Shown here piece after piece: positions 1 through 54,888 of a stretch of 54,888 bases of DNA. Within the stretch, counting starts at the first letter, position 1. The number at the start of each line of letters is the position of its first letter. The stretch covers positions 1 to 54,888 of the IMG/VR virus record IMGVR_UViG_3300020472_000033. One strand, given 5' to 3'. The stretch is from a virus. Taxonomy: Duplodnaviria; Caudoviricetes. The notes below the pieces were generated by a model. That model did not search any database, was not told where the DNA came from, and worked only from the letters and a program-made list of their open reading frames with translations. The position numbers and the translations under genes were made by a program.

Positions 1-438
1 CCGTATGTCTAGATGATCTTCTGTTAATATTTGAAAATCCATTCCATTGTCTTTACACCAACTTTTTGCTGATTTCCATTTAGCTTCATTTACACCCCAT
101 CTTTTAACTTCACCATACCATTTTTTAGTCTTTCTTTTAGGGGTTTTTGTGGGAGGAGCACATTGATTTTTTGGTTTTATTTCAATAATAAATTTTTTAA
201 GTTTTCCATCTGTTTGCCGTACCTTAATATAAAAGTCAGGGAAATATCTATGTACTCTACCATCAAAAGGAGATACATAGGGTATGATAACTTCTTCACT
301 ACCCCATTCTAATATAGACTCGTTTGTGTCACAATAGACCATAAACTTACGCTCCCACAGAGAACGATAGTATATGCGAGTAGGATTACCAACATATTTT
401 TTAGGATCTTTAGGACGGTATTTTCCACTGTATGCCAT
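1..438 (-). CDS. gp4: Head completion protein (T4 gp4-like, TnsA endonuclease fold), 3' end off window
   Basis: Not in ORF track; manual translation MAYSGKYRPKDPKKYVGNPTRIYYRSLWERKFM...HRYFPDF...IEIKP...NEAKWKSA...ILTEDHL matches the gp4 signature; divergent from gp48. Confidence 0.92.
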   Translation of the reverse strand, partial: MAYSGKYRPKDPKKYVGNPTRIYYRSLWERKFMVYCDTNESILEWGSEEVIIPYVSPFDGRVHRYFPDFYIKVRQTDGKLKKFIIEIKPKNQCAPPTKTPKRKTKKWYGEVKRWGVNEAKWKSAKSWCKDNGMDFQILTEDHLDIR

Positions 439-448
439 AGCTTGTCTG

Positions 449-456
449 TATAAATA
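449..456 (+). promoter_or_regulatory. T4-type late promoter TATAAATA
   Basis: Exact consensus 30 nt before gp48 ATG; an ATAAATA core on the opposite strand nearby (~467-473) could serve gp4. Confidence 0.75.
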
Positions 457-486
457 GTTTCATAACTATTTATCAAGGAAGATATA

Positions 487-1617
487 ATGGGATTTTCAGA
501 CGGAATTTTAAATGTTGTACAAAGTAGAGTAACATCTGCTGCTAGTAGAGCATTAACAACAGCTCACGGTAGACAATTAAATACTGGTACAGGTAGAGGT
601 ACTTGGTCTAATCCATCTAGCGCTAATATGATGACTACTGATTTTAGATCACAAATATTAAGTTATCCTTTAAACATAGGTAATGATCCACACCAAGGTC
701 ATTATATAGAATTTACTACAAATAAATATGTTCCTCCAAAAGTTTCTTTTTCTCATCAAGAAAGACAGATAGCTGCGAAAGGGCCACCAATGACTTCCCC
801 AATGTTCCATGATGATGCTGGTGATATGAGTGGTGTTATGGAAGAAGATGAAACTTCCTATTCTGATAAAACCAGAGGAATAACGGCTGAATCTGCAAAA
901 AAGATTGCAGAAACACATATTTGGTTATATATGCCACCATCTGTGTCAGTCCAATATGCTACAGATTGGAGTGAATTTGAAGTAGGACACATGGCAGAAA
1001 CAGCATCAAAAACAATTACAGCTGCAAGACAAGCTGGTGGTAGTATGTGGAATATGGTAGGAGCTGGAGCTGGACAGTTTTTTAGTATGGATACCGTAGA
1101 TCAACTAAAAGGTGTTGCAGTAGAAGCAGGGTTAGGAGTTGTAGGAAGTATGCCTGGGATGCAAGGAGCCAAAGAACTTGCACAACTTCATTGGGGCAAA
1201 ATTATTGGTAATAGAATGGAATTAATGTTTTTGGGAGCCAAAAGACGAGGGTTTAGTTTTAGTTTCAAATTAATGCCAAAAAGTGAAGCAGAAGCACAGG
1301 AAATAGAAAAAATTATTTTTGCATTTAAACATAATATGATGCCTAAATTTGAGTGGGGGCAGAGAAGGCAAACCATACCTAGAACATTTGATATTAAATA
1401 CCATTTCTCAGAAAGCAAAGAGAATGTATATATGAATAGAATCTCAACTTGTGTATTAAAGTCTATGGATGTACAATATGGTGGTTCTAGATTTAAAGCA
1501 CACGAACCAACTCAAGGACTACTTGGCGAAGTAGCCCCACCTTCAGAAGCAGAAATTAAATTATCATTTGAAGAATTAGCTATTCATGATCAAAAAGATA
1601 TAGAAACTGGATACTAA
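487..1617 (+). CDS. gp48: Baseplate tail-tube cap (gp48-like)
   Basis: Motifs IWLYMP, ELMF.G...R.FSFSFKLMPKSEAEA, CVLKSMDVQY, LSFEEL; position between gp4 and gp53. Confidence 0.85.
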   Translation: MGFSDGILNVVQSRVTSAASRALTTAHGRQLNTGTGRGTWSNPSSANMMTTDFRSQILSYPLNIGNDPHQGHYIEFTTNKYVPPKVSFSHQERQIAAKGPPMTSPMFHDDAGDMSGVMEEDETSYSDKTRGITAESAKKIAETHIWLYMPPSVSVQYATDWSEFEVGHMAETASKTITAARQAGGSMWNMVGAGAGQFFSMDTVDQLKGVAVEAGLGVVGSMPGMQGAKELAQLHWGKIIGNRMELMFLGAKRRGFSFSFKLMPKSEAEAQEIEKIIFAFKHNMMPKFEWGQRRQTIPRTFDIKYHFSESKENVYMNRISTCVLKSMDVQYGGSRFKAHEPTQGLLGEVAPPSEAEIKLSFEELAIHDQKDIETGY

Positions 1618-1618
1618 T

Positions 1619-2146
1619 ATGTATTTTAGAACCATACCAATTATACCATATGATGCTGATGGAAGTAGAAACTTTAAACTAGTAACTAATCTTCTTAGAA
1701 GGGTAGCTGTAAGGTCAAAAGTTATGGAAACAGCTGTTATGTTTGATACATATGATGTTATAGAAGGTGAAAATCCAGAAAACTTAGCATTTAAATTATA
1801 TGGTGATTCAGAGTTACATTGGATAATTTTATATGTTAATAATGTTACAGATAGATTTCATGATTGGCCTCTATCCACACCAGATTTTTTACGATATATA
1901 AATGATAAGTATGACGATGTTAATGCTACTCATCATTATGAAATACCACAAACATCTGGTGATACAACAAGAAAAATAAATATTGGTACAGATAAGACTG
2001 ATTATCCTTCTGCTACTATAGTTACTAACTATGAATATGAATCAAAACTACAGGATGAGAAAAGAAAAATCAGATTACTTGATGAAAGGTACGTTCCAGA
2101 TTTTGTAGAAGAATATACAAAACTGATGCAAGAAAGTGACATTTAA
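1619..2146 (+). CDS. gp53: Baseplate wedge subunit (gp53-like, LysM-like)
   Basis: MYF start, YDVIEGENPENLAFKLYGDSELHWIILYVN, DWPL, TNYEYE...KRKIRLL. Confidence 0.9.
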   Translation: MYFRTIPIIPYDADGSRNFKLVTNLLRRVAVRSKVMETAVMFDTYDVIEGENPENLAFKLYGDSELHWIILYVNNVTDRFHDWPLSTPDFLRYINDKYDDVNATHHYEIPQTSGDTTRKINIGTDKTDYPSATIVTNYEYESKLQDEKRKIRLLDERYVPDFVEEYTKLMQESDI

Positions 2147-3567
2147 TGGCTACTTTACAATCAGCTGGTGAATTTGAAATTAAATTTGCCTCCATAACAA
2201 CATCCTCAGGCATTGAACTTAGAATAGATGCCTCTCAGTTAGCTAATGTAACATTCTTTGAAAATATAAATCAATCAGCAGTAACAGGGTCAATACAAGT
2301 ATTTGATTCTGCTGCCCTATCTTCCATAGGCCCATTAATAGGACAAGAATATTTTAAATTAAAAATACTAACTCCAGGCCAGCAAGAAGAAATAATAGAT
2401 TTTACTAAAAATGTACTTCACATTTATAAAGTAAGCCAACGGTCTAGACTTTCACCCAACACACAAGCATATACTTTAGACTTTATTTCTTCCGAAGGAT
2501 TGAAAAATACAAGAATTAAATTATCACGGGCTGTAACTGGTTCTTATTCTGAAATTGTAGAAAAAATGTTAGATGAGGTTAATTGTAAAAAGAAACGATT
2601 TATTGAACCAACTAATGAATTAAAGAAAATGGTTATTGCAAATAAGTATCCATTTGATGTCATTAATATGTGTAAAGAAAAATCTATATCAGAAGCAAAT
2701 GATTCGCCTACATATAAGTTTTTTGAAAACTTTAGAGGATATCATTTTAGAAGTTTAGAAAGTATGTATTCTCAAGCACAACAATTTGTATGGAAATATC
2801 AATGGAAAGAAGTAGGTTCAAATCTAGATAGAGGATTACCTATTATTAAAGACCAGATGCAACAAATTATCACATATGAAGTATCTGGAATGAATGATAC
2901 TCTTTCTAATTCTATTACAGGTACTTTGGGTTCTAAACTTGTAGTTCACGATATACTAAATAAGTCATATACCTCACACACATATAATATGTTAGATGCA
3001 GCTGAGAGTGAAAAAAATATTAATTTTTATGCTGGTAAAAAAGGATTTCCTTTGTATAGTGAAACACCCATAGAACCTAATACTAAAATATCCGACTATT
3101 CCAGTAGGCAATACCTTGTACCCACTACATCTGTAGGTGCTAATGATGCTGGATATACAACTTCAAATGTAACTAATCCATATACACCAAACAATCCAGA
3201 AACGTGGCTTCAAAGAAGAAATTCCCAAATGGAAAAATTAAATAGGGGAATAGGTATGAAGTTACAGATATATGGTAATACATTTCTTGCTTGTGGTGAT
3301 ATTGTAAATGTGAATATTCCTGTAGTTGCAGCTGAGAATATTAAATCACAAATTCCAGCAGACCAATTAGATAAGTTATATAAAGGTAATTTCTTAATCA
3401 AAGCAATCCGACACGATTTTCAATGTAGTGAAAGTACACATTGGATGCATATGGAAATTGTTAAAGATTGTGTAGAAGAAAAATTGGTTGCAGTAGATGA
3501 TAATGAAGAACCAAAACCAATTAAAAGTGACGTAACAGAAAAACAATTCTATAACCAAGTACAATAA
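2146..3567 (+). CDS. Putative baseplate hub / tail protein (gp27-like fold)
   Basis: 473 aa coupled to gp53; FFEN..GYHFRSLESM and C-terminal GNFLIKAIRH.F typical of hub-type proteins. Confidence 0.6.
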   Translation: MATLQSAGEFEIKFASITTSSGIELRIDASQLANVTFFENINQSAVTGSIQVFDSAALSSIGPLIGQEYFKLKILTPGQQEEIIDFTKNVLHIYKVSQRSRLSPNTQAYTLDFISSEGLKNTRIKLSRAVTGSYSEIVEKMLDEVNCKKKRFIEPTNELKKMVIANKYPFDVINMCKEKSISEANDSPTYKFFENFRGYHFRSLESMYSQAQQFVWKYQWKEVGSNLDRGLPIIKDQMQQIITYEVSGMNDTLSNSITGTLGSKLVVHDILNKSYTSHTYNMLDAAESEKNINFYAGKKGFPLYSETPIEPNTKISDYSSRQYLVPTTSVGANDAGYTTSNVTNPYTPNNPETWLQRRNSQMEKLNRGIGMKLQIYGNTFLACGDIVNVNIPVVAAENIKSQIPADQLDKLYKGNFLIKAIRHDFQCSESTHWMHMEIVKDCVEEKLVAVDDNEEPKPIKSDVTEKQFYNQVQ

Positions 3568-3603
3568 GAAAGGAGGCTGCCATATAAGATACGACTCTAT
3601 ATT

Positions 3604-3831
3604 ATGATAAACCCTAAATTAGAAAAGGATAATTTACTTATGTCAAAAGTTAAAAATCGTGTAAAAAAAATGAACTTCCAAACACAACCAAGAACAGTTG
3701 ATTATGTTGAAATAAATAAAGGAGATAAATATATGTACGAATTTAGGATACGAGAGTCGCAACAAAGGCAGAAACCATATGAAATACTTTCACGAACTAC
3801 AGGAAGGTCTTTACGACCCTCACATATTTAA
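3604..3831 (+). CDS. Small basic hypothetical protein (probable start 3640, MSKVKNR)
   Basis: ORF track; AAAGGA upstream of internal ATG; overlaps next gene. Confidence 0.4.
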   Translation: MINPKLEKDNLLMSKVKNRVKKMNFQTQPRTVDYVEINKGDKYMYEFRIRESQQRQKPYEILSRTTGRSLRPSHI

Positions 3832-4462
3832 AGCATTTTTTCTTGCTGGTGGCCCTGGCAGTGGTAAGTCTGAAGTGGTCAGACAAACCACTGGAGGGTT
3901 AGGTATGAAACTGGTCAACTCAGATAATGAATTTGAGAGACTTCTTAAACAAGCAGGCCTATCTATGAAGATGCCTAAATCAGAAGAAGAACCTAGAAAT
4001 GTTCAAAGAGATAAAGCAAAAGACCTAACTAAAGCTCGTCAAAAAAATTATCTAGAAGGTAGACTTGGTATTATAATTGATGGTACAGGTAAAGATAAAG
4101 ATAAAATTTTAAGACAATCAAATGAGTTAAGACTCCTTGGTTATGATACCCATATGGTATTTGTAAATACATCTATGGATGTTGCACTACAACGAAATGC
4201 AATGAGAGATCGTAGTGTACCAGAATCAATAGTGATTAAATCATGGAAAAATGTTCAGGCAAATATAGGAACATTTAATCAACATTTTAAAGGAACAATG
4301 ATTATTGTAGATAATAATGATCCTTTGGAAACCATGGCTAAAGATGTTTTTCCTAAAGTTTGGAGAATCATAAGAGGTTTGGCTAAGAAGAAAGTAGTCA
4401 ACACAAGAGCACAAAATTGGATAAGTCAAGAAACGGCTCGTAGAAATAGAAAAATAAGATAG
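3779..4462 (+). CDS. P-loop kinase, zeta-toxin/AAA_33-like
   Basis: Walker A AGGPGSGKS, VNSD, IIDGTG, ALQRNAMRDRSVP lid motif. Confidence 0.8.
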   Translation: MKYFHELQEGLYDPHIFKAFFLAGGPGSGKSEVVRQTTGGLGMKLVNSDNEFERLLKQAGLSMKMPKSEEEPRNVQRDKAKDLTKARQKNYLEGRLGIIIDGTGKDKDKILRQSNELRLLGYDTHMVFVNTSMDVALQRNAMRDRSVPESIVIKSWKNVQANIGTFNQHFKGTMIIVDNNDPLETMAKDVFPKVWRIIRGLAKKKVVNTRAQNWISQETARRNRKIR

Positions 4463-4473
4463 AAAGGAATTGT

Positions 4474-4806
4474 ATGAAGAAACAACTGTTAACCTTTGCA
4501 TTAGCGATGGCCATTGCCAATCCAGCTTATGCAGAGTTATTCGGTCTTGATTGGGAATCTACAGGAGAGTATAATGTAGATACCGAAGTAACATCTTTAA
4601 CAGCACAAGTAGGTAAATCCATTCTTTTAAATGGATTAACTTTAACAGCAGATGCAGATTTTGATATTATAGGTTCATCATTTAGTGGTACAGACTATAA
4701 GGCATCATTTGATGTTAGTGATAATCTAGAAATGTATTTAAGCTCTGGATTAGATTCTACTTGGACTAGAGAAGATATAGTAGCTGGTTTTAAAGTTACT
4801 TGGTAA
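4474..4806 (+). CDS. Small exported outer-membrane beta-strand protein
   Basis: Signal peptide ending AYA, alternating amphipathic strands, C-terminal AGFKVTW beta-signal. Confidence 0.6.
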   Translation: MKKQLLTFALAMAIANPAYAELFGLDWESTGEYNVDTEVTSLTAQVGKSILLNGLTLTADADFDIIGSSFSGTDYKASFDVSDNLEMYLSSGLDSTWTREDIVAGFKVTW

Positions 4807-4814
4807 AAAAATAT

Positions 4815-4866
4815 CTACAGGGGTTAAAAACTTAGGAATTATATATACCTATGTAGACCCCTGTAG
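4815..4866. terminator. Inverted repeat between convergent genes
   Basis: CTACAGGGG...CCCCTGTAG arms with inner TAGG/CCTA. Confidence 0.5.
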
Positions 4867-4878
4867 GAATAAGTAGAT

Positions 4879-5361
4879 CTAGATCCCCCCATTTCTCTGT
4901 ATCAACCCCCACACAATAAATCCAATAACACCTGTAGTTACTAAAATTAAAAGTACTATAGCAGTTCCTTCAATCCACATTCGTTGTCTTTCTTGTTGGT
5001 CATAAACTGCTTTCTGCCTTCTTGTTCTTATATCGGCTTCAGTTTTCAGTAGTTCTTGCCATGCATTATGTCCTCTTGTCAATTGTATAATTTGTCTTAA
5101 TTGATCTCTCATATCTTCTGCCTTTTTCTTGGCCATAAAGATTTGCATAGCTTCCTCTTCTACAGAACCAGATTGGAATAGTTTCTTAAATAGAGGTGGT
5201 TTTTTGTTATATTCTTCTGCTTTTTTAATATCACTGACTGCCCCCATCCATTTTGACAATGAACCAGCCATATCTTCAATTTCTCGGCCTGCTTGAAACC
5301 CTTTGGTAATCAATTGGTAAGCACTAGTGGCAGTAGCCAGTGCTGTAACTGGATCTATCAT
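4879..5361 (-). CDS. Hypothetical membrane-anchored coiled-coil protein
   Basis: Likely start MIDPVTA after purine-rich RBS; C-terminal transmembrane helix. Confidence 0.75.
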   Translation of the reverse strand: MIDPVTALATATSAYQLITKGFQAGREIEDMAGSLSKWMGAVSDIKKAEEYNKKPPLFKKLFQSGSVEEEAMQIFMAKKKAEDMRDQLRQIIQLTRGHNAWQELLKTEADIRTRRQKAVYDQQERQRMWIEGTAIVLLILVTTGVIGFIVWGLIQRNGGI

Positions 5362-5433
5362 ATTAACCCCTTTCTCGTTAATATTTATTAAAAAATTCAT
5401 TTGACTAAATACCTAGAATAAATAACGGAGATT

Positions 5434-6234
5434 ATGATGACACAACTAATAGACCCAATAAAATATACATCCTCAATGACCGCTTTACGGTCATTTTTTT
5501 TGTCTAAAGGCTTTCAAGAAGTACACACACAAAACAGATTATCAATTCTAGCAGCGTGTGAAGATCCATTCAATGTAGCAACATATAACTATGCTGGGGA
5601 AATATGGCCCCTACCACAAACAGGACAAATGTGGTTGGAATACGAACTCCTAAAAAACCCTTCATCGGAAGGGTTTTTTTGTATCTCCACTTCATATAGA
5701 CAAGAACCTAATGCAATCCCTGGCCGACATGATATTATTTTTCCAATGTTTGAATTTGAGATGCCAGGAGACATTAATGATTTAAAAAAGATGGAAATTG
5801 AACTTTGTCAACATTTAGGATTTCCAGAGTTAGAAGATAGAACTTATTACTACTGGGCTTCAAAATTTGGAGTTGAAGAATTAGATAATGAGCATGAAGA
5901 AAAAATTGGTAATGGAATGATAACGCATTTTCCAGAATTTACTTCACCTTTTTGGAATATGTCTAGAAATGATGATGGTGTTACAAGTAGAAAAATAGAT
6001 GTTATTTTAGGTGGAATGGAAACAATAGGAAGTGCTGAAAGAAGTACAGATGTTGAACAAATGAGAGATACATTTCACACCATTACAAATGGTGAATATA
6101 GTCAATTACTATTCAAACTATTCAGTAAAGAAAGAGTAGAAGCAGAATTAGAAAAATTTCTAGAGTTTGATTTCTTTCCAAGAGTAGGTGGTGGTATTGG
6201 TATGACTAGAATGATTGCAGCTTTGGAGAAATAA
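5434..6234 (+). CDS. Class II aaRS catalytic-domain-only protein (AsnRS-like / archaeal-type asparagine synthetase)
   Basis: Motif 1 LRSFFLSKGFQEV, motif 2 SYRQE...RH...F.MFEFE, ETIGSAER, motif 3 GGGIGMTR; 266 aa with no N-terminal OB domain; GGAG RBS. Confidence 0.85.
   Translation: MMTQLIDPIKYTSSMTALRSFFLSKGFQEVHTQNRLSILAACEDPFNVATYNYAGEIWPLPQTGQMWLEYELLKNPSSEGFFCISTSYRQEPNAIPGRHDIIFPMFEFEMPGDINDLKKMEIELCQHLGFPELEDRTYYYWASKFGVEELDNEHEEKIGNGMITHFPEFTSPFWNMSRNDDGVTSRKIDVILGGMETIGSAERSTDVEQMRDTFHTITNGEYSQLLFKLFSKERVEAELEKFLEFDFFPRVGGGIGMTRMIAALEK
5475..5501 (+). terminator. Intragenic terminator-like hairpin 1
   Basis: AATGACCG-cttta-CGGTCATT running into a T tract. Confidence 0.5.
5652..5680. 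terminator. Intragenic bidirectional terminator-like hairpin 2
   Basis: AAAAAACCCTTC-atcg-GAAGGGTTTTTTT, perfect 12-bp stem. Confidence 0.55.
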
Positions 6235-6241
6235 TTCTTAA

Positions 6242-6319
6242 TGTAGGGTGGCGGAATTGGTAGACGCATCAGGCTGTTTCCCTGTAATATTGTAGGTTCA
6301 AGTCCTACCCCTACAGCCA
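6242..6319 (+). tRNA. tRNA-Asn(GTT), atypical
   Basis: Acceptor TGTAGGG/CCCTACA + G + CCA; D arm GCG..CGC; anticodon loop CTGTTTC; T arm GTAGG-TTCAAGT-CCTAC; T tract follows. Confidence 0.85.
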
Positions 6320-6370
6320 ACTTTTTTTAACTATCCTTTATTATCAAAGACTTACACGTTACGATTTTGC

Positions 6371-6399
6371 TTGACAATTCATCTTCCATATGATAGCTT
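6371..6399 (+). promoter_or_regulatory. sigma70-type early promoter
   Basis: TTGACA-17-TAGCTT with TGn; ATG at 6406 suggests a leaderless mRNA. Confidence 0.65.
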
Positions 6400-6405
6400 G
6401 TATAT

Positions 6406-6657
6406 ATGATGATTAATAAGACACATGAAGGTAAATGGATACGCCTCAAAGGTATCTCTGGTCACGGTAAGAATCGTATTCGTGAACATGGTGATCTTTG
6501 GTTCGTTATTCGTGTTCACGAAAACAAGATTCACTTACGGAGTCGTAATAAGACATTCAAATGTGGGGGTGTACTCTGGCATGACGGCCGTTGGATAGAT
6601 TCCCCCACTGACAAAAACTTTGAAATCGTTGGAATAGAATGGATGGTTGACGTTTAA
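6406..6657 (+). CDS. Hypothetical early protein
   Basis: ORF directly after promoter; TAATG coupling to next gene. Confidence 0.7.
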   Translation: MMINKTHEGKWIRLKGISGHGKNRIREHGDLWFVIRVHENKIHLRSRNKTFKCGGVLWHDGRWIDSPTDKNFEIVGIEWMVDV

Positions 6658-7112
6658 TGATACACGTAGAAGCATTTGGTGGAATTAAGAAGGATAGAGA
6701 ACTAGCAGAAGAAATTGCTTGGTTCTGTATTGAGACACTTATGCCTAGACATAAGACTCTTATGGTAGACATAACTCTAAGGAATACTAAATCCGAAGGA
6801 GCTTATGGATTTGCTCATATGGGTGATGATGAAAAAGAATTTTGTGTTGATATTGACCACAAAATAACACGTACAGAAAGTGTTGACCTATTCATTGAAA
6901 CAGTATGTCATGAAATGGTTCACGTTTGGCAGATGGCAACTAAACGAATGAAAGATACCTTTAGGGGTGGTTATAGAGTGTGGTGGAAATGTACAGATGG
7001 TAAATATAGGAACTACACCAAAATACTTCCTTGGGAAACACAGGCATATGCCCTAGAAGGAAAACTTGCAGAATTGTTTAAATTGGAGTTCTATGGACGA
7101 GATAACGTATGA
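6657..7112 (+). CDS. SprT-like zinc metallopeptidase
   Basis: TVCHEMVHVWQ (HExxH) and PWETQAY. Confidence 0.75.
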   Translation: MIHVEAFGGIKKDRELAEEIAWFCIETLMPRHKTLMVDITLRNTKSEGAYGFAHMGDDEKEFCVDIDHKITRTESVDLFIETVCHEMVHVWQMATKRMKDTFRGGYRVWWKCTDGKYRNYTKILPWETQAYALEGKLAELFKLEFYGRDNV

Positions 7113-7194
7113 AGAATGGGCCAGAACTTGGGTTGATGATCCGTGTGACGATTGTACACATTGGTTGATCTTTTTGCTTGACAAACTCTCTTAA
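7093..7194 (+). CDS. 33-aa peptide MDEITYEEWARTWVDDPCDDCTHW...
   Basis: Manual translation; GGAG RBS at 7085-7088; fills the gap. Confidence 0.45.
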   Translation: MDEITYEEWARTWVDDPCDDCTHWLIFLLDKLS

Positions 7195-7217
7195 ATATGC
7201 GATCATATGATCATAAT
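7178..7217 (+). promoter_or_regulatory. sigma70-type early promoter (weak -10)
   Basis: TTTTTGC-TTGACA as in other copies; downstream GATCATAATAGAGAGAAA leader shared with the 16316 promoter. Confidence 0.5.
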
Positions 7218-7239
7218 AGAGAGAAAGGAAAATTATATT

Positions 7240-7371
7240 ATGAGTTGTTTACATAATGAAATGATAATGGAAAGTCTCTTTGAGAAATATCTTGAAGAAG
7301 GACATTCCGAAGAAGTTGCCGAAGAAAAGGCAATGGAAGAATTTGAGAATATGGGAGGCCCTTATGGTTAA
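7240..7371 (+). CDS. 43-aa acidic protein MSCLHNEMIMESLFEKYLEEG...
   Basis: Manual translation; AAAGGA RBS; stop overlaps next ATG. Confidence 0.7.
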   Translation: MSCLHNEMIMESLFEKYLEEGHSEEVAEEKAMEEFENMGGPYG

Positions 7372-7597
7372 AGGTACAAAAATCATTGGAAATTTTGGTG
7401 CAATGCACTCACTTTGGTATGGTGAAATTGTCAAAGTTGACAAAACTACTAAATTGAAGGGTGATTATGCCATTGATGTTAAATGGGACAATGGTTCTAT
7501 CTCTAAAATGATGAGAAGTGACCTAATTCCAGATAAACATGGAATTGGATATATGACAGAAGATCATTATTATGGGGGATTTCCTCATTATGGTTAA
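7364..7597 (+). CDS. Hypothetical protein (SH3/Tudor-like), start revised to MVKGTK
   Basis: GGAGG RBS before ATG 7364; WYGEIVKV...DVKWDNG. Confidence 0.65.
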   Translation: MVKGTKIIGNFGAMHSLWYGEIVKVDKTTKLKGDYAIDVKWDNGSISKMMRSDLIPDKHGIGYMTEDHYYGGFPHYG

Positions 7598-7802
7598 AAA
7601 GAATACATTAAAAATTGGTGATTCTGTGATATCTCCTTATGGAATGTCTAAAATTACTAATATCACATTAACAGAAAATGTTGGTGATAAGTACGGACTT
7701 GATGTTAAGGAAATTTATACGAATCTGATAGAAAAAACAGTTGTTGACCTAGATGATGGTCATTGGGTATATGGTAAACAACTAGATTGGATACCGTACT
7801 AA
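7590..7802 (+). CDS. Hypothetical protein, start revised to MVKKNTLK
   Basis: Coupled ORF; LKIGDSV...VDLDDGHWVYG. Confidence 0.65.
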   Translation: MVKKNTLKIGDSVISPYGMSKITNITLTENVGDKYGLDVKEIYTNLIEKTVVDLDDGHWVYGKQLDWIPY

Positions 7803-7990
7803 TGGTTAGATTATCCACCAAACAGTTAAAAGTAACGTATGAATGGTTTACACCAAAGGGTAGACGTAGAACCTTTTATGACTTTGGTTATGGGGATACA
7901 GAAAAATCTGCCATAGATTTTGCGAAGAAAGCAATTAAACAAAGAATTAGACACGAAAATTACAAAGTGTTAGAAATGAAGTTTTTTTAA
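7802..7990 (+). CDS. Hypothetical protein, start revised to MVRLSTK
   Basis: TAATG overlap with previous stop. Confidence 0.6.
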   Translation: MVRLSTKQLKVTYEWFTPKGRRRTFYDFGYGDTEKSAIDFAKKAIKQRIRHENYKVLEMKFF

Positions 7991-7999
7991 AAAAAAGGC

Positions 8000-8028
8000 T
8001 TGACAAACCTATTTTATTGATGTATACT
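8000..8028 (+). promoter_or_regulatory. sigma70-type early promoter
   Basis: A-tract UP element, TTGACA-17-TATACT, then (GA)n leader. Confidence 0.85.
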
Positions 8029-8063
8029 AGTAATATAATCAAGAGAGAGAGAGAGAAAAGATT

Positions 8064-8222
8064 ATGAAAGTTAAGATTGTCAAAGACACATGGGCACATT
8101 CCAAAAAGTGCTGGTATATCATTGATGTTGAGACTAACATCTCATTCAACTACGGTGGTTTCACTTCCAAGAAAGCTGCCGTGAAGATTGTTGAGGATGC
8201 TGGTGGTGAGGTTGTAGGTTGA
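8064..8222 (+). CDS. 52-aa hypothetical protein MKVKIVKDTWAHSKKCW...
   Basis: Manual translation after GAGAGAGA leader. Confidence 0.7.
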   Translation: MKVKIVKDTWAHSKKCWYIIDVETNISFNYGGFTSKKAAVKIVEDAGGEVVG

Positions 8223-8323
8223 TGTTTAAGCTTTTGGTAGTTTTCAGTTTGATGTGGCTATTCGTTGCATCTGCATTTATAACAACAATGGTCTATTTGG
8301 CCAGTATAGGAGTCGTAGCGTGA
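8222..8323 (+). CDS. 33-aa single-TM peptide
   Basis: MFKLLVVFSLMWLFVASAFITTMVYLASIGVVA; TGATG and GTGA overlaps at both ends. Confidence 0.55.
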   Translation: MFKLLVVFSLMWLFVASAFITTMVYLASIGVVA

Positions 8324-8571
8324 TACGAGAAACAAAAAATAATGAATTGGTTATAAACCTAGATGGTTCAGATGGTAATGCATTTGCACTAATGGGTTCT
8401 GCTAAACGGTTAGCAAGAGAAATAGGATATGCTTCTGATGAAGTAGATGCTATGCTTGGTAAAATGACGAGTGGTAGTTATATAAACCTACTCAAAGTTT
8501 TTGAAGAATATTTTGGTTCTTATGTAGTACTTGAAACTACAAATTCAGAATATTTGGAGGCTCTTGCATAA
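8320..8571 (+). CDS. Conserved phage hypothetical protein (GTG start)
   Basis: INLDGSDGNAFALMG...MTSGSY..LL.VF motif; AGGAG RBS. Confidence 0.75.
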   Translation: MIRETKNNELVINLDGSDGNAFALMGSAKRLAREIGYASDEVDAMLGKMTSGSYINLLKVFEEYFGSYVVLETTNSEYLEALA

Positions 8572-8660
8572 TGTACTTTGTGAAATTGATTCGTGATTTC
8601 ACGGCCTTTGTAGTCATACCGACTATATTGGTATTTTTAATGTTGGCTTACTTTGGATAG
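8571..8660 (+). CDS. 29-aa single-TM peptide
   Basis: MYFVKLIRDFTAFVVIPTILVFLMLAYFG; GGAGG RBS; TAATG overlap. Confidence 0.5.
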   Translation: MYFVKLIRDFTAFVVIPTILVFLMLAYFG

Positions 8661-8674
8661 GGGGTGAATATGTT

Positions 8675-8995
8675 ATGAACAAAAAATTAGATGCTCTTCT
8701 AGATACATTAGAAGAAGTCAAAAATCCTAAAGAAACAGTTTCAGTTATACATTCTGCATTTGATGAGAACTCTCACTTAGTTGCATTTGTAGATGTTGAT
8801 AAGTCTTGGACAGTGAATGAGAAACTTGAACACGCATTTAAAATGACCAACTCTATTGAAGATGCTTGGTGGAACAATGCTGGTGTTACCAAAATGTTTC
8901 CAGACAAGGGTTGTAGGTCTACTAGTGTTGGAGATCACGTTCTTGTTGGTGGATCTAAATATTTGTGTGGAATGAGTGGATGGAGTAAAATATGA
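8675..8995 (+). CDS. Hypothetical protein (RSTSVGD motif, YodL-like)
   Basis: LEHAFKMTNS...RSTSVGD...GW. Confidence 0.7.
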   Translation: MNKKLDALLDTLEEVKNPKETVSVIHSAFDENSHLVAFVDVDKSWTVNEKLEHAFKMTNSIEDAWWNNAGVTKMFPDKGCRSTSVGDHVLVGGSKYLCGMSGWSKI

Positions 8996-9258
8996 TATTT
9001 AAAGCTCTTTTAATTGTCACTACTTTAAGTGGTACTGAATACAGTACACCTATGAAGGATATGACAAGTTGTTTGGATGCTCGTGCTACTATTGCAACAC
9101 AAGATGTTGGTGCTGAAGCATTGTGTATTCCTGCTGTTAAACAAGACTCATCAGAAAAGATGAAATCTATGTTTAATATAATGATGAATTTTGTAAAGAA
9201 AATGCAAGAAATGGAGACAAAATATGAAGGAAAAGGACAGAATATCTCGCCTTATTGA
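8992..9258 (+). CDS. Small exported two-Cys protein
   Basis: Hydrophobic N-terminus, C-x17-C. Confidence 0.6.
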   Translation: MIFKALLIVTTLSGTEYSTPMKDMTSCLDARATIATQDVGAEALCIPAVKQDSSEKMKSMFNIMMNFVKKMQEMETKYEGKGQNISPY

Positions 9259-9361
9259 TAATGCCCATAAAGCCAAAGATACGGCTACTAGTTCTTGGGC
9301 TAAAAATTATTGGGATATTGTGATTGCCAATTTAGTTAGGTCAGCCAATAGGCTTATCTAA
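9224..9361 (+). CDS. 45-aa hypothetical protein MKEKDRISRLIDNA...WAKNYW
   Basis: Manual translation; GGAG RBS. Confidence 0.6.
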   Translation: MKEKDRISRLIDNAHKAKDTATSSWAKNYWDIVIANLVRSANRLI

Positions 9362-9379
9362 ACTAATAAATAAAATACA

Positions 9380-9694
9380 ATGATTGAAATCACAGATAAA
9401 GCAACAGAATATATGAAGTCTGTAACATCGCCAGGTGCCTATGTTACATTAGGTGTTAAAGGTGGTGGTTGTGCTGGCTTTCAATATATTTGGGGTTTAA
9501 CTACTGATGAGGGTATTGAACACGTTAAATGGTCTAAACCAATTAATGATGTATTAGTTCTAGACCCCCTTGCCGAAATGTATGTTTTTGGTTCAATAGT
9601 TGATTATATTACAGAGCTCGGTGGAAGTTATCTTGCACTAAAAAATCCACAGTCAACAAGTAGTTGTGGTTGTGGTGAGAGTTTTGGGATATAA
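9380..9694 (+). CDS. iscA: A-type Fe-S cluster carrier (IscA/HesB family)
   Basis: GVKGGGCAGFQY and NP...SCGCGESF. Confidence 0.93.
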   Translation: MIEITDKATEYMKSVTSPGAYVTLGVKGGGCAGFQYIWGLTTDEGIEHVKWSKPINDVLVLDPLAEMYVFGSIVDYITELGGSYLALKNPQSTSSCGCGESFGI

Positions 9695-9697
9695 TGT

Positions 9698-9910
9698 ATG
9701 CTGTGGTTGATAATTGTTGTACTCACCCAAATTGATCCCCAACAAGTAGATATAAAGACTGAATTGAAATTTACGGATAGAGATTCTTGTTACCAATTCG
9801 TATATCAAAATTATGACAGGCTTAATGGAGAAGTTAATAAGGAATATGACCAACATAAGTCAACTCCAAACCTTTTTTATTGCGCTAGTGTTAAGCGTGG
9901 TTCTCTCTAA
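9698..9910 (+). CDS. Small exported two-Cys protein
   Basis: Hydrophobic N-terminus, two Cys. Confidence 0.6.
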   Translation: MLWLIIVVLTQIDPQQVDIKTELKFTDRDSCYQFVYQNYDRLNGEVNKEYDQHKSTPNLFYCASVKRGSL

Positions 9911-10166
9911 CTGTACCTTTGTATCTTGGCCTGTGTCAGCATTAACTACAGCAGTAGATGTTGGATTAACTGTAGAAACTGGTAAGAGTACATCAGAACA
10001 CGTTGCATCTGTAGCAACTAAAATGGATTGTCAATGGAGTCGGTTGTTTAGTGATTGGAAAATATGCCTAACTCATGAAGAATATGTTGACAATTTAATG
10101 ATTATGAATTGTCAAATCTATTCGTGGGATTTCCTAAATAAGCCATATTGTAAGGAGAATGGATAA
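9846..10166 (+). CDS. Putative Cys-rich lipoprotein
   Basis: Signal peptide with LSNC lipobox-like motif; TGKSTSEH..S...MDC. Confidence 0.55.
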   Translation: MTNISQLQTFFIALVLSVVLSNCTFVSWPVSALTTAVDVGLTVETGKSTSEHVASVATKMDCQWSRLFSDWKICLTHEEYVDNLMIMNCQIYSWDFLNKPYCKENG

Positions 10167-11284
10167 TGCCTGCAAGGAAACATACCCAGTGGTTAGCTAA
10201 ACCTTCTGTAGATTACGTAGACTCACGCATTTATAGTGATTGGGATATTCACTATGAAGAACAGGAAAAGATTTTTAAGAAGGTTTGGATACCTATCTGT
10301 CATGAATCAGAATTGCCTAATCATCTAGACTTTCGTACCTCAAGTATTGCTGGTGAAAGAATCATTATGATTCGTGATACCGATAATGTTATTGCAATGA
10401 AGCATGATTTTACTGAAATGCCTCCATCTGGCGATTTACGTTTGGCTGGTGGATACGAACATTGGGATACTGAAAAACTTTATTGTGAAGTTAAGTATGG
10501 TGGCATGGTATGGGTAACACTTGACCCAAATCCTACAATGGATGTAGAACAGTGGGCTGCTGGTGCATTTGATTGTATTCAAGCTGCATTGGATACAGAA
10601 CCACTAGAGGTATTTCATTATCATAAGGGTATCATAGGAAGTAACTATAAACTATGGCATGATACGAATAGTGAATTTTATCATGATTTTATGCATTACT
10701 TTAATAGAGTCACAGGATTTAACGAGGAATATTTTGCACGTAAAAACACTGGATTTCCTAATGGTCACGTAAATGTAGGAAGTTTTGAGGTACAGTATGA
10801 TAAGTTTGACGGTGCAGATAGAGGAGCATTAAGTTTTCCTACACTACCACCTAATCAGTGGTACATGGTAGACCTATTTCCTGGCATGAATATAAATTTA
10901 CGTGGAAGTGCATTGCGTACAGATATTGTCACACCTCTTGCACCTAACAAAGTGATGATTGAGTTTCGTGGATTTGGTCTAAAGAAGGATACACCAGAAG
11001 AACGAGCAGAACGGATTAAACACCATAACACAATATGGGGCCCTTTTGGTCGCAATCTACATGAAGACTTGATTGGTATTGCTGGACAAGGTACTGCTAT
11101 GGCCCCTGGCACTGAATACCGTCACGTACTACACGGTAGAAAAGAAAACGATACGATCCACGATGAAGTGGGCATGAGGCATTACTATGAAGAATGGGGT
11201 ACTTGGATGGGCCGTGATCCATCTAATCCCATGAGAGAAAATGCCGTTTGGGAGAATAAAGAAGATGCACACGTACAGATGTAA
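10166..11284 (+). CDS. Ring-hydroxylating dioxygenase alpha-subunit homolog lacking Rieske ligands
   Basis: IYSD..EQEKIFKKVWIPICHESELP, NYKL..D...EFYHDFMH, EDL; no CxH/CxxH. Confidence 0.85.
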   Translation: MPARKHTQWLAKPSVDYVDSRIYSDWDIHYEEQEKIFKKVWIPICHESELPNHLDFRTSSIAGERIIMIRDTDNVIAMKHDFTEMPPSGDLRLAGGYEHWDTEKLYCEVKYGGMVWVTLDPNPTMDVEQWAAGAFDCIQAALDTEPLEVFHYHKGIIGSNYKLWHDTNSEFYHDFMHYFNRVTGFNEEYFARKNTGFPNGHVNVGSFEVQYDKFDGADRGALSFPTLPPNQWYMVDLFPGMNINLRGSALRTDIVTPLAPNKVMIEFRGFGLKKDTPEERAERIKHHNTIWGPFGRNLHEDLIGIAGQGTAMAPGTEYRHVLHGRKENDTIHDEVGMRHYYEEWGTWMGRDPSNPMRENAVWENKEDAHVQM

Positions 11285-11699
11285 AATTTTAAGAGTTGTA
11301 GATGGTGATACAGTTGATGTAGATATAGACCTTGGATTTGGGGTTTGGATGCATAAAGAAAGAGTCCGTATTCACGGCATAGATACACCAGAATCACGTA
11401 CCAGAGATTTAGAAGAAAAGAAATATGGGTTGGCTGCAAAGGCCTTTGTTAAGTCATATCTTCCCATTGGTTCAGCACAAACACTTTGTACAGAGAAGGA
11501 CAAAACAGGTAAGTTCGGCCGTATACTAGGCAAATTCCTTGTGTATGACGCAAAAACGGACAGCCAGATACACCTTGGTAATATAATGATACGAGAACAC
11601 CATGCTGTGCCTTATTCTGGACAATCAAAAGAAGAAATAGAAGAATTACACATAGAGAATAGAAAATTTGTAAATAGTGAATATTTAAAGGAGATATAG
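11265..11699 (+). CDS. Thermonuclease (SNase) family nuclease
   Basis: RVVDGDTVD..IDLGF, RVRIHGIDTPESRT, GKFGRILG. Confidence 0.9.
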   Translation: MHTYRCKILRVVDGDTVDVDIDLGFGVWMHKERVRIHGIDTPESRTRDLEEKKYGLAAKAFVKSYLPIGSAQTLCTEKDKTGKFGRILGKFLVYDAKTDSQIHLGNIMIREHHAVPYSGQSKEEIEELHIENRKFVNSEYLKEI

Positions 11700-11706
11700 A
11701 TAAAAA

Positions 11707-12732
11707 ATGATTATATGTGATGATGTTAAACTAGATTATTCTGACGTTTTAATTCGGCCCAAGAGGTCTACCATTACATCACGATTTGATGTAGATATGA
11801 ATAGAACCTACCAGTTTTATCATAGTAAAAAAGAATGGACAGGCATCCCTATTATGGCAAGTAATATGGATACTGTAGGCACATTTGAAATGCATACAGC
11901 ATTAAGTGAATATGATATGATAACTTGTATCGCAAGACACTATAATTTTGATATGGATAATTGGTGGAAGTTCCCCCACGATAAAATGGGCCTTATGAAC
12001 ACGTTATGTGTTATGGGTGGAATATCAAAAGAAGAACTAAAAGTAATTCCCCAAATTTATAACAATATTAGACCATCATTTATTGGACTTGATGTTGCCA
12101 ATGGATATACTATTAGCTTTGTAGATGCAGTAAAAGAGATGAGGGAAAAATGTCCAGATGCAACTATAGTTGCTGGTAATGTAGTTACTGCTGATATGAC
12201 TTCTGAATTAATACTTGCTGGTGCAGATATTGTCAAGGTAGGAGTAGGGCCTGGCTCTGTATGTACTACAAGAATTAAAACTGGAATAGGTTATCCACAG
12301 TTAAGTGCAGTAATAGAATGTGCTGATGCAGCTCATGGTTTAGGTGGCCATATCATTGCTGATGGTGGTTGCAATTCTTCTGGAGATATTGTTAAGGCAT
12401 TTGCTGGTGGTGCAGACTTTGTGATGATAGGTGGTATGCTAGCAGGCCATGATGAATGTGATGGAGAAGTTGTTGATGGTAAGATGGAATTTTATGGAAT
12501 GGCATCTGAATCTGCAATGGATAGGCATAATGTACCTCATAGGGAATACCGTGGGGTAGAAGGTAAAACTGTATCTGTTCCTTATCGTGGTGCTGTTAAG
12601 GATACTGTAATTGATATACTAAGTGGTATTCGGTCTGCTTGTACGTATGTTGGTGCAACAAAACTAAAATACCTATCAAAATGTACTACATTTGTGAGAG
12701 TTAATAGCACACATAATAGAGTATATGAATAA
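11707..12732 (+). CDS. guaC: GMP reductase
   Basis: [38 protein letters not shown]; no CBS domains. Confidence 0.92.
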
Positions 12733-12917
12733 TGATGATGATACTTGTCACTCTATGGTTAAATGGTATAAGTATAACCTTAGATGCCAAGGCAATGTAT
12801 GGTGTTATTAATTTAGAACATTGTAATAATGAACTGTCGTATATAATAGAGGACTTTGGTGCTGAAAGGGGTGAATGTACTCTTGGGGATATATTGGAAC
12901 AAAACATAAAAATATAA
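12732..12917 (+). CDS. Small exported two-Cys protein
   Basis: Hydrophobic N-terminus, C-x17-C; TAATG coupling. Confidence 0.55.
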   Translation: MMMILVTLWLNGISITLDAKAMYGVINLEHCNNELSYIIEDFGAERGECTLGDILEQNIKI

Positions 12918-12924
12918 AAGAGAC

Positions 12925-12953
12925 TTGACTTTTCAGAGTCATCTTGATATTAT
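12925..12953 (+). promoter_or_regulatory. sigma70-type promoter
   Basis: TTGACT-17-TATTAT with TGn. Confidence 0.7.
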
Positions 12954-12980
12954 GGTAGTATTATTATAAAAGGAGTGAAT

Positions 12981-13097
12981 ATGAAAAAAACATTTGAAAA
13001 GAGATTCGGTGAAGGAACTGCATGGGATTTAGACTATGGCAAATTGCTAATGATTGGACTCTTAGTTTATATTGCCTTTTTCAAGGATTTTACATGA
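12981..13097 (+). CDS. 38-aa single-TM peptide MKKTFEKRFGEGTAWDLDYGK...
   Basis: Manual translation; AAGGAG RBS. Confidence 0.65.
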   Translation: MKKTFEKRFGEGTAWDLDYGKLLMIGLLVYIAFFKDFT

Positions 13098-13098
13098 A

Positions 13099-13350
13099 AT
13101 GTACACAATATATACAACGGAAAACTGTGTCTATTGTAAAGAATCAAAAAATTTATTGGTTGAACACAATAAAGAATATCTGGAAGTGAAATTGGATAAC
13201 CAAGAAAAAATAACTGATTTCAAAAAGAATACAGGTTTTACAACTGTTCCACAAATATATCATGCTTCTGGTGACCATATAGGTGGCCATGAACAATTAC
13301 GTGACCACTTGAATAGACTATATTCACCAGTGGCTGACCCTCTTGAATAG
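13099..13350 (+). CDS. Glutaredoxin (NrdC-like)
   Basis: CVYC active site, TVPQI, HIGG. Confidence 0.9.
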   Translation: MYTIYTTENCVYCKESKNLLVEHNKEYLEVKLDNQEKITDFKKNTGFTTVPQIYHASGDHIGGHEQLRDHLNRLYSPVADPLE

Positions 13351-13590
13351 ATGACGTATTCCACAGAAAGATTATTCCATTTTTCGTGCCAGACTTGCCG
13401 TAATTGGTGGAGTATAGCACATACAGATGAATGGAAACCAAAATCACTCTTCTGTCCACATTGTGGCCAAGTACACAAATATAATGTACTAGGTGAGCTG
13501 ACTAATCCAGAAGATTCTGCTGAACAGATGGGTAAACTAATATATGGTGCTGGCATAGGAGGCCAATTATTTGACGAAGAAATTGAATAG
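13351..13590 (+). CDS. Zinc-ribbon protein
   Basis: CQTC...CPHCG. Confidence 0.7.
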   Translation: MTYSTERLFHFSCQTCRNWWSIAHTDEWKPKSLFCPHCGQVHKYNVLGELTNPEDSAEQMGKLIYGAGIGGQLFDEEIE

Positions 13591-13855
13591 AACAAATAGT
13601 TGGGGGAAGAAAATGAATAGAGAACACTACCATACCTATTATGGTGATGATGAATATCAAAACAGATTAGCATTTGTATATAAAAATGGTTCTAATTTTG
13701 AGGTTGATTTATATGATGCTAATCAAGGTGAACGGACAACAGGTTTACCACCAGAAAAATTATATAAGACACTTGATTTAAGTGGACATTCAGAACAATA
13801 TGCTGAAGATGCTGCTGAGAATTGGGTGCTGGGTATTATAGAAAGGGAAGATTGA
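13571..13855 (+). CDS. Hypothetical protein (probable start 13613)
   Basis: HSEQYAEDAAENWVLG motif familiar from T4-like phages. Confidence 0.7.
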   Translation: MTKKLNRTNSWGKKMNREHYHTYYGDDEYQNRLAFVYKNGSNFEVDLYDANQGERTTGLPPEKLYKTLDLSGHSEQYAEDAAENWVLGIIERED

Positions 13856-14805
13856 AACGTATTTTGATAACAGGTGGCCTTGGCTTGATAGGTCACCAAC
13901 TATCCAGACAATTAGGAAAACTAGGTCATAAAGTAATAATTGTTGATACAAAAGAAACATATGGTGTAATACCACTAAATGAACTAGGGTATTTGATGAG
14001 TGAAAGAAGTAAATTGATTCCTCTAGATGCCGTAGTGTTGAATACAGATATATCAGACAGCCATTTAACAAATTTATTCAGTTTATATAAACCAGAAATA
14101 GTCATACATCTAGCAAGTTTTCCAAGACAAAAGGTTGTTAATGCCAATCCACAATTAGGTGCAAAAGTAATGATGCAAGGTATGCTGAACATACTGGAGG
14201 CATCAGTACAATATGGTGTTGAAAAAGTGGTATATACCAGCTCCAGTATGATATATGGTGATTGGAAAGGAACAATAAAAGAAGACCATCCCAAAAACCC
14301 CATTGGCCAGTATGCTATTATGAAATTATGTGGAGAATATCTATTACAGGATTATCATCGTAAATACAACTTGAATTACACCATTTATCGTCCAAGTGCT
14401 GTATATGGGCCTCTTGATGTTGAAGATAGAGTAATATCCAAATTTCTGTTACAGGCCATAAGAGGAAATGTACTCAAAGTCAACGGTAGAAAAGAAACAC
14501 TTGATTTCACCTATGTTGATGACTTGGTTGATGGACTAGTGGCAGGAGTATTATCTGATAGAACAAATAACCAGATATATAACATAACAAAGAGTCACAG
14601 TAAAACCCTACTAGAGGCCGCAAAACTTGCTGTTAAATTGGCAGGGAATGGCACTATAGAAATTGCTGAAAAGGATGAAGATTATCCAAGTAGAGGGGCT
14701 CTTGATATAACAAAGGCTAGATATGATTTCGGATTTAGACCCAAGATAGACATAGACGAAGGGTTTGAAATTTATTATAAATGGCTTAAGGAGAAATATA
14801 TATGA
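13852..14805 (+). CDS. NAD-dependent NDP-sugar epimerase/dehydratase (extended SDR), TTG start
   Basis: ILITGGLGLIG, YTSSS.IYG, YAIMK (YxxxK), DFTYVDD. Confidence 0.92.
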   Translation: MKRILITGGLGLIGHQLSRQLGKLGHKVIIVDTKETYGVIPLNELGYLMSERSKLIPLDAVVLNTDISDSHLTNLFSLYKPEIVIHLASFPRQKVVNANPQLGAKVMMQGMLNILEASVQYGVEKVVYTSSSMIYGDWKGTIKEDHPKNPIGQYAIMKLCGEYLLQDYHRKYNLNYTIYRPSAVYGPLDVEDRVISKFLLQAIRGNVLKVNGRKETLDFTYVDDLVDGLVAGVLSDRTNNQIYNITKSHSKTLLEAAKLAVKLAGNGTIEIAEKDEDYPSRGALDITKARYDFGFRPKIDIDEGFEIYYKWLKEKYI

Positions 14806-15119
14806 ACTGTTGGCACTGTAATACAGAGTTGATTTGGGGTGGTGACCAAGACCTAACATCCGAAGAAAATGAATATGAACCAGCCGAAGAATTTGATATG
14901 ATTACAAATCTATCTTGTCCAAAGTGTGAGTCATACGTAGAGGTATATCATAAATTTAGGCCAGGTGCCAAATACGTATATCATAAATTTAATCAAGATA
15001 TCAAGAATAAACATGAAAAACTTGATAATTTTGAAAAACTTGAAAAACGTATGAGTAAGATACGAGAACAACTAGATTTATATGAACGAGATAAATCAGA
15101 GAAATTTCGCCGATCATGA
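14802..15119 (+). CDS. Zinc-finger hypothetical protein
   Basis: MNCWHC..LIWGGD...LSCPKC. Confidence 0.75.
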   Translation: MNCWHCNTELIWGGDQDLTSEENEYEPAEEFDMITNLSCPKCESYVEVYHKFRPGAKYVYHKFNQDIKNKHEKLDNFEKLEKRMSKIREQLDLYERDKSEKFRRS

Positions 15120-15706
15120 ACACTATTACAATTCAAGACAATTTCATAGATGATAAACATTATGAAGAATTAACAAGCCTTCACATAGAATATAATAAGG
15201 TACATTGGATAGGAGCTCTGGCAAAACCTCAAAATGCACTACATAAACTAGTCTTGAAAACAAGGCCTGATATACCATCTGCCACAGACAAGTTGAAACC
15301 ACCATATTCATATACAGGTGCCACAGCTTGGTATAATATTCGTCCAATACATCCACAGTGGCATAATGATATTGATTCATATTGTACTAAGAACGGAATT
15401 ACGTATACACCACAAGACAAGCCACCATATACTTACCTATACTATGTAAAAGAACCAAGTAAAGGGGGTGAATTACAACTTGAAACAGGAGACTTGATAA
15501 TACCCAAGCTGAATAGACTTGTTTATTTTCCATGCTCTCTTATTCATAGGGTACGTATGTATACTGGAAACAGGGTATCAATAGGTATTATATGGTGGTT
15601 TGATATACCTTCCGAGCTATATGGAGTGCTAGGGGAGAAAGAAACCAAAGTACTTGATAGATTATGGGAAATAGAGGATGAGCGGAAGATCATTAAAAAG
15701 GGTTAA
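15116..15706 (+). CDS. 2OG-Fe(II) oxygenase
   Basis: WHND (HxD), GGEL, PKLNRLVYF, IHRV, RVS. Confidence 0.85.
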   Translation: MNTITIQDNFIDDKHYEELTSLHIEYNKVHWIGALAKPQNALHKLVLKTRPDIPSATDKLKPPYSYTGATAWYNIRPIHPQWHNDIDSYCTKNGITYTPQDKPPYTYLYYVKEPSKGGELQLETGDLIIPKLNRLVYFPCSLIHRVRMYTGNRVSIGIIWWFDIPSELYGVLGEKETKVLDRLWEIEDERKIIKKG

Positions 15707-15719
15707 AAAAACATATAGT

Positions 15720-15993
15720 TGTTGTGTTTAAAGTCCTCAGCCTCACAGGAAAATCTCAGGACATACAGGGAAATTATTAGGGGTACAGGTACGCATAGCA
15801 CCCCATAGCAGTCCATATACACACACTTGATACCATAGCACACCACTTGATACAGAGAGAGGCCCTGTGCCATGGCTACAGTACAGTGCCAGGGAGGGAT
15901 ACCGAAATCAATTTAGTGGCTTGAGTATCCTCATGCACTACAGTGTTATAAGCCAGCACACGGCCGGCCACTATCACGAATCACTCAGCTGAT
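15720..15993 (-). ncRNA. Candidate non-coding transcript (leftward)
   Basis: Perfect promoter upstream, no credible ORF, GC-rich with repeats; 3' end unknown. Confidence 0.4.
15794..15853 (+). repeat. Short iterated repeats
   Basis: CATAGCA at 15794, 15804, 15834; CACTTGATAC at 15824, 15844 (CACTTGATA again at 16185). Confidence 0.7.
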
Positions 15994-15999
15994 CTTATT

Positions 16000-16028
16000 A
16001 TTATACCATACTATCACCCCCTTGTCAA
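16000..16028 (-). promoter_or_regulatory. Perfect-consensus sigma70 promoter on minus strand
   Basis: Reverse complement reads TTGACA-17-TATAAT with TGn. Confidence 0.88.
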
Positions 16029-16061
16029 GCTAAATTAATTAAAAAAAATGTAATAAAGTGC

Positions 16062-16090
16062 TTGACATACCCTTGACTCTGTGGTACTAT
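16062..16090 (+). promoter_or_regulatory. sigma70 promoter, divergent from 16000-16028
   Basis: TTGACA-17-TACTAT with TGn; AT-rich spacer between the two promoters. Confidence 0.85.
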
Positions 16091-16096
16091 GTGTAT

Positions 16097-16313
16097 GCTG
16101 AGAGATTAAAGAACAGCTAAGAGAACTACTGGAGTCATATGACTAGGGTTGAGAGCCACTGCAAGTTCTCTCTTTGTATGTGGGCACTTGATATCTTGAA
16201 AAAGCCTTTATGTGGTGGGGGGTATAGGGGGGTGTCCAAATCCTTTAGTTAGGATCCACCAATCTATAAATGCAATAAGTATCCAGAGAAAAATACCCCT
16301 ACCCCCCTTTTTT
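16097..16313 (+). ncRNA. Candidate ~215-nt structured RNA / primer RNA
   Basis: AGAGAACT/AGTTCTCT stem, AGTCATATGACT palindrome, G6-TATA-G6 pairing with C4-TA-C6 then T6. Confidence 0.5.
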
Positions 16314-16315
16314 GC

Positions 16316-16344
16316 TTGACATGGGATCCCATCTGTGTTATAGT
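16316..16344 (+). promoter_or_regulatory. sigma70 promoter with palindromic spacer
   Basis: TTGACA-17-TATAGT; ATGGGATCCCAT palindrome at 16321-16332. Confidence 0.85.
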
Positions 16345-16367
16345 GTGATCATAATGGAGAGAAATTT

Positions 16368-16592
16368 ATGAAAATATTAAAAGATATTAAAGAGATTGTT
16401 TTTTCTGATGGGGATATGCCTGTATCAGAATTTGTTGTTATGGCATCTGCTGCTGGGTGGTATGTCGGTAAGGTCTGTAAGGATCCAGATTGTGGGGGAA
16501 TGGTTGTACCTTATGATAGGTATACAGGCTATTATGCTTCCTCAGAGGAAGCTTGTGAGGCCTTAGATAGTTTTTATTATGCAGATATGTAA
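16368..16592 (+). CDS. Hypothetical early protein
   Basis: SAAGWYVG...PYDRYTGYY motif; GGAGAG RBS. Confidence 0.8.
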   Translation: MKILKDIKEIVFSDGDMPVSEFVVMASAAGWYVGKVCKDPDCGGMVVPYDRYTGYYASSEEACEALDSFYYADM

Positions 16593-16619
16593 TTATTTTC
16601 AATAAAATGCATTTTTTGC

Positions 16620-16648
16620 TTGACAAATCCTTTTAGTTTTGGTATTAT
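16620..16648 (+). promoter_or_regulatory. sigma70 promoter
   Basis: TTGACA-17-TATTAT with TGn. Confidence 0.85.
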
Positions 16649-16654
16649 TAGTTA

Positions 16655-17093
16655 TAGTCAGAAACAACGTGAGAGAGAGAAAAATATGATGTAGCAATAA
16701 CGTAAATGCCGTAAACGCCGTGAGTAGGTTCTCCCAATATGAATTGAAAACTATGTGGCATCGGAGGGGGATATTGGGTGTTCCTAGAGAATCATATTTC
16801 TGGTCTAGGGGCAAGGCAAGAGGGACGCAGCTCGCCACTGTACCGACTTTCGGAGTTCGGAGTAATACAGACCAACAAGGCCCAGAATGATTTTGTGAGT
16901 ATCATCTAGAAAACTCTCCACTGTATGCTCTAGTGAAGCTGAGATACTAACCCTGTCGCTGTCGGATGACCCATTAAGGAATACGGAGCGATTCAGAGTT
17001 GGGTGCCGAGAGAGAGAAGCATTAAGGTTGGTTGGACTCCAGTAAAGTTCCCAAATGTGGGTGGAGTTGGTAGTGTTGCTTCTCTCTCTTTTT
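16655..17093 (+). ncRNA. Candidate ~440-nt highly structured RNA of unrecognised family
   Basis: Own promoter, many helices, closing 13-bp stem + T tract, no ATG-initiated ORF at the RBS beyond ATG-ATG-TAG. Confidence 0.65.
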
Positions 17094-17117
17094 ATATATA
17101 ATATATAGGGGAATGTT

Positions 17118-17360
17118 ATGGTTACGGATGAGGAAATGAAAGAGTTTGGTAGAGAACTAGCAAAGCTCTGCTTCAAAAATGACCATCTAGATAATGAAAA
17201 AGCTATGATGATGGGTGCTATGCTCATGAAAACAGCTATGGAATTGTATGTTAGAATGCTGAAAGATGAAGATATTAATAATCTTTTGGATGTTGTAGCG
17301 GAAAGTCTTCCTAATATACGGTATATAACGGAAACTGAAATTGATAGAACGATTCATTAA
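17118..17360 (+). CDS. Hypothetical protein
   Basis: ORF with AGGGG RBS. Confidence 0.7.
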   Translation: MVTDEEMKEFGRELAKLCFKNDHLDNEKAMMMGAMLMKTAMELYVRMLKDEDINNLLDVVAESLPNIRYITETEIDRTIH

Positions 17361-17641
17361 TGGAGAATGTTATGAAAGTAGGTAGTGAAGTAGAGTATAA
17401 TACTGGCGATCGGCGAAAATCGGGCGAAGTGCTGGGTGTATACTCTGATAATTTTGATGAAGTGAAGGTAGATAGTGGTAAGTATCTTGGCCAAGAGGTT
17501 AAAGATATTCTGGTCTATTGGTCTAAGAAAACGAAATCTTGGAGGCCTGTAAAGGAAAAGGATATGGGTTCTATATTCTTTGAGATTAAGGGAAAGGGAA
17601 AAGATCCGATTGATTACGTATTGATTGAAGAATTGGTATGA
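17360..17641 (+). CDS. Hypothetical protein
   Basis: Coupled ORF. Confidence 0.7.
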   Translation: MENVMKVGSEVEYNTGDRRKSGEVLGVYSDNFDEVKVDSGKYLGQEVKDILVYWSKKTKSWRPVKEKDMGSIFFEIKGKGKDPIDYVLIEELV

Positions 17642-17886
17642 CTGAAGAGTATGAACAAACCGTACCAATGATACCACCAAATGTAACAGAAGTGGATCCA
17701 GAAGATTGGTATTTCTTTATTGAGTGGATAAAGCCTTCTCAATATAATGCATATCTACGAAAGGGATATGAACACGCAAAGATGGCATTTTTGGAGAAAG
17801 AAACCCAATGGGCTACCGTAAGACGTAAATTAGAAAAAGAAATGTTGTTCAAAAACATTGCTCAAGAGGTCACAACTACTAAATAA
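17638..17886 (+). CDS. Hypothetical protein
   Basis: ATGA overlap. Confidence 0.65.
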   Translation: MTEEYEQTVPMIPPNVTEVDPEDWYFFIEWIKPSQYNAYLRKGYEHAKMAFLEKETQWATVRRKLEKEMLFKNIAQEVTTTK

Positions 17887-17891
17887 ACCCT

Positions 17892-18083
17892 ATGAGTACT
17901 GATACAATAGTATATAGAGTAGTCAAAACACATAAAGAAGTGATATACGATGCCATTCCTTCCTATGAGGAAGCTTTTGTGGCAATGCAACAGGCAGAGG
18001 ATACTTCTGAACTTAGTATTGAACAATACAAGAAACCTTTATTTAAAGGAATACTAGGCAGAGATCCAGACCTACATCAGTAG
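17892..18083 (+). CDS. Hypothetical protein
   Basis: ORF ending LGRDPDLH; CTAAATA late-like motif upstream. Confidence 0.65.
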   Translation: MSTDTIVYRVVKTHKEVIYDAIPSYEEAFVAMQQAEDTSELSIEQYKKPLFKGILGRDPDLHQ

Positions 18084-18119
18084 TTCCTTATAAATATTCC
18101 GTAAGGAGTTTATAAGGAA
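18084..18119 (+). promoter_or_regulatory. Late promoter embedded in RBS-sequestering hairpin
   Basis: TTCCTTATAAA...TTTATAAGGAA arms; TATAAATA at 18089-18096. Confidence 0.8.
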
Positions 18120-18121
18120 AG

Positions 18122-19567
18122 ATGCTAGAAGAAAAAAGCAACTACATGGGCCATGATGGTTTCATATGGTTTGTAGGTGTTGTTGAAGATAGAAATGATC
18201 CAGAACGTGTAGGCAGAGTACGTGTAAGATGTTTAGGCCATCATACGGATGACTTAAATGAGATTGCAACGGATGACCTTCCTTGGGCTCACGTTATGCA
18301 TCCTGTTACTGATCCATCAATGCATGGATTAGGACATACCCCTTCCTTTCTTGTTGAAGGTTCTTGGGTTATTGGTTTCTTTAGGGATGCTGATGAAAAA
18401 CAACAACCAGTTATTTTAGGTTCTTTGCCTGGCTCTCCAGCATTTTCTGCTGATTGCAAGAAAGGGTTTAATGATCCTAGAAGTCCATTCTCCACACAAG
18501 ATGAATATACAGGAAAACCAGTATACGGGCCTTATCCAGTAGGGGCTGTAATTGATGATGAAGGTAATGAAAACACTATGTCTTCTGGTCATGTTACAGG
18601 TGAGCCTGATACGAATAGATTAGCAAGAGGTCAATCTTCCGAAACCCATAACTCTTTAGTAAATCGTAGAAAAGATAAAGTCACTAAGATTCCTATTGCG
18701 ACAAAACCCCATCTTCCTACAGTAGAATTAAATTCCACAGCTGAAACTCGTTCCACTTGGGATGAACTGGATCCAAAATCCATATTATCTACTGCTGACC
18801 CATATGTTTCAGCACAATATCCTTTTAACCACGTTCATGAAAGTGAATCTGGTCATATTAAGGAAATAGATGACACGCCTGGCGGAGAAAGATTATTTAC
18901 GCAACATAGTTCTGGAACTTTTGAGGAAATTCACCCAAAAGGTGACAAGATGGTTAAAGTTGTAGGTGATAACTATGAGATTATTGCTGGCTTCTCTAAT
19001 GTTCTTATTAAAGGTGATGTTAATATGACTGTAGAAGGTGATATGAGACAGTTGGTGAAAGGTGATTATGTTTTGGAGGTAGAAAAAGACTATACACTTA
19101 AAGTTGGTCAGAACCAAAGAACCAAAATCGGATATAAAGATGCTGGAGGGAACAGGGAAGAAGAAATTAAAGGAAATATTTCTACTAATGTCAATAGTGA
19201 CCACTTTACACGTATAGGTGGTTGGAAGAAGTGTACAGTTGGTACGCATAATGTTTTGATTGTTAATGATTATAGCAAAATGTCTATAGGTAAGAAGCTC
19301 TCAATAGCATCTTTAGGTAGTGATGTTAATATAACTGCAAAAAACAATATGACAATTACAACACTGTCTGGTATTTCCTCGTTCAAGTCTGGAAATAAAC
19401 TTAATATTAAATCAGCTGACCAAATGGTTATTCATACTGAAGCAACTGGATTAAACATTACTTCTGCTGGAGCAGTATTAGAAACATTTGGTGCTGGTCA
19501 AGATACAAATATTACAGGTACTTGGACTTGTGATACTACAGGTAATATAGAACTTAATAATAGTTAG
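18122..19567 (+). CDS. gp5: Baseplate hub spike (gp5-like; OB-fold + beta-helix, no lysozyme domain evident)
   Basis: WFVGVVEDRNDPERVGRVRVRCLGHH, LPWA, YPFNHVHESESGHIKEIDDTPG, VxGD repeats. Confidence 0.93.
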   Translation: MLEEKSNYMGHDGFIWFVGVVEDRNDPERVGRVRVRCLGHHTDDLNEIATDDLPWAHVMHPVTDPSMHGLGHTPSFLVEGSWVIGFFRDADEKQQPVILGSLPGSPAFSADCKKGFNDPRSPFSTQDEYTGKPVYGPYPVGAVIDDEGNENTMSSGHVTGEPDTNRLARGQSSETHNSLVNRRKDKVTKIPIATKPHLPTVELNSTAETRSTWDELDPKSILSTADPYVSAQYPFNHVHESESGHIKEIDDTPGGERLFTQHSSGTFEEIHPKGDKMVKVVGDNYEIIAGFSNVLIKGDVNMTVEGDMRQLVKGDYVLEVEKDYTLKVGQNQRTKIGYKDAGGNREEEIKGNISTNVNSDHFTRIGGWKKCTVGTHNVLIVNDYSKMSIGKKLSIASLGSDVNITAKNNMTITTLSGISSFKSGNKLNIKSADQMVIHTEATGLNITSAGAVLETFGAGQDTNITGTWTCDTTGNIELNNS

Positions 19568-19575
19568 GAAAAATA

Positions 19576-19863
19576 ATGCCAGGAGTACATTTACACGGTT
19601 ATACAAGGGTTTGTTCTGCAACAACCATAGCATCTGCAAAAAGAGTATATTCGGATGGTGGTAGATTGTGGGCAATAAATGGTGATGTAAATTCTCATGG
19701 TGCTGGTAATTTGATTGCTGGTAGTCGTAGAGTTTTCTCTAATGGTCAAGCGATTGTTAATCATACACCAGATGGTAGTGCGGCTGATTCTCTATGTCCA
19801 GCTCCACTACATTGTGCCCCAATTACATCCCAAGGGTTTGCTAAAGTTATTGTGGGAGATTAA
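19576..19863 (+). CDS. PAAR-like spike tip (gp5.4-like)
   Basis: 95 aa after gp5; Cys/His pattern, ends KVIVGD. Confidence 0.75.
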   Translation: MPGVHLHGYTRVCSATTIASAKRVYSDGGRLWAINGDVNSHGAGNLIAGSRRVFSNGQAIVNHTPDGSAADSLCPAPLHCAPITSQGFAKVIVGD

Positions 19864-19865
19864 AT

Positions 19866-20846
19866 ATGATATGTGGCCAAAGTACAGAGTTTAAAAATAT
19901 TTTAGAAAAATTTGATAATTTAGAATCTCAAATAACTGGTGGTTTGGAAACTACTGCTTCAGCTTTAGCTGCAAATTTAAATGTTGATTTAAATCTATTA
20001 GATTTAGATGTTCAAAAAATGATCCCAGCATTACCTACTGTGGAAGGTTTAAGTTTAACAGACCAAATGAATAATTTATTATCTATGGGTGCTGGTACTA
20101 TTGATTATACATCACAACTTGCAAGTATAACAAAGAATTTTGGCCCAGCTTTAACAACTGCTGGATATAGTTTGGATAGTATTGTCTCTGAAGCAGCTGC
20201 AGCTTTAGGTGGTGGTTTGGATATATGTGGAAGTATACCTAATATGAATTTACCGTCTGGAGCTACAGATGCAATAGAAGAAGCAAAAAAGGCTTTAGAA
20301 CCTACTATAGATTCTCTTTCGGAAACAATATCTGAAGTTGCAACTAGTACAGAAATGGAAAATCTTAAAAAGTCTTTGGAAGATACAGCTGCAAAATGGA
20401 AATCGGAAAGTGGTAGTATACCTTCCGCTCTAAAGGAATCAAAAGAAACTATACAAGTTGCTTATGAGGCTGGAATAAAGGATGTTGCATCGGCCGCTTC
20501 TATGGTAACTAAAAGTGATGCTGGAAAAGCAAGTAGTAGGTCTAATTTTAATTCTAAAGGAGTTGCAACTCAACGATCTTTGATACACATGACGTTTAAA
20601 ACTGGTGGTAAAGAAAAAATTTCTATGCCTAATTGGCCTGAAATAACATTAAATCATGAACCTTTAAATGTTTTATCAATACGTGTTGTGGAAAAAGAAG
20701 GAAATTCATACAAAGGTCGTAGAATTACAGATTATTCAATATCTGGTAAAACATTATTTCTAGGAGATTTAAATCCTGTAGATCAGTTTCATTCAGTAAG
20801 TGTTATATATTGGGGTTTAGATACAGTGGATAGCAGATGGGCATAA
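19866..20846 (+). CDS. Hypothetical (probable virion) protein
   Basis: Helical N-terminus; lies in baseplate operon. Confidence 0.7.
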   Translation: MICGQSTEFKNILEKFDNLESQITGGLETTASALAANLNVDLNLLDLDVQKMIPALPTVEGLSLTDQMNNLLSMGAGTIDYTSQLASITKNFGPALTTAGYSLDSIVSEAAAALGGGLDICGSIPNMNLPSGATDAIEEAKKALEPTIDSLSETISEVATSTEMENLKKSLEDTAAKWKSESGSIPSALKESKETIQVAYEAGIKDVASAASMVTKSDAGKASSRSNFNSKGVATQRSLIHMTFKTGGKEKISMPNWPEITLNHEPLNVLSIRVVEKEGNSYKGRRITDYSISGKTLFLGDLNPVDQFHSVSVIYWGLDTVDSRWA

Positions 20847-21055
20847 TGTATATAATAAAAAGGAAGATTCTAGTCACCTTGAATGTCTACTATTGGTTGC
20901 CAGATTACCAAAACATTTTACAGCAGTTTGTTTGGCAAACATTAGATACTAAACCAAAATACCCAAGGGTACATAAATTTTTAGATTATTGGCATAACAA
21001 TATAGATGCTATAGTAAATGAAGTTCAAATATGTGAAAATGAAAGGAACACATAA
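20837..21055 (+). CDS. usg: Usg-family protein
   Basis: YYWLPDYQNILQQFVWQTLD..PKYPRVHKFLDYW...I resembles the alphaproteobacterial Usg pattern. Confidence 0.75.
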   Translation: MGIMYIIKRKILVTLNVYYWLPDYQNILQQFVWQTLDTKPKYPRVHKFLDYWHNNIDAIVNEVQICENERNT

Positions 21056-21327
21056 TGGGAAAGAAAAAGAAAAGTGAAGGATACACCTCAAAAGGTGAAC
21101 ATAAAAATGTTAATAAAAGTATACTAAAAGCAATGCGAAGGGATTATTTAAAGTCTGGTCAAAGGTTATCTAACCAACAAAAGGCCTTTTCTTTAGGTAA
21201 AAGAGTTATGGTTACCATTCCAAATCCTAGTGCTAAAGTGGAGACTAACAAACCTTTTATTCGTGTAACTGCAAAAGAGGCTGGTTGGAAAAAACAAGAA
21301 GCATTTAGGATGAAACAGGAGGGTTAG
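21055..21327 (+). CDS. Basic hypothetical protein
   Basis: YTSKGE...TIPNP...TNKPFIRV motif. Confidence 0.75.
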   Translation: MGKKKKSEGYTSKGEHKNVNKSILKAMRRDYLKSGQRLSNQQKAFSLGKRVMVTIPNPSAKVETNKPFIRVTAKEAGWKKQEAFRMKQEG

Positions 21328-21330
21328 TAT

Positions 21331-21338
21331 TATAAATA
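21331..21338 (+). promoter_or_regulatory. Late promoter TATAAATA
   Basis: Exact consensus before gp25. Confidence 0.8.
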
Positions 21339-21356
21339 ATCCTATAGGAGTCTAAA

Positions 21357-21785
21357 ATGGCAATTATAGATGCACAACTTACGAATAATTCAGAACGTAA
21401 TGCACAAAGATATAAAGATTTGGATTTATTTTTTGCTTTTAAGTCCTCTACTAAAGATATTAATAAAGTAACGGATATCTTAGCAGTAAAAAGATCAGTT
21501 AGAAATCTTATATTAACAAATAATTATGAAAAACCTTTTCATCCAGAAATAGGTTCTGGTATTAGAGGACTTCTTTTTGAGCCATTAACTCCAATTACAG
21601 CAGCTGTTTTATCTAGAAAAGTAGAAGATGTTATAGAAAATTTTGAACCAAGGGCAAGATTAATTGGTGTACGGGCTTATCCCAATTTAGATAAAAATGC
21701 CTATGAAATTACTGTAGAATTTTATGTTGTAAATGCACCCACAGAATTAGTAAACATGGATATGTTGTTAGAGAGAGTACGATAA
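21357..21785 (+). CDS. gp25: Baseplate wedge / sheath initiator
   Basis: YKDLDL, AVKRSVRNLILTN.YEKPFHPEIGS, FEPRA. Confidence 0.95.
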   Translation: MAIIDAQLTNNSERNAQRYKDLDLFFAFKSSTKDINKVTDILAVKRSVRNLILTNNYEKPFHPEIGSGIRGLLFEPLTPITAAVLSRKVEDVIENFEPRARLIGVRAYPNLDKNAYEITVEFYVVNAPTELVNMDMLLERVR

Positions 21786-23689
21786 TGGCCAATAATAAAA
21801 AATTAAGAGTAACAGAGTTTGATTTTGATGATATTAAATCAAACCTAAAAACCTTTTTAAAAAATCAAACGGAATTTACGGATTATGATTTTGAAGGTTC
21901 TGGAATGTCCGCTTTGTTAGATGTTCTTGCGTATAATACTCATTATCTTGGGTACAATATGAATATGTTAGCAAATGAAATGTTTCTAGATAGTTCTGTT
22001 TTAAGGTCTAGTGCTGTATCACACGCAAAAACACTAGGATATGAACCATCTTCTTCTACAACTGCTACTGCATCTGTTACTGTTAATTTAAATACTACTT
22101 CTGTAACAACTGCTACAATGCCAGCTGGTACTAAATTTTCAACTAAAATTTTAGATAAGAATTATTCTTTTGTAACTTTAGATGATGTTACTGCTTCAAA
22201 TATAGGAACTACTATTCCATATGAGAATATAAAAATATATGAAGGTAGTTTAATTACTAGTCGGTACATTGTGGACACTAATGATATTGCTCAAAAATTT
22301 ATTATTAATGATCCAAATATAGATACATCAACATTACGAGTTAAAGTTCAAAATTCTGCTTCAGACAGTACTATTTTAGTATATACAAAAACAACAGATA
22401 TCACCCAAGTATCATCTTCATCACAAACTTTTTGGTTACAAGAAATAGATGGTGGTAGATTTGAAGTTTATTTTGGTGATGGGGTTATTGGTAAAAAATT
22501 AGAGGATGGTAATATTGTATTGCTAACATATGTTGTTTCTAATAAAGAACTAGGAAATGGGGCTTCAACTTTTACAAATACTGGAGCTATTGCTACTGTT
22601 TCAGATATAACTGTAACAACTATTGCATCTTCTACAGGAGGTGCTGAAAGGGAAAGTATATCATCTATTAAAACAAATGCACCTTTAGATTATGCTTCTC
22701 AAGGCAGAGCTGTTACTACAGAAGATTATAAGGTTTATGTTAAAAAATTATACGCAAATACTGAGTCTGTACAAGTATGGGGCGGAGAAAATGGATCATT
22801 TGATTCTAGTTTAGGAGTAGTTAGTACTCCAGAATACGGTAAAGTTTTTATTTCAGTTAAAACAACTACAGGAAATAATTTAACATCAGCTGAAAAATCA
22901 TCTATAGAAACACAATTAGGCAGATATAAAGTAGCATCTATTACACCTGTAGTTGTTGATCCAGAAACTACATATTTAATATTAATTACAAAGTTTAAAT
23001 ACAATCAAAATGCAACTACCAAAACTTCAGAGGATTTAGTTAATTCTGTTAATAATACTTTAACAAATTATAACAATAATACTTTGAAAAAATTTAATAG
23101 TGTGTTTAGACATTCAGAAATTACCAGTTTTATTGATAACTCTCATACTAGTATTTTAAACAATCAAACTACTGTTAATTTAGGTAAGTTTATAACACCA
23201 ACTTTAAATTCTAAAGTTGGATATAATATTATTTTTTCAAATAAACTTTTTAATCCGTACAGTGGTTATAATGACACAAAAGGTGGTATTTTAGCTTCCA
23301 CAGGATTTTTTATAAGTGGAGATGCTACTAATGAACATTTTTTTGATGATGATGGAAAAGGAAATTTAAGATTATATTATATGGTAGGAAGTTCAAGAGT
23401 ATATACAAATGCTACTGCTGGTACAGTAGATTATGCTGATGGTAGTGTTGCTATTACATCTCTTAATATAACTTCTATTTCTAAAGTTGATGGTGTAGCT
23501 TCCACAAAAATTAGAATTACAGTAGTTCCAGAATCAAAGGACATTGTTCCTGTACGTAATCAAGTTTTAGAAATTGATTTAATTAATACTTCTATTGTAG
23601 GAGAAGTTGATACTATAGCATCTGGAGATGTTGGTGCTTCTGGTACATATACAACAAATTCTTCTTTCCCAACAAATCAGGCGTTCTAA
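21785..23689 (+). CDS. gp6: Baseplate wedge subunit
   Basis: DFDDIK..LK.FL, DYDFEGSGMS.LLDVLAYNTHY, RAVTTEDY. Confidence 0.95.
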   Translation: MANNKKLRVTEFDFDDIKSNLKTFLKNQTEFTDYDFEGSGMSALLDVLAYNTHYLGYNMNMLANEMFLDSSVLRSSAVSHAKTLGYEPSSSTTATASVTVNLNTTSVTTATMPAGTKFSTKILDKNYSFVTLDDVTASNIGTTIPYENIKIYEGSLITSRYIVDTNDIAQKFIINDPNIDTSTLRVKVQNSASDSTILVYTKTTDITQVSSSSQTFWLQEIDGGRFEVYFGDGVIGKKLEDGNIVLLTYVVSNKELGNGASTFTNTGAIATVSDITVTTIASSTGGAERESISSIKTNAPLDYASQGRAVTTEDYKVYVKKLYANTESVQVWGGENGSFDSSLGVVSTPEYGKVFISVKTTTGNNLTSAEKSSIETQLGRYKVASITPVVVDPETTYLILITKFKYNQNATTKTSEDLVNSVNNTLTNYNNNTLKKFNSVFRHSEITSFIDNSHTSILNNQTTVNLGKFITPTLNSKVGYNIIFSNKLFNPYSGYNDTKGGILASTGFFISGDATNEHFFDDDGKGNLRLYYMVGSSRVYTNATAGTVDYADGSVAITSLNITSISKVDGVASTKIRITVVPESKDIVPVRNQVLEIDLINTSIVGEVDTIASGDVGASGTYTTNSSFPTNQAF

Positions 23690-23692
23690 ACA

Positions 23693-26600
23693 ATGAGTAT
23701 GAATGAAACAAAATTGGTGACTAAAGTTTCACCTTTGATAGAAGGTCAAGTGCCTGACTTTATTCAGGCCGATCATTCAAAGTTTGTTTCTTTCTTAACT
23801 TCTTATTACCAATTTTTAGAATCAGGCGAATTAAAACTAACACTATCAATTGATAGGTTACGTTCTGAAGTTGAAAGTTTAGACTATATTTTAGAAGAAG
23901 GTGGAGATAAAATTGTTCTAGAGGAAGGTGCTGGTTCAACTGGTAAATTTGTTAATAATGAAACTATTACTGGTTCTATTTCTAAAGCTACTGCTAAAGT
24001 TCTTGTTGAAGATACAAGTAACGGAAGAATTTTTATATCATCTAACCAAAGATTTGAAACTGGTGAAACTGTAACTGGTTCTGTTTCTGGTGCTGTTGGT
24101 ACTGTAACTTCATATCGTGGAAACCCTATTCAAAATATTCAACAATTATTAGAATATGCAAATGTAGATAATACAATCTTTGATTTCTTAGATAATTTCC
24201 GTGACCAGTTTATGAACGCAATTCCATCAACTCTTGCTGATGGTGTTTCAAAAAGAAAATTATTAAAAACTATAAAACAGTTATATACAGCAAAAGGAAC
24301 TTCTGAAGGACACAAAACCTTTTTACGGATGATACTAAATCAAGAAGCAGATATTTATTATCCAGAAGTTGATATGTTAAGGGTTTCTGACGGCCAATGG
24401 AATTATATAACTTCTTTAAGAGTCACAGCTCAAGTAAATTCCAATTCAGATGAGATTCTTAATCAACAAATTACAGGAGCAATTTCTGGAGCTACTGCTA
24501 TAGTTGTATCAATAGTAGGATTTTCTCAAGGAACAGATTCTATTTCTGAATTAGAAATAGATCCTAATTCTTTAAATGGTAGTTTTATAGATGGAGAAAC
24601 TATTACTGCTGTTTCAACTACAAGAGATATTCTTCAAAAATTTACTGTTAGAAAAATTGTTAATAATGGTACAATATTAGATAAAGGTATATTGCATACA
24701 TCAAATGAAGCTATTAGTTTACAGAGTACAGGTAATACATATGCAGAGGCTAGAATTGATGTTGTAGATGTAGGTTCTCTTAAATCTGTTTATGTAGATG
24801 AAGGTGGTAGTGGTTATAGAATTGGAGATGCTTTAACTTTTACTGGTGGCGGAGCAAATAGTAGTACTGCAGCTGGTTTTGTTGGAACTACTGGTTCTTT
24901 TTTAATACTAGAAGATGGTAATAATATTTTAAGTGAAGATACAACTTCACAATCATTTGTTCCTTTAGATATAGGATTAGAATCTGCTACTGTTCCTCTT
25001 GCTAATGGAACTTTTGTGGATGGTAATAAATTATTATTAGATAGAACACATACTAGCGGAACTGATGCTAATCATCATCTTGTACACGAAATTTCTGAGT
25101 GGAATATAAATTTAGACCAATGGAGCTCTATTGATGGTGACCAAATAGTTTTAGAAGAAGGTACTGACCCCACATCTAATGATGCTATTTCTAAAGTTTA
25201 TTTAACAAATGAAGGAAATGGATATTCTTCATTACCTACAATTGGAGTTACTTCAACTTTGGGAACAGGTGCTAAAATTATTGCAACTACTGATGATATA
25301 GGAAGAGCTCTTTCTGTAAAAATTACTGACCCAGGCTTTAATTATCCTATTGCACCAGAAGCTACTTTTTATACACATCTAATATTAAGAGATGTAACTA
25401 ATACAACATTTACTTCTGGAAGTTTATTAACAACTAATACTGGCACTGTTTATACTTATAATAATAATCCACAAATACTTTCAGTATTGTTAGATAATAG
25501 TGGAGATATTTTAACAGAGGATGGGAAAGATATTTGTTTTGAAGATGGTGATAAATTAACTTCTGAAGGTTCTGTTTTAGAAGGAGAAACTATTACTTGT
25601 GCTTCTGGCGGAACTGGAAAAGTACTTGTATCGGATACAGGTAATAGTAAACTAGATGTTGGTACACTAATATCATATCCTGGCGATTATACATCTTATC
25701 GTAATAAAATTGGTGAATCAGTTGTAAGAATACAAGATTCTAAATATTACCAACAATTCTCCTATGAAGTAAGAGTTGGCGCAGCTTTAGTTGAGTATAT
25801 GGATTCTTTAAAGAAAGCTGTTCATCCTTCTGGATTTTTACCTTTTGGTAAAGTTTCTATAGCTTCTCAAGTATCAGCTGCATTAAGTATTCCAGCTGGT
25901 AAAGATGTACCAGACTTTACTGCTGATACAGAAACCTTTACACCAGAACTTGCAAGTACATTTGAAAATCTCTTTACAACAGTTTTTGGTAGAAGACTTG
26001 GAACTGAGACTGATGGTAGTGTTTTTCCTGTAGAAGAAGCAAATCTACTTTTGGAGGATAATCAATTTGTTCTTTTGGAAGATGGTGAAAAAATTATTAC
26101 TACCAGACCTAATTCACTTGAAGGTTCAAGTACTAATTTATCTGAAGGTGAAAGAGATGTAACTTTAAAACAAAAAACAGAAATTGTATTGTCAATGCCT
26201 ACGACAAATACATCTAATCCAAATGCTTTAAAAAATCTTAATATACATCCTTTCTTTGGGTCTGCATTAACAATAGAACTTGAAACACAAACACAAGTTG
26301 AGGGTTCTTCTGTAACCTTTGATGATACTCAACCAGACGGTGCTGGTGGTGAAGATTTCTCTGATACTGGAATAGATTTTTCTAGTGGAAATACGCCAGG
26401 AGGTAGTTTGGTATTAAATGGAGAATATTCTGATCTAGCTTATGAAACAAATACCCTTATGAATACATTTGAAAATATTATGATAGAAGAAAGAGATAGG
26501 AGAGATGAAAGTGGCCCAAGATTTGACCTTATTGGTAATATAAGGTTTAATGAATTTTTAACTTATAATAATATTAACTTTGTTCAAGAAGATGGTGATA

Positions 26601-26764
26601 GATTAATGCAAGAGGACGGCAGTGCTGCTGGTTCTGGAACTTATGGAGAACGTCTAATATCTGAAGAACATGAACAAACTGCACAACTTCCTTCTTCAGT
26701 TTATACCCATTCTTTAGAAAAAATCGCTACTTATCATTCTGTAATAGATATTGGTCAAGTTTAG
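23693..26764 (+). CDS. gp7: Baseplate wedge initiator (gp7-like)
   Basis: QVPDFI, LYTAKGT, IQDSKYYQQFSY, VHPSGF; follows gp6. Confidence 0.8.
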   Translation: MSMNETKLVTKVSPLIEGQVPDFIQADHSKFVSFLTSYYQFLESGELKLTLSIDRLRSEVESLDYILEEGGDKIVLEEGAGSTGKFVNNETITGSISKATAKVLVEDTSNGRIFISSNQRFETGETVTGSVSGAVGTVTSYRGNPIQNIQQLLEYANVDNTIFDFLDNFRDQFMNAIPSTLADGVSKRKLLKTIKQLYTAKGTSEGHKTFLRMILNQEADIYYPEVDMLRVSDGQWNYITSLRVTAQVNSNSDEILNQQITGAISGATAIVVSIVGFSQGTDSISELEIDPNSLNGSFIDGETITAVSTTRDILQKFTVRKIVNNGTILDKGILHTSNEAISLQSTGNTYAEARIDVVDVGSLKSVYVDEGGSGYRIGDALTFTGGGANSSTAAGFVGTTGSFLILEDGNNILSEDTTSQSFVPLDIGLESATVPLANGTFVDGNKLLLDRTHTSGTDANHHLVHEISEWNINLDQWSSIDGDQIVLEEGTDPTSNDAISKVYLTNEGNGYSSLPTIGVTSTLGTGAKIIATTDDIGRALSVKITDPGFNYPIAPEATFYTHLILRDVTNTTFTSGSLLTTNTGTVYTYNNNPQILSVLLDNSGDILTEDGKDICFEDGDKLTSEGSVLEGETITCASGGTGKVLVSDTGNSKLDVGTLISYPGDYTSYRNKIGESVVRIQDSKYYQQFSYEVRVGAALVEYMDSLKKAVHPSGFLPFGKVSIASQVSAALSIPAGKDVPDFTADTETFTPELASTFENLFTTVFGRRLGTETDGSVFPVEEANLLLEDNQFVLLEDGEKIITTRPNSLEGSSTNLSEGERDVTLKQKTEIVLSMPTTNTSNPNALKNLNIHPFFGSALTIELETQTQVEGSSVTFDDTQPDGAGGEDFSDTGIDFSSGNTPGGSLVLNGEYSDLAYETNTLMNTFENIMIEERDRRDESGPRFDLIGNIRFNEFLTYNNINFVQEDGDRLMQEDGSAAGSGTYGERLISEEHEQTAQLPSSVYTHSLEKIATYHSVIDIGQV

Positions 26765-26767
26765 ATG

Positions 26768-26775
26768 TATAAATA
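26768..26775 (+). promoter_or_regulatory. Late promoter TATAAATA
   Basis: Exact consensus, intergenic. Confidence 0.8.
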
Positions 26776-26791
26776 ATAAAAAGGAATTAAA

Positions 26792-27574
26792 ATGGCATTT
26801 CAAGAAATAAATCGTGGTACTGGAGCTGATACTGGTGATGGCGATTCACTACGAGCTGGTGGATTAAAGGTAAATACTAATTTAGGAGAAATATATAATG
26901 CAATCGGAACTGGTTCTGCTGCTGGTTCAACGATTTGTACTGGAATAAGTGCTTCTGCAACTGTTATAACTCTTACGGCCCCTGTTCTTACAAATGCTAC
27001 TGCTACAAATATTAAAGGTGGCGGAAATAATACTAATGGACATACTGTTCCGAATTTAGCTGATGATACTTTTACTCTTATAGGTGCTACACAAACACTA
27101 ACAGGTAAGACTCTTACAAACCCAACAATTAATGCTGCTACTTTAACAGGAACGGTTGCTTCAACAGCAACTGTAACTGGTACTTTAGATTTAAGTGGTA
27201 CTGTCTTACAAGGAACAAATGCTTTAGTTTTTGAAGGTTCTGGTGATGATGCTCATGAAACAACATTTGCAATCACGAATCCAACTGTATCCGATAAAAC
27301 TATTACGTTTCCAGATACGACAGGAATGGTTCTATTAGATAGTACATTAGGAACATTTGATTATACTGTCGGTACAAGGTCTATGTCAACGGAAGATTGG
27401 GTTCAAGAATCTGGAGTTGCTGCTAGTTATGTTGATGGTATTAATACAGAAAGCACAATAGGTGACAAACTCCTAGAAGAAACAGATGGAGATAATCTTA
27501 AAATGGAAACACCATTTATAAAAATATTAACCAGTGGTGGAGCTGTGGTAAAAGTTGTCTACGGAGCAATATAA
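26792..27574 (+). CDS. Baseplate/fibre protein with gp9/gp10-type N-terminus
   Basis: INRGTGADTGDGDSLRAGGLKVNTNLGEIY; QTLTGKTLT fibre motif. Confidence 0.75.
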   Translation: MAFQEINRGTGADTGDGDSLRAGGLKVNTNLGEIYNAIGTGSAAGSTICTGISASATVITLTAPVLTNATATNIKGGGNNTNGHTVPNLADDTFTLIGATQTLTGKTLTNPTINAATLTGTVASTATVTGTLDLSGTVLQGTNALVFEGSGDDAHETTFAITNPTVSDKTITFPDTTGMVLLDSTLGTFDYTVGTRSMSTEDWVQESGVAASYVDGINTESTIGDKLLEETDGDNLKMETPFIKILTSGGAVVKVVYGAI

Positions 27575-27577
27575 ATA
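27570..27577 (+). promoter_or_regulatory. Late promoter TATAAATA
   Basis: Exact consensus before gp8. Confidence 0.7.
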
Positions 27578-27596
27578 AAGTTAAGGAAAAAACAAA

Positions 27597-29138
27597 ATGG
27601 CTGCAATAATTACAGAAAATTTTAGATACGAAAATGCCAATATTTTCAAAACCGATGTAGAAAGTGGTTCAGATAAATATTGGCTTTTTATAGGAAAAGC
27701 TACTCCATTCTCTGTAGCAAATGATGGAACTGGAGCTAGTGATTCGGCACCTCCAACAACTTACGATGAAGTTGCAAATAATAGTTATTATTGGGATGAT
27801 ATGTTAGCAGCTAAACATATTGCCAGTACTGATGTTGCTTTTGTCGTTCCTCGTAGAAATTGGACAGCTAGTGCTAGATATGATATGTATGAACATAATG
27901 TTAGTGGAACTAATTTAACATATTCTGGTGTTAATAATATTTATTCTTCTACTTTCTATTTTATGACTACTGAATATAAAATATATAAAGTTTTACATAA
28001 TGGTAATACAGGTGAGGGTAGTGCAGCTGCTGTATATTCTGGTGGGGTGGCTCCAGCTTTTACAGATAATTCTCCACAATTTCACGGAGGATACCTTTTA
28101 CAATATGTGTGTACTATTAGTACAGGAGATGTTGAGAAATTTTTAACTACTGATTTTATGCCAATTAAAACAAATTCTACAGTTGCTGCTGCTCAATCTA
28201 CTATGGGTACTGGTCGTATCCAATCTTTATTAGTCACTCCTGGCACTGGTTATAATAACGGTACATTTTATACACCAATTCAAGGGGATGGTACAAATGC
28301 TGGAACAGCAGATGGTGCTATTGTTAAAGTCATAACTTCTGGAAATAGTATTACTGCATTTAGTTCTGGTGGAACTAATATGCATGACAATTTACTTACT
28401 AAACGTGGTGGGTATACTTATGGAACAATTAATTTAAATAATTGTTTTTCTAATGCTACTTTAGCTACTCCTGCTACAATCCATTCTTCACCTCCTGTTA
28501 ATGCAATCATACCTATTATTGATCCTAAAGGTGGCCACGGTAGTAATGCTCCAAAAGAATTAGGTGCTCATTATGTAATGTCAAATACTACTTTATCTGG
28601 TGCTGAAGGTTCTGGTGATTTTAACACTGTTAATGATTTTCGTAGAGTTGGTATTGTAAAAAGTCCATTTGATTATGGAACAACCAATATTTCTGCTACT
28701 GGTACAAAACGACAAACGTATTGTGTTAATTTTGCTTCTTCTAGTAATAACTTTACCGTTGATGAAGAAATCCGACAAGCATCAACTGGTGCTATAGGTA
28801 GGGTAGTTCGTTGGGATGCTGCCAATAAAAATCTTTATTATCAACAAGAAAGACATAATCTTTATGGAACAAATGACGGTACATATTTAACTGGTAAGAA
28901 AGGTTCTTATAAAGCTTTTTCTGGAACAAATACAATTACAGGACAAACATCTTCACCAACACCTACTGGTACGCCTTCTACTACTACTGGAGCTGTAGGT
29001 GGTGTCACTTTTGCAAGTGGTTATGCTACTCCAGAAATGGCGTTTGATAGTGGTGACATACTTTATATAGAAAATCGTAAACCAATATATCGTGCTACAG
29101 ACCAAACAGAAGATGTAAAAATTATAGTGGAATTTTAA
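27597..29138 (+). CDS. gp8: Baseplate wedge subunit
   Basis: MAAIITENFR, PRRNW, GGHGSNA..ELGA, SGDILYIENRKPI.R..DQTEDVKIIVEF. Confidence 0.92.
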   Translation: MAAIITENFRYENANIFKTDVESGSDKYWLFIGKATPFSVANDGTGASDSAPPTTYDEVANNSYYWDDMLAAKHIASTDVAFVVPRRNWTASARYDMYEHNVSGTNLTYSGVNNIYSSTFYFMTTEYKIYKVLHNGNTGEGSAAAVYSGGVAPAFTDNSPQFHGGYLLQYVCTISTGDVEKFLTTDFMPIKTNSTVAAAQSTMGTGRIQSLLVTPGTGYNNGTFYTPIQGDGTNAGTADGAIVKVITSGNSITAFSSGGTNMHDNLLTKRGGYTYGTINLNNCFSNATLATPATIHSSPPVNAIIPIIDPKGGHGSNAPKELGAHYVMSNTTLSGAEGSGDFNTVNDFRRVGIVKSPFDYGTTNISATGTKRQTYCVNFASSSNNFTVDEEIRQASTGAIGRVVRWDAANKNLYYQQERHNLYGTNDGTYLTGKKGSYKAFSGTNTITGQTSSPTPTGTPSTTTGAVGGVTFASGYATPEMAFDSGDILYIENRKPIYRATDQTEDVKIIVEF

Positions 29139-29141
29139 AAA

Positions 29142-32100
29142 ATGGCTCAAACTACAGACCTTAATGTTGCTCCTTATTATGATGATTTTGATAAGACTAA
29201 AAATTATAAACGAGTTTTATTTAGACCAGGCTTTGCTATACAAGCAAGGGAGCTAACACAATTACAATCAGCTCTACAACATCAAGTAGAAGCACACGGT
29301 AGTCATATTTTTAAAGAAGGGGCTATGGTTATTCCTGGCCAGATTTCTTTAAATCAAAGGTATAGTTCTGTAAAATTAGAAAATACATTTAATTCTGAAA
29401 ATGTTGCTTTAGCTCAATATTATAATGAAGAAAATCCTGTTACTATCACTGGAATTACTTCTGGTGTTAAAGCACAAGTAATAGGTTATGACAATTCTAG
29501 TTCTACAGACCAATCAGTATTATATGTAATGTATACTTCTGCTGGAACAAATGAAAGTGCTACACTTTTTACAGAAGGTGAAAATTTAAAAGCAAATATT
29601 GGTATTACACATACTAGTGCTATTAGTGCTAATGTAGCTTCTGCCACAGTTTTTACATCAACTTCTTCTATAGTAGATGATCCTAAAGGGCCAGCTTGTA
29701 GATATGGTTCAGCTGCTCAAATAGAGCCTGGGGTTTATTATGTAAACGGCCATTTTGTTGAAACTACTAGACAAACATTAGTTTTAGATAAGTATGGTAA
29801 TACTCCATCTTATAGAATTGGATGGAGTGTTGCTGAAGCCATTGAAACGCCAGAAGCTGAGTCAGATCTTACTGATAATGCTCAAGGTTCTGCTAATTTT
29901 TCAGCTAAAGGAGCTCATAGATTAGTTATATCAGTAACATTAGCAAAAATACCTTTATCCTCTACAAGTGATGCTAATTTTGTAGAGTTAATGACAATAA
30001 AGAATGGAACTATATTAAAAAGAGTTAGGACTACTGAATATTCAGAAATTGAAGAAACTTTTGCACGAAGAACTTTTGATGAATCTGGAGATTATACTGT
30101 AAGACCTTTTCAAATGGAGGCTAGAGAAAGTGTAACTATAGATGCAGAAGAAGGGGTATATGGTTTAGGGGATGAAACAGATGATGGTGGTACAGCATCT
30201 GATGATATGTTAGCAGTGAAACTGTCTCCTGGCAAAGCTTACATAAAAGGATATGAAATAGAAAAACTTGCTCCAACATTTAAAGATGTTAAAAAGGCAA
30301 GGGATACAGCAAGAGTTACTTCTGGTATATCTAATTGGTCAATGGGTAACTATTGTTTAGTTAATATGATATACAACTCACCAGATATTTCAAAGGGTGG
30401 AACTACGGTAGACCCATATAAACCTTTATTTATATATGATCAAGTAATTGGTTCTAAATCCCAAGATACAGAACCAACTGCAGCTGGTTCTATTATAGGT
30501 GTATGTAGAGCTAGACAGTTTGTTCATCATAGTGGTGCAGCTGGTGGTGCTGGTAATGACTTCTTTAGTCAGTATGATTATAATAGTAATAAGTATAAAT
30601 TATATCTTTTTGATATAAGGATGTTTACATCGTTAACATTATCTGGAACACCAGCAGCTACATTAGTGGCAAATCACGCAAATGGTGGAGTTAGGGTAAC
30701 AGGTGAAAATTCTGGTGCTGTTGGACTAGTTCACAGTAGTGGAACATCAGGCTCAAATTGTAATTTAACAAATATTGTAGGAACATTTCAAGTTGGTGAA
30801 AAACTTTTTGCTAGTGATAGAGCTGGTTATTTAGTAACTTCAGCCCCAGCAGATATAACTGTATCGGCAGCTGCAACTAATAGTTTTAGTGCTGCTAAAG
30901 CTGTTTTTCATGATGATGCTACTGCTCACCAAGGATTTTTAGCTGATATTGGTTTAAATGAAGAGGTTACTTTAAACGGTACTTGGAGAACCGAAACTAC
31001 AGGAAATTATCTAGAAGGGGTTTCTGGATATGATACTTCTCAACTTAGAGTAAATGATATTGTAACTATTCCTGCTGGTGGTGGTGCTACTGAATTAAGA
31101 AGGGTAACAGTAGTTGCAGCTGATAAGGTAACTCTTGCTTCTGCACCTACAACTGACGATATTACTAGTTCAAATATTGTAAGGCATCGTGCTAAGTTAT
31201 TTGATTCAGAAAAGAATATAAGTCTTTTAAAATTAAATAAAAATACTATTAAAACATTATTAACTCCTGCTTCATCACCTCAAAGTTATACGCAATTTAA
31301 TGCTTATCATCAATTTGAACCAGCTTCTGCTTCTGATGGTTCTGGTGTTATTACCTTTCCAGCATTAGGTGCTGGAGAAACATATGCTAGTGGAGCAAAT
31401 AAAAGTGATTATGTAGTTAGTGTTACAGATGCAGGCAATGGTACTGGTAAAAAGGGAGATATTGTTGACCATGTAGGAAAAGTTGATAATTCAGCTTTAG
31501 AACTTACAGAAGCAGCTGTATTTGGTACTTCTGGTACTTCTGTAAAAATAACAGCTCTAGTAACAAAAACTCAAGTTACTCAACGGTCAAAATCAACAAA
31601 ATTGTGTAAAGAACTTAAAGTATTTTCCTCTGGTGTAACTGCTCCTTGGGGCACAAAACAAACAGACAAACAAATTTCTTTAGGAAGATCAGATGCATTT
31701 AAATTAGTTTGTGTATTTGATTCAGAAGATGCTAGTAGTGACGCAGCTGCACCTACATTAACAAATGATGGTGTTATTGATAATGGGCCTTTTGTAAGGG
31801 GGGAAATTGTTACAGGACAAAGTTCTGGTGCTAAAGCAAGATTAATATCTATAACAAGTCCTTTTAAGTATGTTCCTATTGGTACTACAGATTTTATAAA
31901 TGGTGAAGAAGTTAAAGGAGATAGTTGGACAGGAAGAAGTTCAATACCTACAACAACTCTACATGGTTCTGCTGCCGTAACAGCTGGTTCAACTGTTATA
32001 ACATCACAATTTTTATTAGATACTGGTCAACGTGATAATTATTATGATATTTCTAGTATTGTAAGAAAAGATGGTATTGCCGCTCCAATTGGAAGATTGC

Positions 32101-35100
32101 TTGTAATTTATGATTACCTTGAACATGGGGCAGGAGATGTCTTTAGTGTAGATTCTTATACTGATGTTGCAAATCAAATGGGGTATGAAAATATACCAGT
32201 ATATTCTGCTACAAAAGTTGATCCAGATTCACCAGAACCAGCTGGTATTTATCCTCTAACAGATTGTTATGATTTTAGACCTACAGTTGTAGAAATTACT
32301 GGCACAGATGTATATGGTAATGTAGATAGGATAACTGCAAATTCCTTTAATTTTCATCATAGAGGATTTAATACTGCTGGTGGTGATCGTTATACTCGTT
32401 TCCCCCCACATGGAGCAAATGTACAATCTACTTACGATTATTATCTTAATAAGTATGCTCTCATTTTTATGGATCAAAAAGGAAATATTACAGTAAAAGA
32501 AGGTGTTTCAGCTGAAGTACCTCAATTACCAAAACCAGTTGAAAATGGTATGTTAATTGCTACTCTTTATCTTCCAGCATTTACATTTAAACCTAAAGAT
32601 GTAGAAATTCTTAGAGAAAAAAATCAACGATATACTATGAAGGATATCGGAAAATTAAAAACTAGACTTGACCATGTAGAATATTATACTGCTCTTAGTA
32701 TGTTAGAAAGAGATGCAGAGTCTTTTGAAATCACAGATTCAAACGGACTTAATCGTTTTAAGTCTGGTTTTGTTGTAGATAATTTTACTGGCCATAGAGT
32801 AGGTGATGCAATGAACACTGATTACAAGTGTTCTATAGATATGGAAAATAATGAATTACGTCCTAAGAATAAAGCAAACGCAGTATTTTTGGAAGAAGTA
32901 TCAACTACTACTGCTGAAAGAACATCTGCTGGTTATCAAAAAACAGGTGACTTATTAACACTTCCTTATACAGAACAAGAATTTACTTCTCAACCATATG
33001 CAACACGCTTAGAAAGGGTTACACCTATTCTTACTTCTAATTGGGTAGGGAATATAGAATTATCTCCTAGTGGAGATGAATGGTTTGAAACAGAAATTGC
33101 ACCACAATTAATTATTAATGTTGAAGGAAATTTTGATACATTCTTTGCTGCTAACAGAGATAAAATTGGTACTATTTGGAACGCTTGGCAAACTCAATGG
33201 AGTGGGGTTGTTAGTAGGGATACTAGGAGAGTAGGCCAAGGCGGTGGTACTGTTAGAAGGACTATAACTACATCAAGAACAGATTTGGAAAGAAGGGGTA
33301 TTAAAACAGAAGTTGTTGCTCAGATAGATGAAGAGTCACAAGGTTCTAGAGTAATTGCTACAGCAATAATTCCTTGGTGTAGATCTAAAACTGTAACTTT
33401 TGAAGGTACTGGATTTTTACCTAATACAAGAGTATATCCTTTCTTTGATAAAAAACCAGTTTCAAGTTTGGTAACTCCAGAAGCAGGATATTCTTTTTTA
33501 AATGGAGTTGCTGTTGATCCTATAATAGCAGGAAGTCCTTTGGTTACTTCTGCAGCTGGTAAGGTTAGAGGAACATTTTTAATTCCAGACCCAACTGTAT
33601 CTGGTAATTTAAAGTTTTCAACAGGTGAAACTCAATATAGACTTACTTCAAGTTCTACTAATAATATAAAGGTAGACCCAGTAACAGCAGGGGATGCAAT
33701 CTATTATGCTAAAGGTATTTTAGAAACTCATCAAGAAACTATTATTGCAACTAGAAATGCAAGATTAGTAAGAACAAATGTTACACAAGTTACAAGTCAG
33801 ACAAACTCAAGTACATCCTTTAGTGACTTTCAATCTGGAAGCAATGATGAACCGCCTGGTATTAGTGATGATGGTGGGGGTAATGATCCTGATGATAGCA
33901 ATGGTGATGATCCACTAGCTCAAACATTTATGGTAGATCAGAGTGGTGGTGCTTTTGTTACAAGTATAGATGTTTGGTTTGGAGAAAAAGATGCAGACCT
34001 ACCAGTAACTTGTGAAATACGTAATGTTGTTAATGGTTATCCTGGCCCTAAAGTTTTACCCTTTGGTAGAAAAGTATTAGAACCATCTGAAGTATCTCTT
34101 TCTGATGATGCTTCCGTAGCTACTAAATTTACATTTCCTTCCCCTGTATATCTTGAAGAAGGAAAAGAATATTGTATGGTGTTCATAGCAGCTGTACCTA
34201 GTTGGAAGATATGGATTTGCCGTATGGGTGAACAGGAAGTCGGTGGTTCTAGAAATGTATCGGAACAACCACATATAGGTGTTATGTTTAAGTCTCACAA
34301 CAATAGAGCTTGGGCTATGTCTGGTATGGAAGATATTAAATTTACAATCAATACAGCAAAATTTTCAGAAAATGATGGAACAGTAAATTTACAAAATAAA
34401 ACAATTCCTAGTAAAAAATTAAGAACCAATGCTGTAACTTTACAACATGGTTTAACAACACAAATTATTAATCATGTAGATCACGGTATGTACCATGCAT
34501 CTAATGATGTTACCATTTCTGGAGTTTCTGCTGGATTGGAAACTACACTAAATGCTGCTATTAATGACGGAGTTGTTAATACTTGTACTTTAACTACAGG
34601 CAATCTTGCAAACTTCAAAATGACAACTGGTAGATGGGCAGCTAAAGGTGGTGTTCATTATATTAGAATTGATGACGAAATTATTTCATTTGCAACTGCT
34701 GACCTTAATACTGGTACAGGTGTTATTACTAATGCAACTAGAGGAGCTTTATCAACAATAGCTGCTTCACATACTATAAATTCTAAAGTAGAATATTATA
34801 TGATGCACCAAGTTCCTTTATCAGAAATTAATAAAACTCATACTTCAATAGGAAATATTGGAATTGACAGTTATACAATAACTACATCTAGTTCTACAGT
34901 TATTCAAGGTGGTGTATCTTATGCTGCCGGCCCACCTGTAGTTCCACCTACTTCTGCTGGAATTGGTGGTATGAATATCTACGCAACTCAAAATTATATG
35001 TTTGATACTGTTCAAACTATGATAAGTGCTATGGAATTGCCAGGAACAACTATTGAGTCAAAAATCAGACCTACTTCATCTACATCTCCCAATGGTAGTC

Positions 35101-35816
35101 AAACATCATTTGCAACAACTTCTTCCTCTAATGCTAAAGGATTTCCTTTGAATGATAACTATGACTTTGATGAACCATATATGGTTTGTTCTTCACCAAA
35201 TGAAACTGGTCAAATGTCTGGTACAAAGAGTTTATTGATGCCAATTACTCTTTCAACTACAAATACAAATATTTCTCCAGTAATAGATACAGATAGAATG
35301 TCTTTAATTGCTATTACTAATAGAATGAATGCTATTTATTCTAGTTCTGATGTATATCCATCTTGGGATTATGTATCTTCTACCGAACCTAATGGTGATA
35401 ATAATGCAGGCATTTATATGACTAAAAAGGTAATATTAGATACTCCTGCTACGGCTTTAAAAATATTTTTTGGTGCTAATAGGTCATCTAATACAACTCT
35501 TAGATTAATGTATAAAATTTTAAGAAATGATGAAGCTATGGATTTTGATGAATTGGGTTGGGAGTATTTTAATCCAGTATATGCTACTAATGTTTTACAA
35601 CACGCTAGTTCTGGATTACCAGATATTACAGCTAATCCTTCTTTGGATGCAGATGATTTTCAACAATATGTATATACTGCTGGTGTGAAAGATGACGGCA
35701 TAGGTACTTCATTAGAACCGTTTGTTTCTTTTTCTATAAAAATTATTATGACAGGAACAAATACTTCTCAACCACCAAGGATTAAAGATTTAAGATGTAT
35801 AGCATTGGCAACATAA
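29142..35816 (+). CDS. Large virion structural protein (VrlC / DUF4815-like)
   Basis: LNVAPYYDDFD...RVLFRPG..IQARELTQLQS, ARRTFDESGDY, RFKSGFVVDNF, DPLAQTF, IKDLRCIALA. Confidence 0.88.
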   Translation: MAQTTDLNVAPYYDDFDKTKNYKRVLFRPGFAIQARELTQLQSALQHQVEAHGSHIFKEGAMVIPGQISLNQRYSSVKLENTFNSENVALAQYYNEENPVTITGITSGVKAQVIGYDNSSSTDQSVLYVMYTSAGTNESATLFTEGENLKANIGITHTSAISANVASATVFTSTSSIVDDPKGPACRYGSAAQIEPGVYYVNGHFVETTRQTLVLDKYGNTPSYRIGWSVAEAIETPEAESDLTDNAQGSANFSAKGAHRLVISVTLAKIPLSSTSDANFVELMTIKNGTILKRVRTTEYSEIEETFARRTFDESGDYTVRPFQMEARESVTIDAEEGVYGLGDETDDGGTASDDMLAVKLSPGKAYIKGYEIEKLAPTFKDVKKARDTARVTSGISNWSMGNYCLVNMIYNSPDISKGGTTVDPYKPLFIYDQVIGSKSQDTEPTAAGSIIGVCRARQFVHHSGAAGGAGNDFFSQYDYNSNKYKLYLFDIRMFTSLTLSGTPAATLVANHANGGVRVTGENSGAVGLVHSSGTSGSNCNLTNIVGTFQVGEKLFASDRAGYLVTSAPADITVSAAATNSFSAAKAVFHDDATAHQGFLADIGLNEEVTLNGTWRTETTGNYLEGVSGYDTSQLRVNDIVTIPAGGGATELRRVTVVAADKVTLASAPTTDDITSSNIVRHRAKLFDSEKNISLLKLNKNTIKTLLTPASSPQSYTQFNAYHQFEPASASDGSGVITFPALGAGETYASGANKSDYVVSVTDAGNGTGKKGDIVDHVGKVDNSALELTEAAVFGTSGTSVKITALVTKTQVTQRSKSTKLCKELKVFSSGVTAPWGTKQTDKQISLGRSDAFKLVCVFDSEDASSDAAAPTLTNDGVIDNGPFVRGEIVTGQSSGAKARLISITSPFKYVPIGTTDFINGEEVKGDSWTGRSSIPTTTLHGSAAVTAGSTVITSQFLLDTGQRDNYYDISSIVRKDGIAAPIGRLLVIYDYLEHGAGDVFSVDSYTDVANQMGYENIPVYSATKVDPDSPEPAGIYPLTDCYDFRPTVVEITGTDVYGNVDRITANSFNFHHRGFNTAGGDRYTRFPPHGANVQSTYDYYLNKYALIFMDQKGNITVKEGVSAEVPQLPKPVENGMLIATLYLPAFTFKPKDVEILREKNQRYTMKDIGKLKTRLDHVEYYTALSMLERDAESFEITDSNGLNRFKSGFVVDNFTGHRVGDAMNTDYKCSIDMENNELRPKNKANAVFLEEVSTTTAERTSAGYQKTGDLLTLPYTEQEFTSQPYATRLERVTPILTSNWVGNIELSPSGDEWFETEIAPQLIINVEGNFDTFFAANRDKIGTIWNAWQTQWSGVVSRDTRRVGQGGGTVRRTITTSRTDLERRGIKTEVVAQIDEESQGSRVIATAIIPWCRSKTVTFEGTGFLPNTRVYPFFDKKPVSSLVTPEAGYSFLNGVAVDPIIAGSPLVTSAAGKVRGTFLIPDPTVSGNLKFSTGETQYRLTSSSTNNIKVDPVTAGDAIYYAKGILETHQETIIATRNARLVRTNVTQVTSQTNSSTSFSDFQSGSNDEPPGISDDGGGNDPDDSNGDDPLAQTFMVDQSGGAFVTSIDVWFGEKDADLPVTCEIRNVVNGYPGPKVLPFGRKVLEPSEVSLSDDASVATKFTFPSPVYLEEGKEYCMVFIAAVPSWKIWICRMGEQEVGGSRNVSEQPHIGVMFKSHNNRAWAMSGMEDIKFTINTAKFSENDGTVNLQNKTIPSKKLRTNAVTLQHGLTTQIINHVDHGMYHASNDVTISGVSAGLETTLNAAINDGVVNTCTLTTGNLANFKMTTGRWAAKGGVHYIRIDDEIISFATADLNTGTGVITNATRGALSTIAASHTINSKVEYYMMHQVPLSEINKTHTSIGNIGIDSYTITTSSSTVIQGGVSYAAGPPVVPPTSAGIGGMNIYATQNYMFDTVQTMISAMELPGTTIESKIRPTSSTSPNGSQTSFATTSSSNAKGFPLNDNYDFDEPYMVCSSPNETGQMSGTKSLLMPITLSTTNTNISPVIDTDRMSLIAITNRMNAIYSSSDVYPSWDYVSSTEPNGDNNAGIYMTKKVILDTPATALKIFFGANRSSNTTLRLMYKILRNDEAMDFDELGWEYFNPVYATNVLQHASSGLPDITANPSLDADDFQQYVYTAGVKDDGIGTSLEPFVSFSIKIIMTGTNTSQPPRIKDLRCIALAT

Positions 35817-35817
35817 A

Positions 35818-36048
35818 ATGAGTACTAGATTTTTAAAAGTAGAAGGTAATGAAGATTTAGTAAGAGATACTTCTTCTAATGCTATAATAAATCGTAACAA
35901 AACAGCATATGAAGTTGCAAAGAAAAGAGCTGAAGAATCACAAAGACAAAGAGATGAAATTAGAACTGCTCTTAGGGAAATAAATAGTTTAAAAAGTGAT
36001 ATGCACGAAATAAAAACGATGATAGTACAATTAGTAGGTAAAGTGTAA
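35818..36048 (+). CDS. Small coiled-coil protein typically following VrlC
   Basis: KVEG..DLVRD..SNAIIN...EINSLKSDMHEIK. Confidence 0.8.
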   Translation: MSTRFLKVEGNEDLVRDTSSNAIINRNKTAYEVAKKRAEESQRQRDEIRTALREINSLKSDMHEIKTMIVQLVGKV

Positions 36049-36488
36049 TGGCAATAACAGCAGCTACAGTAGCAAATACTGATACATTAGAAAAATTAAG
36101 ACAAGAGTATAATAACTTACAAGCTGATGTATTGGCTTTAAATACTGGTGCATTAACAGTGTTTGGTGTTCCTAATGGTACGGAAACAGTAAGTGGTGAT
36201 GGTTCTGGAAAAGATGCTATTTCATTAAATACATTAATTAGTTTTTTAAACACCAGTGGAGGAAATTCTGATTTAACTTTAGCAACTGGACAAACAGGAC
36301 AAATTAAAATTTTAGTAATGACAAGTGCTGGAGGAAATACAGCTACATTAGATAAAACAGATGGTAATTTAGATACTACTGCTGTTAGTACTTCAATTGT
36401 TTTTAATGCTATTGGTGAATCTGTAACATTAGTATGGTCTGGTTCTAAGTGGTTTCCAATCAACGCTTTAGGGGCTACCATTACATAG
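36048..36488 (+). CDS. Putative virion fibre/decoration protein
   Basis: TDTLEKLRQEYN N-terminal motif; beta-rich C-terminus ending LVWSGSKW. Confidence 0.7.
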   Translation: MAITAATVANTDTLEKLRQEYNNLQADVLALNTGALTVFGVPNGTETVSGDGSGKDAISLNTLISFLNTSGGNSDLTLATGQTGQIKILVMTSAGGNTATLDKTDGNLDTTAVSTSIVFNAIGESVTLVWSGSKWFPINALGATIT

Positions 36489-36498
36489 GAGATAACTT

Positions 36499-37713
36499 AT
36501 GGCTGTTGTGAAGCCCCTTTATATGAGCAATGGAAAACCAATACCAATGTCAACTACTATGGTTGACAATATTGTTGATGAATGTTGTTATCTTTACGGA
36601 GAAGGTTTTGATTATAATCATGGCACAGCTGTGCCACCAGTTTATCCCAAATCTTATAATTCCAATTCAGAAGCTACTACTTTAAACGATAATAGAATGC
36701 CTATCCTACCAGATACAGCACAAATTAGTGGTGGTGGTGCCGTTCATGCTCACAATTTGTTTCCTCAAGCCCAAACGATACAGTACGGTGGAAATGTGAC
36801 GGCAAGGGGTGATATTGATTGGAGAAGAGTTTGTGTTCGTGAATCAGAGCAATGGCAAACTTGGCGAGAAGATGTAGGCCAAGGTATTGATCCTTCTGCT
36901 AATATCGCAGCTGATGGGTTAGGATATAGGCCATCGGCATCTACCAATACTGATTATGCATCTGGTTTATATTTTCCTTTAAAATATAATGAAGATGGTG
37001 ACATTCAAGGTATGACTTTCACTGATTTTAAAGATACATTTATTCATCCTGCTATAGATAAGTTAGTTGAGGCTGGTACTACAGGCCTTTCAGCAACAGC
37101 TGCTGGAACTTTTATAGTTACTAATTCCTCATCACCACCAACTAATTTTGTTAATAAAGATGCACATAAGATCTTCCAAGATACTTGTGCTGATACTGAT
37201 TCATATACTACTGGAGCAAGTGGTATAACTATGGGTGGTGGTGGAGGCCCAGCGCCTGGAAACAACACTTACGGCCCTAGACAACAACATACAAAAGATG
37301 TTACTGGTGGTTCTTATTATTTACATATGAGAACAGGAACACAACTTAATATTCAACCAGCATTATTTTGGGATAATGACAGTAACAGTTTAAAAACAAA
37401 ATTTAATGAAGCACATTTTAATTGCTTTCTTAAAAGGTGGATGGCTGATACAGTAATTTATTCAACTGAAGGTTATAAAATTTGTTATGCTTTACTACCT
37501 AACGATAGTACTTGGCCAGGCGGTACTAATGGTAATGAAGTTAATAGAGGAATAATATATAATAAGATACTTGGAGGTTCTACATATACGACAGACGGAG
37601 CTGGTTCTGGCGATAGATATGCTTCTCAAATGTGGCCATCTGGCACATTAGCACAAGATGGAGCAGCTGGTCATGGGCCTTTTACATTATGGATACGTAA
37701 GCAATTTCCATAA
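36499..37713 (+). CDS. Putative virion protein
   Basis: 404 aa, Gly/Thr rich, AGGAG RBS. Confidence 0.7.
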   Translation: MAVVKPLYMSNGKPIPMSTTMVDNIVDECCYLYGEGFDYNHGTAVPPVYPKSYNSNSEATTLNDNRMPILPDTAQISGGGAVHAHNLFPQAQTIQYGGNVTARGDIDWRRVCVRESEQWQTWREDVGQGIDPSANIAADGLGYRPSASTNTDYASGLYFPLKYNEDGDIQGMTFTDFKDTFIHPAIDKLVEAGTTGLSATAAGTFIVTNSSSPPTNFVNKDAHKIFQDTCADTDSYTTGASGITMGGGGGPAPGNNTYGPRQQHTKDVTGGSYYLHMRTGTQLNIQPALFWDNDSNSLKTKFNEAHFNCFLKRWMADTVIYSTEGYKICYALLPNDSTWPGGTNGNEVNRGIIYNKILGGSTYTTDGAGSGDRYASQMWPSGTLAQDGAAGHGPFTLWIRKQFP

Positions 37714-37738
37714 ATTGAATTAAATATGAGGAGGTGAA

Positions 37739-38284
37739 ATGTTTACAAAAGAAAATACAGAGTCTATAGTTTTTGCTGATCAAGGGCAAAGATATATTTC
37801 TATTTATTATAATGATGATGAAGTTATAGATCCAGAAATAGGATTTGAACTTAGAAGAGCCGATTATGATTTAGATGATGATAAGAATCCAGACGTACAG
37901 CAAATTTTAAAACTATGGACTTTTGAAGAAATAGAATTAAATACTAGAAAACTTAAAAAACTAGAAAGACAAGCATTTGAAGCTGAGATTCTTGAGATTG
38001 CTAAACGAGATGGTCTAATTTTAGACCCTAAAGGAATACAAGAAACAAATGACTTAAAAAAGGTTGAAGTTGTTAGAGATGCAGAACCTTCAACTGCTTT
38101 TGAACTACTTTTCAAAGAACATGATTATGAGAATGAAAAAACTAAGGAACAATTATTTAAATGTAAATTAATGGCCTTTGAATTGGATGAGGTTAAAAAT
38201 TCTAAAAAAAGAAAAATAAAAAGTGAATTAAGAACTGCAAAAACATTTAGAGAAGTTTTAGAAAGTACTTTAAAATTTTATTAA
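37739..38284 (+). CDS. Hypothetical acidic protein (possible chaperone)
   Basis: GGAGGT RBS; LFKCKLMAFELDEVKNS. Confidence 0.75.
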   Translation: MFTKENTESIVFADQGQRYISIYYNDDEVIDPEIGFELRRADYDLDDDKNPDVQQILKLWTFEEIELNTRKLKKLERQAFEAEILEIAKRDGLILDPKGIQETNDLKKVEVVRDAEPSTAFELLFKEHDYENEKTKEQLFKCKLMAFELDEVKNSKKRKIKSELRTAKTFREVLESTLKFY

Positions 38285-38287
38285 ATT

Positions 38288-39382
38288 ATGATTTATGATA
38301 CAACAAAAAGATTAAGTTTTCATATAGAGGTAACTGATAAGTGTAATGCTAGATGTATTCAATGCTCTAGAAACATGATTGATAATAGTGGAAAATTAAA
38401 ACAAAGACCTAATTTACTTTTAACAGAACTTACTCTTAAAGATTTCAAAAAAATATTTAAAAATTTTAAATATCCTGTACGATTTATATCTATGTGTGGG
38501 AATTTTGGTGATGCTTTTATGGCTAAAGATATTTTTGAAATTACAGAATATCTTTGGACAGAAGTAATAGACCTTACCTATAAAAGCGATATGAGTTTTA
38601 ATATTCATACAAATGGTGGAATGAGAAACAAAGAATGGTGGTATGAATATGGAAAAATGGTTAAACGTGTTAGCAATGGCCGAGATTTAGTTACTTTTTC
38701 TATAGATGGTTTAGAAGATACTCATCATCTTTATAGAGTAAACACTAGGTATGATAGAGTAATAGAAAATGCTAGAGCATATATTGCTGGTGGAGGAAAT
38801 GCTGAATGGTCTTTTATAAGATTTGGACATAATCAACATCAAGAAGAAGAAGCAAAAAGAAGAGCTAAAGAATATGGATTTTCCTTTTTTATTCCTGTAG
38901 ATACTCAAAGGTTTTGGAATAAAGAACATATAGAATATAAATGGCGAAATAAAACTTATAGAATATCACCAGCAAAAAATAAAATAACTAAAGAAAAACG
39001 AATACTATCAGAAAGATTTAATTTAAATAAAGAAGAAGCAGTAAAAAATTCTAGAAATAATATAGAATGTGCTGTTTCTAAAAAGAATGAATTATTTATA
39101 GATTGTAGAGGGGATATTCATCCTTGTTGTTGGATAGGTTCGTGGCATTATCGTAATGTTAAAGGTATATATAATTTTGTAGAAGATCCAGAAAAACATC
39201 CAATAATGGAAATGCGAACAGTTAGAAATGCAATAAAAGAAGATTTAAGTGAGATAATTACAGATGATTTTTTCCAATATATTTTACCTATGAGTTTTGA
39301 GGTTTCTCCTAGTCATATATGTGTTAAACAATGTAGCAAAACGGATAAATTTACTACCACAAAAAAAAGAGCAGGAATTTAA
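38288..39382 (+). CDS. Radical SAM enzyme with C-terminal SPASM/twitch-like Cys motif
   Basis: CNARCIQC, CGNFGD, TNGG, SIDG, PCCW...CVKQC. Confidence 0.9.
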   Translation: MIYDTTKRLSFHIEVTDKCNARCIQCSRNMIDNSGKLKQRPNLLLTELTLKDFKKIFKNFKYPVRFISMCGNFGDAFMAKDIFEITEYLWTEVIDLTYKSDMSFNIHTNGGMRNKEWWYEYGKMVKRVSNGRDLVTFSIDGLEDTHHLYRVNTRYDRVIENARAYIAGGGNAEWSFIRFGHNQHQEEEAKRRAKEYGFSFFIPVDTQRFWNKEHIEYKWRNKTYRISPAKNKITKEKRILSERFNLNKEEAVKNSRNNIECAVSKKNELFIDCRGDIHPCCWIGSWHYRNVKGIYNFVEDPEKHPIMEMRTVRNAIKEDLSEIITDDFFQYILPMSFEVSPSHICVKQCSKTDKFTTTKKRAGI

Positions 39383-39383
39383 A

Positions 39384-40121
39384 ATGATTTTTGCAAATGA
39401 ATACGGTAGTGTGGATTTTTGGAAAGAAGTTAATATTCCAAATTTTAAAAAAGTAGCAGTAACATTATCAGCTGGAACTGACTCTGCTTTAGTACTGTAT
39501 ATGTTATGTACATATATTACAGAAAATAATTTAGATATAGAGATTTTACCTTTTACTGGTGTTGATACTAAAAGGCCTATGAATCATTTAAATGCTTCTG
39601 AAATAGTTGATTTTTTTCAAGAAAAATTTCCTAATATTACTTTTTTATCTCATTTTATATTTTGGTATGAACATACACCAAGAGATTCGGAAATGAAAAG
39701 AGAGGCTCATAGAAAGGAAGAACGTAAATTATATAACGAAGAAGATGTAAAACTTTTTTGTAGAGGTAAGTCTGCAAATCCACCAGAAGATGAAGCACAA
39801 AAACATAATATGTTTTTTGATAGAGAAAGAGAAAGAGATAGTGATATAGATGATGGCTATAAAATTTTTATGAGAACTGGTAGAGAAGGCAAGTCTGGAA
39901 GTGAGCCTGGGAGATGGATTTATACCCCTTTAGCATTTGTAGATAAAAGATTTGTAGCTAAATGTTATAAAGATTATGATTTAATGGAAGAATTATTTCC
40001 TATTACTGCATCTTGTATTGGATATGAAAAAACAACAGACTATTGGACTAAACCATGTAAAAAATGTTGGTGGTGTAAGGAAAAGTTATGGGCATTTGGT
40101 ATGTATGATGGAGGATTGTAA
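39384..40121 (+). CDS. PP-loop ATP pyrophosphatase (QueC-like)
   Basis: LSAGTDSAL; TASC...PCKKCWWCKE zinc site. Confidence 0.78.
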   Translation: MIFANEYGSVDFWKEVNIPNFKKVAVTLSAGTDSALVLYMLCTYITENNLDIEILPFTGVDTKRPMNHLNASEIVDFFQEKFPNITFLSHFIFWYEHTPRDSEMKREAHRKEERKLYNEEDVKLFCRGKSANPPEDEAQKHNMFFDRERERDSDIDDGYKIFMRTGREGKSGSEPGRWIYTPLAFVDKRFVAKCYKDYDLMEELFPITASCIGYEKTTDYWTKPCKKCWWCKEKLWAFGMYDGGL

Positions 40122-41494
40122 TGGCAAAACCACCATTATGTTATTATCCTTTTTTTGGTCTTTCTGATGATACTAAGGGATATTGGCAAGCTTGTTGTCA
40201 AGCAAAACCTTTTGAAAATAAAGACGGCAATCAAAAATATAATATTAAAAATATGTCTTTTTTTGAATTTTTTAATTCTAAAGAAATGAAACAACTAAGA
40301 TATGATATGGTTATGATGAATGAATCTTCTGAATTATATCAAAAAACTTGCAAAAATTGTATTGATGAAGAAAAGATGGGTGTTTTATCAATGCGAAGGC
40401 AAATAACAGACGCTCCATTTAAAAGGGGCCCAATGCAAGTAAATTATGACCAAGGATTATTTAGGCATAATTTACTTGAAGATATAAAACAAAATCCAAA
40501 TAATAATTTACTGCCTACAGATGTTAAATATTTAAAATTACATTTTTTTGGAAATTTGTGTAATTTAAAATGTATAAGTTGTCAACCTATGAGTTCTTCA
40601 AAAATTGCAGCTGAACATATAAAATGGAAAAATGGTGGTCAATGGCCAGATTGGGAAGAAGGGGGGAGTGTATTAAATAAAGAATTAAATTTACGTATGA
40701 TAGAAAGTGCTATTATTAATCCTTATAATAAATTAAATAAGAAAAAATTTTTTGATGAATTAGAAGAAAGTTTGCCTACTATAAAAATGTTAGATTTTGT
40801 TGGTGGAGAACCAATGTATAATAAACAAATAAAGGAGCTGTTAGAATGGATTGTTTCTAAAGAGTTATCTAAAGGGTTAATGATAAAATTTACAACAAAT
40901 GCTATGTATGAAGATTATGAATTATATAATTTATTAAAATATTTTAAAAGTACATCTGTAGATATTTCTCTAGATGGTGTAGGAAAGAAAGACGAATATT
41001 TAAGAACTGGTACTGTATGGAAAGAAAAAATAGAAATTATTGATAATATTTATCAAACATTTTCTCAAATATCTTGGAGTAATACTATACAACTTTGTAA
41101 TATTGGATATCTTGATGAAATGTGGAAATTTATAGAACAATGGAAAGAAAAATATCCTAGAAAAGGCGTCATATGGAAAGGAGAAGAATATGGTGTGGGC
41201 CCTTTAAATAATATATTAAGTTGGCCTCCTATATTACAAGGGGTAAATATTCCAAAAAAAGTAGCATATATGTATATTAAAAAGTATGAAGATAAAAAAT
41301 TTCCTAGAAAAACAGAATTTATTAATATGTTACAAAATGATAAAGAAAGAAATCATGACCTTTTTTTGCGAGGTATGGCTAGATATAAATTTTATGATAA
41401 AAAACGAGGTACTTGTTTATTAGACCAATGGCCAGAATTTACAGAGTGGTACAATGAAGATTTTAACAGCATTATGGGGAAACAAATATTCTGA
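40121..41494 (+). CDS. Radical SAM enzyme with N-terminal twitch-like domain
   Basis: N-terminal C..CC..CKNC; CNLKCISC; GGEP; SLDG. Confidence 0.9.
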   Translation: MAKPPLCYYPFFGLSDDTKGYWQACCQAKPFENKDGNQKYNIKNMSFFEFFNSKEMKQLRYDMVMMNESSELYQKTCKNCIDEEKMGVLSMRRQITDAPFKRGPMQVNYDQGLFRHNLLEDIKQNPNNNLLPTDVKYLKLHFFGNLCNLKCISCQPMSSSKIAAEHIKWKNGGQWPDWEEGGSVLNKELNLRMIESAIINPYNKLNKKKFFDELEESLPTIKMLDFVGGEPMYNKQIKELLEWIVSKELSKGLMIKFTTNAMYEDYELYNLLKYFKSTSVDISLDGVGKKDEYLRTGTVWKEKIEIIDNIYQTFSQISWSNTIQLCNIGYLDEMWKFIEQWKEKYPRKGVIWKGEEYGVGPLNNILSWPPILQGVNIPKKVAYMYIKKYEDKKFPRKTEFINMLQNDKERNHDLFLRGMARYKFYDKKRGTCLLDQWPEFTEWYNEDFNSIMGKQIF

Positions 41495-42050
41495 AGAGGA
41501 CGTTAAAAAACTTCCTATTGATATTTGTTTTTCTGATAGAAAAATTGAAGGTATTAAAACAATACCTATAGATATGTCTTTTAAAGGTACTTGGAAAAAA
41601 ATGACTTTATTTAATAAACAATTACAATTAGGTGATTGTTTATTTTTAGATTTGGATATTATTTTGCAAGGAGATTTAAATATTCTTATTGATTATTATT
41701 ATAACAATAGAAAGTCTGGAAAAGTTATGTTAGCCCATGTACATTGGTACGATAATAAAAAAATGAATAATAAATCTCATTATATAAATTGTAATGTTAA
41801 TAGTAGTGTATTTGCTTTTAATAATAATGAATGTAATCATATATATCAAGAGACAATAAAATATAAAGAGAGACTAGAATTATTATTTGAAGGAACTGAC
41901 AAATGGTTTTATCATAAACATAAAGATTGGTACACTTTCTGGCCAGATGAATGGATACAACATAATTTTTTAAATTATGAAAAATTAGATAAAACAAAGG
42001 CAATTATTATAAGTGAAAATACAAATGCAAAAGGAAGAAATAAAGTTTAA
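41454..42050 (+). CDS. GT-A glycosyltransferase-like protein
   Basis: WGNKYS, WKK, FLDLDII, NSSV. Confidence 0.75.
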   Translation: MKILTALWGNKYSEEDVKKLPIDICFSDRKIEGIKTIPIDMSFKGTWKKMTLFNKQLQLGDCLFLDLDIILQGDLNILIDYYYNNRKSGKVMLAHVHWYDNKKMNNKSHYINCNVNSSVFAFNNNECNHIYQETIKYKERLELLFEGTDKWFYHKHKDWYTFWPDEWIQHNFLNYEKLDKTKAIIISENTNAKGRNKV

Positions 42051-42693
42051 TTATGATTTAGGGTTATTTGGTGATACTTTAAATAGAATTATTCTTAGAG
42101 AATACCCACATAGATTACAAGATTTTATTAATAGTTTTTCTGGTAATCAAGTTCTGTGTAAAAAATGGCTTGTAACAGAATTAAAAAAACTTCTTATTAA
42201 AAGACAATATTTATCAAAAAGTAAAATTACCATATTAGGTTCTTGGTATGGAAATATTATTGTTCCTTTACTTGTAGATAATATTGAAGGTATAAAAGAT
42301 ATACAATTAATTGATATGGATGAGGATGCTTTAGATATTGGTAGAAAATTCTTAACTAGAAAATATAATGGAGTTAATATACATTATTTTAAAGAAGATA
42401 TTAATTTTACAGACTTTAGTGATTGGTATACTAATATAGTAATTAATACTTCTTGTGAACATATGATTCCTATGTCATCTATTTCTTTTAAAGATGATCA
42501 ATTTGTTTTATATATGTTACAATCTAATAATATGAAAGGACAAAGAGAACATATTAATTGTGTTAATAATACTATACAATTAGAAAAACAAAGTGATATT
42601 AATAAAAATTTTTATTCTGGAGAAAAAAAATTAGTAGGACAAAATAAAGAATTATATAAAAGATTTATGGTTATAGGAAAACGAGATGGTTAG
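42013..42693 (+). CDS. Class I SAM-dependent methyltransferase-like protein
   Basis: ILGSWYG, IDMD, INTSCEHM, QSNN, RFMVIG. Confidence 0.7.
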   Translation: MKIQMQKEEIKFNYDLGLFGDTLNRIILREYPHRLQDFINSFSGNQVLCKKWLVTELKKLLIKRQYLSKSKITILGSWYGNIIVPLLVDNIEGIKDIQLIDMDEDALDIGRKFLTRKYNGVNIHYFKEDINFTDFSDWYTNIVINTSCEHMIPMSSISFKDDQFVLYMLQSNNMKGQREHINCVNNTIQLEKQSDINKNFYSGEKKLVGQNKELYKRFMVIGKRDG

Positions 42694-43390
42694 TATATGT
42701 ACAGTACTAACAGGAACAAAATATGATGTTGATGTTGTAAATAAATTATATAGTTCTTTGAAAAAACACACTATAAAAGATTTTAAATTTTATTGTTATA
42801 CAAACCATACAGGGTTTGATTATAATATTAATATTATTCCTATAACCACTAAAAATAAAAAATTACAATGGTATAAATTAGATTATTTTAAAAAAGATAT
42901 TATAGATGAGGAAGATATTATATTAATGGATATAGATATGGATATTGTAGGCAATGTTGATTTTCTATTTGAGGATAATAGTTTAGATGAATTTAGAGGT
43001 ACACATAGATTTTGGTGGAGGTGGAGAGAGGATAGAGATAATAAAAAATTTGCATTAAGTGGTAGTGTATATAAATTTAAAAATGGCCAACACCAATATA
43101 TTGTGGATACCTTTGAAGAAAATATTTCTTATTGGGAAGAATTTTTTATTAATAAAGGAATAACACACGGGCCTGTTAATGGAGAACAACATTTTGTTCA
43201 AAAAATGTTAGAGGATAACAACACAAAAGTTACGATGTTTCCAGAAAAACATATTGTTAAATGGAATAATAATGATTTTTTACAACAAACAAAATTAGAA
43301 TATGCTTACGAAAAATATACAAAAAATAATTATATAAAAAAACAAAAATTTAATACAGATGTTAGGATAGTTCATTATGCTGGAGCATAG
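42686..43390 (+). CDS. GT-A glycosyltransferase-like protein
   Basis: GTKY, WYKL, MDID, GPVNGEQ, IVHY. Confidence 0.78.
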   Translation: MVSICTVLTGTKYDVDVVNKLYSSLKKHTIKDFKFYCYTNHTGFDYNINIIPITTKNKKLQWYKLDYFKKDIIDEEDIILMDIDMDIVGNVDFLFEDNSLDEFRGTHRFWWRWREDRDNKKFALSGSVYKFKNGQHQYIVDTFEENISYWEEFFINKGITHGPVNGEQHFVQKMLEDNNTKVTMFPEKHIVKWNNNDFLQQTKLEYAYEKYTKNNYIKKQKFNTDVRIVHYAGA

Positions 43391-44036
43391 TGTTTATTGT
43401 GTAAATGTTGGGAATAAGTATAGTCCAGACTATGTTTTTAGATTAAAATCTATGGTAGAAAGAAATTTAACCATACCTCATAATTTCTATTGTATTACGG
43501 ATAATCCACAAAACTATGATTTTTCTATAAAGGCAGATGAAGGTTTAGATACTTGGTGGAATAAAATTTCTATATTTAAATACACAGGAAAAAATATATA
43601 TTTTGATTTGGATGTAATTATACACAATTCTATAGATAATTTATTTCATAAAGATTTTCATATGATACTACCTATATGGAAAGATCCTTGGAAAGCAAAG
43701 ATTATTAAAGAACGGCCAGATTTAGGCACATCTTATACTAATTCTTCTGTTATGTGTTGGTATAATGAAAAAAAGATATATAAAAAATTTATGAAAGATC
43801 CCGAATATTATATGTTTAAATATAGGGGAGATGATAGATTTTTATTCCATGAAACAAAACATAAAACATTTAATGAAAAGATAATTTATTCTTATAGAGA
43901 TGGAGCTCATTGGAAAGATGACAACGATAAGTTTAAATACAGAAAAGAATATTCAATAGCGTTATTTCATCAAGAACCAGAAATACATGATTGTATAGAA
44001 CATAGTATTGTGAGGGAAAATTGGAAGATTGGTTAA
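43377..44036 (+). CDS. GT-A glycosyltransferase-like protein
   Basis: GNKYS.DYV, WWNKI, FDLDVII, NSSVM, GDD, FH. Confidence 0.78.
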   Translation: MLEHSVYCVNVGNKYSPDYVFRLKSMVERNLTIPHNFYCITDNPQNYDFSIKADEGLDTWWNKISIFKYTGKNIYFDLDVIIHNSIDNLFHKDFHMILPIWKDPWKAKIIKERPDLGTSYTNSSVMCWYNEKKIYKKFMKDPEYYMFKYRGDDRFLFHETKHKTFNEKIIYSYRDGAHWKDDNDKFKYRKEYSIALFHQEPEIHDCIEHSIVRENWKIG

Positions 44037-44518
44037 AAAAATTATATATGGAAAGTTATAATGATAACGTAGTCTATAAAAAGATTGATGCCACTGAAAA
44101 ATTAAATTGTACACGATTTGCATATTTGGGATGGGTATATTTGGTTGACTATCAAGAATTTTTAAAAAAAGGGTTTGTAATACACTCTCATAATAATAAT
44201 TTGGATGAAAATTGTAGATGGTATAAAAACTGTAAAGAAAGTGGTTGTGGCCATACAGTATTTTATGATACAAAAGATACGTGGGATTTTTATCTTAATA
44301 TAAGGTTATTAAATTATCGTTTTCCAGACCTTTGTGGTTCAGAAGTTAAAATGGAAAAAATTTGGGAAGATTGTCCTAGTAAAGATAAATCAATAAAAAA
44401 GTACTATTCTAAAGAATTTTTTTCATGTCAAGATCAATCACATAGCACTCTTATATTAAAAAAAGTTGATGAGGAATATTTGAAATTGATTACAGAGGTA
44501 ATAGGTAGAGATTTATGA
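44021..44518 (+). CDS. Hypothetical Cys-containing protein
   Basis: ORF fills the gap in the coupled operon. Confidence 0.6.
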   Translation: MEDWLKKLYMESYNDNVVYKKIDATEKLNCTRFAYLGWVYLVDYQEFLKKGFVIHSHNNNLDENCRWYKNCKESGCGHTVFYDTKDTWDFYLNIRLLNYRFPDLCGSEVKMEKIWEDCPSKDKSIKKYYSKEFFSCQDQSHSTLILKKVDEEYLKLITEVIGRDL

Positions 44519-45201
44519 AAATATTTGTAGTAAGAATAGGTGACAAATACGGCCCAGAGTATGAAACATATCTGGAAGAAAGACTTCCAGAATATGACTT
44601 TCATTGGATAAGAGAACCTTACTATCACGGCGTTCGTTTGCAATGGAATAAAATGTGGCCAATGTCTTCTAATTCAGATGAACCAGTTTGTGTGATGGAC
44701 ATTGATGTTCTTTTAGTTAATGACTATAAGAAGGTATTTGAATATCCTGTAGAACGTGGTGAATTTCTTGCAATGCCAGGATGGTGGAGAGATACTAAAG
44801 AAGAAGGTTATACTATTAATGGCGGATTCTTTAAATATCATCCTATAGATTGTAATTACATATATAAAAAGTTTATGATGAGTATAGATTATTGGCAACA
44901 ATATTATGTCAGAAATGGAGTTACAAAAGGCCCTGTTAATGGTGAACAGTATTTTGTAGAAGATAGTGTTAATGAAGAATTAACATTAAAACTATTACCG
45001 AATGAGTGGTTCACTCGTTGGGAAAGTAATACTAATGATAATTGGCAAGGCCAGATTACTACTAAGTACCGTAAAACAACAGGAAATGATTACATATATC
45101 TTGGTGGTGAATTTCATCCAGACATAAAATTTGTTCATTTTACACATTCTTTAAATAAACCTCATGAGTGGAAAGATTACGATGCCTTGAAATATAAATA
45201 G
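44515..45201 (+). CDS. GT-A glycosyltransferase-like protein
   Basis: GDKY, QWNK, MDID, NGG, GPVNGEQ, VHFT. Confidence 0.78.
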   Translation: MKIFVVRIGDKYGPEYETYLEERLPEYDFHWIREPYYHGVRLQWNKMWPMSSNSDEPVCVMDIDVLLVNDYKKVFEYPVERGEFLAMPGWWRDTKEEGYTINGGFFKYHPIDCNYIYKKFMMSIDYWQQYYVRNGVTKGPVNGEQYFVEDSVNEELTLKLLPNEWFTRWESNTNDNWQGQITTKYRKTTGNDYIYLGGEFHPDIKFVHFTHSLNKPHEWKDYDALKYK

Positions 45202-45217
45202 TTTATACTTATAAATA
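45193..45217 (+). promoter_or_regulatory. Tandem late promoters
   Basis: TATAAATA at 45193 and 45210. Confidence 0.75.
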
Positions 45218-45242
45218 AGAGTATAAATGGAGAACTTGAACA

Positions 45243-45578
45243 ATGGCAACACTATCTAATCTTTTTATAGACCAAGATGCAGACTTTTCTACAACCGTAA
45301 CAGTTAATGATGGATCAGGAAGTCCAATAGACCTTACTGCATATACAGCTATTGCTCAGATTCGGAAAAGTTATTCTTCTTCTACCTCAACGTCTTTTTC
45401 AGTAACATTTGTAAGTCCAAGAACTACTGGACAAATAACATTATCTCTTACAGATGTACAGACAGCAGCGTTGTCAGCAGGGAGATATGTTTATGATTTA
45501 GTTATAATTGCAAGTGGAGGTGATAAAACAAGAGTAGTTGAAGGAATTGCTACAATTAAACCTAGTGTTTCTAGGTAA
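45243..45578 (+). CDS. Ig-like virion adaptor protein (BppU-N-like)
   Basis: NLFIDQDADF, DLTAYT..AQIRKSY, GRYVYD, RVVEG. Confidence 0.8.
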   Translation: MATLSNLFIDQDADFSTTVTVNDGSGSPIDLTAYTAIAQIRKSYSSSTSTSFSVTFVSPRTTGQITLSLTDVQTAALSAGRYVYDLVIIASGGDKTRVVEGIATIKPSVSR

Positions 45579-45594
45579 ATAAAAGGAAACCAAG

Positions 45595-45879
45595 ATGGCA
45601 GTAAATGCTACGGTTAATACACCAAGAACAACACAAGCAAGTTTATCTGATGCAAATACCTCACAAGTTGTGAGGATAACTGTACCTGGCCCAAAAGGAG
45701 ATACAGGAGATTCAGGAAATTTAACTTTGAATACTTTACAAGATGTAAATGTATCTACTCTTAATGATGGTGCTGTTTTAGAATACGATACAACCACATC
45801 AAAATGGGTTGCAAAAAATACAATAGGTTCTGATGGTATAACACCAACACTATTAACAATTAATTGTGGAAATTATTAA
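45595..45879 (+). CDS. Small fibre-associated protein
   Basis: GPKGDTGD collagen-like triplets; LQDV...DGAVLEYD...KW. Confidence 0.75.
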   Translation: MAVNATVNTPRTTQASLSDANTSQVVRITVPGPKGDTGDSGNLTLNTLQDVNVSTLNDGAVLEYDTTTSKWVAKNTIGSDGITPTLLTINCGNY

Positions 45880-45891
45880 GGGAAATAAGCT

Positions 45892-47421
45892 ATGGCAACA
45901 GTTTTACAAATCAAAAGAGGCTCTCAAGCAGGAACAACTCAACCATCTAGTCTATCAGCTGGTGAATTAGCTGTAAGTTATGGTACTGGTACTTCTGCAC
46001 AACTACAGGGAAATAACGGTCAAAGAATTTTTGTAGGTAATCATGATGGAAGTGGGATACAAGTAGTTGGGGGCAAATATTTTGCAGATAAGTTAGATCA
46101 TGTAGATGGAACTCTTACTGCTGATTCAGCAATAACAACAGATACTAATAGTTCTGTAGATACACTTAAAATAGGAAATCATAATGCTAATGCTTCACAG
46201 TTTAAACTTATGGAAGCAACGGCAAATGGTACTAATGCAATTATTTTTAAAGGTCAAGCAGCTTTAGCTGCCGATAAAACAATTACATTTCCAGCTGAAA
46301 CAGGAACAGCATTAACATCTGTTTCCAGTGACAGTGATTTAAATAATTTAGGTACGCAAGATGAAAACTTGGATATGGGAACAAGTTATAAAATTGTAAA
46401 TCTTGCCGAGCCCACTAATGCACAAGATGCTGCTACCAAAAATTATGTAGACGCAAACAGTCAAGGATTAGATATTAAAGAATCTTGTGTTGTTGGTTCT
46501 ACCCAAGATATTGATAGTGATGCTACAGCTGGTACTTTTTCATATGCAAATGGAACTGCTGGTGTAGGTGCAACTTTAACAAATACACACCAAGAAGCTG
46601 TTAACATAGATGGTGTTGCTCTTGACGCTGTTAATATGAGAGTACTCCTTAAAGACCAAACTGCTCCAGCTGAAAATGGTATTTACTATGTTTCAACTGT
46701 AGGTGCTGGTGGAGCAGCTTTAGTTCTTACTAGAACATTGGACGGTGATTCACCTTCCGATTTAAGTTCTGGTTCTTTTACCTTTGTAGAAAAAGGTACT
46801 GTTAATGCTGACAATGGTTATGTTATGTCACAAGATGCAGCTATTACTATAGGTACAACGGCAATCACTTGGTCACAATTTTCTGGTGCTGGACAAATTA
46901 CTGCTGGTAATGGTATAGAGAAAACTGGAAATACATTAAACTTAGATATAAAAGCAAATAGTGGTATTGTAATTGATGGTGTAGAACTTTCTATGGATTT
47001 AGGTGCTTCTTCTATTACTGGTACTCTTGCGATTGGAGATGGTGGAACTGGTGCTACATCTCAAGCCACAGCTGCAACAGCATTAGGAGTGGGTACTGGT
47101 GACAGTCCACAACTAACAGGAATTAATCTTGGTCATGCTTCAGATACTACTCTTTCAAGAGCTTCGGCTGGAGATGTTAATATTGAGGGGAATATTATAT
47201 ATCGTGCTGGTGGAACAGATGTTGCTGTTGCAGACGGTGGAACTGGATTAAGTACATTTGCAAAAGGTTCAGTCGTTGTTGCAAACGCAGCTGATACAAT
47301 TTCTGCATTAGATGGTGGAACTACAGTTACAAGTACTGGTGCTCATGGTATTTTATTATATGCAGAATCTTCAGATACGATTGCTTGGAGTGAAAGTTTA
47401 GATGGTGGAACTTGGTCATAG
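45892..47421 (+). CDS. Tail fibre protein
   Basis: LQIKRG...GELA, DAATKNYVD, RVLLKDQT...ENGIY, GGTG repeats. Confidence 0.85.
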   Translation: MATVLQIKRGSQAGTTQPSSLSAGELAVSYGTGTSAQLQGNNGQRIFVGNHDGSGIQVVGGKYFADKLDHVDGTLTADSAITTDTNSSVDTLKIGNHNANASQFKLMEATANGTNAIIFKGQAALAADKTITFPAETGTALTSVSSDSDLNNLGTQDENLDMGTSYKIVNLAEPTNAQDAATKNYVDANSQGLDIKESCVVGSTQDIDSDATAGTFSYANGTAGVGATLTNTHQEAVNIDGVALDAVNMRVLLKDQTAPAENGIYYVSTVGAGGAALVLTRTLDGDSPSDLSSGSFTFVEKGTVNADNGYVMSQDAAITIGTTAITWSQFSGAGQITAGNGIEKTGNTLNLDIKANSGIVIDGVELSMDLGASSITGTLAIGDGGTGATSQATAATALGVGTGDSPQLTGINLGHASDTTLSRASAGDVNIEGNIIYRAGGTDVAVADGGTGLSTFAKGSVVVANAADTISALDGGTTVTSTGAHGILLYAESSDTIAWSESLDGGTWS

Positions 47422-47430
47422 GGAAGTATA

Positions 47431-47997
47431 ATGTCTACTGTAATTAAATTAAAAAGAAAATTTTCTGCTGGGGCTCCAGCATTATCTGACCTTGTAGAAG
47501 GTGAAGTTGCTGTAAATACAGTAGATAAAAGAATTTATATGCGAGATGCTAGTAACCAAGTTGTTACTGTAGCGGAATCTGGTGCTTCAGTTGTAATATC
47601 AGAAACAGCTCCTGCTGGTGCAGCTGTAGGTGATATGTGGTTTGATTCTTCTGACAATGCTGGAAGAATAAAGGTTTATTATAATGATGGTGATTCTACA
47701 CAATGGATAGATGCAACACCAATATCTTCAATACCAGAAGCTGTTATGGTACAGGAAGATGGTGGAGATTATATTATACATGAAGATAATTCTTTTATAT
47801 CATATGAACAAGCAACCAATGATATCCATCTAAATCCTGTTTTACCTTTTGTTAGTGTTCAAAATGATACAGCTTATTTAGCAACGATTGATGCTAATCC
47901 TTCTGCAACATCAGATATTGATGTAACATTACCCACCAATAGTGGAACATTACAAACAGAAGATGATGTAATTGGTTTAATTATGGCTATGGGATAA
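47431..47997 (+). CDS. Short fibre-like virion protein
   Basis: IKLKR...GEVAVNTVD, GDMWFDS, ends IGLIMAMG. Confidence 0.75.
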   Translation: MSTVIKLKRKFSAGAPALSDLVEGEVAVNTVDKRIYMRDASNQVVTVAESGASVVISETAPAGAAVGDMWFDSSDNAGRIKVYYNDGDSTQWIDATPISSIPEAVMVQEDGGDYIIHEDNSFISYEQATNDIHLNPVLPFVSVQNDTAYLATIDANPSATSDIDVTLPTNSGTLQTEDDVIGLIMAMG

Positions 47998-48026
47998 GTG
48001 ATAAATAGTATTAAAGGAATATATAA

Positions 48027-51000
48027 ATGGCTAAGAAGTTAGTTTACGATTATACTATAGATGCTAGTGCTAGTAAAATTAGTGTTAAAGAAAATCATCG
48101 TATAGAAACATTACTAATTATAACTGATATTACTATAGGTAAAATTTTATATAAATTTGCTAGTCCAGATTTTGGCTATGTATCTTCTACGTATAATTCT
48201 ACTACAGAATACACAGAGATAGTTTTAGAACAAAATTTAAGTGGTCTTGGTGTACAAAATACAGATAAACTTCAAATATTTTTTGAGGAACAGCATACTT
48301 CAATTGAACCAGCTCGTGCTATTGTTGACCCTGTTCATAAACTTAGAGTTTCACAACCACAAAACTTAATTGATACAGATTTTGAATATGGACTTCAATC
48401 AACTAAATGGGAAACATTAGAAACTGTTAATAATGTTCCTTCTATTTTTTCTAATGCTGAAGATGGTATACAAAATGTACAATCAGTAACCTCTACAGCA
48501 TCTTCTAATGCTATTAGTGTAGTTACAGCTCAAGATCATGGTCTTGTTGTAGGAACTCCCATTGATGTTCAAGGTTTGGATTCTGCAACAGCAGAAGGTA
48601 AATATGTTATAAAAAGTGTTCCTACAACAGCATCCTTTACCTATCAAGCAAAAGCTGTTCAATCTACAACTGGAGTCATAAGTGGTGTGTATACACAAAT
48701 TATACCTGGCGAATTTTATACAGCATCAGAATTAGTTGTTAGTAGTACAGGAGGAATTACCACAGACGAAGGAAGTTCAAGTAATCTTACGATAAATACT
48801 GAATTTCAACATGGGTTTACTACAAGTACACAATTCTATTTACTTAATACTTTAGGAAGAAAACAATCTATCATAGCAGATCCAACAGCTGCAGCTCCAG
48901 ATACTTATAAGTATGCAGAAAATACAGCTACTGTAACAACTACTCTTAATCCTTTAGTTGTTAGTTCAAGTAATTTTAAAAGAATGAAATCTGGAGTAAG
49001 TTTTGATTTTAATGCTGCTAATACTGATGGAAATAGTCCTAGTAATATTACCTTAACTGCACATGGTTTAAAAAGTAATGACTATGTTCAATATCAAGTT
49101 TATGGTAATGATGCTCCTTTGAATGGTTTGGATAGATTTGAGATATGTGTTGTAAAATATATTGATGATAATACTATACAACTCTCATCCCAAATGGATA
49201 GTGTTGCACTTGGAAAAACATCACCAGATGCTAATTTTAAACAAATTACATTAGGATCAGCAACATTTGATTATGGTAAACATAAATTACATTTGGTTTA
49301 TGCTGTTTCAAGAGTTTATATAAGTAATAATTATCAAATGCATATGTATCCTCATGCCTATACTAAAAGTCTAAATGGTAGTGAAAGTAAACTTTCTGGT
49401 TCATATTCTGGTTGGCAATTAAAAACTACAACAGGATATGGTACTGGTAATGCTAGTTTAAAACATATGATGCTGATAAATGATGGACGATTTGCCTCTG
49501 TTAATAATTCTTCTTTTCCTAGACATTTTTATCGTGAAAACTTTAATGGTATGTATTCAGCTATAGCCCGATTCCCTGCTACTGGTAGTAGAGATTATTA
49601 TGGTTATGCGCCTTTTTGTAGTTTTTCTGGTAAAGGGTCTGGAACTTTTTATTTCAAACTTGATTTGAGAGAGGTACTGCCCACTGAGTTTTTTGATAGT
49701 GCCAATTATGCCAGTTATGTCCGGCCGCAATATGCTGTAGGTAGGGGTGCTGTATCAGCTGGTTCAAACCGATTTCAAATGAGGACTTACAGCACTTCTA
49801 ATTATACTGGTGGTTACCATACTTTTTATATGGACAATATTAATACTGGTGCTGGTAATGATAGAAATTACTTTAAAGTGTCAAGCACACACGCTCCTGG
49901 CAGTGTGCTTAGTTATATAAATTCCACTAAACCGTATTTATACGTAGCTATCGTAGCAGATGGTAGTGTGCCTGAAGCGAATATTGATGGAATGGATGAT
50001 GATATAAATTGGGAATTTGTTCCATTCTGGTATTTTCAAGTTACTAGAGGTACAGACCCATACGGCACAAATCATAGAGATTTTACTACTTCACCTTGGT
50101 ATCCTTATCCAGAAAAATCTGGAAGAAGTGATGGTTTGGGTAATAATGAGCCTGGCTATTATAATTATTATAATGATAATAGAGGTTATGGCGATGGAAG
50201 AGTGACTTGGACTAATACACACTATCAAGGAACTAGTAGTGGGTATCTCAGACATTATCAAACAACTGATTATGATACTAGTCCAGATTGGAATAATCAG
50301 GGCACAACAACTACACTATACGATACTGGATTATTTGCTGTACCATTATACGATGAAGATACTTATAATTCTTTATATTGGCAGAATCATGGGTTATTAA
50401 CAAATGATACAGTTACAATTTATAATTTAGATGACCAAATAGTATTAGAAGACGCAACAGGAAGCGCAGGCGATAGGTTATTGGTTGATGGTATTGATAC
50501 TGACGGAACAGCAGCTGGTAATTTTTTCTCTGTAGAAAGTTCTATTAGTACTAGTATAAAAGTATATACTACAGAATATCCTAATTATGACCTTCCTCTT
50601 AGTAACCGAAAGGCCTATACCCCTCAACCATTTAGCTCGTATAATAGGAGAGGTACTAATTGGAATAACAGTAGCTGGCAAGGAAATCAAGATACTGATA
50701 TATCTCTTAGGGGAGAATATCTACCAACAAAAGTTTATGGGGGTAAAGGTACAGACAAGTATGGTACTAATATAACAACAACATCATCTCCTGCTATTCC
50801 AGCTGTTGGTAAAGGAGCTCCAGATATTCTTCATACAGGAGAATGGGCCGGCCGAGAAGGGTTGCAAATTAAGTTTGAAGAAGAAATTCCTTCTGGAACT
50901 AGTTGTTATGTAGAAAAGGTTAATGATAATTACGTTAGAATATTACCAGCTGCTGGTGGATCTGCCTATCGGTTACGAACTGCTGAGGGTGTGTATAAAC

Positions 51001-54000
51001 TTGTTGCAGAAAAATCAAATCCATTTCAAGGATCATTCTATGCATCTAATCATGGATTTACTTCTAATACTGGTATACTATTCAATAATAGTGGGGGTGG
51101 TAGTTATCCAACAATTGATGCTGTTGGAACATATTATACTTCTTTTAATTCTTGGGCTAAAAATCTATTGGTAGATACTGTATCTTCCAAATGGGATCAC
51201 GCTGTAGCTCATAATAATATTAATCCTTATGATCAGACTGCCTCGGCCTCAGCTGAGAATTATTATATGGTATATGGAACACCATCAGCTCAACGAATGT
51301 TTAATGGTAACGGTAGACGGTGGTATGCTCTAATGTATCATCCTACCGTTAGTAATAAATATGGTGCTACTCCTAGATTTAGACAAGGTGATTCTGTATG
51401 GAATCCTTGGATTTCTTCTGCTACAGGAGCTCGTGCTTATGGAACTGCTTCAGATTATAATGAATATCTTGGTCATTACGATACAGATAAAAAAGATGGA
51501 GCTTCTGGCACTGGGTCAACCAATTTTCAAGAAAATGCTGGTAATATAAAATATGCTACAAATACTAAAGCTCTTGGAGTAGCCCAAAACAATCTTTGGA
51601 CAATATTGTGTTTTCCACCAAAGAAAAATAATTTCTATTATACTGCTAATGGTTCTGGAAGATTTGATATGCGATATAATGAATCGCATAATGTAGGTGC
51701 TATTTATCCTACCAGTACTGGTAGTGGTTGGATGTATAATATGGGCAATTATCCAGCTCACACTGGCAATAGTTCTACTGGTTGGACAAATAGTAGAAAT
51801 CATCAAATCTTGGCTGCTGGTTTAAAAACTGGAAGTATCACTGATGTACAAATTGTTTTGGAACAAGCAACAACTAGTTATCCTGCCAGTAATCCAGACT
51901 ATTTAGTTTTAGATACAGCTGCAGATGCTAATGATAATATAATGCATGAAGATATTTCATTAGGTAATTTTAGATTTTGTGGTACTACTCATCAAGTTTG
52001 GGGCCATAGTAATGGTAGAAATTCAATAGTACATATTGATATATGGATTGATAATCCAACTGATATGGGTGCAACTCCAGAGGGTCAAACAGGCCTAGGT
52101 ATACAAGGAGTTTACTTTAGTAGATATTATTATAGTAGTAATTGGGGAGGATACAATCGGCAATTGACTCAAAATTATAGTTACTCTAGAACGTATGGTG
52201 CTAATTTTATTCATGCTAATGGATTGTTAACGTGCGATAGTGGTGTTAAACTTGCAAAAAGTACTGTTGAAGGAGTCATGGTACAATTTATGCAAGATTT
52301 TATGGAAAATGTACAGGTTACACCTCCAGCTTTTAATAATACTGATACATATTATATTGATGTTGTTGATGATAATAGATTTAAATTAAAAACTTCTACA
52401 GCTGCAGATCCTTTGGTAATTTCAACTACTGGTAGTGGAGAATTTACTTTTACTTCTGCTAGAGGAGAACTAGGTAGTAATGATGGTGCTTTTGAAGCTA
52501 CTGCTGTTGGTGCTAATTCTGTTAGTGTTGCCGTACCTTTTAAGGTTTTACAAAGAGAAATAGAATTTACTGAAGCAACTTTTCAACAAGGTACTTCATT
52601 ATTTGATTCTGACAATCATGGATTAGTAACAGGACAACAACTTGTTTATGATAATGGTGGGAATACAGATGTTACTGGATTATCAAGTGGAACTGTATAT
52701 TATGCTATAGCAACTAATAATGACCAGTTTGGTGTAGCTCTTAGTTATGCACAAGCATTAACTAGTGAAACTATTTTGATTGATGATATTACAGGCACAC
52801 ACAAATTTACTTCAGATAGAATTGACGGTAAAGGTAAAGGACAAGGTACTGTTACTGTTTCAGAGTTAACAAAAGTAGTTACTGGTAATGAAACTTTATT
52901 TAAACGATATTTCTTGCCAGGAGATACTTTTAGTGTAAAAGATACAACACAATCTCCAAATATTATGACTGATTTTGTTATTGATTCTGTTACTAGTGAT
53001 ACTTCAATGAAGTTAACAGAGATACCAACATTTACTGCTGAAGAAACAGAATATGTTGTTAAAACAAAATTTTATACTAGACCTTCTGGTTCTTTTATTC
53101 ATAGGTCTTTTGATGGTGGAGTAGAAATTAAAGCTGGTAAGTCTCCCAAGAGCGTTATTACCAGACAAACAAGAAAATACTTTAGATATCAGTCTGGTAA
53201 AGGTATTCAATGTTCTCTTGCTATAAACTTTAATCCACCAAATTTAATAAAATCTTTACAGTCAGCTGGTTCTGCTACCTGTACACTTACTACGCAATAT
53301 CCACATGGAATAACAGTTGGTTGTGGAATAAAAGTTGAGGGTATTACAAATGATTCTGCATATAATGGTTCATTTACAGTTGCAAGTGTAACAGACGAGT
53401 TTACTTTCACTTACGCTGCTGGAAGTACACCATCTGCCACAACTGCAACTGGAGAGATGCAATTTCATGCCATAAATTGGAATGGTGCTTTGGTTCGTGG
53501 GGGTATGTTTGATAGTCAAAATGGTTTCTTTTATGAATTTGATGGTAGCGATTTATGGGCCGTTAGACGTTCTTCAACATTACAAATATCTGGAACTGCT
53601 ACTTTAACTCAAAAAAGTCAAACTGTTACAGGAACAAACACTTCTTGGAGTAGTACATTAAGTGCTGGTGACAGTATAGTTATTCGTGGCCAAACTTACC
53701 AAGTAGTTAATATAGCAAGTAATACTAGTATGACTATTCAGCCAGCATTTAGGGGTAGTGATGTTACTGGAGTTATTATTACCAAAACTGTAGATACAAG
53801 AATTAAGTCTGATAATTGGTCTATTGATCCTTGTGATGGTACAGGCCCAAATGGTTATATATTAGATACTACAAAAATTCAGATGGTATATTTTGATTAT
53901 GCTTGGTATGGTGCTGGTAAAATTAGATTTGGGTTTAAAGATTGGGATGGAGAGGTTACATATACTCATGAATTTGTTCATAACAATAGATTAACAGAAG

Positions 54001-54888
54001 CATATTTCCGAGCTGGTAACTTGCCAGGAAGATATGAGATTGAAAATACAGGCAATCCAACTTATATTCCTAATCTATTCCATTGGGGTACTTCTATTAT
54101 TATGGATGGTACATTTGATGATGATGAAGCATATCTCTTTACTGCAAACAGTAATACTTTGAACTCTACTAATGGTCAATCTAATACCTCAACAACTAAT
54201 GCTACAACAAAAGTTTACAGAGATTATGGAAGTCAAAGTTGGGGTTGGTATGATTGGTATTATTTGATGCCGTTTCCGACAGCAGATGCTTCTAAATTAA
54301 CGCCTGGCTCAACTCTATTCTCAAATCTTGATGAAACTAGTGGTAGTGCCTCACAGAATGCTGCTAATCTAGCTGAAAACAATAGAATAAATCTTTTATT
54401 ACAAAGTGCTCCTTATGGTAATATCATTGATTATACACAATATAGTGGTTCATCTACAGAAATATATGTTTATGCTGGTAATTTCCGATGGCCAGGCCCT
54501 TCTAATCCTAGCATTGGTAGTAGTTCACCATTTTCTATTGGTGCTGATATTGCTGGTACTGGTGGAACTGGAAATATTCTTGACTTAACACAAGATTCAC
54601 CACTTGTTTCTATTCGTCTTGCTCCTTCTGTAGATTCTGGTATTCCTGGCTTAGTCGGAGAACGAGAGATTATTAATAGGATGCAATTGAAATTAAAAGA
54701 AATTGGTATTGTTACAACTCACGATTCAGAAATTGGTTTAATTTTGAATGGAACTCTGGATAATAAAACATGGGAAAGAGCAAATCAACCATCACTTTCT
54801 CAATTTATAGCTCACTCTGCTGGTGATAAAGTAACAGGTGGTTCTAAAATCTACTCCTTCCGAGCATCTGGTGGACAATTTGATTGGT
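48027..54888 (+). CDS. Very large virion structural protein (>2280 aa), 3' end off window
   Basis: Absent from ORF track, consistent with no stop; AAAGGA RBS, MAKKLVYDY..., LRVSQPQNLIDTDFEYGLQSTKWE, RQTRKYFRYQSGKG; same frame reads FRASGGQFDW at window end. Confidence 0.88.
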   Translation, partial: MAKKLVYDYTIDASASKISVKENHRIETLLIITDITIGKILYKFASPDFGYVSSTYNSTTEYTEIVLEQNLSGLGVQNTDKLQIFFEEQHTSIEPARAIVDPVHKLRVSQPQNLIDTDFEYGLQSTKWETLETVNNVPSIFSNAEDGIQNVQSVTSTASSNAISVVTAQDHGLVVGTPIDVQGLDSATAEGKYVIKSVPTTASFTYQAKAVQSTTGVISGVYTQIIPGEFYTASELVVSSTGGITTDEGSSSNLTINTEFQHGFTTSTQFYLLNTLGRKQSIIADPTAAAPDTYKYAENTATVTTTLNPLVVSSSNFKRMKSGVSFDFNAANTDGNSPSNITLTAHGLKSNDYVQYQVYGNDAPLNGLDRFEICVVKYIDDNTIQLSSQMDSVALGKTSPDANFKQITLGSATFDYGKHKLHLVYAVSRVYISNNYQMHMYPHAYTKSLNGSESKLSGSYSGWQLKTTTGYGTGNASLKHMMLINDGRFASVNNSSFPRHFYRENFNGMYSAIARFPATGSRDYYGYAPFCSFSGKGSGTFYFKLDLREVLPTEFFDSANYASYVRPQYAVGRGAVSAGSNRFQMRTYSTSNYTGGYHTFYMDNINTGAGNDRNYFKVSSTHAPGSVLSYINSTKPYLYVAIVADGSVPEANIDGMDDDINWEFVPFWYFQVTRGTDPYGTNHRDFTTSPWYPYPEKSGRSDGLGNNEPGYYNYYNDNRGYGDGRVTWTNTHYQGTSSGYLRHYQTTDYDTSPDWNNQGTTTTLYDTGLFAVPLYDEDTYNSLYWQNHGLLTNDTVTIYNLDDQIVLEDATGSAGDRLLVDGIDTDGTAAGNFFSVESSISTSIKVYTTEYPNYDLPLSNRKAYTPQPFSSYNRRGTNWNNSSWQGNQDTDISLRGEYLPTKVYGGKGTDKYGTNITTTSSPAIPAVGKGAPDILHTGEWAGREGLQIKFEEEIPSGTSCYVEKVNDNYVRILPAAGGSAYRLRTAEGVYKLVAEKSNPFQGSFYASNHGFTSNTGILFNNSGGGSYPTIDAVGTYYTSFNSWAKNLLVDTVSSKWDHAVAHNNINPYDQTASASAENYYMVYGTPSAQRMFNGNGRRWYALMYHPTVSNKYGATPRFRQGDSVWNPWISSATGARAYGTASDYNEYLGHYDTDKKDGASGTGSTNFQENAGNIKYATNTKALGVAQNNLWTILCFPPKKNNFYYTANGSGRFDMRYNESHNVGAIYPTSTGSGWMYNMGNYPAHTGNSSTGWTNSRNHQILAAGLKTGSITDVQIVLEQATTSYPASNPDYLVLDTAADANDNIMHEDISLGNFRFCGTTHQVWGHSNGRNSIVHIDIWIDNPTDMGATPEGQTGLGIQGVYFSRYYYSSNWGGYNRQLTQNYSYSRTYGANFIHANGLLTCDSGVKLAKSTVEGVMVQFMQDFMENVQVTPPAFNNTDTYYIDVVDDNRFKLKTSTAADPLVISTTGSGEFTFTSARGELGSNDGAFEATAVGANSVSVAVPFKVLQREIEFTEATFQQGTSLFDSDNHGLVTGQQLVYDNGGNTDVTGLSSGTVYYAIATNNDQFGVALSYAQALTSETILIDDITGTHKFTSDRIDGKGKGQGTVTVSELTKVVTGNETLFKRYFLPGDTFSVKDTTQSPNIMTDFVIDSVTSDTSMKLTEIPTFTAEETEYVVKTKFYTRPSGSFIHRSFDGGVEIKAGKSPKSVITRQTRKYFRYQSGKGIQCSLAINFNPPNLIKSLQSAGSATCTLTTQYPHGITVGCGIKVEGITNDSAYNGSFTVASVTDEFTFTYAAGSTPSATTATGEMQFHAINWNGALVRGGMFDSQNGFFYEFDGSDLWAVRRSSTLQISGTATLTQKSQTVTGTNTSWSSTLSAGDSIVIRGQTYQVVNIASNTSMTIQPAFRGSDVTGVIITKTVDTRIKSDNWSIDPCDGTGPNGYILDTTKIQMVYFDYAWYGAGKIRFGFKDWDGEVTYTHEFVHNNRLTEAYFRAGNLPGRYEIENTGNPTYIPNLFHWGTSIIMDGTFDDDEAYLFTANSNTLNSTNGQSNTSTTNATTKVYRDYGSQSWGWYDWYYLMPFPTADASKLTPGSTLFSNLDETSGSASQNAANLAENNRINLLLQSAPYGNIIDYTQYSGSSTEIYVYAGNFRWPGPSNPSIGSSSPFSIGADIAGTGGTGNILDLTQDSPLVSIRLAPSVDSGIPGLVGEREIINRMQLKLKEIGIVTTHDSEIGLILNGTLDNKTWERANQPSLSQFIAHSAGDKVTGGSKIYSFRASGGQFDW

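What the first reader, a model, noticed from the sequence alone, without database searches (positions are those of the whole stretch)
16655..17093. ~440-nt orphan, highly structured RNA with its own promoter and terminator
Seen: a GC-rich gap in a gene-dense AT-rich genome, starting just after TTGACA-17-TATTAT. It carries many compatible helices: CCCAATAT 16733/ATATTGGG 16771; AATCA+TTCTGG 16790-16803/CCAGAA+TGATT 16882-16892 enclosing CTGTA-CCGA 16838/TCGG..TACAG 16857-16870; AGTATC 16898/GATACT 16943 enclosing CTAGA/TCTAG; TCGCT 16956/AGCGA 16987; and a perfect 13-bp stem 17009-17021/17077-17089 enclosing ACTCCA/TGGAGT, followed by T4. I could not match it to tmRNA, RNase P, group I/II intron or hammerhead signatures. 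Inference: a possibly undescribed large phage ncRNA (comparable in size class to ROOL/GOLLD/IMES RNAs).
Basis: partly seen in the sequence, partly recalled or inferred. Interest (0 to 1): 0.85.

Follow-up and report, generated by a model that had tools for sequence, protein, structure and literature searches.

The report
Untranslated early-transcript cassette in marine T4-like phage
This GC-rich gap in a marine T4-like phage is truly non-coding and sits behind a typical early promoter, but apart from one long hairpin at its end it folds no better than scrambled sequence, so it looks like a long untranslated leader or cassette and not an ornate structured RNA.

Summary
The gap 16655-17097 is the GC peak of the window, and no reading frame in it looks coding. 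A consensus early promoter precedes it. That promoter is one of six GCTTGACA-N17-TAnnnT copies in the window, where 0.02 are expected by chance.

"Highly structured" is not supported. The whole RNA folds like its shuffles (z 0.02). The body 16655-16946 folds worse than shuffles (z +1.84). Only the 3' hairpin 17008-17090, followed by a short T run, beats chance (z -4.6).

There is no Rfam match and no match in GenBank phages, IMG/VR or prokaryote genomes.

The 5' end is the phage's standard early leader, with a GAGAGA ribosome site and then a two-codon ORF (ATG ATG TAG). A relative's contig has ATG GTG TGA at the same place.

A strain about 96.5% identical carries a different, perfect hairpin in place of 16953-16997. 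Contigs of marine DNA runs show further variants with 1-nt and 25-nt indels.

Best reading (0.4): the non-coding cargo or long leader of a PeSL-type early cassette in a hyperplastic region, ending in a leaky terminator ahead of four small ORFs that have no recognisable promoter of their own. A trans-acting RNA remains possible. No covariation test could be run.

The parts
16612..16648 (+). Early promoter: T run, GCTTGACA (16618-16625), 17-nt spacer with TG, TATTAT (16643-16648). Start of transcription inferred near 16655.
   Evidence: 11 of 12 consensus positions. The 14-nt stretch TTTTTTGCTTGACA is identical to 16308-16321. It is one of 6 GCTTGACA-N17-TAnnnT sites in the window against 0.02 expected. 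Aligned with the other early promoters.
16671..16694 (+). Standard early-gene leader: GA-run ribosome site (16671-16681) and a two-codon ORF ATG ATG TAG (16686-16694).
   Evidence: 13 of 15 identical to the ribosome site plus ATG of ORF 16368 (D5). Same layout behind promoters 7998, 7176 and 16314. A contig of run X5 has ATG GTG TGA directly before 16695 (table 7).
16695..16946 (+). GC-rich non-coding body, less self-complementary than its shuffles. It includes the 9-nt tandem CGTAAAYGC x2.3 (16701-16721) and the 7-nt tandem TTCGGAG x2.1 (16849-16863).
   Evidence: Period-3 signal 0.2-0.4 against a window median of 7.9. Stops of all three kinds in all six frames. No Pfam or PHROGs hit. z +1.84 for 16655-16946. 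Tandem repeats. Variant contigs with 1-nt deletions and base changes.
16947..17002 (+). Variable hairpin on a shared base CUAAC/GUUGG. It is imperfect in the window and is replaced by a perfect 13-bp hairpin in strain L030.
   Evidence: Alignment. Folds: window version z -0.74, L030 version z -4.57 with two G.U pairs that are pairs only in the + strand RNA. The L030-type form is also seen in run X6 record 24. T16962>C in another variant turns a G.U pair into G-C.
17008..17093 (+). Long three-tier hairpin: a 13-14-bp GA/UC stem encloses ACTCCA/TGGAGT, which encloses CCCA/TGGG. It is followed by T4. Terminator- or attenuator-like.
   Evidence: Inverted repeat I4, 13 nt, 100% complementary. MFE -34.4, z -4.58 on the + strand. 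The T run follows only on the + strand. One change (17070 G>A, in a loop) against L030. Not listed by the consensus terminator scan because its 'loop' is 55 nt.
17118..18083 (+). Four small ORFs (80, 93, 82 and 63 aa) that follow the hairpin and have no early-family promoter of their own. Presumably reached by read-through.
   Evidence: ORF list. Substitutions against L030 fall mostly at third codon positions in the first three. No GCTTGACA-type promoter between 16648 and 18083. Only 10-of-12 sites inside ORFs at 17372 and 17720.
18089..18096 (+). T4-type late promoter TATAAATA ahead of the gp5 gene (18122-19567). It marks the end of the early block.
   Evidence: gp5 domains.

Best explanation
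The region is the non-coding cargo, or long 5' leader, of an early-promoter cassette of the PeSL kind, inside a hyperplastic region of a marine T4-like myovirus. Host sigma-70 RNA polymerase starts near 16655 from one of the phage's stereotyped early promoters. The transcript begins like any early mRNA of this phage, with a GAGAGA ribosome site and an ATG, but translation stops after two codons. About 400 nt of GC-rich, untranslated RNA with little self-structure follow. The unit ends in a variable hairpin and a long stable hairpin with a short U run. I infer that this end works as a partial terminator or attenuator (perhaps also a processing or stability hairpin). It would limit and time read-through into the four small early ORFs 17118-18083, which lack a promoter of their own, and keep early transcription from running on into the late gp5 gene block.

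Shown here: the region is non-coding; the promoter belongs to a family; the leader and mini-ORF follow the standard layout; the 3' hairpin is stable; cassette-type variation exists between strains. Inferred: transcription from this promoter; partial termination; a role in cis.
For: Non-coding: lowest period-3 signal of the window; mixed stops in all six frames; no Pfam, PHROGs or protein homologues. Natural variants carry 1-nt deletions (16737, 16967) and a net 25-nt replacement.

Promoter family: 6 sites against 0.02 expected, 4 of them within 16000-16650, each followed by a GA-rich ribosome site and an ATG.

Mini-ORF: kept as ATG-codon-stop in a relative whose leader otherwise differs.

3' hairpin: z -4.58, with the U run only on the + strand.

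Downstream ORFs: no early-family promoter, and they behave as genes, with third-position bias against L030.

Hyperplastic context: relatives' regions upstream of gp5 are densely coding and lack this block. There is a hairpin swap, a 27-nt in-frame deletion and a replaced segment against L030. A contig of X5 joins 15735 to 16251.

PeSL cassettes (strong sigma-70 promoter, AT-rich upstream part, stem-loop terminator/attenuator, SD plus ATG at the 3' end, clustered in hyperplastic regions) are described in PMC2839356 and PMC4122927. I read passages of both by term search.

An RNA-library contig (X17, 17047-17309) spans from inside the hairpin into ORF 17118. This shows presence only; it does not prove transcription.
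Against: A 400-nt GC-rich leader has no obvious need, since other early units of this phage have leaders of about 25-40 nt. GC of 0.49 in a 0.34 genome suggests either selection on the RNA or a foreign origin, and a mere spacer explains neither. Parts of the body recur with few changes in several other contigs whose flanks differ, which also fits an independent functional RNA or a mobile unit. Against L030-type strains the element shows 1 change in 124 nt (L030 itself), or in 256 nt if X6 record 24 is added. Third codon positions nearby show 37 of 752 (P 0.014 and 3.5e-5 respectively). This may mean constraint, or recent exchange of the cassette. Termination efficiency, strand, transcript ends and read-through were not measured.
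Confidence: 0.4

Rival explanations
1. An independent, trans-acting early non-coding RNA of about 435 nt, made by termination at the 3' hairpin. It would act through accessible single-stranded sequence (base pairing with, or binding of, a host or phage factor) and not through an ornate fold. The two-codon ORF would load a ribosome that protects its 5' end.
For: It has its own strong promoter and a hairpin plus U run specific to the + strand. The body is less folded than its shuffles. Parts are shared by several other contigs with different flanks. There are fewer changes than at nearby third codon positions. The mini-ORF is kept in a relative. Pieces lie in contigs of RNA libraries of two studies: X17 at 16906-17056 and X19 at 16808-17010.
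Against: No target or partner is known. blastn of the element against the window gives only chance-level short matches. GGA-type motifs are not enriched by my own count, which was not a tool result. The downstream ORFs would then lack a promoter. RNA-library contigs cannot show transcription, strand or ends.
Confidence: 0.22
2. Non-functional passenger DNA: a remnant of foreign, GC-richer sequence captured between two early cassettes and spread among related phages by recent recombination.
For: It lies in a hyperplastic region with cassette-type indels. It is absent from all 94 gp5-linked loci of more distant relatives. It is absent from IMG/VR and GenBank phages. High identity between strains can result from recent exchange. 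The fold is not better than chance.
Against: There is no trace of codon periodicity or protein similarity that a decayed gene would leave. GC-rich neutral DNA should decay towards the 34% GC of the genome. The stop of the mini-ORF is kept through two changes (TAG to TGA). The replaced hairpin is again a hairpin.
Confidence: 0.2
3. A DNA- or R-loop-level element. A strong early promoter would drive an untranslated, G-over-C, weakly folded transcript that stays hybridised to its template and primes origin-dependent replication. This would resemble T4 origin transcripts or ColE1 RNA II, a comparison I recall from memory and did not test.
For: Translation is stopped after two codons. The RNA is G-rich and C-poor (G 121, C 80 of 443) and less self-folded than its shuffles. 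It lies beside a cluster of four strong, partly divergent promoters and short tandem repeats.
Against: GC skew and purine content are not higher than in neighbouring genes. There is no turn in cumulative GC skew. No iteron array exists beyond 2.3 copies. No origin protein gene was recognised nearby.
Confidence: 0.1
4. A new large, ornately structured RNA of the ROOL/GOLLD size class.
For: It is the GC peak in an AT-rich genome and is ORF-free. It has no Rfam match and so would be new. One hairpin is replaced by another hairpin in a sister strain. Three of four changes at paired places of that hairpin in another variant keep pairing (one search read). By my own hand count (taking 1 in 3 random changes to keep a pair) P is about 0.11, which is not significant.
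Against: z is 0.02 for the whole and +1.84 for the body, and all the listed helices except the last are at chance level. A16736>T would break the 8-bp helix with no compensating change seen. There is no multi-sequence covariation evidence.
Confidence: 0.06

Closest known systems
PeSL (promoter-early stem-loop) cassettes of T4-like phages (Arbiol et al. 2010, PMC2839356; Comeau et al. 2014, PMC4122927)
   Same: Near-consensus sigma-70 promoters with an AT/T-rich upstream part, repeated almost identically. They are followed by an SD and an ATG, are associated with stem-loops that act as terminators or attenuators, cluster in a hyperplastic region next to the virion genes, and are associated with indels and replacements between close strains.
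   Different: PeSL cargo is normally an ORFan. Here the cassette's ATG is followed by a stop after two codons and 400 nt of GC-rich non-coding sequence. The strong stem-loop lies about 360-440 nt downstream of the promoter and not within it. Recombination or mini-circle formation was not tested.
Long untranslated leaders with a terminator/attenuator ahead of the first gene (general bacterial and phage attenuation; delayed-early read-through in T4, recalled)
   Same: The order is promoter, long untranslated RNA, stable hairpin plus U run, then genes without their own promoter. The 5' GA run (16672-16681) can pair with the 3' arm of the terminator as an alternative to the local stem (I12).
   Different: No ligand- or factor-binding fold is recognisable. 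There is no match to any Rfam cis-regulatory family. The alternative pairing is low-complexity and untested.
Start-stop / minimal ORFs (Meydan et al., bioRxiv 10.1101/520783; passages read)
   Same: An SD-like sequence and a start codon are followed almost at once by a stop. No useful peptide can result, so a regulatory or ribosome-parking role is suspected.
   Different: Here one sense codon lies between start and stop, so this is not a strict start-stop. It heads a non-coding RNA and is not nested in a gene. Ribosome occupancy is unknown.
ROOL, GOLLD and other large ornate RNAs often carried by phages (Nature 2025, PMC12286853; only the search listing and the start of the abstract seen)
   Same: Size class of a few hundred nt, phage-borne, non-coding, GC-richer than its surroundings.
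   Different: No covariance-model match. Fold energy is not better than shuffles. No covariation evidence. Not next to the window's tRNA gene.

Membership tests
Known Rfam families, including the large ornate RNAs (ROOL, GOLLD, OLE, HEARO, raiA, IMES etc.) | Match to the family covariance model at or above its gathering score | tested here: not met
   Whole window at gathering: only a tRNA at 6242-6316. 16500-17250 at E<=10: 3 matches, all far under gathering. 15600-16700 at E<=1: none.
Large ornate structured RNA (as a kind) | Secondary structure more stable than composition-matched shuffles over most of its length | tested here: not met
   z 0.02 for the whole, +1.84 for the body, -0.13 to +2.56 in 8 inner windows. 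Only the 3' hairpin stands out at z -4.58.
Large ornate structured RNA (as a kind) | Helices supported by compensatory changes across homologues | tested here: inconclusive
   Only one partial homologous locus (L030, covering 16929 onward) and variant letters from contigs were available. There is one hairpin swap, one G.U to G-C change, and one pair-breaking change in another helix. No alignment deep enough for a covariation test could be made.
PeSL cassette (PMC2839356) | Strong sigma-70-like early promoter with an AT-rich upstream part, repeated in near-identical copies | tested here: met
   11 of 12 with TG. 14-nt identity with the copy at 16308. 6 copies against 0.02 expected.
PeSL cassette (PMC2839356) | Shine-Dalgarno sequence and start codon at the 3' end of the cassette | tested here: met
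   The GAGAGA run plus ATG at 16686 aligns with the same parts of cassettes 7176, 7998 and 16314.
PeSL cassette (PMC2839356) | Stable stem-loop within or beside the promoter, acting as terminator/attenuator | tested here: inconclusive
   Beside P16620 I read only the short palindrome AAAATGCATTTT (about 16605-16616) in the letters; no tool scored it. The neighbouring cassette has a poly-G/poly-C stem at 16218-16307 before P16316. The strong hairpin of this unit is at its far end, 17008-17090. Activity was not measured.
PeSL cassette (PMC2839356) | Lies in a hyperplastic region and is associated with indels between close relatives | tested here: met
   The block is absent upstream of gp5 in relatives. 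Hairpin replacement, 27-nt deletion and replaced segment against L030. A joint 15735-16251 in a contig of X5.
PeSL cassette (PMC2839356) | Cargo is a small protein-coding ORFan | tested here: not met
   A two-codon ORF, then no frame, no periodicity and no homologue.
Intrinsic (Rho-independent) terminator | G+C-containing stem directly followed by a U run | tested here: met
   A 13-bp perfect stem (14 with G.U), then T17090-17093. The T run is on the + strand only.
Intrinsic (Rho-independent) terminator | Short loop (3-8 nt) and a U run of 5 or more | tested here: not met
   A 55-nt insert that folds on itself. The consensus scan (loop 3-8, at least 5 T of 8) does not list it.
Start-stop minimal ORF (10.1101/520783) | [quoted passage not shown] | tested here: not met
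   The SD-like run and ATG are present, but one sense codon (ATG; GTG in a relative) lies before the stop.
Protein-coding gene, including one under another genetic code | Open frame, codon periodicity, homologues, indels in multiples of three | tested here: not met
   (all three stop kinds in every frame). Searches found no homologue. Natural 1-nt and 25-nt indels.

The most novel reading that the evidence does not exclude
A new family of about 400-nt early phage RNAs that are ribosome-capped by a conserved two-codon ORF, otherwise untranslated and deliberately unfolded. They would move as cassettes among marine T4-like phages and act in trans on a host or defence factor, or prime replication through an R-loop. 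This would be a functional long RNA whose hallmark is accessibility and not an ornate fold.
Probability: 0.2. Interest if true: 0.7.

Novelty: new variant of a known kind. Interest (0 to 1): 0.4.

Why it matters
If the reading holds, the promoter-terminator cassettes that shuffle ORFans in T4-like phages can also carry non-coding cargo. A GC peak in an AT-rich phage would then not by itself be a sign of an ornate RNA, which is a useful caution for scans based on GC-rich intergenic regions. The conserved two-codon ORF at the head of a long untranslated RNA, and the hairpin-for-hairpin replacement between strains, are concrete and testable hints of RNA-level selection in an uncultured marine myovirus lineage. 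If the RNA acts in trans it would be a new kind of early phage RNA.

Tried and rejected
Homologue hunts that found nothing:
- blastn (distant mode) of 16600-17110 against 50,697 phage records: no match.
- nhmmer and blastn against 28 IMG/VR loci around gp5 relatives: nothing.
- The same against all 95 loci then held: only L030 matched.
- Whole records behind 5 IMG/VR loci: only a 15-nt chance match.
- Four exact 19-20-nt motifs of the element in IMG/VR: 0 hits each.
- Two motifs in 185,579 species genomes: 0 hits each.
- Neighbouring ORFs 17118 (80 aa) and 15116 (196 aa) as queries in IMG/VR: no relatives.
- The spurious frames used as a fuzzy index in IMG/VR and in the 5.8-billion-protein set: none. 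Only proteins of near length were searched.
- tblastn of the 140-aa minus-strand frame against phages: none.

Other negative results:
- Rfam on 11 relatives' loci: nothing.
- No second copy of the element in the window.
- The 3' arm motif occurs once in the window.

Ideas considered and dropped:
- Alternative genetic code.
- DGR template or retron: no reverse transcriptase and no matching repeat were seen in the window. The retron reading rests on my own inspection.
- CsrB-like GGA sponge: about 10 GGA where about 9.5 are expected, by my hand count.
- A MotA-type middle promoter overlapping the 3' arm (TGCTTCT-N13-TATAAT). I read this and recalled the consensus; it is untested.

Tools that did not serve:
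- The metagenome records behind L030, L033, L034, L079 and L088 are not held.

Coverage gaps in the laid runs: parts of the stretch carry no contig in X17 and X19. I draw nothing from this. The summed contig depth over the element is higher than over its flanks in X6, but the tool states that depth cannot rank parts, so I use only the counts of variant contigs.

Full report
**Context.** The window is a 54,888-nt IMG/VR virus record that CheckV estimates to be 33% complete. It belongs to a T4-like myovirus. It encodes gp5 (18122-19567) and gp6-like baseplate proteins and uses T4-type late promoters, with TATAAATA directly ahead of gp5 and of other structural genes. Its closest cultured relatives share only about 31-38% of gp5; they include a Pelagibacter phage, Methylophilales phages, Vibrio phages and Pseudomonas phages.

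**Checking the observation.**
- The + strand has no ORF of 60 aa or more between 16593 and 17117.
- The gap contains the highest 300-nt GC peak of the window: 0.49 against a mean of 0.336 with sd 0.044. The second peak, 15731-16030, is also ORF-free.
- Rfam gives nothing at gathering thresholds except tRNA-Asn far away. At E<=10 it gives only three junk matches.

The claim that the helices add up to a highly structured RNA fails.
- The whole 443-nt + strand folds at -121.7 kcal/mol. Dinucleotide shuffles fold at -121.8 +/- 6.1, so z is 0.02.
- The body 16655-16946 folds worse than 193 of 200 shuffles, z +1.84.
- Eight 120-nt windows inside the body give z from -0.13 to +2.56.
- Only the last element, 17006-17096, is exceptional: z -4.58 on the + strand, and 0 of 200 shuffles are as good. 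Its 13-bp perfect inverted repeat is one of two in the window, against 0.26 expected.

**It is non-coding.**
- Its period-3 signal is the lowest of all 441-nt windows tested: 0.14-0.4 against a median of 7.9, with GC flat over the three phases.
- All six frames hold stops, of two or three kinds each, so recoding any one stop codon opens no frame.
- The stop-free stretches match nothing in Pfam or PHROGs, in phage genomes by tblastn, or in the large protein collection.
- Natural variants carry 1-nt deletions and a net 25-nt replacement. A gene would not tolerate these.

**The 5' end is a standard early cassette.** GCTTGACA-N17-TAnnnT occurs six times in the window against 0.02 expected, and four copies lie within 16000-16650. 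Aligned, these promoters are followed after 10-25 nt by a GA-rich ribosome site and an ATG. The candidate has the same layout: a GAGAGAGAGAA run, 13 of 15 identical to the ribosome site of the neighbouring ORF 16368. Here, however, the ATG at 16686 is followed by ATG TAG. In a contig of DNA run X5 the sequence before 16695 differs, yet it reads ATG GTG TGA at the same position. So the start, one codon and a stop are kept through three transitions, two of them inside the stop codon.

This layout matches the promoter-early stem-loop (PeSL) cassettes described for T4-like phages. Those have strong sigma-70 promoters, an AT-rich upstream part, a stem-loop terminator/attenuator and an SD plus ATG at the 3' end. 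They cluster in hyperplastic regions and mediate indels (PMC2839356 and PMC4122927; passages read by term search). The difference is that the cargo here is not an ORFan.

**The 3' end.** Two hairpins precede a T4 run.
- The distal one (17008-17090) is a three-tier hairpin. It is more stable as + strand RNA (-34.4 kcal/mol) than as its complement (-29.1 kcal/mol), and only the + strand has the following U run. The consensus terminator scan does not list it because its 'loop' is 55 nt.
- The proximal one (16947-17002) is imperfect in the window, z -0.74.

**Relatives.** Upstream of gp5, more distant relatives are densely coding and lack this block. None of their loci matches the element.

One metagenome contig, L030, is a sister strain about 96.5% identical in the flanking genes, but it ends at window position 16929.
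- In L030, 16953-16997 is replaced by a different sequence. On the same CUAAC/GUUGG base this forms a perfect 13-bp hairpin, z -4.57. It contains two G.U pairs, which are pairs only in the + strand RNA.
- The remaining 124 aligned nt show one change (17070, in a loop). Third codon positions nearby show 37 of 752 changes, giving binomial P of 0.014.

Laying Logan contigs of four public runs on 15000-18500 gave the following.
- The L030-type hairpin appears in X6 (record 24, 16797-17025), with no other change.
- A further variant in X6 (one contig) has changes at 16944, 16949-16951 and 16962 and a 1-nt deletion at 16967. It then runs on into unlike sequence in the place of the 5' arm of the long stem.
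- At 16736, X6 has 5 contigs with another letter: 4 with T and 1 with G. They hold 43.1 of 64.7 summed depth. X5 has 2 such contigs.
- So parts of the element exist in several sequence forms in marine samples, some joined to different flanks.

Read against the folds, these changes are mixed. T16962>C turns a G.U pair into G-C. Two of the three changes at 16949-16951 keep pairing as G.U, and one breaks it. This is far too little for a covariation test.

Pieces of the element also lie in contigs of RNA libraries of two studies: X17 at 16427-16688, 16906-17056 and 17047-17309, and X19 at 16808-17010. Contigs cannot show transcription, strand or ends.

**What it most likely is.** The four small ORFs 17118-18083 behave as genes; the first three show third-position-biased changes against L030. 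They have no promoter of the early family. The consensus scan finds only 10-of-12 sites, inside ORFs. gp5 has its own late promoter. The simplest model is therefore a single early transcription unit made of five parts:
1. Promoter 16620.
2. The standard leader with a ribosome-loading two-codon ORF.
3. About 400 nt of untranslated GC-rich RNA.
4. A hairpin attenuator.
5. The delayed small ORFs.

I give this 0.4.

**Rivals.**
- An independent trans-acting RNA that works through accessible sequence: 0.22.
- Passenger DNA spread by recent cassette exchange: 0.2.
- An R-loop or origin element: 0.1.

High GC, the kept mini-ORF, the hairpin-for-hairpin swap and the low divergence all hint at selection on the RNA. 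Recent recombination could mimic the last of these.

**Limits.** Supplementary files of the PeSL papers, which hold the promoter and terminator assay figures, were not seen.

Noticed in passing
window 15707-16030 (- strand): A second ORF-free GC-rich island: GC 0.473, the second-highest peak of the window. It lies downstream of a perfect 12-of-12 sigma-70 promoter on the minus strand (16028-16000). It carries short repeats (CATAGCA x3; a 20-nt unit x2 at 15813-15853), has no Rfam match, and folds with z -0.55. A contig of run X5 joins 15735 directly to 16251, so a form without this 515-bp block may exist.
   Followed up: partly
window 16218-16344: A poly-G / poly-C stem (GGGGGGTATAGGGGGG ... 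CCCCTACCCCCC) with a T run lies immediately before the early promoter at 16316. This is the classic PeSL arrangement of terminator then promoter (sequence).
   Followed up: partly
window 16062-16252: The early promoter at 16062-16090 faces away from the minus-strand promoter, back to back, across an AT-rich spacer. It drives a 37-aa ORF (16139-16252) that contains a terminator-like site at 16151-16170, whose 3' arm and tail resemble those of the 17077-17095 hairpin (D7).
   Followed up: no
window 17473-17499 and 19440-19853 against L030: The sister strain L030 has a 27-nt in-frame deletion in ORF 17360-17641. It also has a replaced, unalignable segment at the C-terminal end of gp5 and the following spacer.
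   Followed up: no
window 6242-6399: tRNA-Asn (GTT) is followed within 50 nt by another copy of the early promoter family, at 6369-6399.
   Followed up: no
window 10166-15706: A run of auxiliary metabolic-type genes lies just upstream of the promoter island: a weak sub-threshold match to ring-hydroxylase alpha subunits (22.6 bits, cutoff 24.9), an IMPDH/GMP-reductase family protein, an NAD-dependent epimerase/dehydratase and a 2OG-Fe(II) oxygenase.
   Followed up: no
window 40436-40478: This is the only other perfect 13-bp inverted repeat with a spacer of 100 nt or less in the window (arms start at 40436 and 40466). An early-promoter-like GCTTGACA lies on the minus strand at 40196-40209.
   Followed up: no
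window 16127-16136 against 17035-17044: There is a 10-nt perfect complementarity between the transcript from promoter 16062 and the inner loop region of the 3' hairpin (I14). I judged it to be at chance level for a 1.6-kb region.
   Followed up: partly
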